Both the position numbers and the translations under genes were made by a program. A DNA stretch of 63,388 bases, filler included, from Lenisia limosa (Eukaryota; Protista; Breviatea): NCBI GenBank assembly GCA_001655205.1. It is 13 parts of 13 records of this genome, joined end to end, with 100 filler letters (N's around TTAATTAATTAA, not from the genome) between each part and the next. Parts side by side here need not be neighbours in the genome. Positions count along the whole stretch, not along the records: positions 49,223 to 54,870 come from LPNZ01009980.1; 12 more parts are not named here. One strand, written 5' to 3'. Positions 1 through 63,388 of the stretch are shown here, one piece after another (positions within the stretch are counted from its first letter, which is position 1; each line of letters starts with the position of its first letter). The notes beneath the pieces are model-generated. The model had not been told where the DNA came from. It searched no databases and saw only the letters and a program-made list of their open reading frames with translations.

Positions 1-555
1 CCCCCCCCCCCCCCCTGTAGAAGTTCCCTATTGAGCCCCTGCCAAGTAGTGCGATTCATTCCGTCATAGCGGATGGCCTGTCAGTTTCCTCGGCCGAGTG
101 CAGCACCGGGCATTTGCAGGGACTTGCGGGTGGGGGGATCATTGTGTGTTTAACAAGCTAACAAGGGAGCGTTTCATCATCTATTTTACTTTAGTCAGAG
201 TATAGTATCATTTGCATGTTAGAATATTTTTCATGTGAAGCTGGGGTTATTAAGCCTTAAAGTAAATTAGGTATTTACGAGTTGAATTGCCAAAAAAAAA
301 AGGGGGGAGGTGCCAGCATTTAACATAGTTCAATTGGGGTATTTAGCGATAATTAGAAGGGAGTTTTAATATTTTACAAAGGGGAGGGAGGGGGGAGTAA
401 CATTGGTATGGGATGGCCTGTCAGTTCGGCCAAGTGCAGTACCGGGCATTTGCAGGGGCTTGCAGGTTGGGGTGCGTGAAGAGGGTGTTAGTGAAGTGTT
501 TCTGTTTTATCATGTTATTATAATATCATTAGTATAACTTATACACCCCTCCCCA

Positions 556-656
556 ATCTTTACGCCAGTATTCTTCGTCGAAATTTCCTTCATTTTACGA
601 GTTGATTTGGGGCTTTTTTTTATGAGATACATTTCCAATTTTACCTCTCTCCCCAG
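556..656 (+). repeat. Family D intron 3'-end module
   Basis: acgccagtattcttcgtcgaaatttcc...gagttgatttggggc...ccaattttacctctctccccag, ending at a putative acceptor. Confidence 0.7.
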
Positions 657-775
657 ACCAAGTCACAGCCATGTCCAAAGGAAGCCCCAGATTCTCCCGT
701 CTCCTCCTAATGTCGCTTTACGAAAGCGGAGCGTTAATTCGTCATGGGTTGGTAAGGGCAATAACAGGTATACCT

Positions 776-868
776 TAGGCTTCACTTCGGTTCAAAAAAG
801 GCTGAATTTCTGGATAAATCCTCGAAAACTATCGATATTTTTCCAGTATATTTGGAACTGAAGTGAAT
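776..868. mobile_element. MITE family A copy, degenerate right end
   Basis: taggcttcacttcggttc...gaactgaagtgaa, flanked by gtatacct / gtatactt. Confidence 0.75.
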
Positions 869-1759
869 GGTATACTTTTGAAGTTGGTTAAAAGCCCTAG
901 GGAGAGCTGGACAGTTGATGATGACGTTCTACGACAACTTGCTGAGAGCCATGGTGATGGTGACGGTTTTATCCTGTCTAAAGACGTGCGACAGTCTTGT
1001 CTGGCCATATTGAAGGTGGAGAGGGGAGGAGGGTGACAATATATGATATGTTAACCCATATCCACTAGTGATATGATCATATGACCGACTTTCAAGTCGA
1101 AATGATGAAAGAAGATAACACGAGGGTTCATGCGAGTGTATCAGAGTATCATTGAGACCTGTTGGTCAATTATCAAACGAGTGGATATGAGGTATCGTAT
1201 CACTGCGTGGACAATGATAGTTCACACGTGTGAAAATAGTTCAAAAAATGCATATACTAGACAGCCTAAATATAATAATATATGGTAGGAATGATTGATG
1301 ATGTAATATCTTGTCCTCTTACTTTATAGCAACGAATTGCGACCTTCTCGGAAGTGGAACAGACCTGTATGGTCATAGCGGCTGTTCTAGGGTGGGGGAG
1401 GGTTTGAATAGATCCCAACGGTCCAAAAAACACCGGTAAAACATCGATATTTATCGAGGATTTATAAAGAAATTCAGTCTTTTTTGTGTAGGGAGGTTCT
1501 AGTTCTAGCACAAAGAGATATTTATGATGTGTTAGTTTGATGGTGAGAGTTTCACTTCGGTTAAAAAAAGAAGACAGATTTTCTCGATAAATCCTTGAAA
1601 ACAATCGATATTTCACTGGTCTTTTTCGAGTTCCTCCTCCAACACCGACCGTAATATTTGTTCTCACCCTTGATTTTGGGATATGGAATGTGGTGCTGCA
1701 GAAGCGACTGGCCTGNNNNNNNNNNNNNNNNNNNNNNNNNNNNNNNNNNNNNNNNNNNN

Positions 1760-1771
1760 TTAATTAATTAA
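1760..1771. other. Artificial scaffold linker, first of 12
   Basis: TTAATTAATTAA (stops in all six frames) between ~44-N pads. Also at 9368, 13055, 20560, 22931, 25220, 29424, 32158, 42300, 49167, 54915 and 61306. Confidence 0.97.
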
Positions 1772-1904
1772 NNNNNNNNNNNNNNNNNNNNNNNNNNNNN
1801 NNNNNNNNNNNNNNNAGTTAAAAGCAAACAGTTATACAACTTACTGAGGTTTTTCCGGAGAAAAACACATTTATCCCCTTATTTAATAAACATATTCCCT
1901 TAAA

Positions 1905-2748
1905 ATGAAGTTTGGCAAGTCCATTTCCTCTTCTTCTGAGAAGTACAAGCAATTCATTGAGCCTACTCTCTGGATTGATTACAAAAACCTCAAGAGAGTA
2001 GGTTGTTTTTACAACTCTTTCCTCGCTATTTGCATGCTGTTATAAGGCTAATTTGTCTAGAACATTAAGAGTGGGTCTGGTTTCCAAGCTCTTCTTGATG
2101 GCGAGTTCTCCAAGGTATTCTACTGGCCTTTCGTTTCCCTTCGTCTTCGTATCATGCAATTTTTCTAATCATTGGCTTTAGGTTGAGAAGACCGCCAAAG
2201 AACTCGTGACCCGTGTCGTGAAACTCGTCGAAGATGCTCCCGACAGCAAGGCCAACACAGTCCTTGATCACAAGAATGCCGAGCTCTTCAGAGAGTGTAG
2301 AGCTATCGAGGCCTTTATCAATGAAAATATGGAGGGTGTTCGTAAGATCTGTAAGAAGATGGAGAAGAAAGACAAGAGCAATGCTGGCCTCGAGGAGAAG
2401 TACAAGGCTAGATGTGTTGAGGTATGCGTTTTCTTTCCCTTAAATCCAAGAATAGAATCAATTAACTATTGAGCCATTTCTTGCTTCCGTCCAGACAGTA
2501 TTATTATTTTTTTTTTTTATTTTTTTTTTGTTCTGGCCTCACTTTTCAAATTAATAATTTCACCTAGCTTCACTCCACTTACTCGTAATATGATATAACA
2601 CTCTTGCTGTTCCTGATATCCGTAGACCTTTGAGGTCTTCCTTTCTGAGCTTTTCCCCGCCATTGAGCTCCTCTTTGCTAAGAGTGGCAATGAAGTTAAA
2701 TCTGCCGATCAGAGCGATGTGGGAGGGCCGACCCTTTTTGGGAAGTGA
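1905..2748 (+). CDS. Stand-alone SPX-domain protein, 4 exons, ~170 aa
   Basis: Spliced reading MKFGKSISSSSEKYKQFIEPTLWIDYKNLKR|NIKSGSGFQALLDGEFSK|VEKTAKELV...FINENMEGVRKICKKMEKK...CVE|TFEVFLSELFP...GPTLFGK*. It contains the SPX motifs MKFGK, YxxLK and N.xG.RKI.KK. GT-AG introns are in frame. Confidence 0.85.
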
Positions 2749-3223
2749 ATAAGGTGGTTTTTTTTATACTATATTCATATTCCCTTTTCTTGAGTATCTG
2801 CTTCACAATACTCTAGTTTCATGCAAAACCAGGTATTTTATCCTCACTTTCTAACGCACAACATTATTCAAGAAGAAAACAGGGTTTTATTTTCACTCAC
2901 GTTCTTACAATAATATTCTTCATGGAAATCTCCTTCGTTTAACCCCCCGCCCCTATCCACATATTCGCTGGACTGACCCCCCTCAGGACCCACNNNNNNN
3001 NNNNNNNNNNNNNNNNNNNNNNNNNNNNNNNNNNNNNNNNNNNNNNNNNNNNNNNNNNNNNNNNNNNNNNNNNNNTGATGAATGCCTGGAGCCTTGTCTA
3101 GGTACTGATGGTTGTGTTATTTATATTATGTTTTGATGCCGCTCTGGTTCATCTTTGTGTCAAGAAGTCTCATAAAACTTTTCATGCGTCTGTGAATGAG
3201 GAGCTTGCGTCACAAAACAGGAT

Positions 3224-6200
3224 TTATCCACAATAACAGGCGTTGTTACACATAGTGAGTGATATACTGTACACTGAAGTAAGACAAGAAAAACATAGAA
3301 AAACCTAAATCAGAACCTAAAGGGTGAGAGAAGTTGGACCCGAACCATTTTCCCAAAACGCCAATATCAATAGCCAAACCCACTCTTTGCCATGGTCCAC
3401 GGAAATGTTATAGGAAGGCTTCACAAGGGTGGTCGCTAAGTCATATTGCCCTATTATGTCAGTTGGGCTTCTTCACAAAGGAAATAGTTTGTCTACCACT
3501 CCCATAAAAAAAAAAAAAAAAANNNNNNNNNNNNNNNNNNNNNNNNNNNNNNNNNNNNNNNNNNNNNNNNNNNNNNNNNNNNNNNNNNNATACAGCTGTC
3601 ATATCCATCATCAAATGAGGACATAATTCCACCCACCCGGGCCTGGCGTCGCGCTTGTTGACTGATGATGGAATCTTGAGGACTACATTGAGCGTAAGAA
3701 TGCTGTCAAATAGATAATCGTTTCAAAAATCGAATCACAATACAATCTTGTGCTACTTCCTCCTCCACCTTCTGATTGAACGCGTTGGTCCGTTTTGTCT
3801 GAAATAATCAGAAAATAAACCACTGAGTAAAAGTATCAACAGTTTGGGAGAATATTTAGAATCGAGAAATCCAACTAACTAAAGGTTTTGATACGTCATA
3901 GCTTCCTGGCGCTGGATCATCCGAATATTCTACTGCTAAAAAAAGTAAAACGACTTCACCTTGTCGTCTCGTAAGAAAGTACCCCCCCCCCCCNNNNNNN
4001 NNNNNNNNNNNNNNNNNNNNNNNNNNNNNNNNNNNNNNNNNNNNNNNNNNNNNNNNNNNNNNNNNNNNNNNNNNNNNNNNNNNNNNNNNNNGGCATTTGT
4101 TTTGGATTCCTCAGAGCCTTGAAGGTGTCACAAATGTACAGAAAATAGTGCCTGATAAAAAGAAGGTAAAGAGGCATTCCCACCTTTTCAGCCTCCAAAG
4201 AGTTATAATAACCTGGGGGTGGTGCGTCGCTCGTCTTGCTCAGTGTACGTTCTTCAGTGTAAAATGCAATCCAAATATCCTTAAAGAGTACAAAAGCTCA
4301 TAGAAACAATATCAATTGGAAGGAGCAAAGCAATCCTCTACTCCCAAAATAGATGTACAAGAATAGGAATAACAACACTCCAAACCAAACCAACCCGTTT
4401 TAGACTTAAATATTGATGAAGGTTTCGTAGGGTTGGCAGGCCGGCGACACGAGCGGCCAACCGATCGCTCAACTAAAGAAATAAACACACTTTGGAAAAG
4501 TCTTGCTGAAACTAATGTAGATCACAGTTCGAAGGCAACCTTTATTGGTATCCAATCGTTCAGGATCTTCTACTTCTAAAGCCTTCTTCATAGGTCGTGT
4601 CCTTAATGACTCGTGGGTTCCGGGCTACATAATAATTTGACTTTGCTGTATCAATGTTGATTTAAATAGTTTGCTTTTACCACTAACATCAGAGAACCTG
4701 CCAGTGGTGGAGCCGAAGGCGCCGAAGAGTTCACCTTGCCGATTAAGAACGGCCTGGGCTGTTGGGTCCGGTAAACTGTATGACCCTGGTCCTGGCGTGC
4801 TTCCTTTGATGTTTGATGATCTACTGTGGTAAGCCGCAAACTGGAGAGATCATAACAGTTTACACATGATACCAAACACCTACCGAGCAGAAGTGGAACC
4901 GAAGACAGCTCTTTTCCTTCCGATTTGCCGAGGTCCTGTGAACGCCGAGCTAACAGCATATGAACCTGGTCCCTTTGGGGTGAGATAGAAGAGAATGATA
5001 AGACTGCAATCCCACAATAGACAAAAACGTGCTGTAATTATCTCCCACTCCACAAAAAATGACACCCCAACCAACAGGGTTCGCGACACTTTGTGGTGCG
5101 TAGATGGAAGTGGGGTCAATATCACTTGTTCTGAAAGCGTAAAAGCCGTAATGTAAAGGCGAATAAGCAATCAAAAGCAATACGTACCTTCGTGATGTAG
5201 AACCGAAATGCTGCTTATGCAGGGGCTGCTGTGCTGAAGCGAAAGGATCGCGGGTATTGTACTCCCCAGGCCCGGGTACTGCGTCTCTTATCGCCTAGAT
5301 CGTTATCCGCTTGGTTGAAAAAATAGTATTAAGAACTAAATTATGAATCAAACAAAATAATGCCCAGGGAGGGTAACCAAGCAAAATAATGCCGAGGGAG
5401 GGCAACCAAACAAAATAATGCCGAGGGAGAGTAACCCAACAAAATAATGCCTTGGGAGGGCAAATAAACAAAATAGTGCCGAGGGAGGGCAACCAAACAA
5501 AATAATGCCGAGGGAGAGTAACCAAACAAAATAATGCCGAGGGAGGGCAACCAAACAAAATAATGCCGAGGGAGATAATAGTCTTCCATCTCCCCAATCC
5601 CACAGTTTCGGTAAATCTTGGAATACCACTTTGGAAGGAAGAGGAATGGCCCTTGCTGAATTTTTGTTTTCCACTCAGAATATCGGTTGCTAAGTTGTAC
5701 TCCCCCGGGGCTGGGTTATCCTCCTTCGGCTCAAATACCTGATGAAGTTATTGCGAATTTGAGGAAGGAAGGGTATTATTTGTTTGAGAGCAAAAGCTTA
5801 TCCTTCAAACACAAAGTTCACATAATCACAATATCATATGATACTTGAGAAAGGAAATATGCTGAAAGTGATATAAATCAAGGTAGCATCTGGCCAAAGC
5901 CATCCACACCATCTCACTTACATATCATAGTATTATATCATATTATATACTATATAAATGGATTATAGTAACTATAATCCATGAATACTTTTCTCTGAGT
6001 TTTTGACTTGGAGAACGCCGGAGCGGGTCCTGATGAAGCGGGACCAGTTTGACTGTAGTAAGCGGGTCCAAGCTGAAGGTGTATTAAGAGTATATAAAAA
6101 CAGAATACTTGAAGAATGACAAACATAATTCAAAAAAGAAGACAGGTATCAAAGAGAACCTTCAAACCACCAACCGTGTCATCTGTTGAAGGCGGGCGCT

Positions 6201-7078
6201 GTGGAACCACATTGCCGCCTATGTTGTTTATGTCACACTGAAACTACCCCGTACTCCTCCATTCATCCAACCACACGCACTCTGCTCATCATCGACATAA
6301 CCAAAAGTTTGATTGCCTCTCGGGATGCTTGGTGCCGACTTTGCCGTGGTCCATTCAACAGGTCTGCCGCCGATATCGCTGACTTTCGTGCGCGGCGTCC
6401 GCTGTTGTTTCGCGTTTTCTAGGGCGGTAACAGATTTATTCCTTTGATGAAAAAAAAAAAAGTTATCGGAAAGCGTAATGTATCTTTGTGAATGGGAATA
6501 TTGGGAAATGAGACGGCCTACTGCTTCCGATGCTCATGGCTTTTTGGGTTTCATATTGCCCAGGACCTGGGTTGTCTCCCTGTTTGCTTTTGAAGCGAGA
6601 TGTCTAATTTGTCAGTCTTGACTTTTGATAAAGCTATCTTTGAAATTCCTATCTTTCTCACCCGGGAAGAAATAGAAACGGGAACCTTTTTCGCAGGAGC
6701 AGTAGTAACATTATAGGACCCTGGCGCTAAAAAAGTCACTTTCCACAACAACTTTCATGCAAAGAGTAAGATGTGAAAGGGCACAAATCAGTAATAAAAG
6801 ATAATGCAGCATTCCATCAACAAACCAGGTCCAGACTCCGCTGCTTCAGCCTTGAACTCTCGAGGGGTCGTGGACATGAATGGGGCGTACCTACGATTGT
6901 CGTCAGCGGAACCGATTAATGGAATTCCACGAGGCTTATAAACAATAATGGTCCATTTGGCCTACCCGTGACCATGGGAGCGGTCTGTCGCAAGAGTGTA
7001 CGACCCTGGGCCCACTTCACTTCCAGTCGTTCCAAGGGGAAGAGTCAGATCTCTCTTGCCCCTGGATGTAAAAGCCAT
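3224..7078 (-). CDS. STPG2: STPG2-like sperm-tail PG-rich (SHIPPO) repeat protein, multi-exon; 3' end approximate
   Basis: Starts MAFTSRGKRDLTLPLGTTGSEVGPGSY, followed by YAPFMSTTPR. Later exons carry LAPGSYN, LGPAYY, PAPGEYN, VPGPGEYN, GPGSYA, TPGPGSYS, PAPGSYD and TPGP|GQYDLATTLVKPSYNI. The N-terminal VGPGSY...APF.S...R and C-terminal KP.(Y/F)N pattern resemble STPG2 as I recall it. Confidence 0.75.
5349..5578. repeat. Intronic 29-bp minisatellite, about 8 copies
   Basis: Unit aaacaaaataatgccgagggag(g/a)g(c/t)aacc is tandemly repeated inside an intron of the STPG2-like gene. Confidence 0.9.
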
Positions 7079-7419
7079 GTTGAGATATTTTTTTATGACG
7101 TTATAGGCGATAATAGCGCACTTAGAACAAAATTGGTTGGAAAAAAAGGATACTCTATTATGTACAATACCATCCCCATTCCACATTAATTAGGTTTGGC
7201 TGGATCTTGCCCCCTTTCCCCAGCTTTTCCTCCTCTCCCAGCTCTCTCTCTCCTCATTGTCCTCCATTATTAAATAAACGCACCTAGATTATTGCCGCCA
7301 ATTAGAGTAGTATCGTTTTGCCCCGAGACTTTATTCACCTGAGTTTCTTAGTTGTATCATCATGAAAGCACAATTCCTAGAATGGCTATTTGCTGCTATT
7401 ATCCCGGTTTTGCTCATTC

Positions 7420-7900
7420 ATACTTGTGTAGCTCACGCAGCATCCTTAAAGTTTGACAGGGCTTCTTTTTTTTTGATTACTTTTTTTTTTCTTTGTTCAC
7501 GTCACAGGCTTCCAACCGGAACAGTGTGTGACACCCCGGCATCCGCTGAAGAGGTTGTTCCCCTCTCCACAGTCATTGCAAGAGAAACAGTGGTTGGCTG
7601 TGATATAGTGTAGACTGTGATATTCAGATTCCAGTATTTTGAGTTTACTTGACCAGCTGCTCGACTTGATCCAGGAACTCAGGACCGATCTGGAAGCTCT
7701 CAATGCCACAGTGAATCAGAACGGAGTATGATGGCGCTTTTTGCTTCGCTCTGGGACAAGGGCGAATTGTCTTATTGTTCACAGATTGCGAAGTCTCCAT
7801 TTAGCACTTTCAGTAGCTGCAACACTATTAAGGCTTTTGCAGATCTCAGCGGCGGTTGGCGGGCGGTCTGATGATAGAGCAGTGTGGTTGGTGCTATGAT
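7420..7900 (-). CDS. Small multi-exon gene of unknown function with a Cys-rich exon
   Basis: Exon-like readings AKQKAPSYSVLIHCGIESFQIGPEFLDQVEQLV and ANHCFSCNDCGEGNNLFSGCRGVTHCSGWKP, bounded by GT/AG. No family recognised. Confidence 0.35.
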
Positions 7901-8123
7901 AAATTGATTTTGGCTTTCTTCGTATATATCCGCCAGTTCCCTTTTTTCTTCTTTCCCCTTCTCCTCTTTGTGTCATCACTTTAAATTTTTTTCGGGGTTG
8001 TGCCTCGCGATTTCGTTTTTTATCCTCTTTTTTTATTTTCAACAGAGCTAACTTCAATTGAATTCATGCTAATATCAGTAGCTTCAGTTGTTATGTATAC
8101 CCCTCATTGTTTGACCGCTGTAG

Positions 8124-8870
8124 AGACAGTGGAGTCAGGTGTCTTCTACATAAAGCCAACAGGATTGTCTAAGGTGAATGATGTAAATACTGCTTCTGTT
8201 CCGAACACCTCTTTCATGTCATTGATGTCGGCCAGATACGCTGTTTTATTTCTCATTTCTATATCATATGATCTTTCCTTCCTTTAACACCAGGCTGTTA
8301 CTGCGTACTGTGACATGGTTGAAGACGGTGGTGGTTGGACGTGAGCAGCAGCGGTATTATCACGTTCAAGGCTTGAATGGTTCTATTTCACTCGTGATAT
8401 TGCAAATAGCTAATTGAAATGGCTATAATATATATTATAGTATATATAAATTATATACTACATGGATATTTATTTATTTTGAAATACACCACACATGCAC
8501 GACGAAGTAATTAATTCCTTTAGACTGATCCTGAACTACTACACAGCTGATGGTATTCACAGAGACAACGTTGTGGGTGGTGGATGTTATTTACAGAGAC
8601 AACGTTGTGGGTGGTGGATGTGGGTGGTGGATGTTATTCACAGAGACTGGGTGGTGGATGGGTATTTTTTGGACACTCCGAGTTTTTTCTTTCTGACCAC
8701 CCATCTTATTTACTGTTTTCTTGTGATACGGGTATGTATTTTCAGGACAAACAATTCCTCTACCGACCACTCTGAAAGTGACCATTCAGTACCGTGACAA
8801 TGCCTTCCCGGTGTACACAGAACGGGCGTTGGGCTTTGACGGGTCCACTGTAGCTGACGAATGGGGACAG
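8124..8870 (+). CDS. Fibrinogen-related (FReD-like) motif protein fragment
   Basis: Exons ETVESGVFYIKPTGLSK|AVTAYCDMVEDGGGWT|LILNYYTADGIHRDNVV|GQTIPLPTTLKV...EWGQ. SGV.YI.P...YCDM..DGGGWTLI is the N-terminal fibrinogen-C-domain signature. Confidence 0.65.
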
Positions 8871-9479
8871 GTGAGGGGGGGGGGGGGANNNNNNNNNNNN
8901 NNNNNNNNNNNNNNNNNNNNNNNNNNNNNNNNNNNNNNNNNNNNNNNNNNNNNNNNNNNNNNNNNNNNNNNNNNNNNNNNNNNNNNNNNNNNNNNNNNNN
9001 NNNNNNNNNNNNNNNNNNNNNNNNNNNNNNNNNNNNNNNAATTATACAAGGTCAAATAGCTATGACATACTCCCATTATATATACTATACAAATTATATA
9101 TATCATATGCATTTTGTCAAAATTCTTGATTTACGGTCTAAAAATGCATTAAAACAGGTGAGTTAAATTGACCATTATCTCACGGATCTGATTATCAACA
9201 ATAGTCAAGGATCTTCAATGAATTTTTGAACCAATGTTAAAGCCAATTTTCCCAGATTGGTGGGCTCAATTCTCTTTTTACCGTTTTTAAAATATATATT
9301 ATATTTATGCATACATGTATATANNNNNNNNNNNNNNNNNNNNNNNNNNNNNNNNNNNNNNNNNNNNTTAATTAATTAANNNNNNNNNNNNNNNNNNNNN
9401 NNNNNNNNNNNNNNNNNNNNNNNAAAAAAAAAAAAACCCCTTCTGAAAGATCTATTATGTCACCCCACATTCCTTAAGT

Positions 9480-12400
9480 CCATCCCCCCAACAGTTGACG
9501 ATTTGAAAATGTTCCAAAAATGACTCCAATGCTTCTGTCGAAGATAAATAAACAAGCTCGCGGCAGAGAGCCAGATCAGAGTGGAGTACGCCGTCTGGAT
9601 GGTGACATTCTGTTCAAAGAAAGTGTCAATTTTCAACTTACTCCTCCCCCCATATCAAACCCTCCAAAAAAGAATAAATATATAGTATATATAATATACT
9701 ATATCATATATGTATCATATTTAATAAAACAGCTATTACATGACCCCCCCCCTCCTCCACATACATGACTTGAGGGGAGACTGTTTAGGAAGGGCAAGAA
9801 GAGCCCAGCATAAACCACAAGGAGCACAAATGCAATATGTACTGCGGGAGTAAGATGGAGGGAAATGGCGTGAGATGAGGGCTACGGCATATTAATGCAA
9901 ACGACTGGGCGGGGAGAAAAAAAAGGAAAAAAAAGACAAAAAAAAAAACAAAGGAAAAAAAAAANNNNNNNNNNNNNNNNNNNNNNNNNNNNNNNNNNNN
10001 NNNNNNNNNNNNNNNNNNNNNNNNNNNNNNAATCACATATTATGGTTTTTCCAAAAGTCAACTATTAAACGATCCGAATATTTTAGCCTACCAAATATGG
10101 AAGAACATGGGGAAGCCATGAACCAAAACAAGGTCAAGCCCATCGCGGATATTTGACCGAATGTCCTAATATGGTAAGTAGCAAATGTAAATAAATATCC
10201 TAATATGGTAAGTTGCATATTTATATATCTCCTCAAGGTCACAAAAAGACCGAATATCACGGAAAATTCTCGATGAATATCGATATTTAAATGGTCTTTT
10301 TCGAATTGTAGGGTGGTCCAAGTGACAACAAATTTTGCTGTCTTTTACCTCACCCCCAACCATTCGCTCTCGGAGTGAATAACGTAAGACAGAGAGGTAA
10401 ACAAGACGAAGAATGTAAGAGCGGTGCTGATTTTCAGGGAAGCTGCAAGGAGAATTGGGTACGGCGGAGAAGGTGGGAGGATTCGAGGGGACATCTACAA
10501 GGGTAATAAGGACGTTAGTTGTTGTATCATATGATATGCTGGGCACGCAGAAAGCTGTGTACACAGAGTTGTAAGGCGAATGATTGAGTGAATTAATATT
10601 CAGCTGTAATTCATATATCTTATAATCGTGATGATATGGACGGTTTCGGACAGATACAAACTTGCTTTTTATTTCTCTTGGTATATACTATATGATATGA
10701 GTATATGATACTATCATATACCCTGGGTGCTATATAAGGGTAATTGTGACAATGTATGATATTTAAAAGCTGAGTTGACATCAACCCTTTGCCCCCGTGA
10801 ATATGCGCTAACATATCATTCTGTCTCTCAAAAAAAGTACACAGAACATACCTGTAAAAGAGTAGCCCACAGTAGGAGGGACAGAATGCCCCACACAAAT
10901 GGAAATTGAACACTAAATGGTGAGAAAAGACACCAGCTTTACCAGACAGTAGGGTTTCACTTCGGTTCAAAAAAAGACTGAATTTTTCGATAAATCCTCA
11001 AAAACTATCTATACTATTTTTCCAGTGTTTCCGACCAAAGTGAAGCTCAACTAGTAATACCCGATACTCATAGTTAGAAAAGACACCAGTTATACCTAGG
11101 TCCCTTCGGTCCGAAAAAGACCGTTTAAATATCGATATTAATCGAAGATTTATTGGTTTGGGTCCCCCTCCCACCCAATCGGATAGCCTAGGGCAAGAAA
11201 AAGACTAAGTCCCGCGAAAACTCCAAGGAACAGTCGGGTCTGGTTAACATGGAACGCGACAAAGACGTTGTTGTCAATCTTGATGTTGTCGTTGGTGAGG
11301 AGCAAGCCTGCCGAGCGGTTGCCTAATTTGCGTAAAATAAGGACAAATGTCTGAAAGTATTGGATTTTTAGCATAATGCCANNNNNNNNNNNNNNNNNNN
11401 NNNNNNNNNNNNNNNNNNNNNNNNNNNNNNNNNNNNNNNNNNNNNNNNNNNNNNNNNNNNNNNNNNNNNNNNNNNNNNNNNNNNNNNNNNNNNNNNNNNN
11501 NNNNNNNNNNNNNNNNNNNNNNNNNTTTCTGGTTCTTTTGTAAAATTTAATAATAATCTCATTAAAACCACAATAATTCAAAAAAAGAGTCACCCGACCC
11601 GACCCAACTTTCGGGCTGAGCCTCCACCCATTCGTCCATCGTCATGGCCTTGGTGGCAGGTCGTGAGGAAATTCCCGTGTCCCAATCTGAGGCTGCCTGG
11701 GGGGAAATTTCGATGAAGAATATTGGCGTTAAGGAAATCACGAAACGAATAATCTGAAACTCCAAAAAAACAAAACAAAAAAACAAAAAAAAAAAAATCT
11801 AAAACGCAATCAAAAACGATTGGGGTTTTTTTTGAAGGAGGGGGTAACAGGAGTAAAAATGGACAAATTATTAAAAAAAGAAGGCCACAATCGACCTTGA
11901 TTGCTTGTAACACACGAGGGTTGAAAACAACAACAAAAAACAAAAACAATTACAGACTTGTCGCTTCTAAATAGACCTCCANNNNNNNNNNNNNNNNNNN
12001 NNNNNNNNNNNNNNNNNNNNNNNNNNNNNNNNNNNNTTGCGTGTTCGCGCCGGCGTGCCACCAGATAGCGCTTCGGCCCAAAAGGTGTGCAGGGAGTCCC
12101 TTCCTAATTTGGTAAGTTTCTTTCCTAATTTGGTAAGTTTCTTTCCTAATTTGGCAAGTGGCATTCTTGTCTTCCTAATACGGAAGTTTGCTCGAAAAAT
12201 TCTCAAAAACATTGATGTATTCTCAGTTTCTTTTTGCCCCTCCCCCCCCTTTCATTCAAAGGGGTCAAGTAATATACGTATATTACGTTTCAGATTATTC
12301 AGTTCGTGATTAGTATGTATATATTATATGTATACACATGTATTAATAAAGTATAGGCATATGAGTATACAACCCACCTTTCAAAGGCGTCAAATCGCGG

Positions 12401-12790
12401 TAAAGCAGACCAAACTTCAAATGTTCAACAATCTTGTGGCGTGAAATGATTTTTTTGAAAATCAATAATATCTATATTAAGAAAATAGTTTAAATCGAAA
12501 GCAATGAGCAAAAAAAGTTTGTATCTGGCCGAAGCCGTCCACATCATCACGCTTATAAGAGATATTGGATTAGAGTATAATACCAAATAACCATATCACC
12601 ATTTAATCAATCATATCACCATATAAAAAAGTCAGAGCGTCAAAAAGTCCGGCATCAAAAATTATGGGCAAGAACCATATATTCACCACATACCCTATTC
12701 CCCCCAAACCACATCGACTTCGGACGAAAGAGAGGACTCCCAGTCCGGGTCAGAGATCCACGGGCTTGTCTGCGGGATGTCCTCCTATAA
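9480..12790 (-). CDS. Multi-pass membrane protein fragment, family unknown
   Basis: Series of hydrophobic GT-AG-bounded exons, e.g. RLFLGVFAGLSLFLALGYPIG, QFPFVWGILSLLLWATLLQ, LKISTALTFFVLFTSLSYVI, FGQISAMGLTLFWFMAS, HIAFVLLVVYAGLFLPFL, AYSTLIWLSAASLFIYLRQKHW. Confidence 0.5.
10533..10690 (+). repeat. Family B interspersed repeat, near full length (strand is consensus orientation)
   Basis: ggcacgcagaaagctgtgtacacagagttgtaaggc...ataatcgtgatgatatggacggtttcggacagatac...ttttatttctc. Homologues at ~12500, 12836, 18003, 18691, 21361, 22850, 29355, 32545, 43765, 47685, 60865 and 62005. Confidence 0.8.
12500..12575 (-). repeat. Family B copy
   Basis: gcaatgag...gtatctggccgaagccgtccacatcatcacgcttataagagata. 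Confidence 0.8.
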
Positions 12791-12835
12791 AGTCACGGGA
12801 GTGTCACATATACATGAATAATATCATATAATATA

Positions 12836-12950
12836 CAGAGTTGTATGGCAAATGAATTAATATTATACTATAATTCAATATCTCATATAAGCGTGATTGT
12901 GTGGACGGCTTCAGCAAGATACAACAACCTTATTTTTTATTCTCATTGCA
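12836..12950 (+). repeat. Family B copy
   Basis: cagagttgtatggcaaatga...ataagcgtgattgtgtggacggcttcagcaagatacaac...ttctcattgc. Confidence 0.8.
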
Positions 12951-13140
12951 ATATAAAATACTAGATCATATCATAGTATATTACATCTAACTGTCATGTA
13001 AGTACTAGGANNNNNNNNNNNNNNNNNNNNNNNNNNNNNNNNNNNNNNNNNNNNTTAATTAATTAANNNNNNNNNNNNNNNNNNNNNNNNNNNNNNNNNN
13101 NNNNNNNNNNACAAAAAAATACTATTAACAACAGTATATA

Positions 13141-13186
13141 CAGTGTCCGGGCTAAGGCTATTTCCCAAGACTTATCCCGGTCACTG
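13141..13186. mobile_element. 46-bp mini-MITE family C (Tc1/pogo-like termini)
   Basis: TA|cagtgtccgggctaag...cttatcccggtcactg|TA. A half copy follows at ~13191-13230. Confidence 0.75.
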
Positions 13187-13409
13187 TATTTTCACATAGC
13201 AAATCGGTCAAGACTTATCCGGTCACTCTATACTATGTGTATTCTAGAGTTGCTATTTCCAGAGTATTTGGCATGCCTAAATGGCAAGATAACTAGTTTC
13301 GAAATGACTGAAGGATAGCAAAAGTTGGAAACCACAATAATGATCTTTCCTCTCTCTTCCTATATATTTTGTGTTTTTGCTAAATCATTTTCAAGTCTTT
13401 CACATTTTA

Positions 13410-16400
13410 GTGATGTCAGTTTTCCATATCCTGACTTGGTTCCTTGGTTGGTGGAGGGTTTTTGTTGATTAAGAAAAACATAGAAGTGATGGGTGTAAAC
13501 TAGTGCTTAGTGATATCACAGCATTTCTCACGACCAAGGGCCTCACTTCGGTTCGAAAAAAGAGATTCTTGATATCATTATTTCGATAGTTTATCGAGCT
13601 TTTTCTACCGAAGTGAAGCCACTAGTTACAAGTTTATCATTTACTGATGGTACATTCGTGACCAGGATAAGTCTTGTCCTATTTTCCTTGGGAAACATAT
13701 CAAATCGTTCAAGACTTTCCCCTGTCACTGTAAATAATAGATGATGCACTACGTGACATATTTTCCAAAACAATTTACGCCAGACTAGACTCACAGATCC
13801 CCCAGGTTTCTTTTTTGATGTTCCTGAAATTCTGCCCTTCACTCTGTCGTCAACATTAACCCAAATGGCAAGTAAGATGGGGGCTGTTTGTGCCTTCGAC
13901 GTAGGGCTTCACTTCATTTCGAAAAAGACTGGTAAAATCGAGAGTTTCGATTTATCGAGATTTTCAGTCTTTTTCGAACCGAAATGAAACCGTACTCCGC
14001 CTTTTCCAATAACTATTACCCACTTGTTTGCAGGTGATAATCATGGTGTACTTATAGGGCTTCATTGCGGCTCAAAAAAAAGACTGAATTTCTCGATAAA
14101 TCTTCGAAAACTATCGATATTCTCCGAGCCGAAGTGAAGCCTTGTGTACTTACCATGGTTTAGCAACATCCCCCCTCCAATGTCCCTGTTACTGTTAACA
14201 TCATATCCGCCTTCCCATTTCCAGCACCATCAAAAGGTTTCACTTCACAGTTGGCCTCTTTGCCGAGCTCTACCTCTTCCACAAAGTCATCAAGGTCTCG
14301 ACAGTCGAATGGCCAGCCCTGACCCCCTACATTTCGACCCTCTACCACCATACACACATGGCCGTCTTCGTGGTCACTGTCTACCTTGTCTGCTACAGTG
14401 TCTTCCTCGAGATCCTCGCCTTTTGCATTGCTTCGGTTAGCGGGGCAGAGGGTAATTGTTTAGAGTATTGCAAGGTGGAAATCTTCACCTGTTATTTCCA
14501 TGACGTGAACGAATATTTCGCCTATGATAACATGATGGTTATGCTAGTTTGTGGGATATTTTTTCACCACATATCATAGTATCTTCTTTTTTCGGTATGG
14601 TTATTTTCCCCTATCCCATATTGCCTTACCCATCTACTCCCGCTGACCCATGGGTAATTATCATGAGGGCTTCGCTTCGGTTGGAAAAAAGATTGAATTT
14701 CACGATAAATCCTCGAAAACTTATTTTCCCGAACCGAAGTGAAGCCCAAGGTATCATAAATTAATGGAAGGGTCTTATATTGAGTATTTAGTTTGAGTAT
14801 CATTGGAGGGAGGAGGGGGGAATATGTGTTGCCTTCTAGAAAAAAACCCCCGAATTTCTCGAAACATCCCCGAAATATCCCGATATTTTCACACATTTCC
14901 CGGAGTAGTTCAAAAAAGTGACCGCCTCAAAATATTCAGATGTTTTATAGGGAAGCTTGGAAGCACAGAACTATTGAAACCTGGATCATAAAGACCCTAA
15001 GGAAGCCTGAAAGCACAGAACTATTTTTGGACTAACCCCACACAGATCACACCCTTCGATACCTGGAGTGGACAGGACGTCTCACACCGCATCTTCCTCA
15101 TCANNNNNNNNNNNNNNNNNNNNNNNNNNNNNNNNTGTGTAGGGGGGGGGGGGTCCAATCTCACTTTTCTCATTTTGCAACATATTCACCAGAATAATTT
15201 TGACCTATTTTCTTTGGGAAATCACATAGCAAATCGGACAACACATGTCCCGGTCACTTTTTATCAGTTACCTTCTTAACCTGCATTAACCTTCCAGGGC
15301 CTTCCACGTGTCTTCAATCCTGGATTCGGCCGTGGATAGCATTACGATCCTCATGCGTCTAAGCCCCGTGACGGAGAGCATTTCATTCCACTCGTCGACT
15401 CAGATGGATGTGGGGGGATGGGTGAATTTTCGTCAACTCAGATGGTTGTCACTACTTCCTTGCCCCCCCCCCGGGCGATATGCTCGCTGCTCTTGTCATG
15501 CACTGCATCACATTTCTGGGCTTTTTTGGGCTTCACTTCGGTTCGAAAAATGCGGGCAAAATATCGATAGTTTTCGAGGTTTTATCTAGAAATTCAGTAT
15601 TTTTTCGAACCAAAGTGAAGCCCTACTTTTTTTGTTTCATAAATATTCCAATTTTACCACCCAGACCTCCCCCCGCGACATGCTTGCCGCCCTCGTTATG
15701 CGCTGCATCACCTACTCCCTCGCGGCCATGCCCATCGCCGGCATGGGCTGGCTCTTCGGCACCCTTCCCATCCATCCAGCCGTTGTGGCCGTTTTCAACG
15801 AGAGCTCTTACGATATGCAGCCGGCTGAGATTTATGGTGGGTCTTAGGTCGCGAATTTTCAGTTTCTTTGGCGGGATTGACGGACGTTGGAGTGATTCGA
15901 CTGGTCTGGGCTTTTTTTTTGTTGTTTGTCAGCCAACAGAGTTGNNNNNNNNNNNNNNNNNNNNNNNNNNNNNNNNNNNNNNNNNNNNNNNNNNNNNNNN
16001 NNNNNNNNNNNNNNNNNNNNNNNNNNNNNNNNNNNNNNNNNNNNNNNNNNNNNNNNNNNNNNNNNNNNNNNNNNNNNNNNNNNNNNNNNNNNNATTATGG
16101 CCCTCAATAGCCGCCTTCTTATGTGGATGGCCCGACCTGCTCTCTTGCTCGCTGTCATGAAAACAATGTGAGTTTGATTCAGAAAATATCGAAAGTTTTC
16201 AAGGATTTATCGAGAAAATCCTTTTTTTTTGAGCCGAAATGAACCCCTAATGGTCCGTGGTCAAAGTAGCTTTTTCGCTTTCTCTCATTTCCAAGTATGA
16301 AAGCTGCTGCCAGAGCCCTCAGAATTTCCTCAGAGTTTACTGAAGGTTAGTATGATCATTTTAAGCATTTCCCCCTTTGGACAGCGATGCTACTTTGTCT

Positions 16401-17678
16401 TTTTTGTCCCTTTATATCATACTTAGGGCTTCTATTCGGTTCGAAAAAGACTGATAGAATATCGATATTTATCGAGGATTTATCAAGAAATTCAGTCTTT
16501 TTTGAACCGGAGTGAAGCCCAAGTAATACTATATCCCCCGCATATCATATCATACTATACCCGCTTCCTCCCTCCCAGGCCACGGCATCAAATGGGATCT
16601 ACCCCCCCGATCTACTCCCCCCTAATTTCCTTCTAGGAATCATCCATACTTGCTTTCTTGTTTTGCTCATTTCTGTAACATTATACATATAGTATATAGA
16701 TATATATATATATAATTTCGCTTTCTCTCATTTCCAAGTATGGCATATATATATATAAGCACATCGATATGTATCTATCACACACCCTCCTATTTCACCA
16801 CCCAGGCCGCTGCATCAGATGGGATGCCACTTTCAATGAACTGTTGGAGGAGTATCGCGAGGGAACCTCCAAGAAGGAGGATGACTACTTTGAGAAGTTC
16901 GAAGGTGCGAAGGGTTCTGTATCGTGTCATATCATATCACTATGATTAGTTTCATAAAATACCACTTTTATCACTTTTGATTTTTAACTACCGATGTTGC
17001 CACCCCCTTTTAGATGAGCAGTGTGGTCGCCCCCCCCCCTCTCAAATATTCAATCGCATTTTCCTTCGTTTTGCTGTTTTATTGTTCTCAACCCTCGTGT
17101 ACTGTCAGCCAACAGGCTTTTTTTTTTTTCTTTTTTTCATAAANNNNNNNNNNNNNNNNNNNNNNNNNNNNNNNNNNNNNNNNNNNNNNNNNNNNNNNNN
17201 NNNNNNNNNNCATCGCCCCCCTCACAGTCATCAACAAAGAGAAGAAAGCTGAGGCTAAGAAGAAGCGCAGAGAAGCAAGAAGGCAGAGGCGGCTGGATGC
17301 GGTGGGGGGGGGGTAGATGTAGGGCTTCAATTCGGTTCGGTAAAATATCGATAATTTTCGAAGATTTATCGAGAAATTCAGTCTTTTTTCGGACTGAAGT
17401 GAAGCCCGAAATTAAGGGTAGTGTGAGGGGAGCATATGCTGTAGGAGAAGTTATATTTACAGTAACCGGGATAAGTCTTGACCGATTTGCCTTGGGAAAG
17501 CATACGGCAAATCGGTCGATACTTATCCCGGTCGTGGAGGGAGGAGGCGTTGAAGGATTATGTATCTTCTCTTCCACTGTTATTGTCCTCATTTTTGAAT
17601 ACACCCTATGGAATCTGAGTTTTTATGATGTAGGGAGAGGAAGTTGAGAGCGCCGCTGAAGGTTTGCTGAGGCTCTGA
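13410..17678 (+). CDS. Multi-pass membrane protein with charged C-terminal tail, partial model
   Basis: Exons include TIKRFHFTVGLFAELYLF...VFVVTVYLVCYSVFLEILAFCIAS, TSPRDMLAALVMRCITYSLAAMPIAGMGWLFG..., RWDATFNELLEEYREG... and KEKKAEAKKKRREARRQRRLDA|GEEVESAAEGLLRL*. No family recognised. Confidence 0.5.
13657..13731. mobile_element. MITE family C copy
   Basis: gtgaccaggataagtcttg...ttgggaaa...caagactttcccctgtcactgta. Confidence 0.75.
14055..14144. mobile_element. MITE family A (hAT-like) with perfect 8-bp TSD
   Basis: TIRs tagggcttca...tgaagccttg. TSD tgtactta at 14047-14054 and 14145-14152. Confidence 0.9.
14665..14749. mobile_element. MITE family A copy
   Basis: gagggcttcgcttcggtt...aaccgaagtgaagcccaa. 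Flanks attatcat / ggtatcat match 6/8. Confidence 0.85.
15526..15625. mobile_element. MITE family A copy
   Basis: gggcttcacttcggttcgaaaa...ttttcgaaccaaagtgaagcccta. Confidence 0.85.
16424..16522. mobile_element. MITE family A copy
   Basis: tagggcttc...gagtgaagcccaa. Flanks atcatact / gtaatact match 6/8. Confidence 0.85.
17320..17409. mobile_element. MITE family A copy
   Basis: tagggcttcaattcggttcgg...ggactgaagtgaagcccga, directly after a donor G-run. Confidence 0.8.
17459..17533. mobile_element. MITE family C copy
   Basis: TA|cagtaaccgggataagtcttgaccgattt...aaatcggtcgatacttatcccggtc. Confidence 0.8.
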
Positions 17679-17857
17679 AGAACTAAATACAGTGACCGCG
17701 ATAAGTCCAGTCAATCGTGTCAGAACTTAGTGTACATAGTTTCTTCTGTTCTTATGGGACCGAAAGATGATCAAAGTTAACTGAGGGTTTATACTGGATA
17801 ACTATTTTCTCTACCAATTTGTATTTCTCATCTTGTATGTAAGCTTTGACAACTATA

Positions 17858-20361
17858 GAAGAACCATCGACACCTGAAAGCGAGCTTGCTGAAGCCTCTG
17901 AAAGTGTTGAAAGTGCTACAACCCCTGAATCCTCTGAAAGCATCGAAAATGATGAAAGTCCGGAGCCAGTTAAGGTAGTCAAGGTATGTTCAGAACCTGG
18001 AGAGGCACGCAGAAAGCTGCGTGTACAGAGTTGTGAGGCATATGATTCCCTTTCATCCCCCAGGCAACTTGATTTTAGGCTTCTTTGTTTTTTCATAAAT
18101 TGTCCAATTTTATTGTTTTACGTGTGATGGGATGTGGTGTTGNNNNNNNNNNNNNNNNNNNNNNNNNNNNNNNNNNNNNNNNNNNNNNNNNNNNNNNNNN
18201 NNNNNNNNNNNNNNNNNNNNNNNNNNNNNNNNNNNNNNNNNNNNNNNNNNNNNNNNNNNNNNNNNNNNNNNNNNNNNNNNNTCATAAATATTCCAATTTT
18301 GTACACTGGAGTGATGGGATGGCCTGGGCTTAGTTTGTTTTGTTGTTGTTATAAGCCCTATTTTGAGTTTCATCAATTCCCCCTCCCCCAGCGTTCCGTC
18401 TTCACAGCCGACGACCCCGGTCCATATGAACCTGATGACTCTATTGCGGCCGACTCGCTCCCGACTATGGTCTTTGTTGAGGTCACCGAGAAGGACGTCT
18501 ATGACTCGTCTACTTGGCTTGGCTATGCTAAGGAGTCTTTTAAGGGCATCCGCGTGTACATGGCTTATGCCTGTNNNNNNNNNNNNNNNNNNNNNNNNNN
18601 NNNNNNNNNNNNNNNNNNNNNNNNNNNNNNNNNNNNNNNNNNNNNNNNNNNNNNNNNNNNNNNNNNNNNNNNNNNNNNNNNNNNNNNNNNATCACGCTTA
18701 TAAGAGATAGTGATTGATACTATATAATATCAATTGACCCAATCATTTGCCTTACAGCCTTACAACTCTGTGCACACAGCTTTCTGCCTCTCTTCTCTCA
18801 CCATCTTTTAACACCTTAGTCACCATCTTCTTACACCTTAGTACCATCTTCTCGTCACCATCTTCTAACACCTTAGTCAACATCTTCTATCACCATCTTT
18901 TAACATCTTAGTCACCATCTTCTGCATTGGATCGCTTTCGGCAGTCGCAGTCTACAGCTACTGTAAGCTAAATGGGCATCTTTAATTTGCCCAAAGTATT
19001 TTTCAAAATGGACGTCTTTAATTGCTCAAAGTATTTGCATCGTTGATTTGCGCAAATCTTATACTATATCGATATGTACAGTGTCAAACAACTACATTCA
19101 ATCAATCTGGATATCCCAATAACTACATGGGCAACAATACCATCATTCTAAGAGCTTCCCAACAGTCCGAATTGTTCAAGCAATTCACTATTTTTGGTAC
19201 CCCCTATGGGCTCTAATTAGACCGTCAAGATGAGCCTTCATATTTCCAGTACAGTTAGGACATTAGGGAAGCATAGAAATAATACTGGAATAAGCCATAG
19301 GATCTCAGTTTGTTTGTCTGCAAGTCTGCAATGTGTATGCAGATGTTCAATGAAGCCATAATAATACCATCCCAAGCATCTTCTGACAATTTAGTGGCTC
19401 TTGCGGTAGCCCTCGCCAATTTCACCAGTGTCTACCTTGTAAGAAACGGGGAAATGTTCTGGAAAATGACTCTCATATCACTTTTTGGGTCATTTGCACA
19501 CGTGTGAACTTTCATTTTCCACGCAGTGCTATGTATGATACCTTGATTTCAATACTCTAAGGCACTCGTGATGAATCCTTATGTTATTTTCGTTCATTTC
19601 GACTCGTAAGTCGGAATAAACATCAAATCCCGAGTTGATTTGGGCTTTTTTGTTTCATAAATTTTCCAATTTTACCCCCCTTTACAAACATCAAGTCCAT
19701 AATTGATCATTCCAGGGAGTTACTGCAAGCTACACTTCAATTCTCGTTATGTTCCCAATGGTTGTTCGCCTCCTCTCGGTATGCCTCCATTCTTAGCCAT
19801 TCTTGCCGGTGATTGCCAAAATCAAATCTTCTTTCATCTCCTCTCATATTTTCGGCTTCAAATTCTGGGGAAATGATTATGTTGAAAGAAAATTTTGGGA
19901 TACTTCCTACCAGGGTCTGTAGATCAAATATTGCGTCAATACATTGTAGTAGTGTATCAAAGTAGTCTGATATGCACAGGTTTATTACCTGGCTTCTGTT
20001 GGGATATTTCACCGTCATGTGCTTCGCCTTCCTCTACAGTAATTATTCATATTAAATGATATCTTAGCCATTTATCAAGTAATTACTGCGCAAGTAGTAT
20101 CATAGTGAATACCATATTGTATTGATACATATCGATTATGTATGTATGTATATATTAATACGATATATATATCTAGATATATATATACTAGTATTATATA
20201 TATCATATGCATATTATGTACTTTTTTCAACAGCAATAACTGTCCAGGTTTATGGCCTGGCTTCTGTCGGCATGTTCCACGTCTTCTACACCATCATGTG
20301 CTACACCTTCCTCTCGTCATGGGCATTCTTAGGCAACTGGGCCGCCGAAGATTCAAGTTGG
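17858..20361 (+). CDS. Protein fragment with acidic Ser/Glu-rich N-terminal exon and C-terminal TM exons
   Basis: Exons EPSTPESELAEASESVES..., RSVFTADDPGPYEPDD...VYMAYA, GVTASYTSILVMFPMVVRLLS and VYGLASVGMFHVFYTIMCYTFLSSWAFLGNWAAEDS. Exon phases were not fully resolved. Confidence 0.4.
18790..18925. repeat. Intronic ~22-bp tandem repeat, about 6 copies
   Basis: Units resembling caccatcttctaacaccttagt. Confidence 0.8.
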
Positions 20362-20627
20362 GGGGAAATGGAGATTTTGTTGGGAGGGTATTATGATTGG
20401 CCACCTCCTTCCTCCCAGCCAACAGAGTTAATTTTGGGCTTTTTTTGTTTCATAAATTTTTTTCAGATTATTCGGTTGATTAGTACCTTTACGCCGATAT
20501 TCTTCATCGAAATATNNNNNNNNNNNNNNNNNNNNNNNNNNNNNNNNNNNNNNNNNNNNTTAATTAATTAANNNNNNNNNNNNNNNNNNNNNNNNNNNNN
20601 NNNNNNNNNNNNNNNCCCCCCCCCCCC

Positions 20628-22540
20628 CGCCCACGGTTTGCTGGAGGGCCTTCAATTCATCAACTTGGGCAGAGTATCGTTTTTCCGAGGACTTAAGTCG
20701 CCCCTCCATCTTCTTCTGCCGCACCGCAACCACTGCAAAGGTCAAATCCAAGCTCAGAACAAATACGTCGCCATTACTTGAGTGATACTTGCCTCTTTCC
20801 CCCCAATCATACCCTGTTCAAGGGCTTTCATGCTCCTCAGGTGCGCAGCAGCAGCCGATTCCGCCTCCTTTCGCAGTAAGTAAAGTCAATTTAATGATTG
20901 TAATAGGGCCGTTTTTATGAAATTCCATTTATTGTATTCCTCGATTTACAAATTTTGTAATAACGTCTCAACATACATGTACATGTGGTAAATTTAGGTA
21001 AAAATACAGAAGAATAAGTCGTGTTTTTTTTTGGGTTTCGGGACACAATAAGCATACACTATTACAAATGAATTGTATTTGATATCATATGATATTGTAT
21101 TCCTTGATTGTATTTGATATTATCTTCCACTCAAAAACCACAATGATAAAACAGACCGATAAAATATCGATAGTTTGCGGGGATTTATCGAGAACCTTGG
21201 TCTATTTTCAGACCAAAGGGAAGCACAAATATGTAAAGGTTGGCTCAACCTCAACCACAATAATGGGAGGGAAACAGCCAATACATGTATCAGATATGGT
21301 AAAACAAAACCCCAGTAGAGAAAGAAAGATGTCTTCAAAAAGCTGACAGTTATAGTTATACACGGACGGCTTTGGTCAGATACAACCTTATTTTTTTTTT
21401 ATTTCTCATTGCTATATTAAATAGTAACATATACGCCTGGAAAGAATGAAGACAAAGCGAAGTCAAAGTGTCATAGTCAAAAGCTGTCGCCAACCTTCAC
21501 AACAGCCTCATTTGTTTTATGAGACTCTTCAAGTTGCTTTCTCAAGGACTAAGATATTAGAAGTTCGTCAAATGAATCATTGAATATACTACTGCATATC
21601 AAGAAAGAGTATCGCCAATGGCACGCCTGTTAGCTACAATGGAACGTACATGATTGCAGATCAAACCCCGAGTAAGACAAAGTACCAGATTGTCAATAAA
21701 GTAAAAAGAGCAAAAGTGAGCAAAACAGCCCCACGTTAATTGTCTTATTTGCGTCATTTTTGGCTTTTTTCTCCTTCACCAGAGACTTCTTCAAGCTATC
21801 AATCTCCAATTTCCTTTAGCGTAAGTGAGAACATAAATCTAGATGAAAAAGAAGTTCTGACAAAGGTTATATTTTATCTGCTTTACAATAAAGCTCATAC
21901 AAAATCCAAGGATGTGGGTCGGAATCAACACATTCCCTCCCACCACAATATCTCCCAACGCCCTCCAAATACCCCAAAATTTCCACACCGTCCCAATATA
22001 CCCAACATGTCCCCCCAATCGTTTCCTGAATAGTACCTTCACGCCAATAGTCTTCATCAGAATTTCGTTTTACTCCGCCAATACCCCTCCCCCCCAAACA
22101 TGTCGTCAACCTCGGCTCTGAACCGGTCTAGCTTGCTCTTATTATCGCGCTCCTGAGCGGCAATGGCTTTGGTGGCATCCTGCTTCTGGGACGATAATGC
22201 GGCTCGAAGGAGGTGCGTTTGGGCGGTCAGAGATTCAACTTCCTCGGATACCTGGGGGGGGGGGTAAATTGGAGCCCAAAATCAACTCTGTAAGCTAGCA
22301 ACATCAATCAAAGCAAAGGAAATTTCAATGAAGAATATTGGCATCACAAACCAAATAATCTGAAACCAAAACAACAGAAAATAAAGCAAGTAATAATCAA
22401 TATGAGCAACATGTTAACGTAAGCTGGGCATTTTCGGTTGCCCCCCCCCCCTCCCACGCACCTTCAACTGGGCATTTTCAGCCGAGGCAAACTCGCGGTG
22501 GTCAATGCCAAATACGATTCGCGACAACGGGCGTTGTATG
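20628..22540 (-). CDS. Coiled-coil protein fragment
   Basis: Exons IPIQRPLSRIVFGIDHREFASAENAQLK|VSEEVESLTAQTHLLRAALSSQKQDATKAIAAQERDNKSKLDRFRAE, RKEAESAAAAHLRSMKALEQ and RQKKMEGRLKSSEKRYSAQVDELKALQQT. Confidence 0.5.
22254..22375 (-). repeat. Family D intron 3'-end module
   Basis: Minus strand: gtttcagattatttgg...gccaatattcttcattgaaatttcc...gagttgattttgggctccaatttaccccccccccag|GTATCCGAG. Confidence 0.75.
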
Positions 22541-22573
22541 GGGATACTGGGTGATGAGACCGATACTGGCTGC

Positions 22574-22671
22574 TTGGGCTTCACTTCGGTTTAGAAAGAC
22601 TGAATTTCTCGATAATTCCTCGATAAATATCGATAGTTTATCAGTCCTTTTCGAACCGAAGTGAAGCCCTA
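22574..22671. mobile_element. MITE family A copy
   Basis: Near-perfect hairpin. Flanks ctggctgc / ctgaatgc match 6/8. Confidence 0.88.
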
Positions 22672-22989
22672 CTGAATGCTCTTGGTATCATCTGTTATGT
22701 ATGCTATTCAGGCTTAGGTTAGTATATATCATGTAATAACTGTGAGAGAAACTGACTGTATGTCATAGAGTATGCAATTCAGGCTTATGAGCGTATGGTT
22801 TCATAGTATATAGTATATATATCATATATGCATATTATATATAGTATGTAGCAATGAGAATAAAAAATAAGGATGTATCTGGCCGANNNNNNNNNNNNNN
22901 NNNNNNNNNNNNNNNNNNNNNNNNNNNNNNTTAATTAATTAANNNNNNNNNNNNNNNNNNNNNNNNNNNNNNNNNNNNNNNNNNNNATA

Positions 22990-24900
22990 GCGGGTAAGAC
23001 AACAACCGCAGAAGGTCTTCCCACTGAGCCTTGTACACTGAAGAGTGAGGCTCCGATGTCATTGTAAAGACATAAAAAGGCCAGGATCATATGATATGAT
23101 ATCATCATAGAGTTTACATATTACTTAATTGTTTTTAATATTTTCAATCATGGTTGCTGCCTATCTGGTTGATGGTATCCCTATGTACAATATTTATTTC
23201 CAATATTATTTCTTGCTCTCAAAAAGAACCTCTAAAGCCCCCTGCTGACATAGGGTAGTTAATGGCAAAACCTTCTCCACTTGTCACTGCCACTACCGCT
23301 AAAGAGAATCAAAGAAATGTTGGATTTAAAATTGCCAAAGATCATAATACACGCAGTAACGTCATCCACTACTGCCAAGAACAGTTTTTAGTTGGAATTG
23401 CAAACCTCTCTTATATAACTTCAATTATACACTTCAGGAGTTCTAATAATATTTACCGAAGCAACATGCTCACCTTCAACTGACAATTACTTTTCAAGAA
23501 AAATAGATCGAAGGGGGTAGATCTCATCACCCTTGCCTATCCCATCCCCACCTCTTATCAGTGTATTTGTAGGGTTCTCCAGGGCAAGCCAAGTTGCTGA
23601 CGTAGTGTGTAACGGAATAGTACCCAATGACACCTTTGAAAGTGAACAATGGTAGAATCATTATTGATTTTTGACTAAAGTGAAGCCGTAGTAAAACTGA
23701 GTGATGTCGGTAACATTTGAAGTTTAACAGAAATTGAGAGAAGTCTTGACCGACTCCTCTGAAGGGAAACGGATTTTGTCGGTCAAGACTTACCTCAGTC
23801 AAGCTATAGTATACCAAAGTGAAGCCCAAGAGGGAAGCCTTGATTATCAAAGCGTTAAATTACCGAGTTTCACCAACCTCGTTATCCAGGAATCTTATGG
23901 AGCCTTGGAAGTCCATTTCTGCCCCCGCAGCCGGTACCAGGTGGCCTTCGTGAAGGGCTGAATTTTCATCCACCTGGGTTGTGGGGGGTGCGGTGGGGTG
24001 AACTGAACTGGGCAGAATTTCTGGATGTTGAGGGGCAACTGGAGAGCGTGCAAGCGTTCTTTTCGAAGCGAATGGGTTTTCTTCTTCTGACGGATAAATA
24101 TCTTTCTGGGGGAACACGGGGGTGTTTTGGGCTTTTCTCGTTATGGGAGCAGGGCGTGAAGGAAGGGTGAACTGTTTTTCTTTGAAACTGTAGGGCATAG
24201 CCGCACTGTAGGAATCTTCTCTCTGAAAAGGTGTTAATAGTGTGTTTCCAAATATGTGGTAAAAACTACATCTCCTTTCTACTCCTTCCCTTTTCCAAAA
24301 ACTCGTTAATGGAGGAAATAACATGGAATACAGCTGTGGTAAGCATTGACATACATATGTATATGTATGTCATATATTGTCTTTGATAAAAACAATACTT
24401 GCCACTAGGGTTTCACTTCGGTTCGAAAAATACCGGTAAAATATCGGTAGTTTTCGAAGATTTATCGAGAAATTCAGTCTTTTTTTGAACCAAAGTGAAG
24501 CCATACTTGCCACAGTCACACAAGACGAATGGACCATGTGTACCTGACTCTGAGCAACTTGGGGCTGATTGCTGTCAGGAAGGGTTCTGGGGAGATGTCG
24601 AGGGGCTGGAGGTCAGGTGTTTTGCTGCAGAGAATCTCATGGACTTTGAACAAAGGACAAATGCAGAAATTATTTATTTGTTATACTATGTACATCTCGC
24701 TACATAAAGTATGGATAAGAAATAGACCACCATTTCAATGGAACTAATCATCTAAATTGGTAAATGTGACATTTTATGGTACTTATTATGAAACATCATG
24801 ATCCGTTATCATAATGATCAATAGATCTACCCAGACCAACCAGTATGGGGTTCTGGAATCGGGGCGTAGCGGTTAAGTTTGGGGGTGGCCGTCTAAAAGG
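22990..24900 (+). CDS. Fragment of an unknown multi-exon gene
   Basis: Exon-like GT/AG-bounded segments such as EFLDVEGQLESVQAFFSKRMGFLLLTDKYLSGG. Frames could not be joined confidently. Confidence 0.25.
24406..24505. mobile_element. MITE family A with perfect 8-bp TSD
   Basis: TSD cttgccac at 24398-24405 and 24506-24513. Confidence 0.92.
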
Positions 24901-26106
24901 TGAAATGATGGCGTGGGATATGTATCACAATATTGCTCTGATTGCAAACGCAAATAAGTTCTTTTTTGTTTTGTTGTTTTAGATTTGTTACACCCTCAAA
25001 TCTGCCTTTGACTCTCATATCATGTCCTAGTAATATCATATCCTAGTAATAGCATGTTTAATATACATGTACATCTATATATGATAGTATATGAGACTAT
25101 TATATATATGATAACACATATCACACCGTCCATATATCTGTGAATTTTCCTCTATCTGTGAATTTATTTGAACTANNNNNNNNNNNNNNNNNNNNNNNNN
25201 NNNNNNNNNNNNNNNNNNNTTAATTAATTAANNNNNNNNNNNNNNNNNNNNNNNNNNNNNNNNNNNNNNNNNNNNGGGGGTTCTATTATTTGAGAAGAGG
25301 AATGTTGAGGGATGCGGGTTATCTTATTGTATCCTATCAAACATCTCACAATCCCATCACTCTCCCCAAACATCAGTTTCAGTTGCTGTTTCCGTTGTAG
25401 TGTCCTAAGAAAATGGGTCAAATTGAGAGGGTGGAAAACACACATATGCTCGCGTCATTTGATCCGATAATATCCGATTATTTTCTATTTTTCAAATTTA
25501 GGAACACCTTTTACTGTTTTTAACAAAAGTTCATTCTTGGTTTTTTGTTTCCTAGTTATGGTATATTGTTGTGAAGAAAAAAATGGATTGTTCAATTTCC
25601 ACGCACCAAGTCGCTAAAGCGACATTTGGGAGAAGTATGCTCGAAAGGGGAGAGGTGTAATCTTCCCATCATTTACTTTACAATATAATGTTATAAACAT
25701 TTTATGATATTTCCGGATGCGACTAAAGTAAATAGGGGCTTTTATGACAAGATCAAGTTTTCACAGTGATCTTGTTCACTAAATAAGGAGCTTAATATGA
25801 ACCTTTTCGTGATTATATCATTGTATTGAAACATTAATATGTTAAACCAATCAATAAAAGGGGATTAGAACCAGCAGTTCTGCCCTAAAATAAGGAACAC
25901 AAAAAAGCGATAACTATCAAAATGAATCACTGATTGCTTTGCTCCATTTATCATGTTTTTACCTTTCCCCCATCTTTAACTCTGTCACGACCACGTATTC
26001 CCTTGCTGAAGCTACCTGAAGATCTGCAAAGGCGCAAAGAAGGCATTAAGCCTGTTCATTCTCTTGAAGCTATTTCTACAACTTTTTAAACTCCGCTGAG
26101 CGTAAT

Positions 26107-27660
26107 TTGGTTGTAAGAACTGACTGTGAAGCCTATCACAACCAAGCATACCTCCCAAATAGCCTCCTTCGCCTTTGTTACTCAGTTGTTGACTATGCAA
26201 GCGGATACTCCGTTTTAATCCCGGATAATGTACTGAGAAGGGGGTATCAGAGGTTTTGTCAAGACTCTAAAGCATCCATTCCCTTCCCACAGCCTCTTCT
26301 TCGAACCACAGAGTGATCAGAAGCGACTGGCCTGGGCGTTATTTGTTTTGTTGTTATCAACCCTCGTGCCNNNNNNNNNNAGGTTTTGTCAAGACTCTAA
26401 AGCCCCGTTGTACGAGCCCAGGCGACCAGGCCGTCCTGCTATCGATAAGAACACAATCAATGCTGCGACGCAAGTTGCCAAAGAAGCGAAGCAGGTTTGT
26501 AAAACTTGCTTATACCTTTATCTAAAAAACTTATGACTTGTTGTATGACCTTACTCTCTTCAGATCGGTGCTGTCTTATCAACGAATATAATACTTTAGA
26601 TCATCAATATGAAAGAATCTGATAGCCAAACCAACCAAGTCGTCACAGAGTTGGTGAAAGTCATCTTAGATGAATACCTTGGGAGCACACTTGAATTTGA
26701 AATGGAACCTTCTGCGATTTATTTTGCTGACGAAACTGCCTTCGGACCGCGCTTCATGAAAGACATGAAAGGAGAACGTATGGGCTAAGCAATCTCCTGC
26801 ACAACTGCTTGGAACTGGTATCGAAACGAGGCAGTCATGGACCGGATAACGTTGGCCTTGCCACTATGGATGGCGCCAGAATTCACGTTTCAGCTGAGGC
26901 ACGGTATTCTTTATTTCCATTTTCATCAATTATTATATTTTACTCCCAGGTTTGTGCACTTGCCTTGTATAAGCTCTTCCTACTCATCGTCATCGAGCCA
27001 TCAATTCACATCACACTTCCTCCAAGTAAGGATTATTGTATGTGATATTTATTTTAAATTCAAGCAACCTAGAGTAGAGACCAGTACCACCACGCGTATG
27101 TTAATAAAAAATTGCGATAAAAAAATTCAGTCCTTTCGCAAGAAGCATGGAATAAGTGAGTGGTGTGATAGTTATTGTATGTTCTTTGTAATCAGAGCAA
27201 CTTAACTCTTTTTATTTCCTCTCATCATTCAACACAATGACATTATTTTCTTTATTGTAATAGGGATGTCAAAGACGTGCATGTTGTGACCCTCATTTCT
27301 GAGTCCCNNNNNNNNNNTATCAACAAAGACATCTACGCACCTGGTCTTCCCTACCGTTACAACAAAATCAGCGGTCCATTCTTGAAGTCTCTTCTCCCAC
27401 ATCAATCTACATACCCCTCCTGGAACTGCATTCTTTACCCCTTCTTACATTGATCCATTCCCCACTTTCAAACCGAAGCCCACACCTGAGAAAATCATCA
27501 AGTTCCATACAAAGTTGAATGAAAGGCACTCAAAGGGCAATCTGCAGCACCAGTTTACAATGGTCAAGTCAACCAAGGAGCGAGTACAAAAGGATATTGG
27601 CAGCAATAGCCCATTCTATGAAGGGGCTGCCTCAATGGCTGTTCTTCTCTGTTGATGCCC
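26107..27660 (+). pseudogene. Decayed, intron-containing DDE transposase-like gene (Tc1/mariner-pogo, DDE_1-like)
   Basis: Motifs in the expected order: RRPGRP (26420-26437), IYFADETAFG (DET at 26729), LATMDGARIHVSAE (D at 26869) and IEPS/FTSHFLQ (~27000-27025, needing a 1-nt shift). A stop and frame change lie between the first two Asp motifs, and there is another frameshift in 27320-27655. Confidence 0.45.
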
Positions 27661-29494
27661 CCCCCCCCCTTCCGCCTTAAAGAATGTTCTCACTGCTTCA
27701 ACAATTTTGTGTGCCTCTTCTAATCACCAACAAGCAATACATGACTCCAAATCCATACATGATATTGTGTTAAATATGTGGTCATTTTTTTGAAATTTAT
27801 CTACTTATTTTTTATCAAAAGGGACCCTCATTGCGTTTTTAGTGAAAGAAAGTTGTTTGTTACTGCATATTCAATTATCTCGAACAAAACCAAGTAAAAA
27901 CACCTCTTTCTTTCTTTCTTTTTTGTCGAATAATCGGATATAATCGGAAAAAATGACGCTGCATATGATATAGATTTGTTTGATTGCTTTTGGGTCAGGT
28001 ATATCAGCCTAAAATAGATGGCAGGTTGGATAACCATGCTTACATTGGGGGTTGGGTTAGAGGTGGTGGCTGGGTTTGAGGACTGTTGGGATGTAGCAGC
28101 CGTCTAGACAGGATAAGAAAAAAACGTGGTTTTTGAGGAGGTTCGAAAAAAGACTGAATTTCTCGATCAATCACCGTCGGTCTTTTTCGAACCGAATTGA
28201 AGCTCAAGGTGATTGTCTTTATATTGTCTTCTAATTTTCGAGTGCATCACGAATTCTGATATTTACCGCAAATTCGAAAGGAAGTAAACAAATACTCCAA
28301 TAGTAATCACAATTATGACAACGTTTACGCAACTTAAGGGATTTCCATAACAATTATTGGGAAGGGCAATATTGTACAGCAAAATTGAACGAAAATGTGG
28401 GTAAAATAAAATCACTCTTGGGTGCGACTGATTTTTATTTGTACTAAAAACTAAAATATCTACTTTTACAGGAGATAGATAACAATAGTTGAAAATAATT
28501 ACAATTTTGTCAATCGCTCACACTTAAAACTATAACTTAATCGAAAAAATAAAATAATCAATTGCTCCCTAAAGTGCGCTTCCCCCTTCTTGAATAACCG
28601 CAAATCAATTAACTTTAAACTGACCTGGGTTGAGGCATTGGAGGGCTCCGGGATTGAGGGGGTGCTGGATGATGGGTTGTTGGAAGATGCAGGGGCTTGG
28701 TTTGAGGCTTCGCTGTTCGACCTGAAGTGGTAAGGTAAAAAAAACAAGGAAAAAAAGGGTAATGGAAACTAAATGAGACAATCAAAAACGTATTGCCCCC
28801 ATACGATGAAGAAGGGGCTGGAGGTCGGGTTGTATCATTACTTGAGTTTCCCTGTTGATGAGAAGGGGAAATAAGAACGAGGCTGAAAACACCGATATCA
28901 GAGTTTATTGAAATTGGCCCAATTATATATCATGAAGATACACGTTTGTATCTCTAAAAATAATTATTCAAGATATTATCTTTCAAAAATCTTGAAAGCC
29001 CTTGAATATTTCCACCTCCTTCTCGTAAACACTGGTAACATATCGTTTCGAGGATTTATCGATAAAATCGGTATTTTTTCAAACCGAAAAGATACCATGA
29101 ATTACCCCCCCACCTCTTGAGATTCCTGGGGCTGAGTAGGTGCAGTACCCTACATTGTAAATTTGATAGGTTTCGTGTAGTGAGTTGAAAAAACGAACGC
29201 GATAAGAAACTAATTATGCTTTCTGCTCCTTGAGATAAGATCAATAGAATATTCTGACTGCAAGAACTGACACGATTGCCAAAAGAAAATTTGTTTTTGT
29301 ACAAGAGAGATAATATACATACATTAGAAACCTAGGGGGGAAAAGCTCAATAACCTTCCACATCATCACGCTTATAAGANNNNNNNNNNNNNNNNNNNNN
29401 NNNNNNNNNNNNNNNNNNNNNNNTTAATTAATTAANNNNNNNNNNNNNNNNNNNNNNNNNNNNNNNNNNNNNNNNNNNNCCCCCCCCCCCCCCC

Positions 29495-31900
29495 AGGAGT
29501 CGGAATGCCGCCCGAGTTCTGCAAGCATTTCCGCTTTCCCCCCATCACCAGAGCCTTCACCATCCACAGCAAGGCCATTCACCATCATGCTTCCACCCCT
29601 GGTATGTGGGAATGATAGACACAAACTCATTGTGAAGGCCTCACTTTTGGTTCAAAAATGACTGAATTTCTCGATAAATCTTCGATGGATATCGATATTT
29701 AATGAGTCTTTTTCGAACCGAAGTGAAGCACTAATTGTGCTTCATATCATATATGGTTTGATATACTACCCCCCNNNNNNNNNNNNNNNNNNNNNNNNNN
29801 NNNNNNNNNNNNNNNNNNNNNNNNNNNNNNNNNNNNNNNNNNNNNNNNNNNNNNNNNNNNNNNNNNNNNNNNNNNNNNNNNNNNNNNNNNNNNNNNNNNN
29901 NNNNNNNNNNNNNNNNNNNNNNNNNNNNNNNNNNNNNNNNNGCCTGTTGTCCACCCAAGTTCGCAGGTTTTTTTCATTGGGCCATTCCTACAGTCCAAAA
30001 AAAGAGCGATAAAATATCGATGTTTACTGAGGGTGTATCGAGAAATTCAGTCGGGACCAGAGGAAGCCCTTTGCTTTATGCTGAACATACTCAATGCGCA
30101 TCAATTCGGATAAGTCCTGGATCAACGGTAAAGCTGACACTGTAGGGACTTTCGAACAACATGAACATGGGCAACCTCCCCGAAGATCAGGTATAGTGGG
30201 CTGAATTAGGGGCCTCAGGACTATTTCAATTACCACACAGTGGAAAGTTGTAAGGGACTAAGGAGAATAGTAACTCAGCTTTAATATAACATACACAGAT
30301 TACATCTTCACTTTCCTGATTTTGCCCCCCTCAAGTTCATTTCTCAGGTCGAGTTCCAAACTGTGCACCACATGCCCCCAAGCGCCTCAGAGGTGAGCCA
30401 GGTTTATCCGATATCTGTATTATGGATAGGGCTTCCCTGCGGTCCGAAAAAGACCGTTGAAATATTGAGAAATCGGGGATTTTATCGAGATATTCAGTCT
30501 TTTTGGGACCGTAGGGAAGCCCTAATTATGGGGNNNNNNNNNNNNNNNNNNNNNNNNNNNNNNNNNNNNNNNNNNNNNNNNNNNNNNNNNNNNNNNNNNN
30601 NNNNNNNNNNNNNNNNNNNNNNNNNNNNNNNNNNNNNNNNNNNNNNNNNNNNNNNNNNNAGCCGGCCTGCCCGACTCGTCGTTCCAAGTCACCGGTGGGT
30701 TTTATTGTGGCTTTTATGGTTTTATTGCGGGTTAATTGCGGCTTTATTGTGGTTTAGTTGCGGCTTTATTGTGGTTTTATTGGGTGGTGTTTACGCCAGC
30801 AGAGTTGATTTTGGGGTGTTTTGTTTCATAATTTTCAACCCCCCCATAACCGCGATTTTACTGGTCCAGACGAGGACGAGAACATGCCGACACTTCCGGA
30901 TGTCTTCCGGCCGGCAGCGAGGAGAATCCAGGGTGGGAGGCGCATATTGATGTTTACATTGGAGGTGCATTGATAAGGTTTTTTCAGGATTGATCTAAGC
31001 ATGGCTCATCCCCCAGGACTGATGTATATGCACGCGCACCTCTCGCGTCGCGTGATTCGTCTTGAGGAAAGCCTCGATGTTATGATCAAAGTTGGCGGCT
31101 TTGGCTTACTTGGACTGCCGGATAGATACTCAGGACCATATATCGTAAATTACCATAAACAGCTCTCACGCCCATAACATTTAGCATGAACCCTTCGGAT
31201 AAAACCTTCCTTTTGCCTTCGATAAATTGATAGTGCAATATTGCCCTCTTCCCCTTCCGTAGTACATATCATATGTATATATTGAAGGAATTGAGTGTTT
31301 CATTATCCCCATTCTTGTGATGAAAATAGAGTTAATCCCCCCCCCNNNNNNNNNNNNNNNNNNNNNNNNNNNNNNNNNNNNNNNNNNNNNNNNNNNNNNN
31401 NNNNNNNNNNNNNNNNNNNNNNNNNNNNNNNTATTACATTTTCTAATTTTACTCCCCCCTCCCCAGACCCGCGATCAGGACCGGGCTATGATTGAGCAGC
31501 TTCACGAGGAAATGACGTTCCTCATCACCTCCAAGGCCGAACGCCACCATCGCCGCCGCAAGAAGGTTGGTCCTGACTTATCCGATCCCAGCCAAACTAA
31601 ACTGAAATGAACAGCATGGTTCAGTTCAGTTCGGTTCGGTTTTGTTTGGTTTAGTTTAAGTTCAACTCCTTTATTGTTCTTCTCCTCTTCGTTGTAATTA
31701 ATAAGTACTTCTGATAGTCACGAGCATTGTTATTCAGAAATCCCCTGAGTCACTATTTATTGTTTAGTCATGGGCTGTGTCTCACCAATACTTAGATCAA
31801 AAGAGTCATCAAGAGCGCAGTCCCACACCACGCTCCCACCATCCCCATTTCCTCAGGTTTGGGGGCACCACGTTGTTTAGATAATGCTAAGTTGTTATCG
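29495..31900 (+). CDS. Unknown multi-exon gene fragment
   Basis: In-frame GT-AG exons GLSNNMNMGNLPEDQ|VEFQTVHHMPPSASE, DEDENMPTLPDVFRPAARRIQ|GLMYMHAHLSRRVIRLEESLDVMIK|TRDQDRAMIEQLHEEMTFLITSKAERHHRRRKK. Confidence 0.45.
30427..30524. mobile_element. MITE family A, subfamily A2
   Basis: tagggcttccctgcggtcc...gggaccgtagggaagcccta. TSD attatgga / attatggg matches 7/8. Confidence 0.88.
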
Positions 31901-33064
31901 CCCTAATCTATAGTATTCTCTTAATATTCATTAATTGCAACAATAAAAAGAGGGCTGACTTACTCCATGGACAGTACTAAGGACCGAGGGGAATAAGTTC
32001 TTAGGACCGAGGGGAATAATGACTGAGCTTTTTTATAACAAACAGTACAATACTCATTCGTTACTTAACTCATTTTGTCACATAGACTTGCCACATATTA
32101 GGAGCACTTTTAANNNNNNNNNNNNNNNNNNNNNNNNNNNNNNNNNNNNNNNNNNNNTTAATTAATTAANNNNNNNNNNNNNNNNNNNNNNNNNNNNNNN
32201 NNNNNNNNNNNNNTACTCGTTTCACCCCCTTCCCTGGTTGGTTTTAGACCTATTTAATATCCGTTCGATGATAACATACACATGGGATCCTCGCATCATA
32301 TAAAGAGATACCGATGATGAGCATTGGAAAACGATGTTATTGCGATAGTATATACCAATATGTCATCACTGTCCGATAAGCTCCGATAAGATGGCATCAA
32401 TAGCTGATAAGATGTCCACCAGTATCCGATAAGATAGCCATCGATATCCGATGACCCTCATATGTCATGATGTCGACACGCTGTAGTGATGTTGGAATAA
32501 CCTCAATTCAAAATGAACAGTATTATAACCATACATCTATTTTCTTTAATAAGCGTGATGGTGTACACTGCTTCGGTCAGATACAACCTTTTTTATTTCT
32601 CATTGCTGTATATATTTTAGTATGATTATTATATTACACTCATTATTCTTCTCCGCCATTTAATACCAAATAATCTAAACTTTAATTGACCTTCTTTGCA
32701 GGAATCAGCTGCAGATCTAGTCGCAGTACCAAGGAGTCCCTCCCCTCCTTAGCTCATTTCATGTTAAGATAATCTCAGAAAGTAAAAGGATATGGGAGTG
32801 TTTGGTGCGATTATAAAATAATACATTTACTACTTAAAGTTAAGCTTAACTTTCGGTTCCAAAAGACGGTAAAATTGGAGATATTTAGGAAGATTTATTG
32901 ATAATTCAATCATATTTGAAACCGCAAATAGTTATTCTGTCATACTACAAATGCATGCCCCAAATAAAGGATCTACTTACCCCTTGACTTTACTTTTAAG
33001 TGATGGTGCACCGATCTCCTTCATGAACAGTTAAAACAATAGTCCAATTCAAGTTGATCTCTTA

Positions 33065-33900
33065 TTATGAATACGGCTTCACTCTGGAACGAAAAATATT
33101 CATGGAGTCAATTGTTGCACCTTTTGAAACGAGCTTCTGGGCCATTTTGTCATGGCCATGGTCAATAGCTACCTGGACCAAGGTTTTGCCTTCCTTAAAA
33201 ATGAAGATGTATGACTTATTATAAAAAGTCTTAATCTCTCGATAAATCATCGATAAATATTGATATTTTTCTGTTCTTTTTCGGACTGTGGTTTTCAGAA
33301 GATGGTACACATTCCGCATTCCCAGGGGAATTAGGTTACCTTTTCCGTCTTAGCAGCTTTTTTTTTCAGTTGTTCCGCGCTGCGTGTGCCCCATGGGTTC
33401 TGTGGGTCTCTCTCCTTCTGAAATGGTCAGATGGATAGGATTCGCTATCACAGTGTTGGGGGGGGGGTCCCTCTCCTTCTGAATATATTCACTGCAAGGG
33501 GAAAGGAAAGTGCTGGCATCGGCTCCAAAAGCCTTACCGGAGAGGAGGCGGAAGAGGGCTTCAGGGAATTAGCCTCTGGGAGGGGGGATTGCGGCTTGTT
33601 GATTGTCCTGATCATGGATTCGGAAACTTCATTGGCTGGGCGAGGCACAAACTGAACCATTTAATGGGAAGCATATGATTACAATTTTGTAGCTTTAAAA
33701 CTCCAAGAAAACGACAACTCTAATGAATTCGCCGTAGTGCTGTATAAGAGAACACGACATGCTGCAACTAGACTCAAGTTGACTCCCAACCTGTTGTTGG
33801 GGGTGCATCATATGCGGCGGAATAGGCTGCATAGGAGGCATTTGCTGGGGATGAAGGACCTTCATTAGACTCATTGTTGCTGGCCTTGAAGGTGAAGGGG
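33065..33900 (-). CDS. Ankyrin-repeat-containing gene fragment
   Basis: Exon GKTLVQVAIDHGHDKMAQKLVSKGATID fits the ankyrin consensus (G.T.L..A...G..e.v..Ll..GAdi). Upstream exons are Ser/Pro-rich. Confidence 0.5.
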
Positions 33901-34629
33901 GACATAAATCTAATAAAAGGAAAATGTCGTGAAATTCCCCTATCTCTCAACCCATCCTACATTGAGAAACCATCGGCAATAAAACCGTCAACAGAGGCCA
34001 AATAAAGGTAAGGCGTCATCATAGACACATCACTTCTCCTCCTTGGATAGTGGCCAGGGTCGAAACCGAGTTTCGCAAGGTAGGTCGCAACCGTCTCCCC
34101 TAGGTTTTATAAGAACTTTACAGATATTTCAGCGCAGGATACCCTCAAGCATAGCTTCTGTGAAGTGGTGTATGGCTTTTTGAAAAACTGTTTATCTCTA
34201 AACAAGCGATCTCCAGTTTAATTAATTAATTATGCTTGATCGATGCTTGACTTTCACAAGGTTCACAAGCTCCAAAACAGGAACAAAACAGGAACAAAAC
34301 AGGAATTTGGGGAATTTAAATAGTATATAAACCCCCCCATACATTCTTTTGTTTCCAAAACAGGCTCTCTTTCATTCTGGTTGCATATGTTGTCTCTGAG
34401 ACAATGATTGAATAACACAGTGACTATACCGGAACTAAGGATGCACCCATCTGTCGACGATTTTCGCCAAATAATGCAATTCTGTCACTTCCTTTTTCGA
34501 CAACCTGTTGACTTGCCTTAAAAGTAAGCTTAATTTCAACTCATCAATTCAACTCGTTTTTTCCCCTTTTTATTTGTTTTTACTTTATTCCCTGTCTGTC
34601 TTGATACTAGTTGTTCCTTGTTTGAAAAT

Positions 34630-36836
34630 ATGCCAGCAGAAACCCTCCCCCACGTCAACCAGCCTCATCCCGAGTTTGTACATTACTTACTGCATTAGCC
34701 TCACCTTTCAGGATATACTCCTCTGTGCTGGACCTTGTTGGTAACACGCCCTGCATCCAGCTTAACCAGCTGACGAAGGAGAATGGAGTCTCCGCACAAG
34801 TCGGTAAGCTTGTTGTGTATTTGGCTTGGCGTCTGCCGAGACCGCCCGCCTCTGAAAGGGTTTTTGAGTTGTGCTGGTTAATATCTGTAAAGATTGATCA
34901 TATGAGTATGTGTATCGCATATTTTGAAAGTTGTTTTTTTTTTTATCATCTTCGCTCCCCTTCTCTTTTGTGTTTGTGTGTTTTTTTGAGGTTTGATACT
35001 GCTACGCCAATAGCATTATGGGTAAAATTACCCCCCTCTATGACACTGATTTTGCAGTTGCCAAATGTGAGTTTTTCAACGCGAGCGGAAGTGTCAAGGA
35101 CCGGACAGCCCACGCCCTGGTCGTTGCCGGAGAGGACTCTGGCATTCTCAAGCCGGGTGACACCATCGTGGAGCCAAGTTCCGGCAATACTGGTGCGTGA
35201 AGGCGAGATGTGGAACTACCTGATGATGTTACCTCAGTGTTGAGAGGACAATTGGAAATTAATCGTTTTAGGAATCGCACTTTCAATGATTTCGGCTGTC
35301 AAAGGATACAAAACAGTGATTACTATGGTGAGTTGGTCATTTTTTACTGCTTGCACCAGTTCAACTGGGCCAAGTGTGTTTTAACCTGCACAGCCTGAGA
35401 AGATGTCCCGTGAACGTGAAGTGATAATGAAGTCTCTCGGGGCTGAAGTCATTCGCACTCCGAATTCCGCTGCCCACACCAGCTCGGTATGGGGGGGGGG
35501 GGGTTCTNNNNNNNNNNNNNNNNNNNNNNNNNNNNNNNNNNNNNNNNNNNNNNNNNNNNNNNNNNNNNNNNNNNNNNNNNNNNNNNNNNCTGTTTGTGAT
35601 TGTTTCTTAACGCCAGTATTCGTAATTGCAGTAGCTATCTTGATTTTTATATTTACCCCTCAGGAGTCTCACATTGGCGTTGCAGCCGGAATTGACCGAG
35701 ACCGCCATGATGCTCATATGCTCAATCAGGTTAGTGTCATGTAGCTTGCTCATTCTACATTTAACATGAGGGTTCTGATGGGCTTTTTCATTATGGCTTT
35801 ACTTTATCTCTCACTTTTTATTACTTTTTGCAAGTCTTACCCACGCAGTATGTCAACAAAGCAAACCCCAACTTCCATTATGCGCAAACCGCTGAGGAAA
35901 TCTATCGACAATGCCATGGAAAGGTACACTGTGCATTTATGCATGTACATCATGCTTGATATTTGTATTAACAACCAGGTTGATGCTGTTGTCATTGCGG
36001 CCGGAACTGGAGGCACTTTATCTGGTGAGCTTTACCGCATGTGTTAGTGAACTTTCAAAGTTGCAATCCTCTTCCATGATGTACCGGGTATTTTGTGATT
36101 TGTCAAGGAGTCGGTCGTCGCCTCAAAGAATTGATCCCCACCGTGCGTGTCGTAGGTGTTGATCCCGTCGGCTCTATTCAGGTGGGTTGCCTTTTGGCAG
36201 TTTTGTTCAAACATTCGGATTACTCCTAACGGTTTAGGCAGGGGGCACCAAGGCCGACGCCCGACCCTTCCTTGTTGAAGGCATTGGTGGGTGGCCGGAT
36301 GCATCAGTGTGTGTTTTGAGATTTCAGTGGTTGCTTTGTTAACGATCCTCCAGGTCATGACTTCATCCCCGAAAACCTGGATACCAGCGTTGTTGATGAA
36401 TGGATCAAGGTTAGTGGGTGCCAGTAGGAAATGTCTGACTTTTTCAGGTTTCTGATGGCAACACCTTCCAAACTGCTCGAAAGCTGATTCGTCGTGAGGG
36501 CCTCCTTGTCGGTATATGGGGCTTTTGTGTCTGCCCAAATGCTTTTGATAATAGAGGACTGATAAAATTATGTGTTCATATTGACTCCGTGAGGTGGCTC
36601 CTCTGGCAGTGCCGCGTGGGCCGCGTTGCAGGTGGCCAAGACAATGCCGTCTACAGCTAGAGTGGTCGTGAGTGGGAATGCACCGTGCGTTTCATCTGCC
36701 ATCTGATGATTAATGACATTCATTCCTAACGCTTCTCCAGGTTATTCTTCCTGATGGCGTGCGAAACTACCTTTCTCGCTTTGTTGATGACGATTGGATG
36801 GTCGCGAGAGGTCTTGGCGACTTTATGGAGGTCTAA
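34630..36836 (+). CDS. CBS: Cystathionine beta-synthase, catalytic core only, 13 exons
   Basis: Spliced motifs [21 protein letters not shown] (PLP lysine), [74 protein letters not shown] and [19 protein letters not shown]. The last motif is typical of CBS rather than CysK. Stop at 36834-36836. Confidence 0.88.
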
Positions 36837-37052
36837 GCTTGGTCGAGCCTTTGTCATTTTGTCATGTTATTATTTATGAATGTTTGCAATGTATTGTTAG
36901 TTTCCCCTGTTGGTGTAGTAATACAGTACATCATCCAAATAAGAAAGTTAACTTCAGAGGCGCCCACACTCAAGGCTACAACTAAAAGAGATTAGCGGTA
37001 TTTCCTCAAAGATCTCAAAAAGCAGCAAAACAAAATATTGAATGAAGCCCAC

Positions 37053-40000
37053 CTACAACATTTTTAACCATTGTTCTATTTGGGAGGACTTGTGGCTTTT
37101 CGCCTTCTTTTTGGGTTCGGCGTTGCACTTCAACGTGATAAAATTAAATTCACAATATTCAAATTTGTTCCAACCAAGAAACAAATGTACAACTTTCATA
37201 TCATGCAAGCTTCCTGCCTGAAAGGCTACTATGGTATATCATGCAACGCTTCCTGCCTACAAGGCTACTATGGTATATCATACAATGCTGCTTCCTGCCA
37301 ACAAGGCTACTTTCATATCATGCAATGCTTCCTGCCTACAAGGATACTTTCATATCAGCTGTCACAGGGAAGTCAGAAAAGGGTAGCGTCTTGAACTCAT
37401 GTACTGCCTTCCAGAACCTGGAGGGGGGGAGTAAAACGAAGGAAACGAAAAAAGAAAATGGCAACACATTTCAATAAAGAGAACAATAAAAAAAGAAATG
37501 CAACTAAGAATCCATAAAAAGTCATCAAATGATCTCATTGCTCGTCACTTACCATTGTGGAGAGACTATTGGGATGCCCATCTTGTTTGCTTCTTGCCAC
37601 TTGGAAGTACCATACTAAAAGACATGAATGAGGATTTGGGACCGAAGGCAGTGTGGATACATATAACTATTTAAGTAACTCAGGCAATCTATTTAATACC
37701 CTCTTACAGAAGCGCAGATAAGCACTGTCACATCCTGGGTCATAGTTTTGCTGCATCGACCGCCAAAATGTTCGAACAAAACCCACTCATTGGTCCTGAA
37801 AATGTGACCACCAAGTACCAAGAGTTTGGTTTTGATAAGAACCCTGTTCGCCACCTACGTTTCAGGCCTGACTGATGTCGGAAACACGGAAGAGAAACAC
37901 ACTACTTGGTTGGCAAACACCTCTCGTCTCAGACGGTCAAGTTGCACCTGGGGTGTGTGAGGTCATGAGGTCTAAGATTCTGTATATTTGGTTGGGAGTG
38001 ATACTGTAAAAGGTTGTGTTTGGTTGAAGCAGTTATGAGAACTTACGTTGGTGTTGGCGGATGGAGAACAGATAAAATCTTCGTCAACATTCTGAAATCA
38101 TGAGATTACCGTCAAGAGTCAACCGAAAAGTTGACAACCACAAAAGCAGTTCACACAATAAAATAATTATTCTTTGAAAATAAAACATCTTACCTGGTAG
38201 AATCTTGCATGAACTTCATGGAGAATAAATGAAATGTGTTGGAGATAGTTGTCTTTGTCAATACCTATTTAAATTAGTTATACGTTTGTTATCATCGTCC
38301 TTTCACTTTGTAGGAAATAGATTGGTTAAAACTATTTGGCCAAAAGTCGCTGTATAAACTCACCAGCTGGGTACATGATAGGAAGGGGGTTGATGCCTTC
38401 GGGGTTACTAATGATGTCATCAGCGGGGTCTGACGTAAGCTTATCTTGAGGGTAAGGTATTCAGACGTATGACAGTTTGATAATTATTGGCGGCTGTAAT
38501 CAATAAGAGTTGAAGAAAATAGAAGCACCGTTACAGCAGGCATACTTGAATAAGGACGATGTGAAGGGGGTCTGAAGTTGAAGGCCTGAACAATCACAAC
38601 ATTCAAGTTAGACCGGTTCTTGAAATAAAATGAATATAATACCTACTACATATTATTATATTGCATAATAGAAACGTACATATGATATGTATATATTCAT
38701 ATGTTCATTCTCATTACTAGTGCACTGCACTCACTCCTTTTCCTGAGGGGTCAGCTCCACCGATTTGGTTCACTTCTCCAGACTTGGTGTCGAAAAAGGT
38801 GTCTACAGAATTAGTTGACAATCGCGCTAAAGAGTGGGTGGTACAATTGAGAATTACTATAGGACTGCGTGACCCCCATCAGCTCACAAGGCTTTGCTCT
38901 GACAAGGGCCGTGGACCCTGACCAAACGTCTGTTCTGTCGTCGACCACAATCGAGAGTGAATCGTCAAAGGGGAACAAGCTACGGATGTCTTTGCGTCCG
39001 GCTTAAGGGATGAGTAAAGGGTGGTTATGTTAAAAATAAATATCATCGCTCTCACTCCAAATCACCCATAGCATGGAAGAATCTCATATACCAGTGTCCT
39101 CTCGAGACAAAACACGTCCACTGAAAAGCGTGCCTTCAGGGTCCAAAATCTCGGTAATCTACAGATGTGTTAATAACACCAAAAATGATAGTTGAAGAGT
39201 TCTAAAACCCACCTTCTTGGCATAAGCCTCGGTACCCATTGTGAAAACATGGAGTTGGTAGATCTTATGTAAACTGATGAGGAAGTCTCTTGCACCAGGT
39301 CTGGGAGGGGGGTCAAAGATAGAACTAAATACCTCATCAATAGTTTAAGATAATACTAAATAATATACCGTTCTAAAAACAAAGTCCCAATAATCCATCA
39401 AGTTGGCAAAAAGCATCGATAGGAGTCTTGGTGTTTCGCCCAAATCAAAAATTACAGATGACAGTTTACCATCCCCCCCCCCCCCCCCNNNNNNNNNNNN
39501 NNNNNNNNNNNNNNNNNNNNNNNNNNNNNNNNNNNNNNNNNNNNNNNNNNNNNNNNNNNAAGGTAGAAATGGTACGTCTAAAACACATAAGACGAAAAAG
39601 CAAATGCAGAACGGATCTAATAAATGGCCACATACATCCTTGACTTCGGAGTCCAGTGATAGCTCCGGAGGTTTCGAAACAAATCTGCTCGATGGCTGAA
39701 ACATAAAACATAACATATTAAAATAATATACCAACCAAAGCACTCCTCACCGTTTCATCATCTGAGCCATCAAGATCCGCGAGGAAGGCAGCATCATCGT
39801 CATCAAGCTCGGAAGACGAAGGCTACACCCGTAATTACGATTTCTTGATATTAATAGTTTGGGATAAAGAAGATATCTGATATATCATATATACTCTTCA
39901 CTAACCTCGATAAGTGTATCAACTTCAGCTTCAATTGTTTGAGCTTTGGTAGGTACGGGTTCATCTAGGGGTATTAATTGGAATGAGTGCAAGGTCAGAT

Positions 40001-41381
40001 GCAGAGCAGAGGAGATAGGCATAATATATGTTGGTTTTACAGTTTAACATATAAACACATCATATCAAATGTTAATAACGTAAAAGAACCGTAACCAAGC
40101 GTGACTTGCGTGATGTCATTGGTGTAATAAAACTAATTATTATTGACAAAAGAGAACAACAGATATGATCGTACTTCTCACACCTATCAGGAATTGCTCT
40201 TCAGCATTAGCAGATTTCGCTTCTTCAACTTCGGCTTCCACCTCGCCCTCTGGAGTTGGAATTGGAATCCAGGGCAAGACCTGAGTTGATAAGAGTGCTG
40301 GACTGGCACCAACTGATCACCAAACATAGAAAATAAAACTTCAGCATACTCTTCGTTTGTCAGTAGTTGTATGGATGATGGTGTGATCAAGGTCCAAAAC
40401 CAAGCAAAGCCGCTTAGTACGGAGAAGCTTATGCTTCAATACGTTCTCTTGGTGGCGAACCAGCTACAACAGGGTAAACGAGTAGGTGTGAAGATGAAGT
40501 TGAATAGATCCCCAAGGCTTACACTGGCGTCCATTCTCAGTCCCCTGCGCTCCGATGAAACGTTGACACGGGTGGTTCCACTATTCTGAATCCACATTAA
40601 AACTTGGCCCATAGAGGTAAATTAGAAATTGAGAGAAATAATTGCTAAATCTAGAGGAGCTTTTGCAAACCTTCTCATTTTCCGCTTCATTGACTTCACG
40701 TCCGCACATCGCACACAGCCCATGCAGAATCATCTGATGGCTACAACCGCTGATAACTGCAATTGGCCTAAATTGTCATTATTAAGGATGGGGATAGCTC
40801 TTGTCATTAAAAAATAACGACTGGATGAATGATATAATATAACATATGAGAAACAAAAAAAAAAAAAAAAAAAAAAANNNNNNNNNNNNNNNNNNNNNNN
40901 NNNNNNNNNNNNNNNNNNNNNNNNNNNNNAATCTGAAAAACGATACTCTACTTAGCAGTGCATCCTCACATGCCATCTTCGTCAAGAACGTCCCCGGGCT
41001 TTTTGATTATCTCGTGAAGAACACCTGTGTTGTGTTGTTAATTGGATCTGAGGTCATACGTACAGTCACCCCCCTCCCTCCCCCTTCTGTGAATGGACAT
41101 GCTATGTATCATATTATTTGGCTATTCCAAGTGACAAACCATCTAAAGGTGATTTGGCTTCAAATAGCCGCTTCCTGGGGGTAGTTCCATCACGAAGCAC
41201 CTAGACTGTTAAAACCAAAAAATGTTGGAATAGTCAGCCTTGGTCAACCAACCCTTGCAAGAGCAATGGTATCACCAGCCTTGACCTGGTCACCAATCTT
41301 CACAAGGTAACGCTGGACTTGGTATTTGTCCTCTTCATCGATCTCAAACTCCTCAAAGTGCACCACATCTCGAACTGACAT
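37053..41381 (-). CDS. CTDP1: RNA polymerase II CTD phosphatase FCP1/CTDP1, multi-exon; terminal exons approximate
   Basis: N-terminal lipoyl-like segment VKIGDQVKAGD, then CSHQMILHGLCAMCG, LCLVLDLDHTIIH (DLDxT at ~40380-40394), RPGARDFL...LHVFTMGTEAYA, LFPFDDSLSIVVDDRTDVW, and a BRCT domain (VVCFSSVFP, FGG...VTVLICA, GTSKWQEA...IVSPQW). Confidence 0.9.
37195..37350. repeat. ~39-bp tandem repeat containing copies of the exon end and donor, in the last FCP1 intron
   Basis: Minus strand reads GATATGAAA|gtatccttgtaggcaggaagcattgcat-GATATGAAAgtagccttg..., about 4 units. Confidence 0.8.
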
Positions 41382-41700
41382 ACTTGGCTGCCTGAGCCGT
41401 GATCCTTTTTTAGTGTTGTTATTCTTATTAAATGACACTGTGGAGAGGAGGCGTCAAGCAACAGGGAACTCAACGACCGGAATCAGTCCCAAAAGGGAAT
41501 TGTTGCAAGAAAACGCTCTCTATTCCGCAGTAATCAATATAATATTACAAGAGTAAATAAACTAAAGGTATAGCCAAGGTATAGCAAGTCGAAAAAAATA
41601 AAAAAACCCCTGGGTAAAATATATGTAATTAATATAACTGATGTAATTTAGAGTATTTAAACTTTTTTTCTCTCCAAACAATGCGCTTTTTTGCTTCAGT

Positions 41701-42212
41701 ATGATCTATACAGACGCCAGATGGGCCGCGTTGACGCTAACCACGTTGCTACCTGCACTGGGGTTTTGGAAATTGAATGTGGTCATTCTTGAAGGAGTAC
41801 ACCCTTTAATTGTCGCAGCTATTGGCATTTTACTTTATGTGATCACATATGTTCACTTTTTGTCACTTCCTATCGTGAATTCTTCACAACCTCTTATCTT
41901 CTGGCTCTCTTTCGCTACCTGCACCTGCATTGCATTCCGTGAATCGATCTGGGATATCCTTGTGGTCTGGGGAGCAATTATTATTCAAATTGTCATTGTT
42001 GCCACTGGTGCGGCTCGCTATTATTTATTCCCTGCTACCTTGAGGGTCGCCAACATCATTTGGAACCAATACGGTATGTAGTCACAGTAATGAGGCTTGT
42101 TAATACTTTAGGCTGGAACGTGTATCAACATCCCACTGGCCGTGGACTCTTTGTGACTGGTCTTGTGTTGGCGTTCTGCGTGTTCCAGAACCTTTCCTCT
42201 GCTGCTGTGCGT
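41701..42212 (+). CDS. Multi-pass membrane protein, 5' part, truncated at scaffold end
   Basis: Exon 1 of ~124 codons with 3-4 hydrophobic stretches (MIYTDARWAALTLTTLLPALGFW...), spliced in frame to GWNVYQHPTGRGLFVTGLVLAFCVFQNLSSA. Divergent from FCP1. Confidence 0.55.
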
Positions 42213-42469
42213 GGGGGCGAAGTGGAATAATCCAATCTGGGTTTGCATAATATTANNNNNNNNNNNNNNNNNNNNNNNNNNNNNNNNNNNNNNNNNNNNT
42301 TAATTAATTAANNNNNNNNNNNNNNNNNNNNNNNNNNNNNNNNNNNNNNNNNNNNATATGTTGGCTTTGCGTTTGAGACCACCAATCCGAGAAAGACAAA
42401 ACTATCGATGTTTATGGAGGATATACTGAGAAATTTAGTCTTTTTTTGGACTGCAGGGAAGCCAAATAT

Positions 42470-45400
42470 CACCACCACCCACCCAATACAGATGAGATAT
42501 CTTCAGGAGCCATTTCAGGTTCACCTTCCTCATCCACCCAGTCGCCCTCTGAGCCCTCGTCTTCTGGGGGAGGGGTGAATTAGTGGAGTGGCAAAAAATA
42601 ACATTCTGTTTCATGGACTCTCTCCCCCTCTCCACAGGCCTCAAGTCCACCCACGATATTTAAGGTATTTTATAACTTTTAGCCGCAGGACCTTTATGAT
42701 CCTTGCTTAAATGCAAAAAAGGTTCAAAAAAGAAAAAGAATCAAAAAAAGACAAAATCGTCCAAAAAGCCCTCCAGTACCTGGTGTAATGGTTTCTGGAG
42801 CAGCCGACACGGACTTCTTAAAGAAAAGCGGCACTGCAGCCGCGGCTTCCAGGAGGGTGCTGTGAAACTCGGGGGGCGGCGGCAGGGTAAGAGACTAGGT
42901 CGTAAGCTCTGTGTAGGGCTGTATATAACTGGTTGGGTAGCGCTATACTATATGGCCATATTACTCTGCTTGTGTATGGCTATATTACTCTGCTTGTGTA
43001 TGACTATATTACTCTGCTTGTGTATGACTATATTACTCTGCTTGTGTAGGCTGCTGGAGACACATCATAGTATCCCCACGTATTTATTTGTTTCCCTAGA
43101 TTTCTAATGTATATTATTTCTCTTGTTAAAAAAACATCACAGAGTTGTGACATAATAGGCCCCCCACATTGCCCTGGATAATAGGCCCCCCACATTGCCC
43201 TGGATAAGCTGAACACAGTTCTTGAAGAACTGCTCGATCATTGGAGACTCGGACTGAGGGGAAGAGGGGTCAGGAAGAGATACAGAGTACAGCTTTCCAC
43301 TGCATTTGCTTCCAATGGAAGAAAGGGAATTGGTTATTAGCAACGTGAGCTCACCCACACCCCTTTTCCTAATTTCCCAAACAAGTTCCTCGATAAATAT
43401 CGAACACACTTACACGGTCATACACTTAGGGCTTCACTTCGGTTCGAAAAATTCCGGGAAACTATAAACGGTTTTCGAGGATATATTGAGAAATTTAGTC
43501 ATTTTTTGAATAGAAGTGAAGCCCTAATGTCCCCTCTTTTCTTTACCCCCCACGTTGCATGACGGAAGGCCGGTGCCTTGAGCGTTACGGCCCATTCTCC
43601 ATATATTTGGTAGGAACGAGGAAAGCGTGATTGCAAGAGAGCTTCTCAGGTTATTTGACGGCGACGTTGCCAGGCCCCAGAGACGCCCCATCATGAGGTC
43701 TGCATCATAAGAGTCAAGGCAAGGGTGCATAACATGGGTTGATATATCGCCATATAGTAGAGGAGAAATAAAACAAGGTTTTCTGACCGAAGCCGTCCAG
43801 ACTATCACGCTTATATAAGAGATGTTGGATTATAAGTTTACCCCCACACCCTGCCATATACATCTCCCCCACACCCTGCCATATACATCTCCCATTTGAA
43901 TAATCGATATTATGAACACAAATAAACAGAAGAGCTACTATAGAATGCAAAATCTGCCACTTTGGTGTTGAATAACAATATCTCTTCTCCCCTCCCCCTT
44001 CGCACCCCCATCTTTAAAATGTAAACAGGTTCTCTCTCACTCTCCCCCCTCCCCACGCATAGCCTTGGACGACCTCCATGAAGACTCGGCCATGACAGGT
44101 CTCATCATTGCTATGTGTTTCAGCTGCATGGTAACTGTCTCATGCAGTGGACGAGCGATAATCGAATCTGAAGGTGGTAATAATATGCTCTGAAGGTGAG
44201 GGATTAGTGGCGGTTTATTTGGATGATGTGCTGTTTTGAAACAATAGAGCGATAATACCTGGTTCTCTGCTTCAGGTAAAAAAAAAAATGAAACTCATAA
44301 TCTATAAATGTCTGCTTTAAGGAAAGGAAAGACACCCCCCATACTAACAAGCCATCCCAGTCTTCGGGGGTCTCTGTCGTACGTGAAGGAATGCATGATA
44401 GACGCCCAGCACTCTTGTCCCTCCTCAGTCAACTTCTGGCCAAGAGCGTCTTCGATCTTCAGCGACAGGTATCTGCAAAGGGGTGGCAATTATCTTAGGC
44501 CATGGGTATCTGAAAAACAAGGTAAACTATCGAATCGATGATTTTTCGAAAAAATCAGTAACTGTCTGGATCGGAGTGAAGACCTTGTCAAAAATGTTAC
44601 GAAGGGATGCGAAAGGATAATACACTCCCCCACGAGTGTGCGAAATCTTGGTCCTGAGGCTTCCAGTGCTTTGTCGCTCTTGCCAGGCCGGCTAGAATCT
44701 CCAAACCCGTGAAAAGGTACGGCAGTTCTTGGTCTGGGGGAGGGTAAGTGAAATATGCATATATTATATATAAAACAGAAAAAGAATGCAATGCTCAAAT
44801 CAAAGCAAGAGTGGGTACTACCATCATTATCCCTCCTTATAGTGCAGCGTGACACCATTAATCTTTCTTATCCACAGCTGTTGAACACCTCGCCCCTTAG
44901 ATATCTATAGTTTACGAGGTCACCCCTTAGATATCGATAGTTTATGAGGTCACCCCTTAGATATCGATAATTTACGAGGATTTATCGAGAATTTCAGTCT
45001 TTTTTCAATACTCACCCCCCGAACCCTTTTCGCCGACATCCAACAAGGCGTTGATGTGAGGAATGATGAGACGCATCGCCTCAACCTGGGGGAAGGTCAA
45101 ACAATGAGAAAAGAACAGGCCACATCATCAAAGCGTATTGGTGACATGACCAGGCCGCACCGTCAAAGCGTATTGATGAAACATTGTGATAGCATCCCCC
45201 ATACCCCTCCGCATTGGAAAAGGCCCTTCCAGTACTGCATCGTTTCCGTCTCAAAGTCCTCGTGCTAAATAGTTGAGTATTATCCACAGAAGTGAGTTTT
45301 ATTGAGTATTGTCTACACAGTTGAGTATTGTCTACACAGTTGCCCATATCCTGATACGGTTTTGAGTCAGAAAAAGTGACTGAAAATAGCGATGAATCTC

Positions 45401-48400
45401 TCCCATCAAGCAATTCACCCCCCCCCCCACCTGTGTTCTGGTGGCAGCAACAGCGAAAAGCGACTTTCTATATGACGGAAGGCTGACCGCGTTGAGGATG
45501 ATGGCTCTGACTCTCTTGGACATTTGCGAGAGTTTGGTGTCTACTGTGTAGTCGTATATCTTGGTACCGGGGGCAAAGCCCTCGTAGCCCAAAACGTCTA
45601 AAGCGTTAGCTCTGTTCATATTTCTAATCTTAGGGCTCCGTGCAATTAACTGAAAAATAAATTGCCGAATTTGAAGTGTGACATATTGTCTTGGGAACTC
45701 CATTTCAGCCACTTTAATTTAAATTTTGTCAATTAATTTGTTCAAACAATTAACTGTACGGGAAGCCCTAGGAATAATGGATCATAATATTATATCATAT
45801 TCTACATTCACTACACTTTAAGAAACTCCTATCAGGGATATTGATGATAGGATCCATTTTGGAGGGGCTTTTATTAAATATAAAAGTGGCTGATATTGGC
45901 ATGTATGATTATTATGACCCCTATGGTCCCAAAAACACCGATTAAATATCGATATTTATTGAGGATTTATCGATAAATTCAATCTTTTTTGGGATCATAG
46001 GGAAGCCCTAATTATTCCTCTCAGTCCCTTCCAAACTTTTATCGAAATACGCGACATCATCCCGAGAGGGGATGGCCAAATTCTCCCATTCACTCGGCTC
46101 AATTCGAACCTAAAAAGCATCAGCATCCTCCTTTACACTGAGTGAGTTCCAGGAAGCAAGAGGGTTCAGTAGTGCGAGGTATGTAGAAATATTCTATGGT
46201 CGCAGAAGGAACAAGGGGAATGCTAGATGTATTCTCATAATATGAAAAACCACATTTTTGTGCGGCAGTTCTATCATCCCAATATATCCCTGGTCCTCCA
46301 ATGGACACCTTACAGCTAACAATACATACCTTACACGCTTCCAGGTGGTGTTGCCACTCCTGTTCAGGGGTGTATTGCGCTTCAATAGCCTTCAGAGCCT
46401 TAACGTCGCATTGTTTCGGCCTGGGGGTGGGGGGTGGGAGCGGGNNNNNNNNNNNNNNNNNNNNNNNNNNNNNNNNNNNNNNNNNNNNNNNNNNNNNNNN
46501 NNNNNGGATTCATATTTGACACATTGCGAGTTTGCTGCCGATTCAACATCACATCATTAAAAATGAAAAAAGTTCACAGGGGGAATATCTCGGCGCAATA
46601 AGAATCTGAAGCTTAAGACCCCCAGCAACACCACAGTCAACAACAAGGCTACCCCCCCCCCCCNNNNNNNNNNNNNNNNNNNNNNNNNNNNNNNNNNNNN
46701 NNNNNNNNNNNNNNNNNNNNNNNNNNNNNNNNNNNNNNNNNNNNNNNNNNNNNNNNNNNNNNNNNNNNNNNNNNNNNNNNNNNNNNNNNNNNNNNNNNNN
46801 NNNNNCAATCGAGTCAATAGCAAGGTCACTCAACTGCAGCAAATGACGCGGTACTTGGGGCTTCGTCGTCACAAACAGAATCTGGGTGAAAATAAGACTG
46901 ATAGAAGAAAGGGTCGATACCAATTTACAAAACTCTCAAAAAGTAGACGATATGTTACATAATACTATGGCATTCAGTATTTGAAACAATAAGCCTTTCT
47001 TAAGAGGGGCCAACCTTGTGTGCTATCCTGGCGACGTCCCTCAGATCAACCACGTCACTGAGCTGCATTTGGAATGTCATCTGGGGGGGGGGTAAATGAA
47101 ACAGTTTATTAAAACACAAACCCCCCCTGAAAAAAAAAAAAAAAACTCTGTTGCCTATAGTTGTGTTTCATTTTTGGATTCCGTGAATTTGAAACAGCAA
47201 GCCATTTCAGGCTCTTTCATTCTATAAGGCACTTGGAAAACGCCCTAACCGCCTTATACCCCACAATACACATACATACTATCTCCTTTCCCCCACTATG
47301 GCGCGGTTGATTTTTATTTTTGATTAAAAAAAAATTGTCCGTGGCACAATTTGAACTAAAACTGTATCTACCTCCTCAATCGCGCAATTAAAATTATTAC
47401 TAATTTTTTAGCAAAAAAAAAAATTAAAAATCAACAGCGTCCATTATATAACATATGATATAACAAGACACCCTTTACACCCCTCCCCTCACGGTGACGA
47501 TGTTGTCAACTAGGTCGAGGGGGAGGTGAGCAATGAGAGTGTAGGACGGCGTGGTCGTGGGCATGGGGTCAAGACAGATGACGAGAGTCTGGAGGGCTTG
47601 CGACTGAAAGGGTGAGATACTAGGCAATATCCATAGGCAATGTCCAAGGCAATATACAGTATTTCATTAGGAGACGTAGAGATAAGAAATAAAACAAGGT
47701 TGTATCAGGCCGAAGCCATCCACCATCACGTTTATAAGAGATAGATTATTGGATTGAAGAATAATATTAATTCATCCAATCATTTGCCTTACACCCCCAG
47801 TTACACTGAAAAAAGTACCAGAAGGAAAAGAGTTCGTAGGTGTTATGTCTTATTCATTTAAAAGAAAAAGCCAGTCAAAGTATCAAGCCGGTTAAACGTA
47901 AAAACAGGTTGAAGAATCCAAGGAAGATAGAGGAGAGTGGTGGAAACCCAATTAAGCTAAACAAAGAAAGAAGAGATGATAGTTGCGACGAGAGACGCCC
48001 ACCTGAGTCTTCCAATTGAGAGTCTGATCAGTGGCCATTTGACAGAGAGTGCGAATGAAGTCGATGGTTTTCTGCTTCTGTGCTTCGGCTTGAAGGACAN
48101 NNNNNNNNNNNNNNNNNNNNNNNNNNNNNNNNNNNNNNNNNNNNNNNNNNNNNNNNNNNNNNNNNNNNNNNNNNNNNNNNNNNNNNNNNNNNNNNNNNNN
48201 NNNNNNNNNNNNNNNNNNNNNNNNNNNNNNNNNNNNNNNNNNNNNNNNNNNNNNNNTATCGAAACAAACGGAGCATACCGCGCGGGTGATGATGGTAGGG
48301 TCAAGCTTGAGAACTGTTTGCAGAGCACTGGGGGCAAGCTGGTTGAGGAACGGGGGGTTGGAGGTGGGAATAGGCCGGCCATCTACACTGTTAAAGGCTG

Positions 48401-49102
48401 CAATATCGTGCGATGAAAGGTTTGTATTTAAGGCTGCACTTCGGTTTAAAAACAAGACTGAATTTCTCGATAAATTCTCAAAAATTCTCGATAGTTTACT
48501 GTTATTGTTCGAACTGAAGTTTGCTGTATTATGTAATAATGAACATGGTGTCTGTACGGAAGAGAAGGAATCATCAAAAGCTTCTCCACCATAGCTTCTG
48601 AAAATATAGCACTTTCTTCAAAATACAAAATCCTCTCAAAGGCCTCCCACTGCTCTCTGGAGACGGGTTGATCTCGAACACCGCCGGAAGCGGGAGGGTC
48701 TCACAGAACAGTGGCGGGGAACTGACATGCATGGGGGGACCGAAGGGATTGGCTGGATTGTTATTGCGATGGAGGAAGACCAACAACTCTCTCTCTCTTT
48801 TATGCGTCCCGTGATTGTGCTAATGTAAACAAAAGGTAAACATCATTAGACTATATCCAAAGTTTCAATGATTTATTTTTTAACTGTACCACTTTTATCA
48901 CTTTTTATTATTTTTTATATACAAACACTCAAATAACACCGTCCTATTGTCCATAAGACTGCCCCCCCACCCATAAGGCAGGCGGCGGCCTCAGCCTTGT
49001 CCGTGCCGTGAGCCAAGAAATGGGTCATAAAGTCGACCGGTCCGGGCTGGAGAGTGGCGGGAATGCGCATGAGGTATGGCGCAAAGGTGGGGGGGACAAA
49101 GT
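42470..49102 (-). CDS. PSME4: Proteasome activator PA200/Blm10 (PSME4), C-terminal-half fragment
   Basis: Exons ...GLEILAGLARATKHWK (~44660-44705) and CWASIMHSFTYDRDPRRLGWL (~44350-44400) resemble PSME4 segments as I recall them (EIIAGLIRGSKHW, NRDPRKLHWL). The many surrounding in-frame exons are helical-repeat-like. Confidence 0.7.
42950..43050. repeat. 24-bp tandem repeat, 4 copies
   Basis: Unit tattactctgcttgtgtatgacta. Confidence 0.85.
43427..43526. mobile_element. MITE family A copy
   Basis: tagggcttcacttcggttcg...gaagtgaagcccta. No clear TSD. Confidence 0.82.
45915..46010. mobile_element. MITE family A, subfamily A2
   Basis: ccctatggtcccaaaaa...ttttgggatcatagggaagcccta. Confidence 0.78.
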
Positions 49103-49234
49103 TCTCAGCAAGGGACAGCTGCNNNNNNNNNNNNNNNNNNNNNNNNNNNNNNNNNNNNNNNNNNNNTTAATTAATTAANNNNNNNNNNNNNNNNNNNNNN
49201 NNNNNNNNNNNNNNNNNNNNNNCCCCCCCCCCCA

Positions 49235-49321
49235 AACCAATATTCTTCATCGAAAGTTTCTCTCCGTTTTACCAGTTGATGTGGTCTTTTTGTTTCATAA
49301 ATTTTCCAATTTACCCCCCAG
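49235..49321 (+). repeat. Family D intron 3'-end module before the NifS SHK exon
   Basis: ccaatattcttcatcgaaa...gttgatgtggtctttttgtttcataaattttccaatttaccccccag|GCCAAGCAC. Confidence 0.75.
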
Positions 49322-50939
49322 GCCAAGCACGCCGACTTCATCACGCTGAACTCGCACAAGGTCCACGGCCCGACCGGAGTGGGTTCCCTCTTCGCCCGCG
49401 ACCACAAATCCTTTGTTCCGCTCATTGACGGCGGTGGTGAGTGGCTGTGGCTTTGAATTGTTGCTATTGTTGTGTTGAATTGCTTTGCCAGATATATTCT
49501 GTTGTTATTACCNNNNNNNNNNNNNNNNNNNNNNNNNNNNNNNNNNNNNNNNNNNNNNNNNNNNNNNNNNNNNNNNNNNNNNNNNNNNNNNNNNNNNNNN
49601 NNNNNNNNNNNNNNNNNNNNNNNNNNNNNNNNNNNNNNNNNNNNNNNNNNNNNNNNNNNNNNNNNNNNNNNNNNNNNNNNNNNNNNNNNNGGTTGGCTTT
49701 GCCAAGGCAGCGCAGATGTCATTTGACTCCCTCGAAGCCAATGGTGGGCATGGGTGGACCCTGGAATGGTGGGCATGGGTAGAGCCTGTGGTGGGCATGG
49801 GCAGAGCCTGGGATGGTGGCATGGGCAGATCCTGGAATGGTTTGGGCAGTATCGCGTGGAAGACAGTTTATTTTAAGAGTCCGAGATTGGTCCTTATCTA
49901 CTTCTGATAGAGGGGGATGGTAAATATATTTTAGTGAAGTTGTATGTTGTTATTTTACCCCCCCCCCCCAGCTGTGAAGATGAGCAACATGATTCAGCAG
50001 CTCTACACTGGTTTCACTGCGTCTTNNNNNNNNNNNNNNNNNNNNNNNNNNNNNNNNNNNNNNNNNNNNNNNNNNNNNNNNNNNNNNNNNNNNNNNNNNN
50101 NNNNNNNNNNNNNNNNNNNNNNNNNNGGATTCATCTTTAAGCTAATTTGCTTTTTTCTTGTTTTTTTTTTGTTATTTTTTTGTTATTTTTTTTTTGTTTT
50201 TTCTTGGTAAGTTGCTTTTTTTTATATCAACACACTTTTTTTAAGAGCAAGAAAATAATAGTCTTGGGAAATACAAGGAAAACACCAGGAATACAACCTG
50301 ACAGTTCAGTTTGGCAAGGAGCGGCTTCCTTTCGTTCTCTCCGTCCGGTTCCCGGGAATGTCCTCTGAAAAGGCCGTGCATTTCCTGTCATCAATGGGTG
50401 GGCTTTTGGTTCTGATTCAAGCCGCACTTTCTCAAAAGATTGTTCATCAACGAGCCTCCTGCCCCACGGATTGATTTTGGGTTTTTTGTTGTCGCATTAA
50501 TTTCGCATTCTCATTACATTCACGACAATATTCTTTATTGAAATTACCTCCCTTTTACCCCCCCCCCCCCNNNNNNNNNNNNNNNNNNNNNNNNNNNNNN
50601 NNNNNNNNNNNNNNNNNNNNNNNNNNNNNNNNNNNAACCCTCACATGTGCTCATGGCGCTTGGAATGTGGGAGAGGGGGGGATGATAAGACCTGAAATTG
50701 CATGAGGGTGTAAATCTACAGTGGGGCTTGAGTGATCCTTTAGGACGAAGGAAGAAGCGTTGGAGGGAGTGAGGTTTACTGTGTCATCTCTGACGACTGA
50801 ACAGGATATCCTCCAGGTGGGTGGATTCTGAGTTGGAAAACCGTTGTAGGGTTAATCAACTCGTCAAAATATCTGGGTCTTTTTTCAGACAGTGTGACTA
50901 CTTCGTTTATATGTAATCCAGGTTGAGAACAGTTTCTGA
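49322..50939 (+). CDS. nifS: Group I cysteine desulfurase (NifS/IscS-type), C-terminal half; 5' part lost at scaffold end
   Basis: Exons ADFITLNSHKVHGPTGVGSLF...VPLIDGG (PLP SHK motif), VGFAKAA, RLPFVLSVRFPG, PSHVLMALG and EGVRFTVSSLTTEQDI. The catalytic SxGSAC exon probably lies in an N gap. Confidence 0.8.
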
Positions 50940-51313
50940 CCTTTCAGGGTATTGACTGTGTGTCGCGTCTGATGAGGGATAGGAAGGCACCGAAGGAGCA
51001 GAAGGCGAACAAGTATTGGTAGACTGTTATTGTGTTGTATGGTATTTCTTGATGGATTTCGTTGATTCTGAGCGATTTGGAGAGACTGTTTTTATTCTGT
51101 ATTTCTTCAAGCCTTAATGAACAGGTGCGGAAATTCCTGAGGCGATACTGGTAAAATATCGATAATTTTCGAGGATTTATCGAAATATTCATCCTTTTTT
51201 TGAACCCAAGTGAACCCATAGTAGTATTAGAAGGAAGCACTGCGCCATTTGTAGAGTGCATGAGAATGTTATATTAAACGAGAGCAGCCAATGCCTTCGT
51301 TGACATGGGGGGC

Positions 51314-54300
51314 TTAGATGGACATGAAGTACTCAGGGTGGTGACGGGCGATGTGCCAGAGGAACTCGTCTGCCTGCTTCTCGTTGTTGGCGTAGGCCAC
51401 AACGGTGCTGTAGATGTTGTCTTGCTTGGTCTGGGGGGAGGGGGGTAAATGGGGAAATTTAAGAAAAAGCCCAAAATCTGGTGGAAGTGAGAGGAAACTA
51501 TGTTTCTATGAGGTCTTCTCGCATAATCGAGCACAAAGTCATTCATTAAAAACCAACCTGGTCCTCAACCAGCTCGACAATGGGGCGGAGAAGGGAGTTC
51601 TGCTTGATCATGCCAGGAACCTTCCACAGCGTCTTCTTCCACTCCTCGTAGCCCTGAGGATGTAATGTGTGCTATTTTGAACAACAATTTGCACCAGAAT
51701 TACAGTAAAATCTATTTCACGACAGAAATTACTCATGATAATGTTCTTCAAATCATGCAACACATTTTTCACCCACATTGGTGTTGAGGTTGTCGCCTCC
51801 GACACTCTGAGTGACGTTGAAGCTGTGAGCCTCGAAATCTCCGTCAACCTNNNNNNNNNNNNNNNNNNNNNNNNNNNNNNNNNNNNNNNNNNNNNNNNNN
51901 NNNNNNNNNNNNNNNNNNNNNNNNNNNNNNNNNNNNNNNNNNNNNNNNNNNNNNNNNNNNNNNNNNNNNNNNNNNNNNNNNNNNNNNNNNNNNNNNNNNN
52001 CAAGCACCTCTCTCTCGCACCTTCTCGGTGTGCTTCGAGCGGCCGACGTCGATGCCGATGCCGATCTCGCACCAGGTAACAGACAGACTGTACTGCTTGG
52101 AGACCCATTTCTGACGGGTCAATGGAAATGCAAATGAATTAAATCTTCGATTGCTTCTAATAACAACAATAACCAAACACTAACATTATCTCTCACATAG
52201 CATTACACTCATCCCCGCACCTCGTCATGGCGTGTCACAAGGTCCTGGTCGAAGACGGATGTGATGTTAAGGAAGCCGCCGAGACGGGTGGTGGCCCAGT
52301 AGTGAGTGCCGACCATCTGGACAAACTGACTGTGGGGGTGAGGGGTGTCAAAAAAGCGCTTATCACAAGCAAACACACAAACAACTCAATACCGACAAGT
52401 CCTAACACAGCACAACGCCAGAAGAGCCCCTCACAGGTATTGGGCACGGTCGCGGTCGGTGGCGATGGTGGCCGGAAGACGGTCAACGATGGCCTGGATG
52501 CGGCGGCCGAGGGGGTTGGCAGGGTACACGGAGAGCTCAATGAGGGGGAGGGAGCGCTTCTCAACGCTGAAGAAGTGTGTGTTGTTGTGGAGGTAGCCGT
52601 GAGTCTCGCCCTTGGTCTCCTTGAAGCCAACTCCAACCTATAGCGTCAACAGGGCATTAGATACGATATGCTAACACTTTCATGGATGCTAATTTGATCT
52701 CTCTTTCATTTAATATGGTCAACTCTGTAATTCACCCCCCCCCCACTCTGACGCCGTCGTACTCGACATGGGCGTTGATGCCGAAGCTCTTCTCCACGGT
52801 CTCGATGTAGGACTCCCACTTCTTGACAAGGGTCATTTCCTGGAGGGTGATGGACGGTCGCGGCACGGTGGCTCATAGCAGGCAAAATACAAAACAAAGG
52901 GAGATTCTCGACAAATACTGATAATTCACAAGTCTTTAGAGACGAAAGCGAAGCCGAACTCTCTATAATAAACCCGGGCTCACGGTTTCAATAGTGCCGT
53001 CGGGAGTTTCGTTGAGGAAGAGTTCGTCAGGAACCTGGGGTGGTGAGGGCTGTTTTGCGGGTCCGGAAGCTACTATTCAGTTTTATCTGAAAGGGAGTTT
53101 CACCGTAGCCTACCTTGTAAGTGACACCGTCGTAGGGGGAGGTGTAGGTTTGTTCGTAGTCGTAGTGCCAGTCGAAGAGGGGCATGGTCATGTGCTCCTG
53201 AGGGTGTGAAGTCACTACTCACGAGAGTACGAAGAAGATCAAGCAAAGGTGCGAAATATCATGGAATCTTGTCAAGATATTCAACGTTCACGACCAGGCC
53301 GCCTCAAACCTTCATGAAGTCGAAGCCACGGGCAATGCCGGTGTTAAGACCTGAACAGTTAAAACCATGTTGCAGCTTCAGCAATGGAACACAGCAAAAC
53401 CATGTTGCAGCTTCAGCAATGGAACACAGCAAAACCATGTTGCAGCTTCAGCAATGGAACACAGCAAAACCATGTGGACACAAGAACACCGCCCTACCCT
53501 TAACAGGGGGGTAATCCATGACCGTCTTGGCGGGAACATTGTTGGCGGCCTGGGTGTTGATGTACTGAACAACAGCCTTCTTGAAGCTGGCTGCCTTTTG
53601 CTGGAGAGGTCAGAGATGTCAGCCGATGAGAAAAAAAGAGTAAACACGTAAGAGTTATCGCTCGAACCTGATCGGTGATCATTTCGTAGAAGGGCACCAT
53701 GGTGGTCTTAGTGGGGATCATGCCGGGCTGCTTGGCAAGGCTAAGGGGTTAATGTAAGTATTTTGGCTGTTTTCATAAGTAAAAGCTAATATCAAGTAGA
53801 AAGCTAAGAAAGTAGAAGCTAAGTGTTACCCCTCACCTGCCGAGCCAGTGATTGTAAGTGCCGTTAACAAGGTTGTTGCCTCCAATGTACTCAGTGAGGG
53901 TGCGGGCATGCTCGGCAAAGTCCTTGTCAACCTTGTCGGTGTGCGACTGGTGTATCAGGGGGATTTTGGAAGTATGTTACATTCATAACGGTCACATTGA
54001 TGAAGGATATCTACCACACCGCCAATCATTACGTTGATGAACTAAATATCACATGAAGCCCCCCCCCCCACCTTGCGTCCGACGTCAATGCCAAGGTCAA
54101 TCTCCTTCCAGGTCAGGTCAAGGTTGATGTTGGTCTCAACCCAGTCCTCAGAGTGGCGCGAGGTCAGGTCTTGGTCAAAGGCGGTGCTGTGATGTGAGAG
54201 GGGTGAGAGCCTTTCATTATGATATCCAGTTCAACAACATTAAAAGCCCGGTCTTAGCGCACGTGATGTTGACGAAGCCTCCGAATTGGGCGGCAGAGAT

Positions 54301-54870
54301 GTAGTGCGTACCAATGCGCTGGATGAAGAGCCTGGGGGGGGGGGGAGNNNNNNNNNNNNNNNNNNNNNNNNNNNNNNNNNNNNNNNNNNNNNNNNNNNNN
54401 NNNNNNNNNNNNNNNNNNNNNNNNNNNNNNNNNNNNNNNNNNNNGGCGTAAAGGTAAAAATCACGAACCGAAAAATCTGAAACTCCAAACAAAAAACAAG
54501 CAGTTCTTTGAAATGACCGAAGAAACGTTCCCACATGATAAGCATGTTACCCTCCCTACTGGTATTGGTGCATGTCGGCGTCAGAGGCGATGGTTGCGGG
54601 TAGACGGTCAATGAGGCCCTTGAGCTGGGGGTTCATGTCGAAGGCAAAGACGTCAAGCTGCATACATGGTCAGATGAAAGTCCGATAGGGCCAAAAAGTG
54701 AATTTTGATGATGTACCGCCATAATACAACAGCGAGAATATCAACAAGGGAATGTAGAGCGGGTAGTTAGGCCCCCACCTGGAAGATGCTGATTGCTCTG
54801 GTCTCCATGGAGAGGAAGCGGGTGCTGTTGTGCATGAGCTCGTCGACATGCTTGTGAGTGCGCTTGAAGG
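51314..54870 (-). CDS. Protein with two tandem MACPF (perforin-like) domains, 5'-truncated
   Basis: Two signatures: LFIQRIGTHYISAAQFGGF (GTHY at 54301-54312) and FVQMVGTHYWATTRLGGF (52299-52310). Both have the G-(T/S)-H-(F/Y)-X6-G-G core, lacking the usual preceding Y/W. Flanking motifs are shared (DRLPATIA, NIT..FDQDL.TRH.E.WV, W.EI..GIDVGR, VD.DF..H, PGMI). Stop TAA at 51314-51316. Confidence 0.85.
53366..53475. repeat. 36-bp tandem repeat, 3 copies, in an intron of the MACPF gene
   Basis: Unit aaaaccatgttgcagcttcagcaatggaacacagca. Confidence 0.9.
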
Positions 54871-54994
54871 NNNNNNNNNNNNNNNNNNNNNNNNNNNNNN
54901 NNNNNNNNNNNNNNTTAATTAATTAANNNNNNNNNNNNNNNNNNNNNNNNNNNNNNNNNNNNNNNNNNNNTATCGCCCACTCTTAACCCCGCAG

Positions 54995-57900
54995 AAAAGA
55001 GCCAGCATGGTGTGTCGGCTGTTCCAATGTATCGCCTCTGCTGTCCCTCTCTTCGATCTAACCGACAACGAGGCCACTAAAAACCTACGACAAGAGGACC
55101 TCATTGAATCCGAGGACCCCTGGGGCTTAGTAGTCAGGCTCGGCGTGCCGCTTGAATGTGATATCTGTGATGGTTGGCTGGGCGTTTGAATGGCATTTCT
55201 GTCATATTCCCTCCACTATCCACTAAGGTACAAGAGAACCCTTCTCTTTTCCGCCTTTTCCCCTTTTAAAATGTTTATCTTATTGCCTTCTCTTTATACC
55301 TGAAGAGGAACAATCCAATGTCGTGCAAGCTGAAGTGCGGACCTGTGGAAACAAATCCCTCTCTGTGGGAAAGGAAAGGGGGATGTGTTTATAATGTTTT
55401 AAGGATCATTTTGAAAAGTTTGTGTTTTCAAAAGATCATGTTTTATATTAATCTCTCTCTCTAGGAAGAGGTCATTTTTGCTGTTTGTTTGTTTGCTCCC
55501 CCNNNNNNNNNNNNNNNNNNNNNNNNNNNNNNNNNNNNNNNNNNNNNNNNNNNNNNNNNNNNNNNNNNNNNNNNNNNNNNNNNNNNNNNNNNNNNNNNNN
55601 NNNNNNNNNNNNNNNNNNNATTCCGAGCAAAAGGTCTTAATGGAGAGACTGTCCCCTAAAGAGCCCTTGCCGATGCTCGATACCAATCTATTTGATGTGG
55701 GCCGGATTAATATTTTCCTCCAAACCTTTTTTTATTATTATTATTTTGTGGAATCAAAAGTACCATCTCTTGACCCTCCCCCCCTCCCCTCAGGAATCAA
55801 TCCAGGCAATTGTGTCCACAAGTGCGCAATTCGAGGACTGGGCGAAGAGACTGTACAAAAAGGTGGCTGGATGGGGTTATGTTTTGCTTTCGTTCAGATA
55901 AGGGGGTTGTTTTCTTTCTTTAGTTTTCATGTGACATGCTTGTCTGGGAATGGGAAAATATCAGCCATGTCTGTTTGCACCCATCAAATTGAATTGATGA
56001 GACTTTTACTCATCCATTTGTTCAGCTCAATGCCATTCATTCTTGTTGTTATGACCACCTAGTGTTGGGAGCTCATTATGGCTCAACCAGTCCCGAAGCA
56101 TGGTGAGGATAAGGCATCTGCAATGGTTGGGGGGGGGGGGNNNNNNNNNNNNNNNNNNNNNNNNNNNNNNNNNNNNNNNNNNNNNNNNNNNNNNNNNNNN
56201 NNNNNNNNNNNNNNNNNNNNNNNNNNNNNNNNNNNNNNNNNNNNNNNNNNNNNNNNNNNATATATTAGTCAACCGATTTGTTATGTGATTTCCAAAGGGA
56301 AATTGGACAAGACTTATCCTGGTCACTGTATATGATATCATATGTATATTCTTGGTTGAAGTTTCATCTCTTATCTCTGCTTCGGCTTCAGCCAGATGCT
56401 ACCTTGTTTTGTTTTATTCTTTTCTACATTTTACATGAGATGACATGTATTTTATTATATCCTCTTCTCAAAGCAACGTCCAATTTCTCCCTGACTAAAC
56501 AGGTGCGTTCGTGTCTCACCTCCGTCATCTCCTGCCTCTCATCCACTTCTGCTGCCAAAGNNNNNNNNNNNNNNNNNNNNNNNNNNNNNNNNNNNNNNNN
56601 NNNNNNNNNNNNNNNNNNNNNNNNNNNNNNNNNNNNNNNNNNACAAGCGTGGGTGCCTCTTTTTGAAAGAAGGGCTTTTATTGGCTTCTCTAAAAAATGT
56701 GGTAGCTCTTTAACACGTCTGTAGTTGCAAAAGTTAACCTTTTTTTAATGTTGTTAATAAAAATACCGCTTTTATCCCCTTTTATTTTTTTTACTACAGA
56801 CGCTGTCACCCCCTTTAGGTGAGTCCTTTTATCCTGCTAACGTTTTAGTACAAGTCTTTCAAGACAGTATCCATCTTTGCTGCCATTTTGAGTGCAGGAG
56901 TTGAAGGATTCGGAGTGAGAGCGGAGGTGTAGAATGGCACAGTTAGATTAAAGGGTACAGCTTAAATGCAGTATTCCATTGAATCTACCAATTTATCAAT
57001 ATTGTGCATTCCATTCCAAGATTATATCCCCCTCAAATAGGAGATAAACATCGACCTCTTCCGTATTCACATATTCTGTGTTGGCAAAAATGATGGAAAA
57101 AAGATTGGTAACGTTTTAGAGCCGCATTATCAAAGCGAGTCTGGAGAAAGTTGAAGCCCAACTGCCACGAGTGACCACAGACTCAAGTCAAGGCGTGGAT
57201 GAGGTCATGTTCTACCTCAGAGTCGCTGGAAGGGTGGGCTTGGGGTGTATCCATAGTATTTTATAATAAATCATATCGGATGTATTACTTGTAATAGCTG
57301 TAATACAATAGAGTTGGTGTCGTTTGTATGCATGTCATATGATTAAAATACTCTAATCATGGGGCCTCCCTTTGGTATTAATTCGAATTTTTATTTAGGG
57401 GCTCTCCCCAATCCGTGATTATGATTTACCCTTCTCGAGTATTCCTTAACATTTGACAGACTGCACACCTCAACCCCTCGGGTGTGGAGGACAACATCGA
57501 ACTCATTGAGAATGTCCTTCAAAACACCTTGTTCAACCAGCATAAGCTCATATACAAGGTCTGTGGAGGCTGTCCCTGAATAGATCTGTTTTTTATAACC
57601 ACCATAGCAAATAGGAACCTATGTGTACGATGAGGAATATCTAGATATACTAGTATTGTCGTATAAAGAACTACTGATGCAGTCCAATGTTTGTATTTTA
57701 TTTTTTATTTATGAAAACTGTTCTAGAAGATACTGCTTTACACGTTAGTGTTAAATACAATTCAATGCTTTCGACAAGATGGTGCTTGTTTAATGGCTTT
57801 AGACCGCGGGCAAACTCTTCCGGAGATGTTACTCCAGCCTGAGTAGCATTGTCCCCATTGCCAGGCTCAATAGCATGTCTGAAGTTGACCCTTCTCAGGT

Positions 57901-60360
57901 AACCGAATTGGGTTATAAACGTGATATACATCATCTCGATTTCAGCCAGCCCCCCCCCCCCNNNNNNNNNNNNNNNNNNNNNNNNNNNNNNNNNNNNNNN
58001 NNNNNNNNNNNNNNNNNNNNNNNNNNNNNNNNNNNNNNNNNNNNNNNNNNNNNNNNNNNNNNNNNNNNNNNNNNNNNNNNNNNNNNNNTTTGAAAGTCCT
58101 CAATCAATCTGGCTTAAGCTATCCCACTTAAACATATCATGTGTGTTGACTTTGTAGCATGGTGAACCTGATCCCCACCCCGAGCCAGATTGACCTGAGT
58201 TTCCGCCTTCTTCGCCGCTTCCTCTTCCCCGTCATCAAGGTGTGTTTCTTGGGCAATAAAGCTGGGCTGCCCCAAGAAATACTGAATTTTTCGAAACACC
58301 TTTGCAATTCGATATCTTTGTATTTCTATATGAATATTGTCGGACTTTTCCGAGCGAAGTGGCCTCCCTACAAATACTTGCGAACTGGGTCTATTAAATA
58401 ATTCGGAAGTAGCACGTTTTGTCGTGTTGTTGTGTATTCAAATAGTTTGTACATACGATATTGAGATTTTTCTTTGAAACTTATGCTCATTTGTTATTTC
58501 CCAGGTCTTGCACGTGTTTTCCGGTACTTCAGCCCCTGAAATGCCCTCACCTGTCGAGTCAGAGTGGGCAATTCTGCATATTAGTGTTATCACTCGTAAA
58601 CACAGCTTCGATTTGATCAAATTTTGTTTATTTCTGCATACATTGTACAATAATTACTATCTCACAACCGTCGGCTGGATACCCTTGTTTTCTCCTTTCT
58701 CATCATGCACCCCCCCCCCCNNNNNNNNNNNNNNNNNNNNNNNNNNNNNNNNNNNNNNNNNNNNNNNNNNNNNNNNNNNNNNNNNNNNNNNNNNNNNNNN
58801 NNNNNNNNNNNNNNNNNNNNNNNNNNNNNNNNNNNNNNNNNNNNNNNNNNNNNNNNNNNNNNNNNNNNNNNNNNNNNNNNNNNNNNNNNNNNNNNNNNNN
58901 NNNNNAGCTGGTCCGGGCTCTGTACCTCCTGAGAAACACCGTCCGCGTCCGAAGTGGCTTTCAGTCCGCTGTTGTCCCAGATTGGGCTGACCCAAGTAAG
59001 CTAGTCGTCTCTATTGGAAGTGGGTCATAAAGATCTGCTGATAATGACTGAGGGGGGTAATGTTCCAGGCCTGACCATATTCCCTGACAATTTAGGAGTT
59101 GGCCGGCCCGGGCCTAGAGCAGACTTTGCCGTCTTCCAAGAGAGCGCCACCGCCACCGCCAGCGCCAATTCCGCTCTATCCACACGTCCAGTGCACCGAA
59201 TCTTGTCGCAGTTTGACCTGGATGACCAAGGACTGGACAAGCTCTATGCCACGGCACGGGAGCAAGGTTGGATGTCGGCAGATCCCGCAACCATCCCCGG
59301 CACTCTGTTTTACTCTGGTCCACGTGATCAACCTGATACGCCGGCGTACCCCATTCTCAGTGGTACACCGTTGACCAGAGCCGATCTTAAGATCGCGCGC
59401 GAGTGGCGCTGTGTTGTGGAGCAGTGTCTTGAAGTGGCTGGAGTTGCCTTATTAGGAAACGTAGGAGGGCGTTTGGCTCGTGAACCGTGCAGTATCCTTT
59501 GGTGAATCATGTGATTAGAAGCATTGGCACTATTTATTGAAGGATTCTTGACGGGGTATCATTTTTCTCTTTTTTTGTTGCAGGAAAGCTGGTGTATTTG
59601 AAGTTGCTACATATTCACTGGTCGTGGTAATGACCAGTAGTTCTAAGGGAAATCCGGGACTTTCGGTCAGGTCTTTCCATTATCACTGTACTAGGGCTTC
59701 ACTTCGGTTCGAAAAAAGACTGAATTTCTCGATAAATTTTCGAAAAACATCGATATTTCACCGGTCTTTTTCGAACGAAGTGAAGCCCTACACTATACAT
59801 TATAAACACTTTTGAGGACGGGATATGGTTTGACCGCTCCAGCTGTCGCTAGAGGGAATGCCCAATGCTTGTCGTCTGTTCTGCAAAGCTGCTGGCAGGT
59901 ACGGGTCAGGTTTATGATACTGAAATGTCGTGATTTTTTCTGCGGTGCTGCTTTCTGTGTTTCTCAATTATTGAGATCAACAGAATTGACGTTTAGAATT
60001 TTTGTATTTTGTTCAATATGCCTTATTCTTCTCGATTCATCTCACCTCCCNNNNNNNNNNNNNNNNNNNNNNNNNNNNNNNNNNNNNNNNNNNNNNNNNN
60101 NNNNNNNNNNNNNNNNNNNNNNNNNNNNNNNNNNNNNNNNNNNNNNNNNNNNNNNNNNNNNNNNNNNNNNNNNNNNNNNNNNNNNNNNNNNNNNNNTTTT
60201 TCATAAATTTTCCTTCTCACCCCCCACCCACCAGCCACCTCTCCTTTGCTCATTGGCAGCTTCGCCGAATCAATGCGGTCCGCAGCTGCATGTCCGGCAC
60301 TCCGCACACCGTCAACGTCTGTGGCGACCGCAGGAAGAGGGCCCTTTCCGAGATTAGTGG
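54995..60360 (+). CDS. PSME4: Proteasome activator PA200/Blm10 (PSME4), N-terminal/middle fragment
   Basis: Exons CRLFQCIASAVPLFDLT, VSTSAQFEDWAKRL, GVDEVMFYLRVAG and LIPTPSQIDLSFRLLRRFLFPVIK follow the recalled order of PSME4 motifs ([57 protein letters not shown]). Confidence 0.6.
59692..59790. mobile_element. MITE family A inserted at the end of a family C remnant
   Basis: TSD cactgtac / cactatac matches 7/8. The left flank is the family C terminus cactg-ta. Confidence 0.9.
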
Positions 60361-60864
60361 GAGAGGGGGGGCTTATCTCTCATCCTGGGTAATTGGATGG
60401 CAACCTTCGTAATGCCTTAAACTATGTTTAATGTGAACTGAAACATTAGTTATAATGCAATTAATGAGAGATACCAACTAAGTGTTTGTATGGAGTTGAA
60501 TATTATAATCTATCTGGCTAAAACGAAGTTTCCCTAATTAGCACTTATACTTTCTTTAACAAGCACTTAATCCCCCCCGAATCCTTCATGAAACACTTTC
60601 ATTTGACGACGCTGGAGTGATGGGATGTGGTGCCGGGCTTTGTTGTTTTGTTGTTACAATCTTCGTGTGTCGTCAGCCANNNNNNNNNNNNNNNNNNNNN
60701 NNNNNNNNNNNNNNNNNNNNNNNNNNNNNNNNNNNNNNNNNNNNNNNNNNNNNNNNNNNNNNNNNNNNNNNGAGGGAAAGTTTGAACCACGAGGCGTCGC
60801 TATCGTCCCCCTCATTGACCACTAAGTAAGCTGCGCCTGCCTGGTACGGGTCTAATGTCCACTT

Positions 60865-60975
60865 GGCACAGAGTTTTGAGGCAAATGATTGGGTGAATTT
60901 TCCAATATCTCTTATGAGCGTGATGATGTGAACGGCTTCGGCCAGATACAACCTTGTTTTTTTTTCTCATCTCAT
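60865..60975 (+). repeat. Family B copy
   Basis: gaggcaaatgattgggtgaatt...tcttatgagcgtgatgatgtgaacggcttcggccagatacaaccttgtttttt. Confidence 0.8.
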
Positions 60976-61439
60976 TAAAGTTGTTAACACGGCAGAAACC
61001 TGACGCGTCTCTTACGCCAGGCGTCTGTGCATCGCTTCTCAAGTGTTAGGAAATCAGCGCAACGCTTCCTTCTGACCATCCATCAAATCAACAGGCCCCT
61101 AATGGACGTTTGCGGTGTTTTGCAGGACTGATTCGATAACTCTGTATCTTATGATAAAAGTTACATTGTCAATTTTTGAGAAGCGTCTGAGATGAATGGA
61201 TCAACGTTGTGCTGACATTGTAGGTACAACGTTGTGCTGACATTGTAGGTACAACGTTGTGNNNNNNNNNNNNNNNNNNNNNNNNNNNNNNNNNNNNNNN
61301 NNNNNTTAATTAATTAANNNNNNNNNNNNNNNNNNNNNNNNNNNNNNNNNNNNNNNNNNNNCAGAGTGTCATTGGACTCGGTGAGAGGGATAATAAGATT
61401 CAGAGTGTCATTGGACTCGGTATGGAGAGGGGGTAGAAT

Positions 61440-61539
61440 TATGGCTTCACTTCGGTTCAAAAAAAGACTGTGTTTCTCGATAAATCCTCGAAAACTATCG
61501 ATATTTTATCGGTCTTTTTCGGACCGAAGTGAAGCCCTT
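61440..61539. mobile_element. MITE family A with perfect 8-bp TSD
   Basis: TSD ggtagaat at 61432-61439 and 61540-61547. Confidence 0.9.
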
Positions 61540-62064
61540 GGTAGAATGGAAAACAAAAACCCCAGAGCGGGAGAGAGGGAGGGGTAATAATATTTAGAGT
61601 TGGAGGAGGAGGGGGGGGGGGTTCCTGGGGACTTTCAGCAAAATTGCTGATTTAAAGTCACAATTTCCCATTTTTTGTGAATGACTGAATTTTGATAAAT
61701 TATCAATAGAAGTTTTCTGGTCTTTTTCGTGTAAAGTCCTTTTTGTAACACGATGCCTCACTCTAATATCTGGAGTGCTTTTTTCGATAAATCCTTGGTT
61801 TTATTCTGAGTTATTGCTATTTTGTTCATGCTCATGTTTATGTGATATTTTCTCACTTCTTTCAGCTTGGGTCGGAACAATTTGCAGGTTGGAGGGGCAT
61901 TTTTAGTTTAGTTATTGGTTGGTTCGAAAAAAGACTGAATTTCTCGATAAATCCTCACTTTACCAGTATTTTTCGAACCGAAGTGTCATATTTACAATCC
62001 AATATCCCTTATAAGCGTGATGGTGTGGATGGCTGCGGCCAGATACAACCTTATGTAACTGGGT

Positions 62065-62230
62065 AGTCTTGACCTATTTTCCTTGGGAAATCATATTAAA
62101 TCGGTCAAGACTTATCCCAGTATATAGCAAATCGGTCATGACTTAGCCCGGTATCACATAGCAAATTGGTAAAGACTTATCCCGGTCACTGTAATCACAT
62201 AATCGGTCAAGACTTATCTTGGTCACTGTA
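62065..62230. mobile_element. Family C array with tandemly amplified right arm
   Basis: Four repeats of aaatcggtcaagacttatcc, two of them ending ggtcactgta. Confidence 0.8.
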
Positions 62231-63206
62231 TGTATAAAAAATTAGGTCCACAACCATTTACCCTTGGAACATTAAAAAAATGGTGTGACTTTTCACACCC
62301 ATTTACCCCGTAGTTCTACCCATGCCTCCTCCGTGAACCAGTTTACTAGCAGCACCAGCGCTCCTCGAACCTCAAAAACCATGAGCCATGAAGTTGGGGG
62401 GTATGGCGTATCTGTGAAAAACAAATTGTAAAAAAAAAACAAGGGGGGGGGGGGNNNNNNNNNNNNNNNNNNNNNNNNNNNNNNNNNNNNNNNNNNNNNN
62501 NNNNNNNNNNNNNNNNNNNNNNNNNNNNNNNNNNNNNNNNNNNNNNNNNNNNNNNGGGAGAGCGTTAACGGAATGTAGCAATTTCCTAATAACTTTATTT
62601 CCTTATTTCTTGATAACTGTATAGCCTCATTTTCTTACAGCAATATAACATTATTGCCTTATAAAACTTTTTCCTTATAACATTATGTTCTATCATTATT
62701 TCCTTATCCTGTTATAGCTTGGACACAACTTTGGATGCCCTCACATTTCGACCTCTAATTATGTAAGCGGTCTTTTGTGCCCAAGTTTTTGATACTCTCC
62801 CCCCTTCCTTCCATATGTGTTACTTACTCGGGATGCCGTAGTGCAGAAGCAACGAGCCTGGCCTTTGTTTTTTTTTTTTTTTTTTTTTNNNNNNNNNNNN
62901 NNNNNNNNNNNNNNNNNNNNNNNNNNNNNNNNNNNNNNNNNNNNNNNNNNNNNNNNNNNNNNNNNNNNNNNNNNNNNNNNNNNNNNNNNNNNNNNNNNNN
63001 NNNNNNNNNNNNNNNNNNNNNNNNNNNNNNNNNNNNNNNNNNNNNNNNNNNNNNTTCCAATGACGTTATTGATGGTACAATTGAGTCTACGTCTTGTTTA
63101 ACAAAGAGTGAGTGAGGGGTGTAATCGTTTAACAAGTGGGGATGGCGGTAATACTGTAATCTGAGGTGTAAATGATTAAATGACATAATCTAGGGATAGA
63201 AGTATT

Positions 63207-63333
63207 TAGGGCTTCACTTCGATTCGAAAAAGACTGAATATCTCGCTAACTAGGGCTTCACGGTTCGAAAAAAGAATTGTTCGATAAATCTTCGAAAATT
63301 TTCTGGTATTTTTCGAACGGAAGTGAAACCCTA
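63207..63333. mobile_element. MITE family A with a duplicated left end
   Basis: tagggcttcac at both 63207 and 63251, one right end gaagtgaaacccta. Confidence 0.8.
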
Positions 63334-63388
63334 ATATATATACGCTTCAATTAAAATGAAGTATATGCCGACTAACACATTCAGCGCC

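What the first reader, a model, noticed from the sequence alone, without database searches (positions are those of the whole stretch)
51314..54870. Perforin-like protein with two MACPF domains in tandem
Seen: hand-splicing gives one reading with two homologous halves, each carrying the MACPF core (IGTHYISAAQFGG and VGTHYWATTRLGG) and shared flanking motifs. A linker (...VQYINTQAANNVPAKTVMDYPPVKGLNTGIARGFDFMK...) begins the second domain. The protein ends about 40 aa after the second domain with no obvious targeting domain, and the N-terminus is cut off, so more domains are possible. Known: most MACPF proteins have one domain and oligomerise into pores. I recall multi-MACPF proteins being reported in piroplasmid apicomplexans, but they are rare. 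Inference: this is a covalently linked pore-forming dimer, possibly used for prey lysis or host damage.
Basis: partly seen in the sequence, partly recalled or inferred. Interest (0 to 1): 0.75.

Follow-up and report, generated by a model that had tools for sequence, protein, structure and literature searches.

The report
Two linked perforin-like domains, one gene
The 3' part of an intron-rich gene from an unidentified microbial eukaryote most likely encodes one protein with two old, diverged perforin-like (MACPF) domains joined by about 15 residues; this layout is rare but has been predicted before, and no transcript confirms it here.

Summary
On the minus strand, 17 exons (54868 to 51314) are joined by 16 GT-AG introns and keep one reading frame to a stop codon. 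Exons A1-A7 align in order with exons B5-B10: 40.7% identity over 214 residue pairs, score 407 against 9.9±5.6 for shuffles.

**MACPF evidence.** Each half carries G-T-H-Y-x6-G-G (2 sites, 0 expected by chance). Pfam gives only MACPF for these exons, at the same profile positions, but each exon scores below threshold (E about 0.007). A strongly beta-amphipathic stretch follows each signature, where the second membrane-inserting hairpin should lie.

**Gaps.** Both N gaps are intronic.
- An independent gap-free ENA contig (L001) fills 51851-52000 with a 155-nt intron.
- 54348-54444 is intronic by the paralogue argument only.

**One gene or two.** The A7/B1 junction is a 147-nt intron holding a perfect 35-bp repeat. 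Its GC3 is 0.38, against 0.79 in exons. I favour one polypeptide (about 0.8).

**Limits.** No relatives were found anywhere, and the organism is unknown. The 5' end could not be extended.

**Verdict.** This is an independent, cysteine-poor tandem-MACPF variant with no C-terminal accessory domain. Interest is moderate.

The parts
54779..54868 (-). Exon A1, cut by the piece edge; aligns with residues 5-34 of exon B5
   Evidence: GC3 0.87
54560..54657 (-). Exon A2, the helix segment before the signature (D-R-L-P-A-T-I-A shared with B5); ends in phase 2
   Evidence: a stop codon follows the donor at once
54348..54444 (.). Assembly gap inside intron A2/A3 (54559-54332)
   Evidence: Same intron position and phase as B5/B6, and no residue missing against half B. 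Not read directly.
54263..54331 (-). Exon A3 with MACPF signature 1 (G-T-H-Y-x6-G-G at 54312-54278)
   Evidence: Pfam MACPF E=0.0069, 17.0 bits, profile 71-89
54072..54186 (-). Exon A4, a beta-amphipathic stretch at the position expected for membrane-inserting hairpin TMH2 of half A
   Evidence: beta-moment 2.50, 99.9th percentile of the null; aligns with B6 tail and B7
53837..53946 (-). Exon A5, return strand of the TMH2-like region; continuous across the point where half B has intron B7/B8
53668..53740 (-). Exon A6, C-terminal conserved MACPF segment (P-G-M-I shared with B9)
53498..53600 (-). Exon A7: end of domain A (about 20 residues aligning with B10), then a linker of about 14 residues; ends in phase 1
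53351..53497 (-). Intron A7/B1 (gtaggg...ttcag) holding a perfect 35-bp x 3.3 tandem repeat (53361-53475) and an in-frame ATG ORF from 53438
   Evidence: 100% matches; GC3 of that ORF is 0.38 and of the A7 read-through 0.47, against 0.79 in exons; the independent contig L001 ends inside the repeat
53310..53350 (-). Exon B1, start of domain B (G-x-G-F-D type start)
   Evidence: GC3 0.77. That this motif starts MACPF domains is from my own knowledge.
52747..53197 (-). Exons B2 (53197-53114), B3 (53034-52984) and B4 (52839-52747): the TMH1-side region of domain B. The B3/B4 junction is uncertain.
   Evidence: beta-moment 2.17 in B4. An alternative donor at 52973 with an acceptor at 52872 adds 14 codons with GC3 0.91.
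52435..52637 (-). Exon B5, 67 codons, the longest exon; strand plus helix segment before the signature
   Evidence: used for all homology searches
52221..52329 (-). Exon B6 with MACPF signature 2 (52310-52276)
   Evidence: Pfam MACPF E=0.0073, 16.9 bits, profile 70-104
52021..52110 (-). Exon B7, a beta-amphipathic stretch at the TMH2 position of half B
   Evidence: beta-moment 2.34, 99.8th percentile
51851..52000 (.). Assembly gap inside intron B7/B8
   Evidence: L001 8138-8270 supplies 133 real bases. The intron is 155 nt, GT...CAG, with a G21 run, T runs and a C run, a stop 7 codons after the donor, and a length that is not a multiple of 3.
51777..51848 (-). Exon B8, return strand of the TMH2-like region
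51558..51653 (-). Exon B9, C-terminal conserved MACPF segment
   Evidence: Pfam MACPF E=0.25, 11.9 bits, profile 172-199, in the same order as B6
51314..51430 (-). Exon B10: end of domain B, a tail of about 16 residues, and the stop at 51316-51314

Best explanation
This is the 3' portion of one spliced gene of an intron-rich eukaryote. Its product carries at least two complete-looking MACPF (perforin-type) domains in tandem, joined by a linker of about 14-15 residues, and it ends about 16 residues after the second domain. The duplication is old: about 41% amino-acid identity, almost no DNA identity, and only 2 shared intron positions. Both copies keep the G-T-H-Y-x6-G-G signature, the helix segment before it, a strongly beta-amphipathic stretch after it and the C-terminal conserved segment. 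Inferred mechanism: the protein enters membranes as MACPF proteins do. It would oligomerise through the edges of the central sheet, and its helical clusters would unfurl into beta-hairpins. Each polypeptide would contribute two adjacent, non-identical subunits to the ring. That makes it a covalent counterpart of the C8 alpha/beta pair and would halve the number of chains needed. Shown: gene structure, homology of the halves, the MACPF motifs and the intronic nature of gap 2. Inferred: a single transcript, the fold, secretion and pore formation.
For: 16 GT-AG introns with closed phases and one stop. Halves 40.7% identical over 214 pairs, score 407 against 9.9±5.6 (per exon). The signature occurs twice with 0 expected. 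Pfam's only credible hits for the exons are MACPF: A3 at E=0.0069, B6 at E=0.0073 at the same profile positions, and B9 at E=0.25 further along the profile. A profile of A3/A4/B6 against PDB returns only complement C9 and C8 beta, aligned at their signatures (E 1.3-2, not significant alone). The highest beta-amphipathic moments fall in A4 and B7, just after each signature, and in B4. For one polypeptide: the A7 donor and B1 acceptor fit the gene's other splice sites and keep the frame through 10 more exons. The sequence between them is a perfect 35-bp minisatellite (35 is not a multiple of 3) with non-coding GC3 of 0.38-0.47 against 0.79. That leaves no room for a terminator, a promoter and a signal-peptide exon. 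Gap 2 was read as an intron in the independent contig L001.
Against: No transcript evidence, and no homologue from any other organism to test whether the fusion is conserved. No single exon reaches Pfam's gathering score of 21.5 bits. Whole-domain scoring and structure prediction were not done. An in-frame ATG ORF (53438 onward) with a hydrophobic start lies just upstream of B1 and could in principle start a second gene. The N-terminus, and so any signal peptide, is missing. With 1 Cys in 532 residues the protein is unlike the disulfide-rich secreted MACPF proteins of animals and apicomplexans. Gap 1 was not read. The B3/B4 junction is ambiguous.
Confidence: 0.6

Rival explanations
1. These are two separate, head-to-tail duplicated MACPF genes. 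Gene A would end by read-through of the A7 donor to the stop at about 53451. Gene B would start at the ATG at 53438, whose hydrophobic first 20 residues would serve as a signal peptide, or at a trans-splice acceptor before B1.
For: An in-frame 44-codon ATG ORF runs into B1. A7 read-through meets a stop after 16 codons. Tandem duplicates are common, and each unit is a whole MACPF domain plus a tail of about 15 residues.
Against: The stop of A and the ATG of B would be about 10 bases apart. The supposed signal peptide is encoded by a perfect 35-bp x 3.3 repeat, in which only one of four repeat ATGs is in frame. GC3 there is 0.38 against 0.79 in all real exons. The donor gtaggg and acceptor ttcag match the gene's other sites.
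Confidence: 0.12
2. It is one polypeptide, but not a lytic pore former. The MACPF folds would be re-used for a non-lytic role, as in astrotactins, Torso-like or plant CAD1-type proteins. Alternatively, one of the two domains would be only a binding or scaffold module that replaces the missing accessory domain.
For: There is no C-terminal membrane-targeting domain. The first signature position is I or V instead of Y or W. The protein is cysteine-poor. Non-lytic MACPF proteins are well documented (review PMC5483515, listed; not read in detail).
Against: Both halves keep alternating hydrophobic and polar stretches exactly where TMH2 lies, at the 99.8-99.9th percentile. Both keep the two glycines of the signature.
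Confidence: 0.25
3. It is an artefact or a dead gene: a false duplication made by the assembler, or a decaying pseudogene.
For: The scaffold is short and full of gaps. The organism appears in only one other assembly.
Against: The halves share almost no DNA identity (best 78% over 72 nt), so this is no assembly duplicate. An independent contig is 100% identical over the B half. There are no frame breaks in 537 codons, and GC3 is uniformly high in every exon.
Confidence: 0.03

Closest known systems
MACPF / perforin superfamily (Pfam PF01823)
   Same: It has the G-T-H-[FY]-x6-G-G signature. From my own knowledge of MACPF sequences, a Y lies seven residues upstream of the signature and the domain starts with G-x-G-[FY]-D. 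An amphipathic segment follows the signature, and there is a C-terminal conserved segment. Pfam and PDB hits point only to this family.
   Different: It is very divergent: each exon scores below threshold, and the first signature position is I or V. Exon B5 has no relative among 1.84 billion representative proteins. It has almost no cysteines and no accessory domain after the MACPF units.
Multi-MACPF perforin-like proteins of piroplasmids (Theileria annulata TA18285, Babesia bovis BBOV_III000410; three predicted MACPF domains, PMC7522308)
   Same: More than one MACPF domain is predicted in one polypeptide. The same idea has been proposed there, that fewer chains would be needed per pore.
   Different: Apicomplexan PLPs have a C-terminal APC-beta domain and two conserved cysteine pairs in the MACPF domain. 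Here the protein stops about 16 residues after domain B and has 1 Cys in all. No sequence relationship beyond the superfamily was detectable. This looks like an independent origin of the tandem layout.
Complement C8 alpha / C8 beta heterodimer
   Same: Two different MACPF domains are packed side by side and act as one unit, one docking and one inserting (PMC3021121). This is the best functional analogy for two diverged MACPF units held together.
   Different: In C8 the two domains are separate chains held non-covalently, flanked by TSP1, LDLRA and EGF modules, and they need C5b-7 and C9. Here the link is a short peptide, and no flanking modules are seen in the part available.

Membership tests
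MACPF (PF01823) | Signature [YW]-G-[TS]-H-[FY]-x6-G-G | tested here: met
   G-T-H-Y-x6-G-G occurs in both halves (54312-54278 and 52310-52276); 2 hits against 0 in 100 shuffles. The first position is I or V, not Y or W.
MACPF (PF01823) | Pfam HMM score above the gathering threshold (21.5 bits) | tested here: inconclusive
   Only single exons could be scored: A3 17.0, B6 16.9 and B9 11.9 bits, all MACPF and in profile order. A simple sum for half B (28.8) would pass, but the joined model was not scored.
MACPF (PF01823) | Two clusters (TMH1, TMH2) able to form amphipathic beta-hairpins on either side of the signature region | tested here: inconclusive
   Beta-amphipathic moments at the 99.5-99.9th percentile fall in B4 (before the signature) and in A4 and B7 (after it). 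This is a sequence pattern only. The TMH1 region of half A lies outside the piece.
MACPF (PF01823) | Fold: a bent, twisted four-stranded beta-sheet flanked by the helical clusters | not tested
MACPF (PF01823) | Oligomeric pore formation in membranes | not testable with these tools
   Needs protein and membranes.
Multi-MACPF proteins | Two or more MACPF domains on one polypeptide | tested here: inconclusive
   A frame-preserving GT-AG intron joins the units, and the sequence between them looks non-coding. No transcript or orthologue confirms it.
Apicomplexan perforin-like proteins (ApiPLP) | C-terminal APC-beta domain | tested here: not met
   The stop comes about 16 residues after the end of domain B.
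Apicomplexan perforin-like proteins (ApiPLP) | Two conserved cysteine pairs in the MACPF domain (PMC7522308) | tested here: not met
   0 Cys in the 216 residues of half A and 1 Cys in the 316 residues of half B.
Secreted pore-forming toxin or effector | N-terminal signal peptide | not testable with these tools
   The 5' end lies beyond the piece edge at 54870. The only other contig of this organism (L001) ends at about 53450 and does not reach it.

The most novel reading that the evidence does not exclude
An unsampled eukaryotic lineage independently fused two anciently diverged MACPF domains into a minimal, cysteine-free, accessory-domain-free protomer. One domain has taken over membrane recognition or ring initiation and the other does the insertion. 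This would be a single-chain equivalent of the C8 alpha/beta division of labour, forming pores from half the usual number of chains.
Probability: 0.2. Interest if true: 0.65.

Novelty: new variant of a known kind. Interest (0 to 1): 0.42.

Why it matters
Nearly all studied MACPF proteins are single-domain subunits that must find each other on a membrane. Tandem versions have only been predicted, in piroplasmids, and never characterised. A second, unrelated example would be a natural test of two things: how neighbouring subunits in a MACPF ring can be tethered, and whether the two positions can specialise. This one has two clearly intact but 59% diverged domains, a very short linker and no other module in the available part. 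It also shows that deeply divergent MACPF lineages still sit in poorly sampled microbial eukaryotes. The practical limits are severe: the organism is unknown, the gene is truncated and no expression data exist.

Tried and rejected
**Homology searches**
- phmmer of exon B5 against 1.84 billion representatives gave three hits. All are low-complexity repeat proteins with no MACPF domain, so they are artefacts.
- The word-indexed protein search with B5 gave nothing within its length limits.
- Scans with B5 of JGI metagenomes, prokaryotic genomes and viral contigs gave no confirmed relative.
- Degenerate DNA patterns for G-T-H-Y-x6-G-G-F-x-N-I(-T) gave 0 hits in metagenomes and prokaryotic genomes.
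- PDB searches with B5, B6 and the profiles A3 and A4 gave nothing relevant.

**Extending the gene 5'**
- Exact look-ups of 20 ATG ORFs found two spurious antisense ORFs.
- Those led to contig L001, which fills gap 2 but stops in the 35-bp repeat.
- A further search with the ORF at 53367-53648 found nothing.

**Other dead ends**
- A literature search for the ENA accession found nothing.

**Left out as instructed.** Nothing that needs the joined exon model was done: whole-domain Pfam scoring, full-length homology search, AlphaFold prediction and fold search. The only read-through used X at every exon junction, inside a script.

**Considered and rejected**
- A coding exon hidden in either gap.
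- A recent or assembly-made duplication.
- Membership of the apicomplexan PLP family.
Full report
**Scope and constraints.** Only 49223-54870 is genome. The gene of interest lies on the minus strand. Steps that need the joined model were left out: whole-domain Pfam scoring, full-length homology search, structure prediction and fold search. Where a read-through was needed for a statistic, X was placed at every exon junction inside a script.

**Gene structure.** Three-frame translation of the minus strand and a coordinate check give 17 exons:
- A1 54868-54779 (cut by the piece edge)
- A2 54657-54560
- A3 54331-54263
- A4 54186-54072
- A5 53946-53837
- A6 53740-53668
- A7 53600-53498
- B1 53350-53310
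- B2 53197-53114
- B3 53034-52984
- B4 52839-52747
- B5 52637-52435
- B6 52329-52221
- B7 52110-52021
- B8 51848-51777
- B9 51653-51558
- B10 51430-51314

All 16 introns are GT-AG, 67-228 nt long, mostly with a gtg/gta-ggg type donor and a C-rich tract before the acceptor. Phases close over 537 codons to a single stop. Exons have GC3 0.79 (range 0.53-0.87) and introns are 33-52% GC. This independently marks the chosen frames as coding.

**The gaps (tested first).**
- *How the second contig was found.* An exact look-up of spurious ORFs found two of them in the protein collection. That led to an independent, gap-free contig, L001 (ENA ERZ3820729 NODE_1754, 9721 bp). It is 100% identical to the piece apart from one single-base indel.
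- *Gap 51851-52000.* L001 supplies 133 real bases for this gap. The B7/B8 intron is 155 nt, runs from GT to CAG, and contains a G21 run, T runs and a C run. It has a stop seven codons after the donor, and its length is not a multiple of three. This gap is intronic, and that is settled.
- *Gap 54348-54444.* No second assembly covers this gap. A stop codon follows the A2 donor at once. The A2/A3 intron sits at the same position and phase as B5/B6. The alignment with half B shows no missing residue, and the Y-x6-[IV]-G-T-H-Y spacing is the same in both halves across the junction. So it is intronic by inference.

**Two homologous halves.** Exons A1-A7 align in order with B5-B10. Per-exon BLASTP E-values run from 3e-9 to 4e-4, with 33-73% identity. 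Overall, 87 of 214 aligned pairs are identical (40.7%), with score 407 against 9.9±5.6 for shuffles. At the DNA level almost nothing is left (best 78% over 72 nt). Only two of the intron positions are shared (A2/A3 = B5/B6 and A6/A7 = B9/B10). The duplication is therefore old and is not an assembly artefact. Exons B1-B4 have no counterpart in the piece, because the corresponding part of half A lies beyond 54870.

**Is it MACPF?**
- The DNA pattern for G-T-H-Y-x6-G-G occurs twice, both on the minus strand in A3 and B6, with none in 100 shuffles.
- Pfam scanned exon by exon returns MACPF for A3 (E=0.0069, 17.0 bits, profile 71-89), B6 (E=0.0073, 16.9 bits, profile 70-104) and B9 (E=0.25, 11.9 bits, profile 172-199). 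The only other families returned for these exons were two weak, unrelated hits (E 0.12-0.17). No single exon reaches the 21.5-bit threshold.
- A profile of A3/A4/B6 against PDB sequences returns only complement C9 and C8 beta, aligned at their own signatures, with E 1.3-2.
- The strongest beta-amphipathic windows in the protein lie in A4 and B7, directly after each signature, where TMH2 lies in MACPF proteins, and in B4.
- From my own knowledge of the family, B1 (G-x-G-F-D) looks like the usual start of a MACPF domain. The W...P-G-M-I...P segment in A5/A6 and B9 looks like the conserved C-terminal helix region.

Taken together, the superfamily assignment is sound for both halves, although formal whole-domain scores and the fold were not obtained.

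**One protein or two genes?** Domain A ends about 20 residues into A7. About 14 more residues follow, then a phase-1 donor (gtaggg), a 147-nt interval and an acceptor (ttcag) before B1. The split codon reads Gly, and the frame then holds through ten more exons. The interval is a perfect 35-bp x 3.3 minisatellite, and the independent contig breaks inside it.

An in-frame ATG ORF from 53438 with a hydrophobic start is the only candidate for a second gene start. Three points count against it:
- It is encoded by that repeat, and only one of the four repeat ATGs is in frame.
- Its GC3 is 0.38, and the A7 read-through has 0.47, against 0.79 for exons.
- It would leave about 10 bases between the genes.

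I put one polypeptide at about 0.8. Only transcripts can settle it.

**What it is not.** It lacks the APC-beta C-terminal domain and the cysteine pairs that mark apicomplexan PLPs (PMC7522308). The protein stops about 16 residues after domain B and has one cysteine in 532 residues. No relative of exon B5 was found in 1.84 billion representative proteins, JGI metagenomes, prokaryotic genomes or viral contigs. That also means neither an annotated product nor a transcript-derived ORF of this gene is in those collections.

**Likely mechanism (inferred).** This would be a MACPF-type membrane-inserting protein in which each chain supplies two adjacent, non-identical subunits. The closest functional analogy is the side-by-side C8 alpha/beta MACPF pair (PMC3021121). 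The closest architectural precedent is the set of predicted three-MACPF proteins of Theileria and Babesia, for which fewer chains per pore has been suggested. No accessory domain is visible, so either the missing N-terminal part or one of the two MACPF units must provide targeting. Whether the target is prey, host or self cannot be said, because the organism is unknown.

**Uncertainties in the model.** The B3/B4 junction has a second frame-preserving splice pair (donor 52973, acceptor 52872) that adds 14 codons with coding-like GC3 of 0.91. B3 has the lowest GC3 (0.53). The copy number of the 35-bp repeat is not certain.

**Verdict.** This is a new, independently arisen variant of a known kind, of moderate interest, limited by truncation and by the lack of expression data or relatives.

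Noticed in passing
window 49301-51019 (+); L001 about 3800-7300: The neighbouring gene runs convergently and is a NifS-like cysteine desulfurase in many short exons. One exon hits Pfam Aminotran_5 at E=1.6e-6. Its stop at about 51019 lies roughly 300 bases from the stop of the MACPF gene.
   Followed up: partly
window gaps 49513-49690, 50026-50126, 50571-50635, 51851-52000; L001 5963-6060, 6396-6431, 6876-6922, 8138-8270: The independent contig fills four of the five gaps in the piece. All four N runs overestimate the real length (178, 101, 65 and 150 N against 98, 36, 47 and 133 bases). The one gap I read holds long G, T and C homopolymers, which probably broke the assembly.
   Followed up: partly
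window 51431-54778, intron 3' ends; also L001 1-6100: Many introns of this organism end in a run of C just before the AG. In wrong-frame ORFs this shows up as PPPP. It is an unusual form of polypyrimidine tract and may help place the organism.
   Followed up: no
window 53361-53475: A perfect 35-bp tandem repeat, 3.3 copies, lies in the intron between the two MACPF units. Contig L001 ends inside it, so the copy number is uncertain.
   Followed up: yes
window 49740-49841: An imperfect 25-bp tandem repeat (about 4 copies, 85% matches) lies in an intron of the NifS-like gene.
   Followed up: no
window 52682-52879 (probably the C run at 52733-52745): The two assemblies differ by a single-base indel, probably in a poly-C run of intron B4/B5. 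It changes the length of a spurious plus-strand ORF (42 against 65 residues) but touches no exon.
   Followed up: partly
window 52840-52983: An alternative splice pair for B3/B4 adds 14 codons with coding-like GC3 of 0.91. This may be an annotation ambiguity or real alternative splicing in the TMH1-side region.
   Followed up: partly
L001 (ENA ERZ3820729 NODE_1754): In a collection of about 15 billion proteins, ORFs of this locus occur on one contig of one ENA assembly only. The organism is barely sampled. No paper in the library cites the accession.
   Followed up: partly
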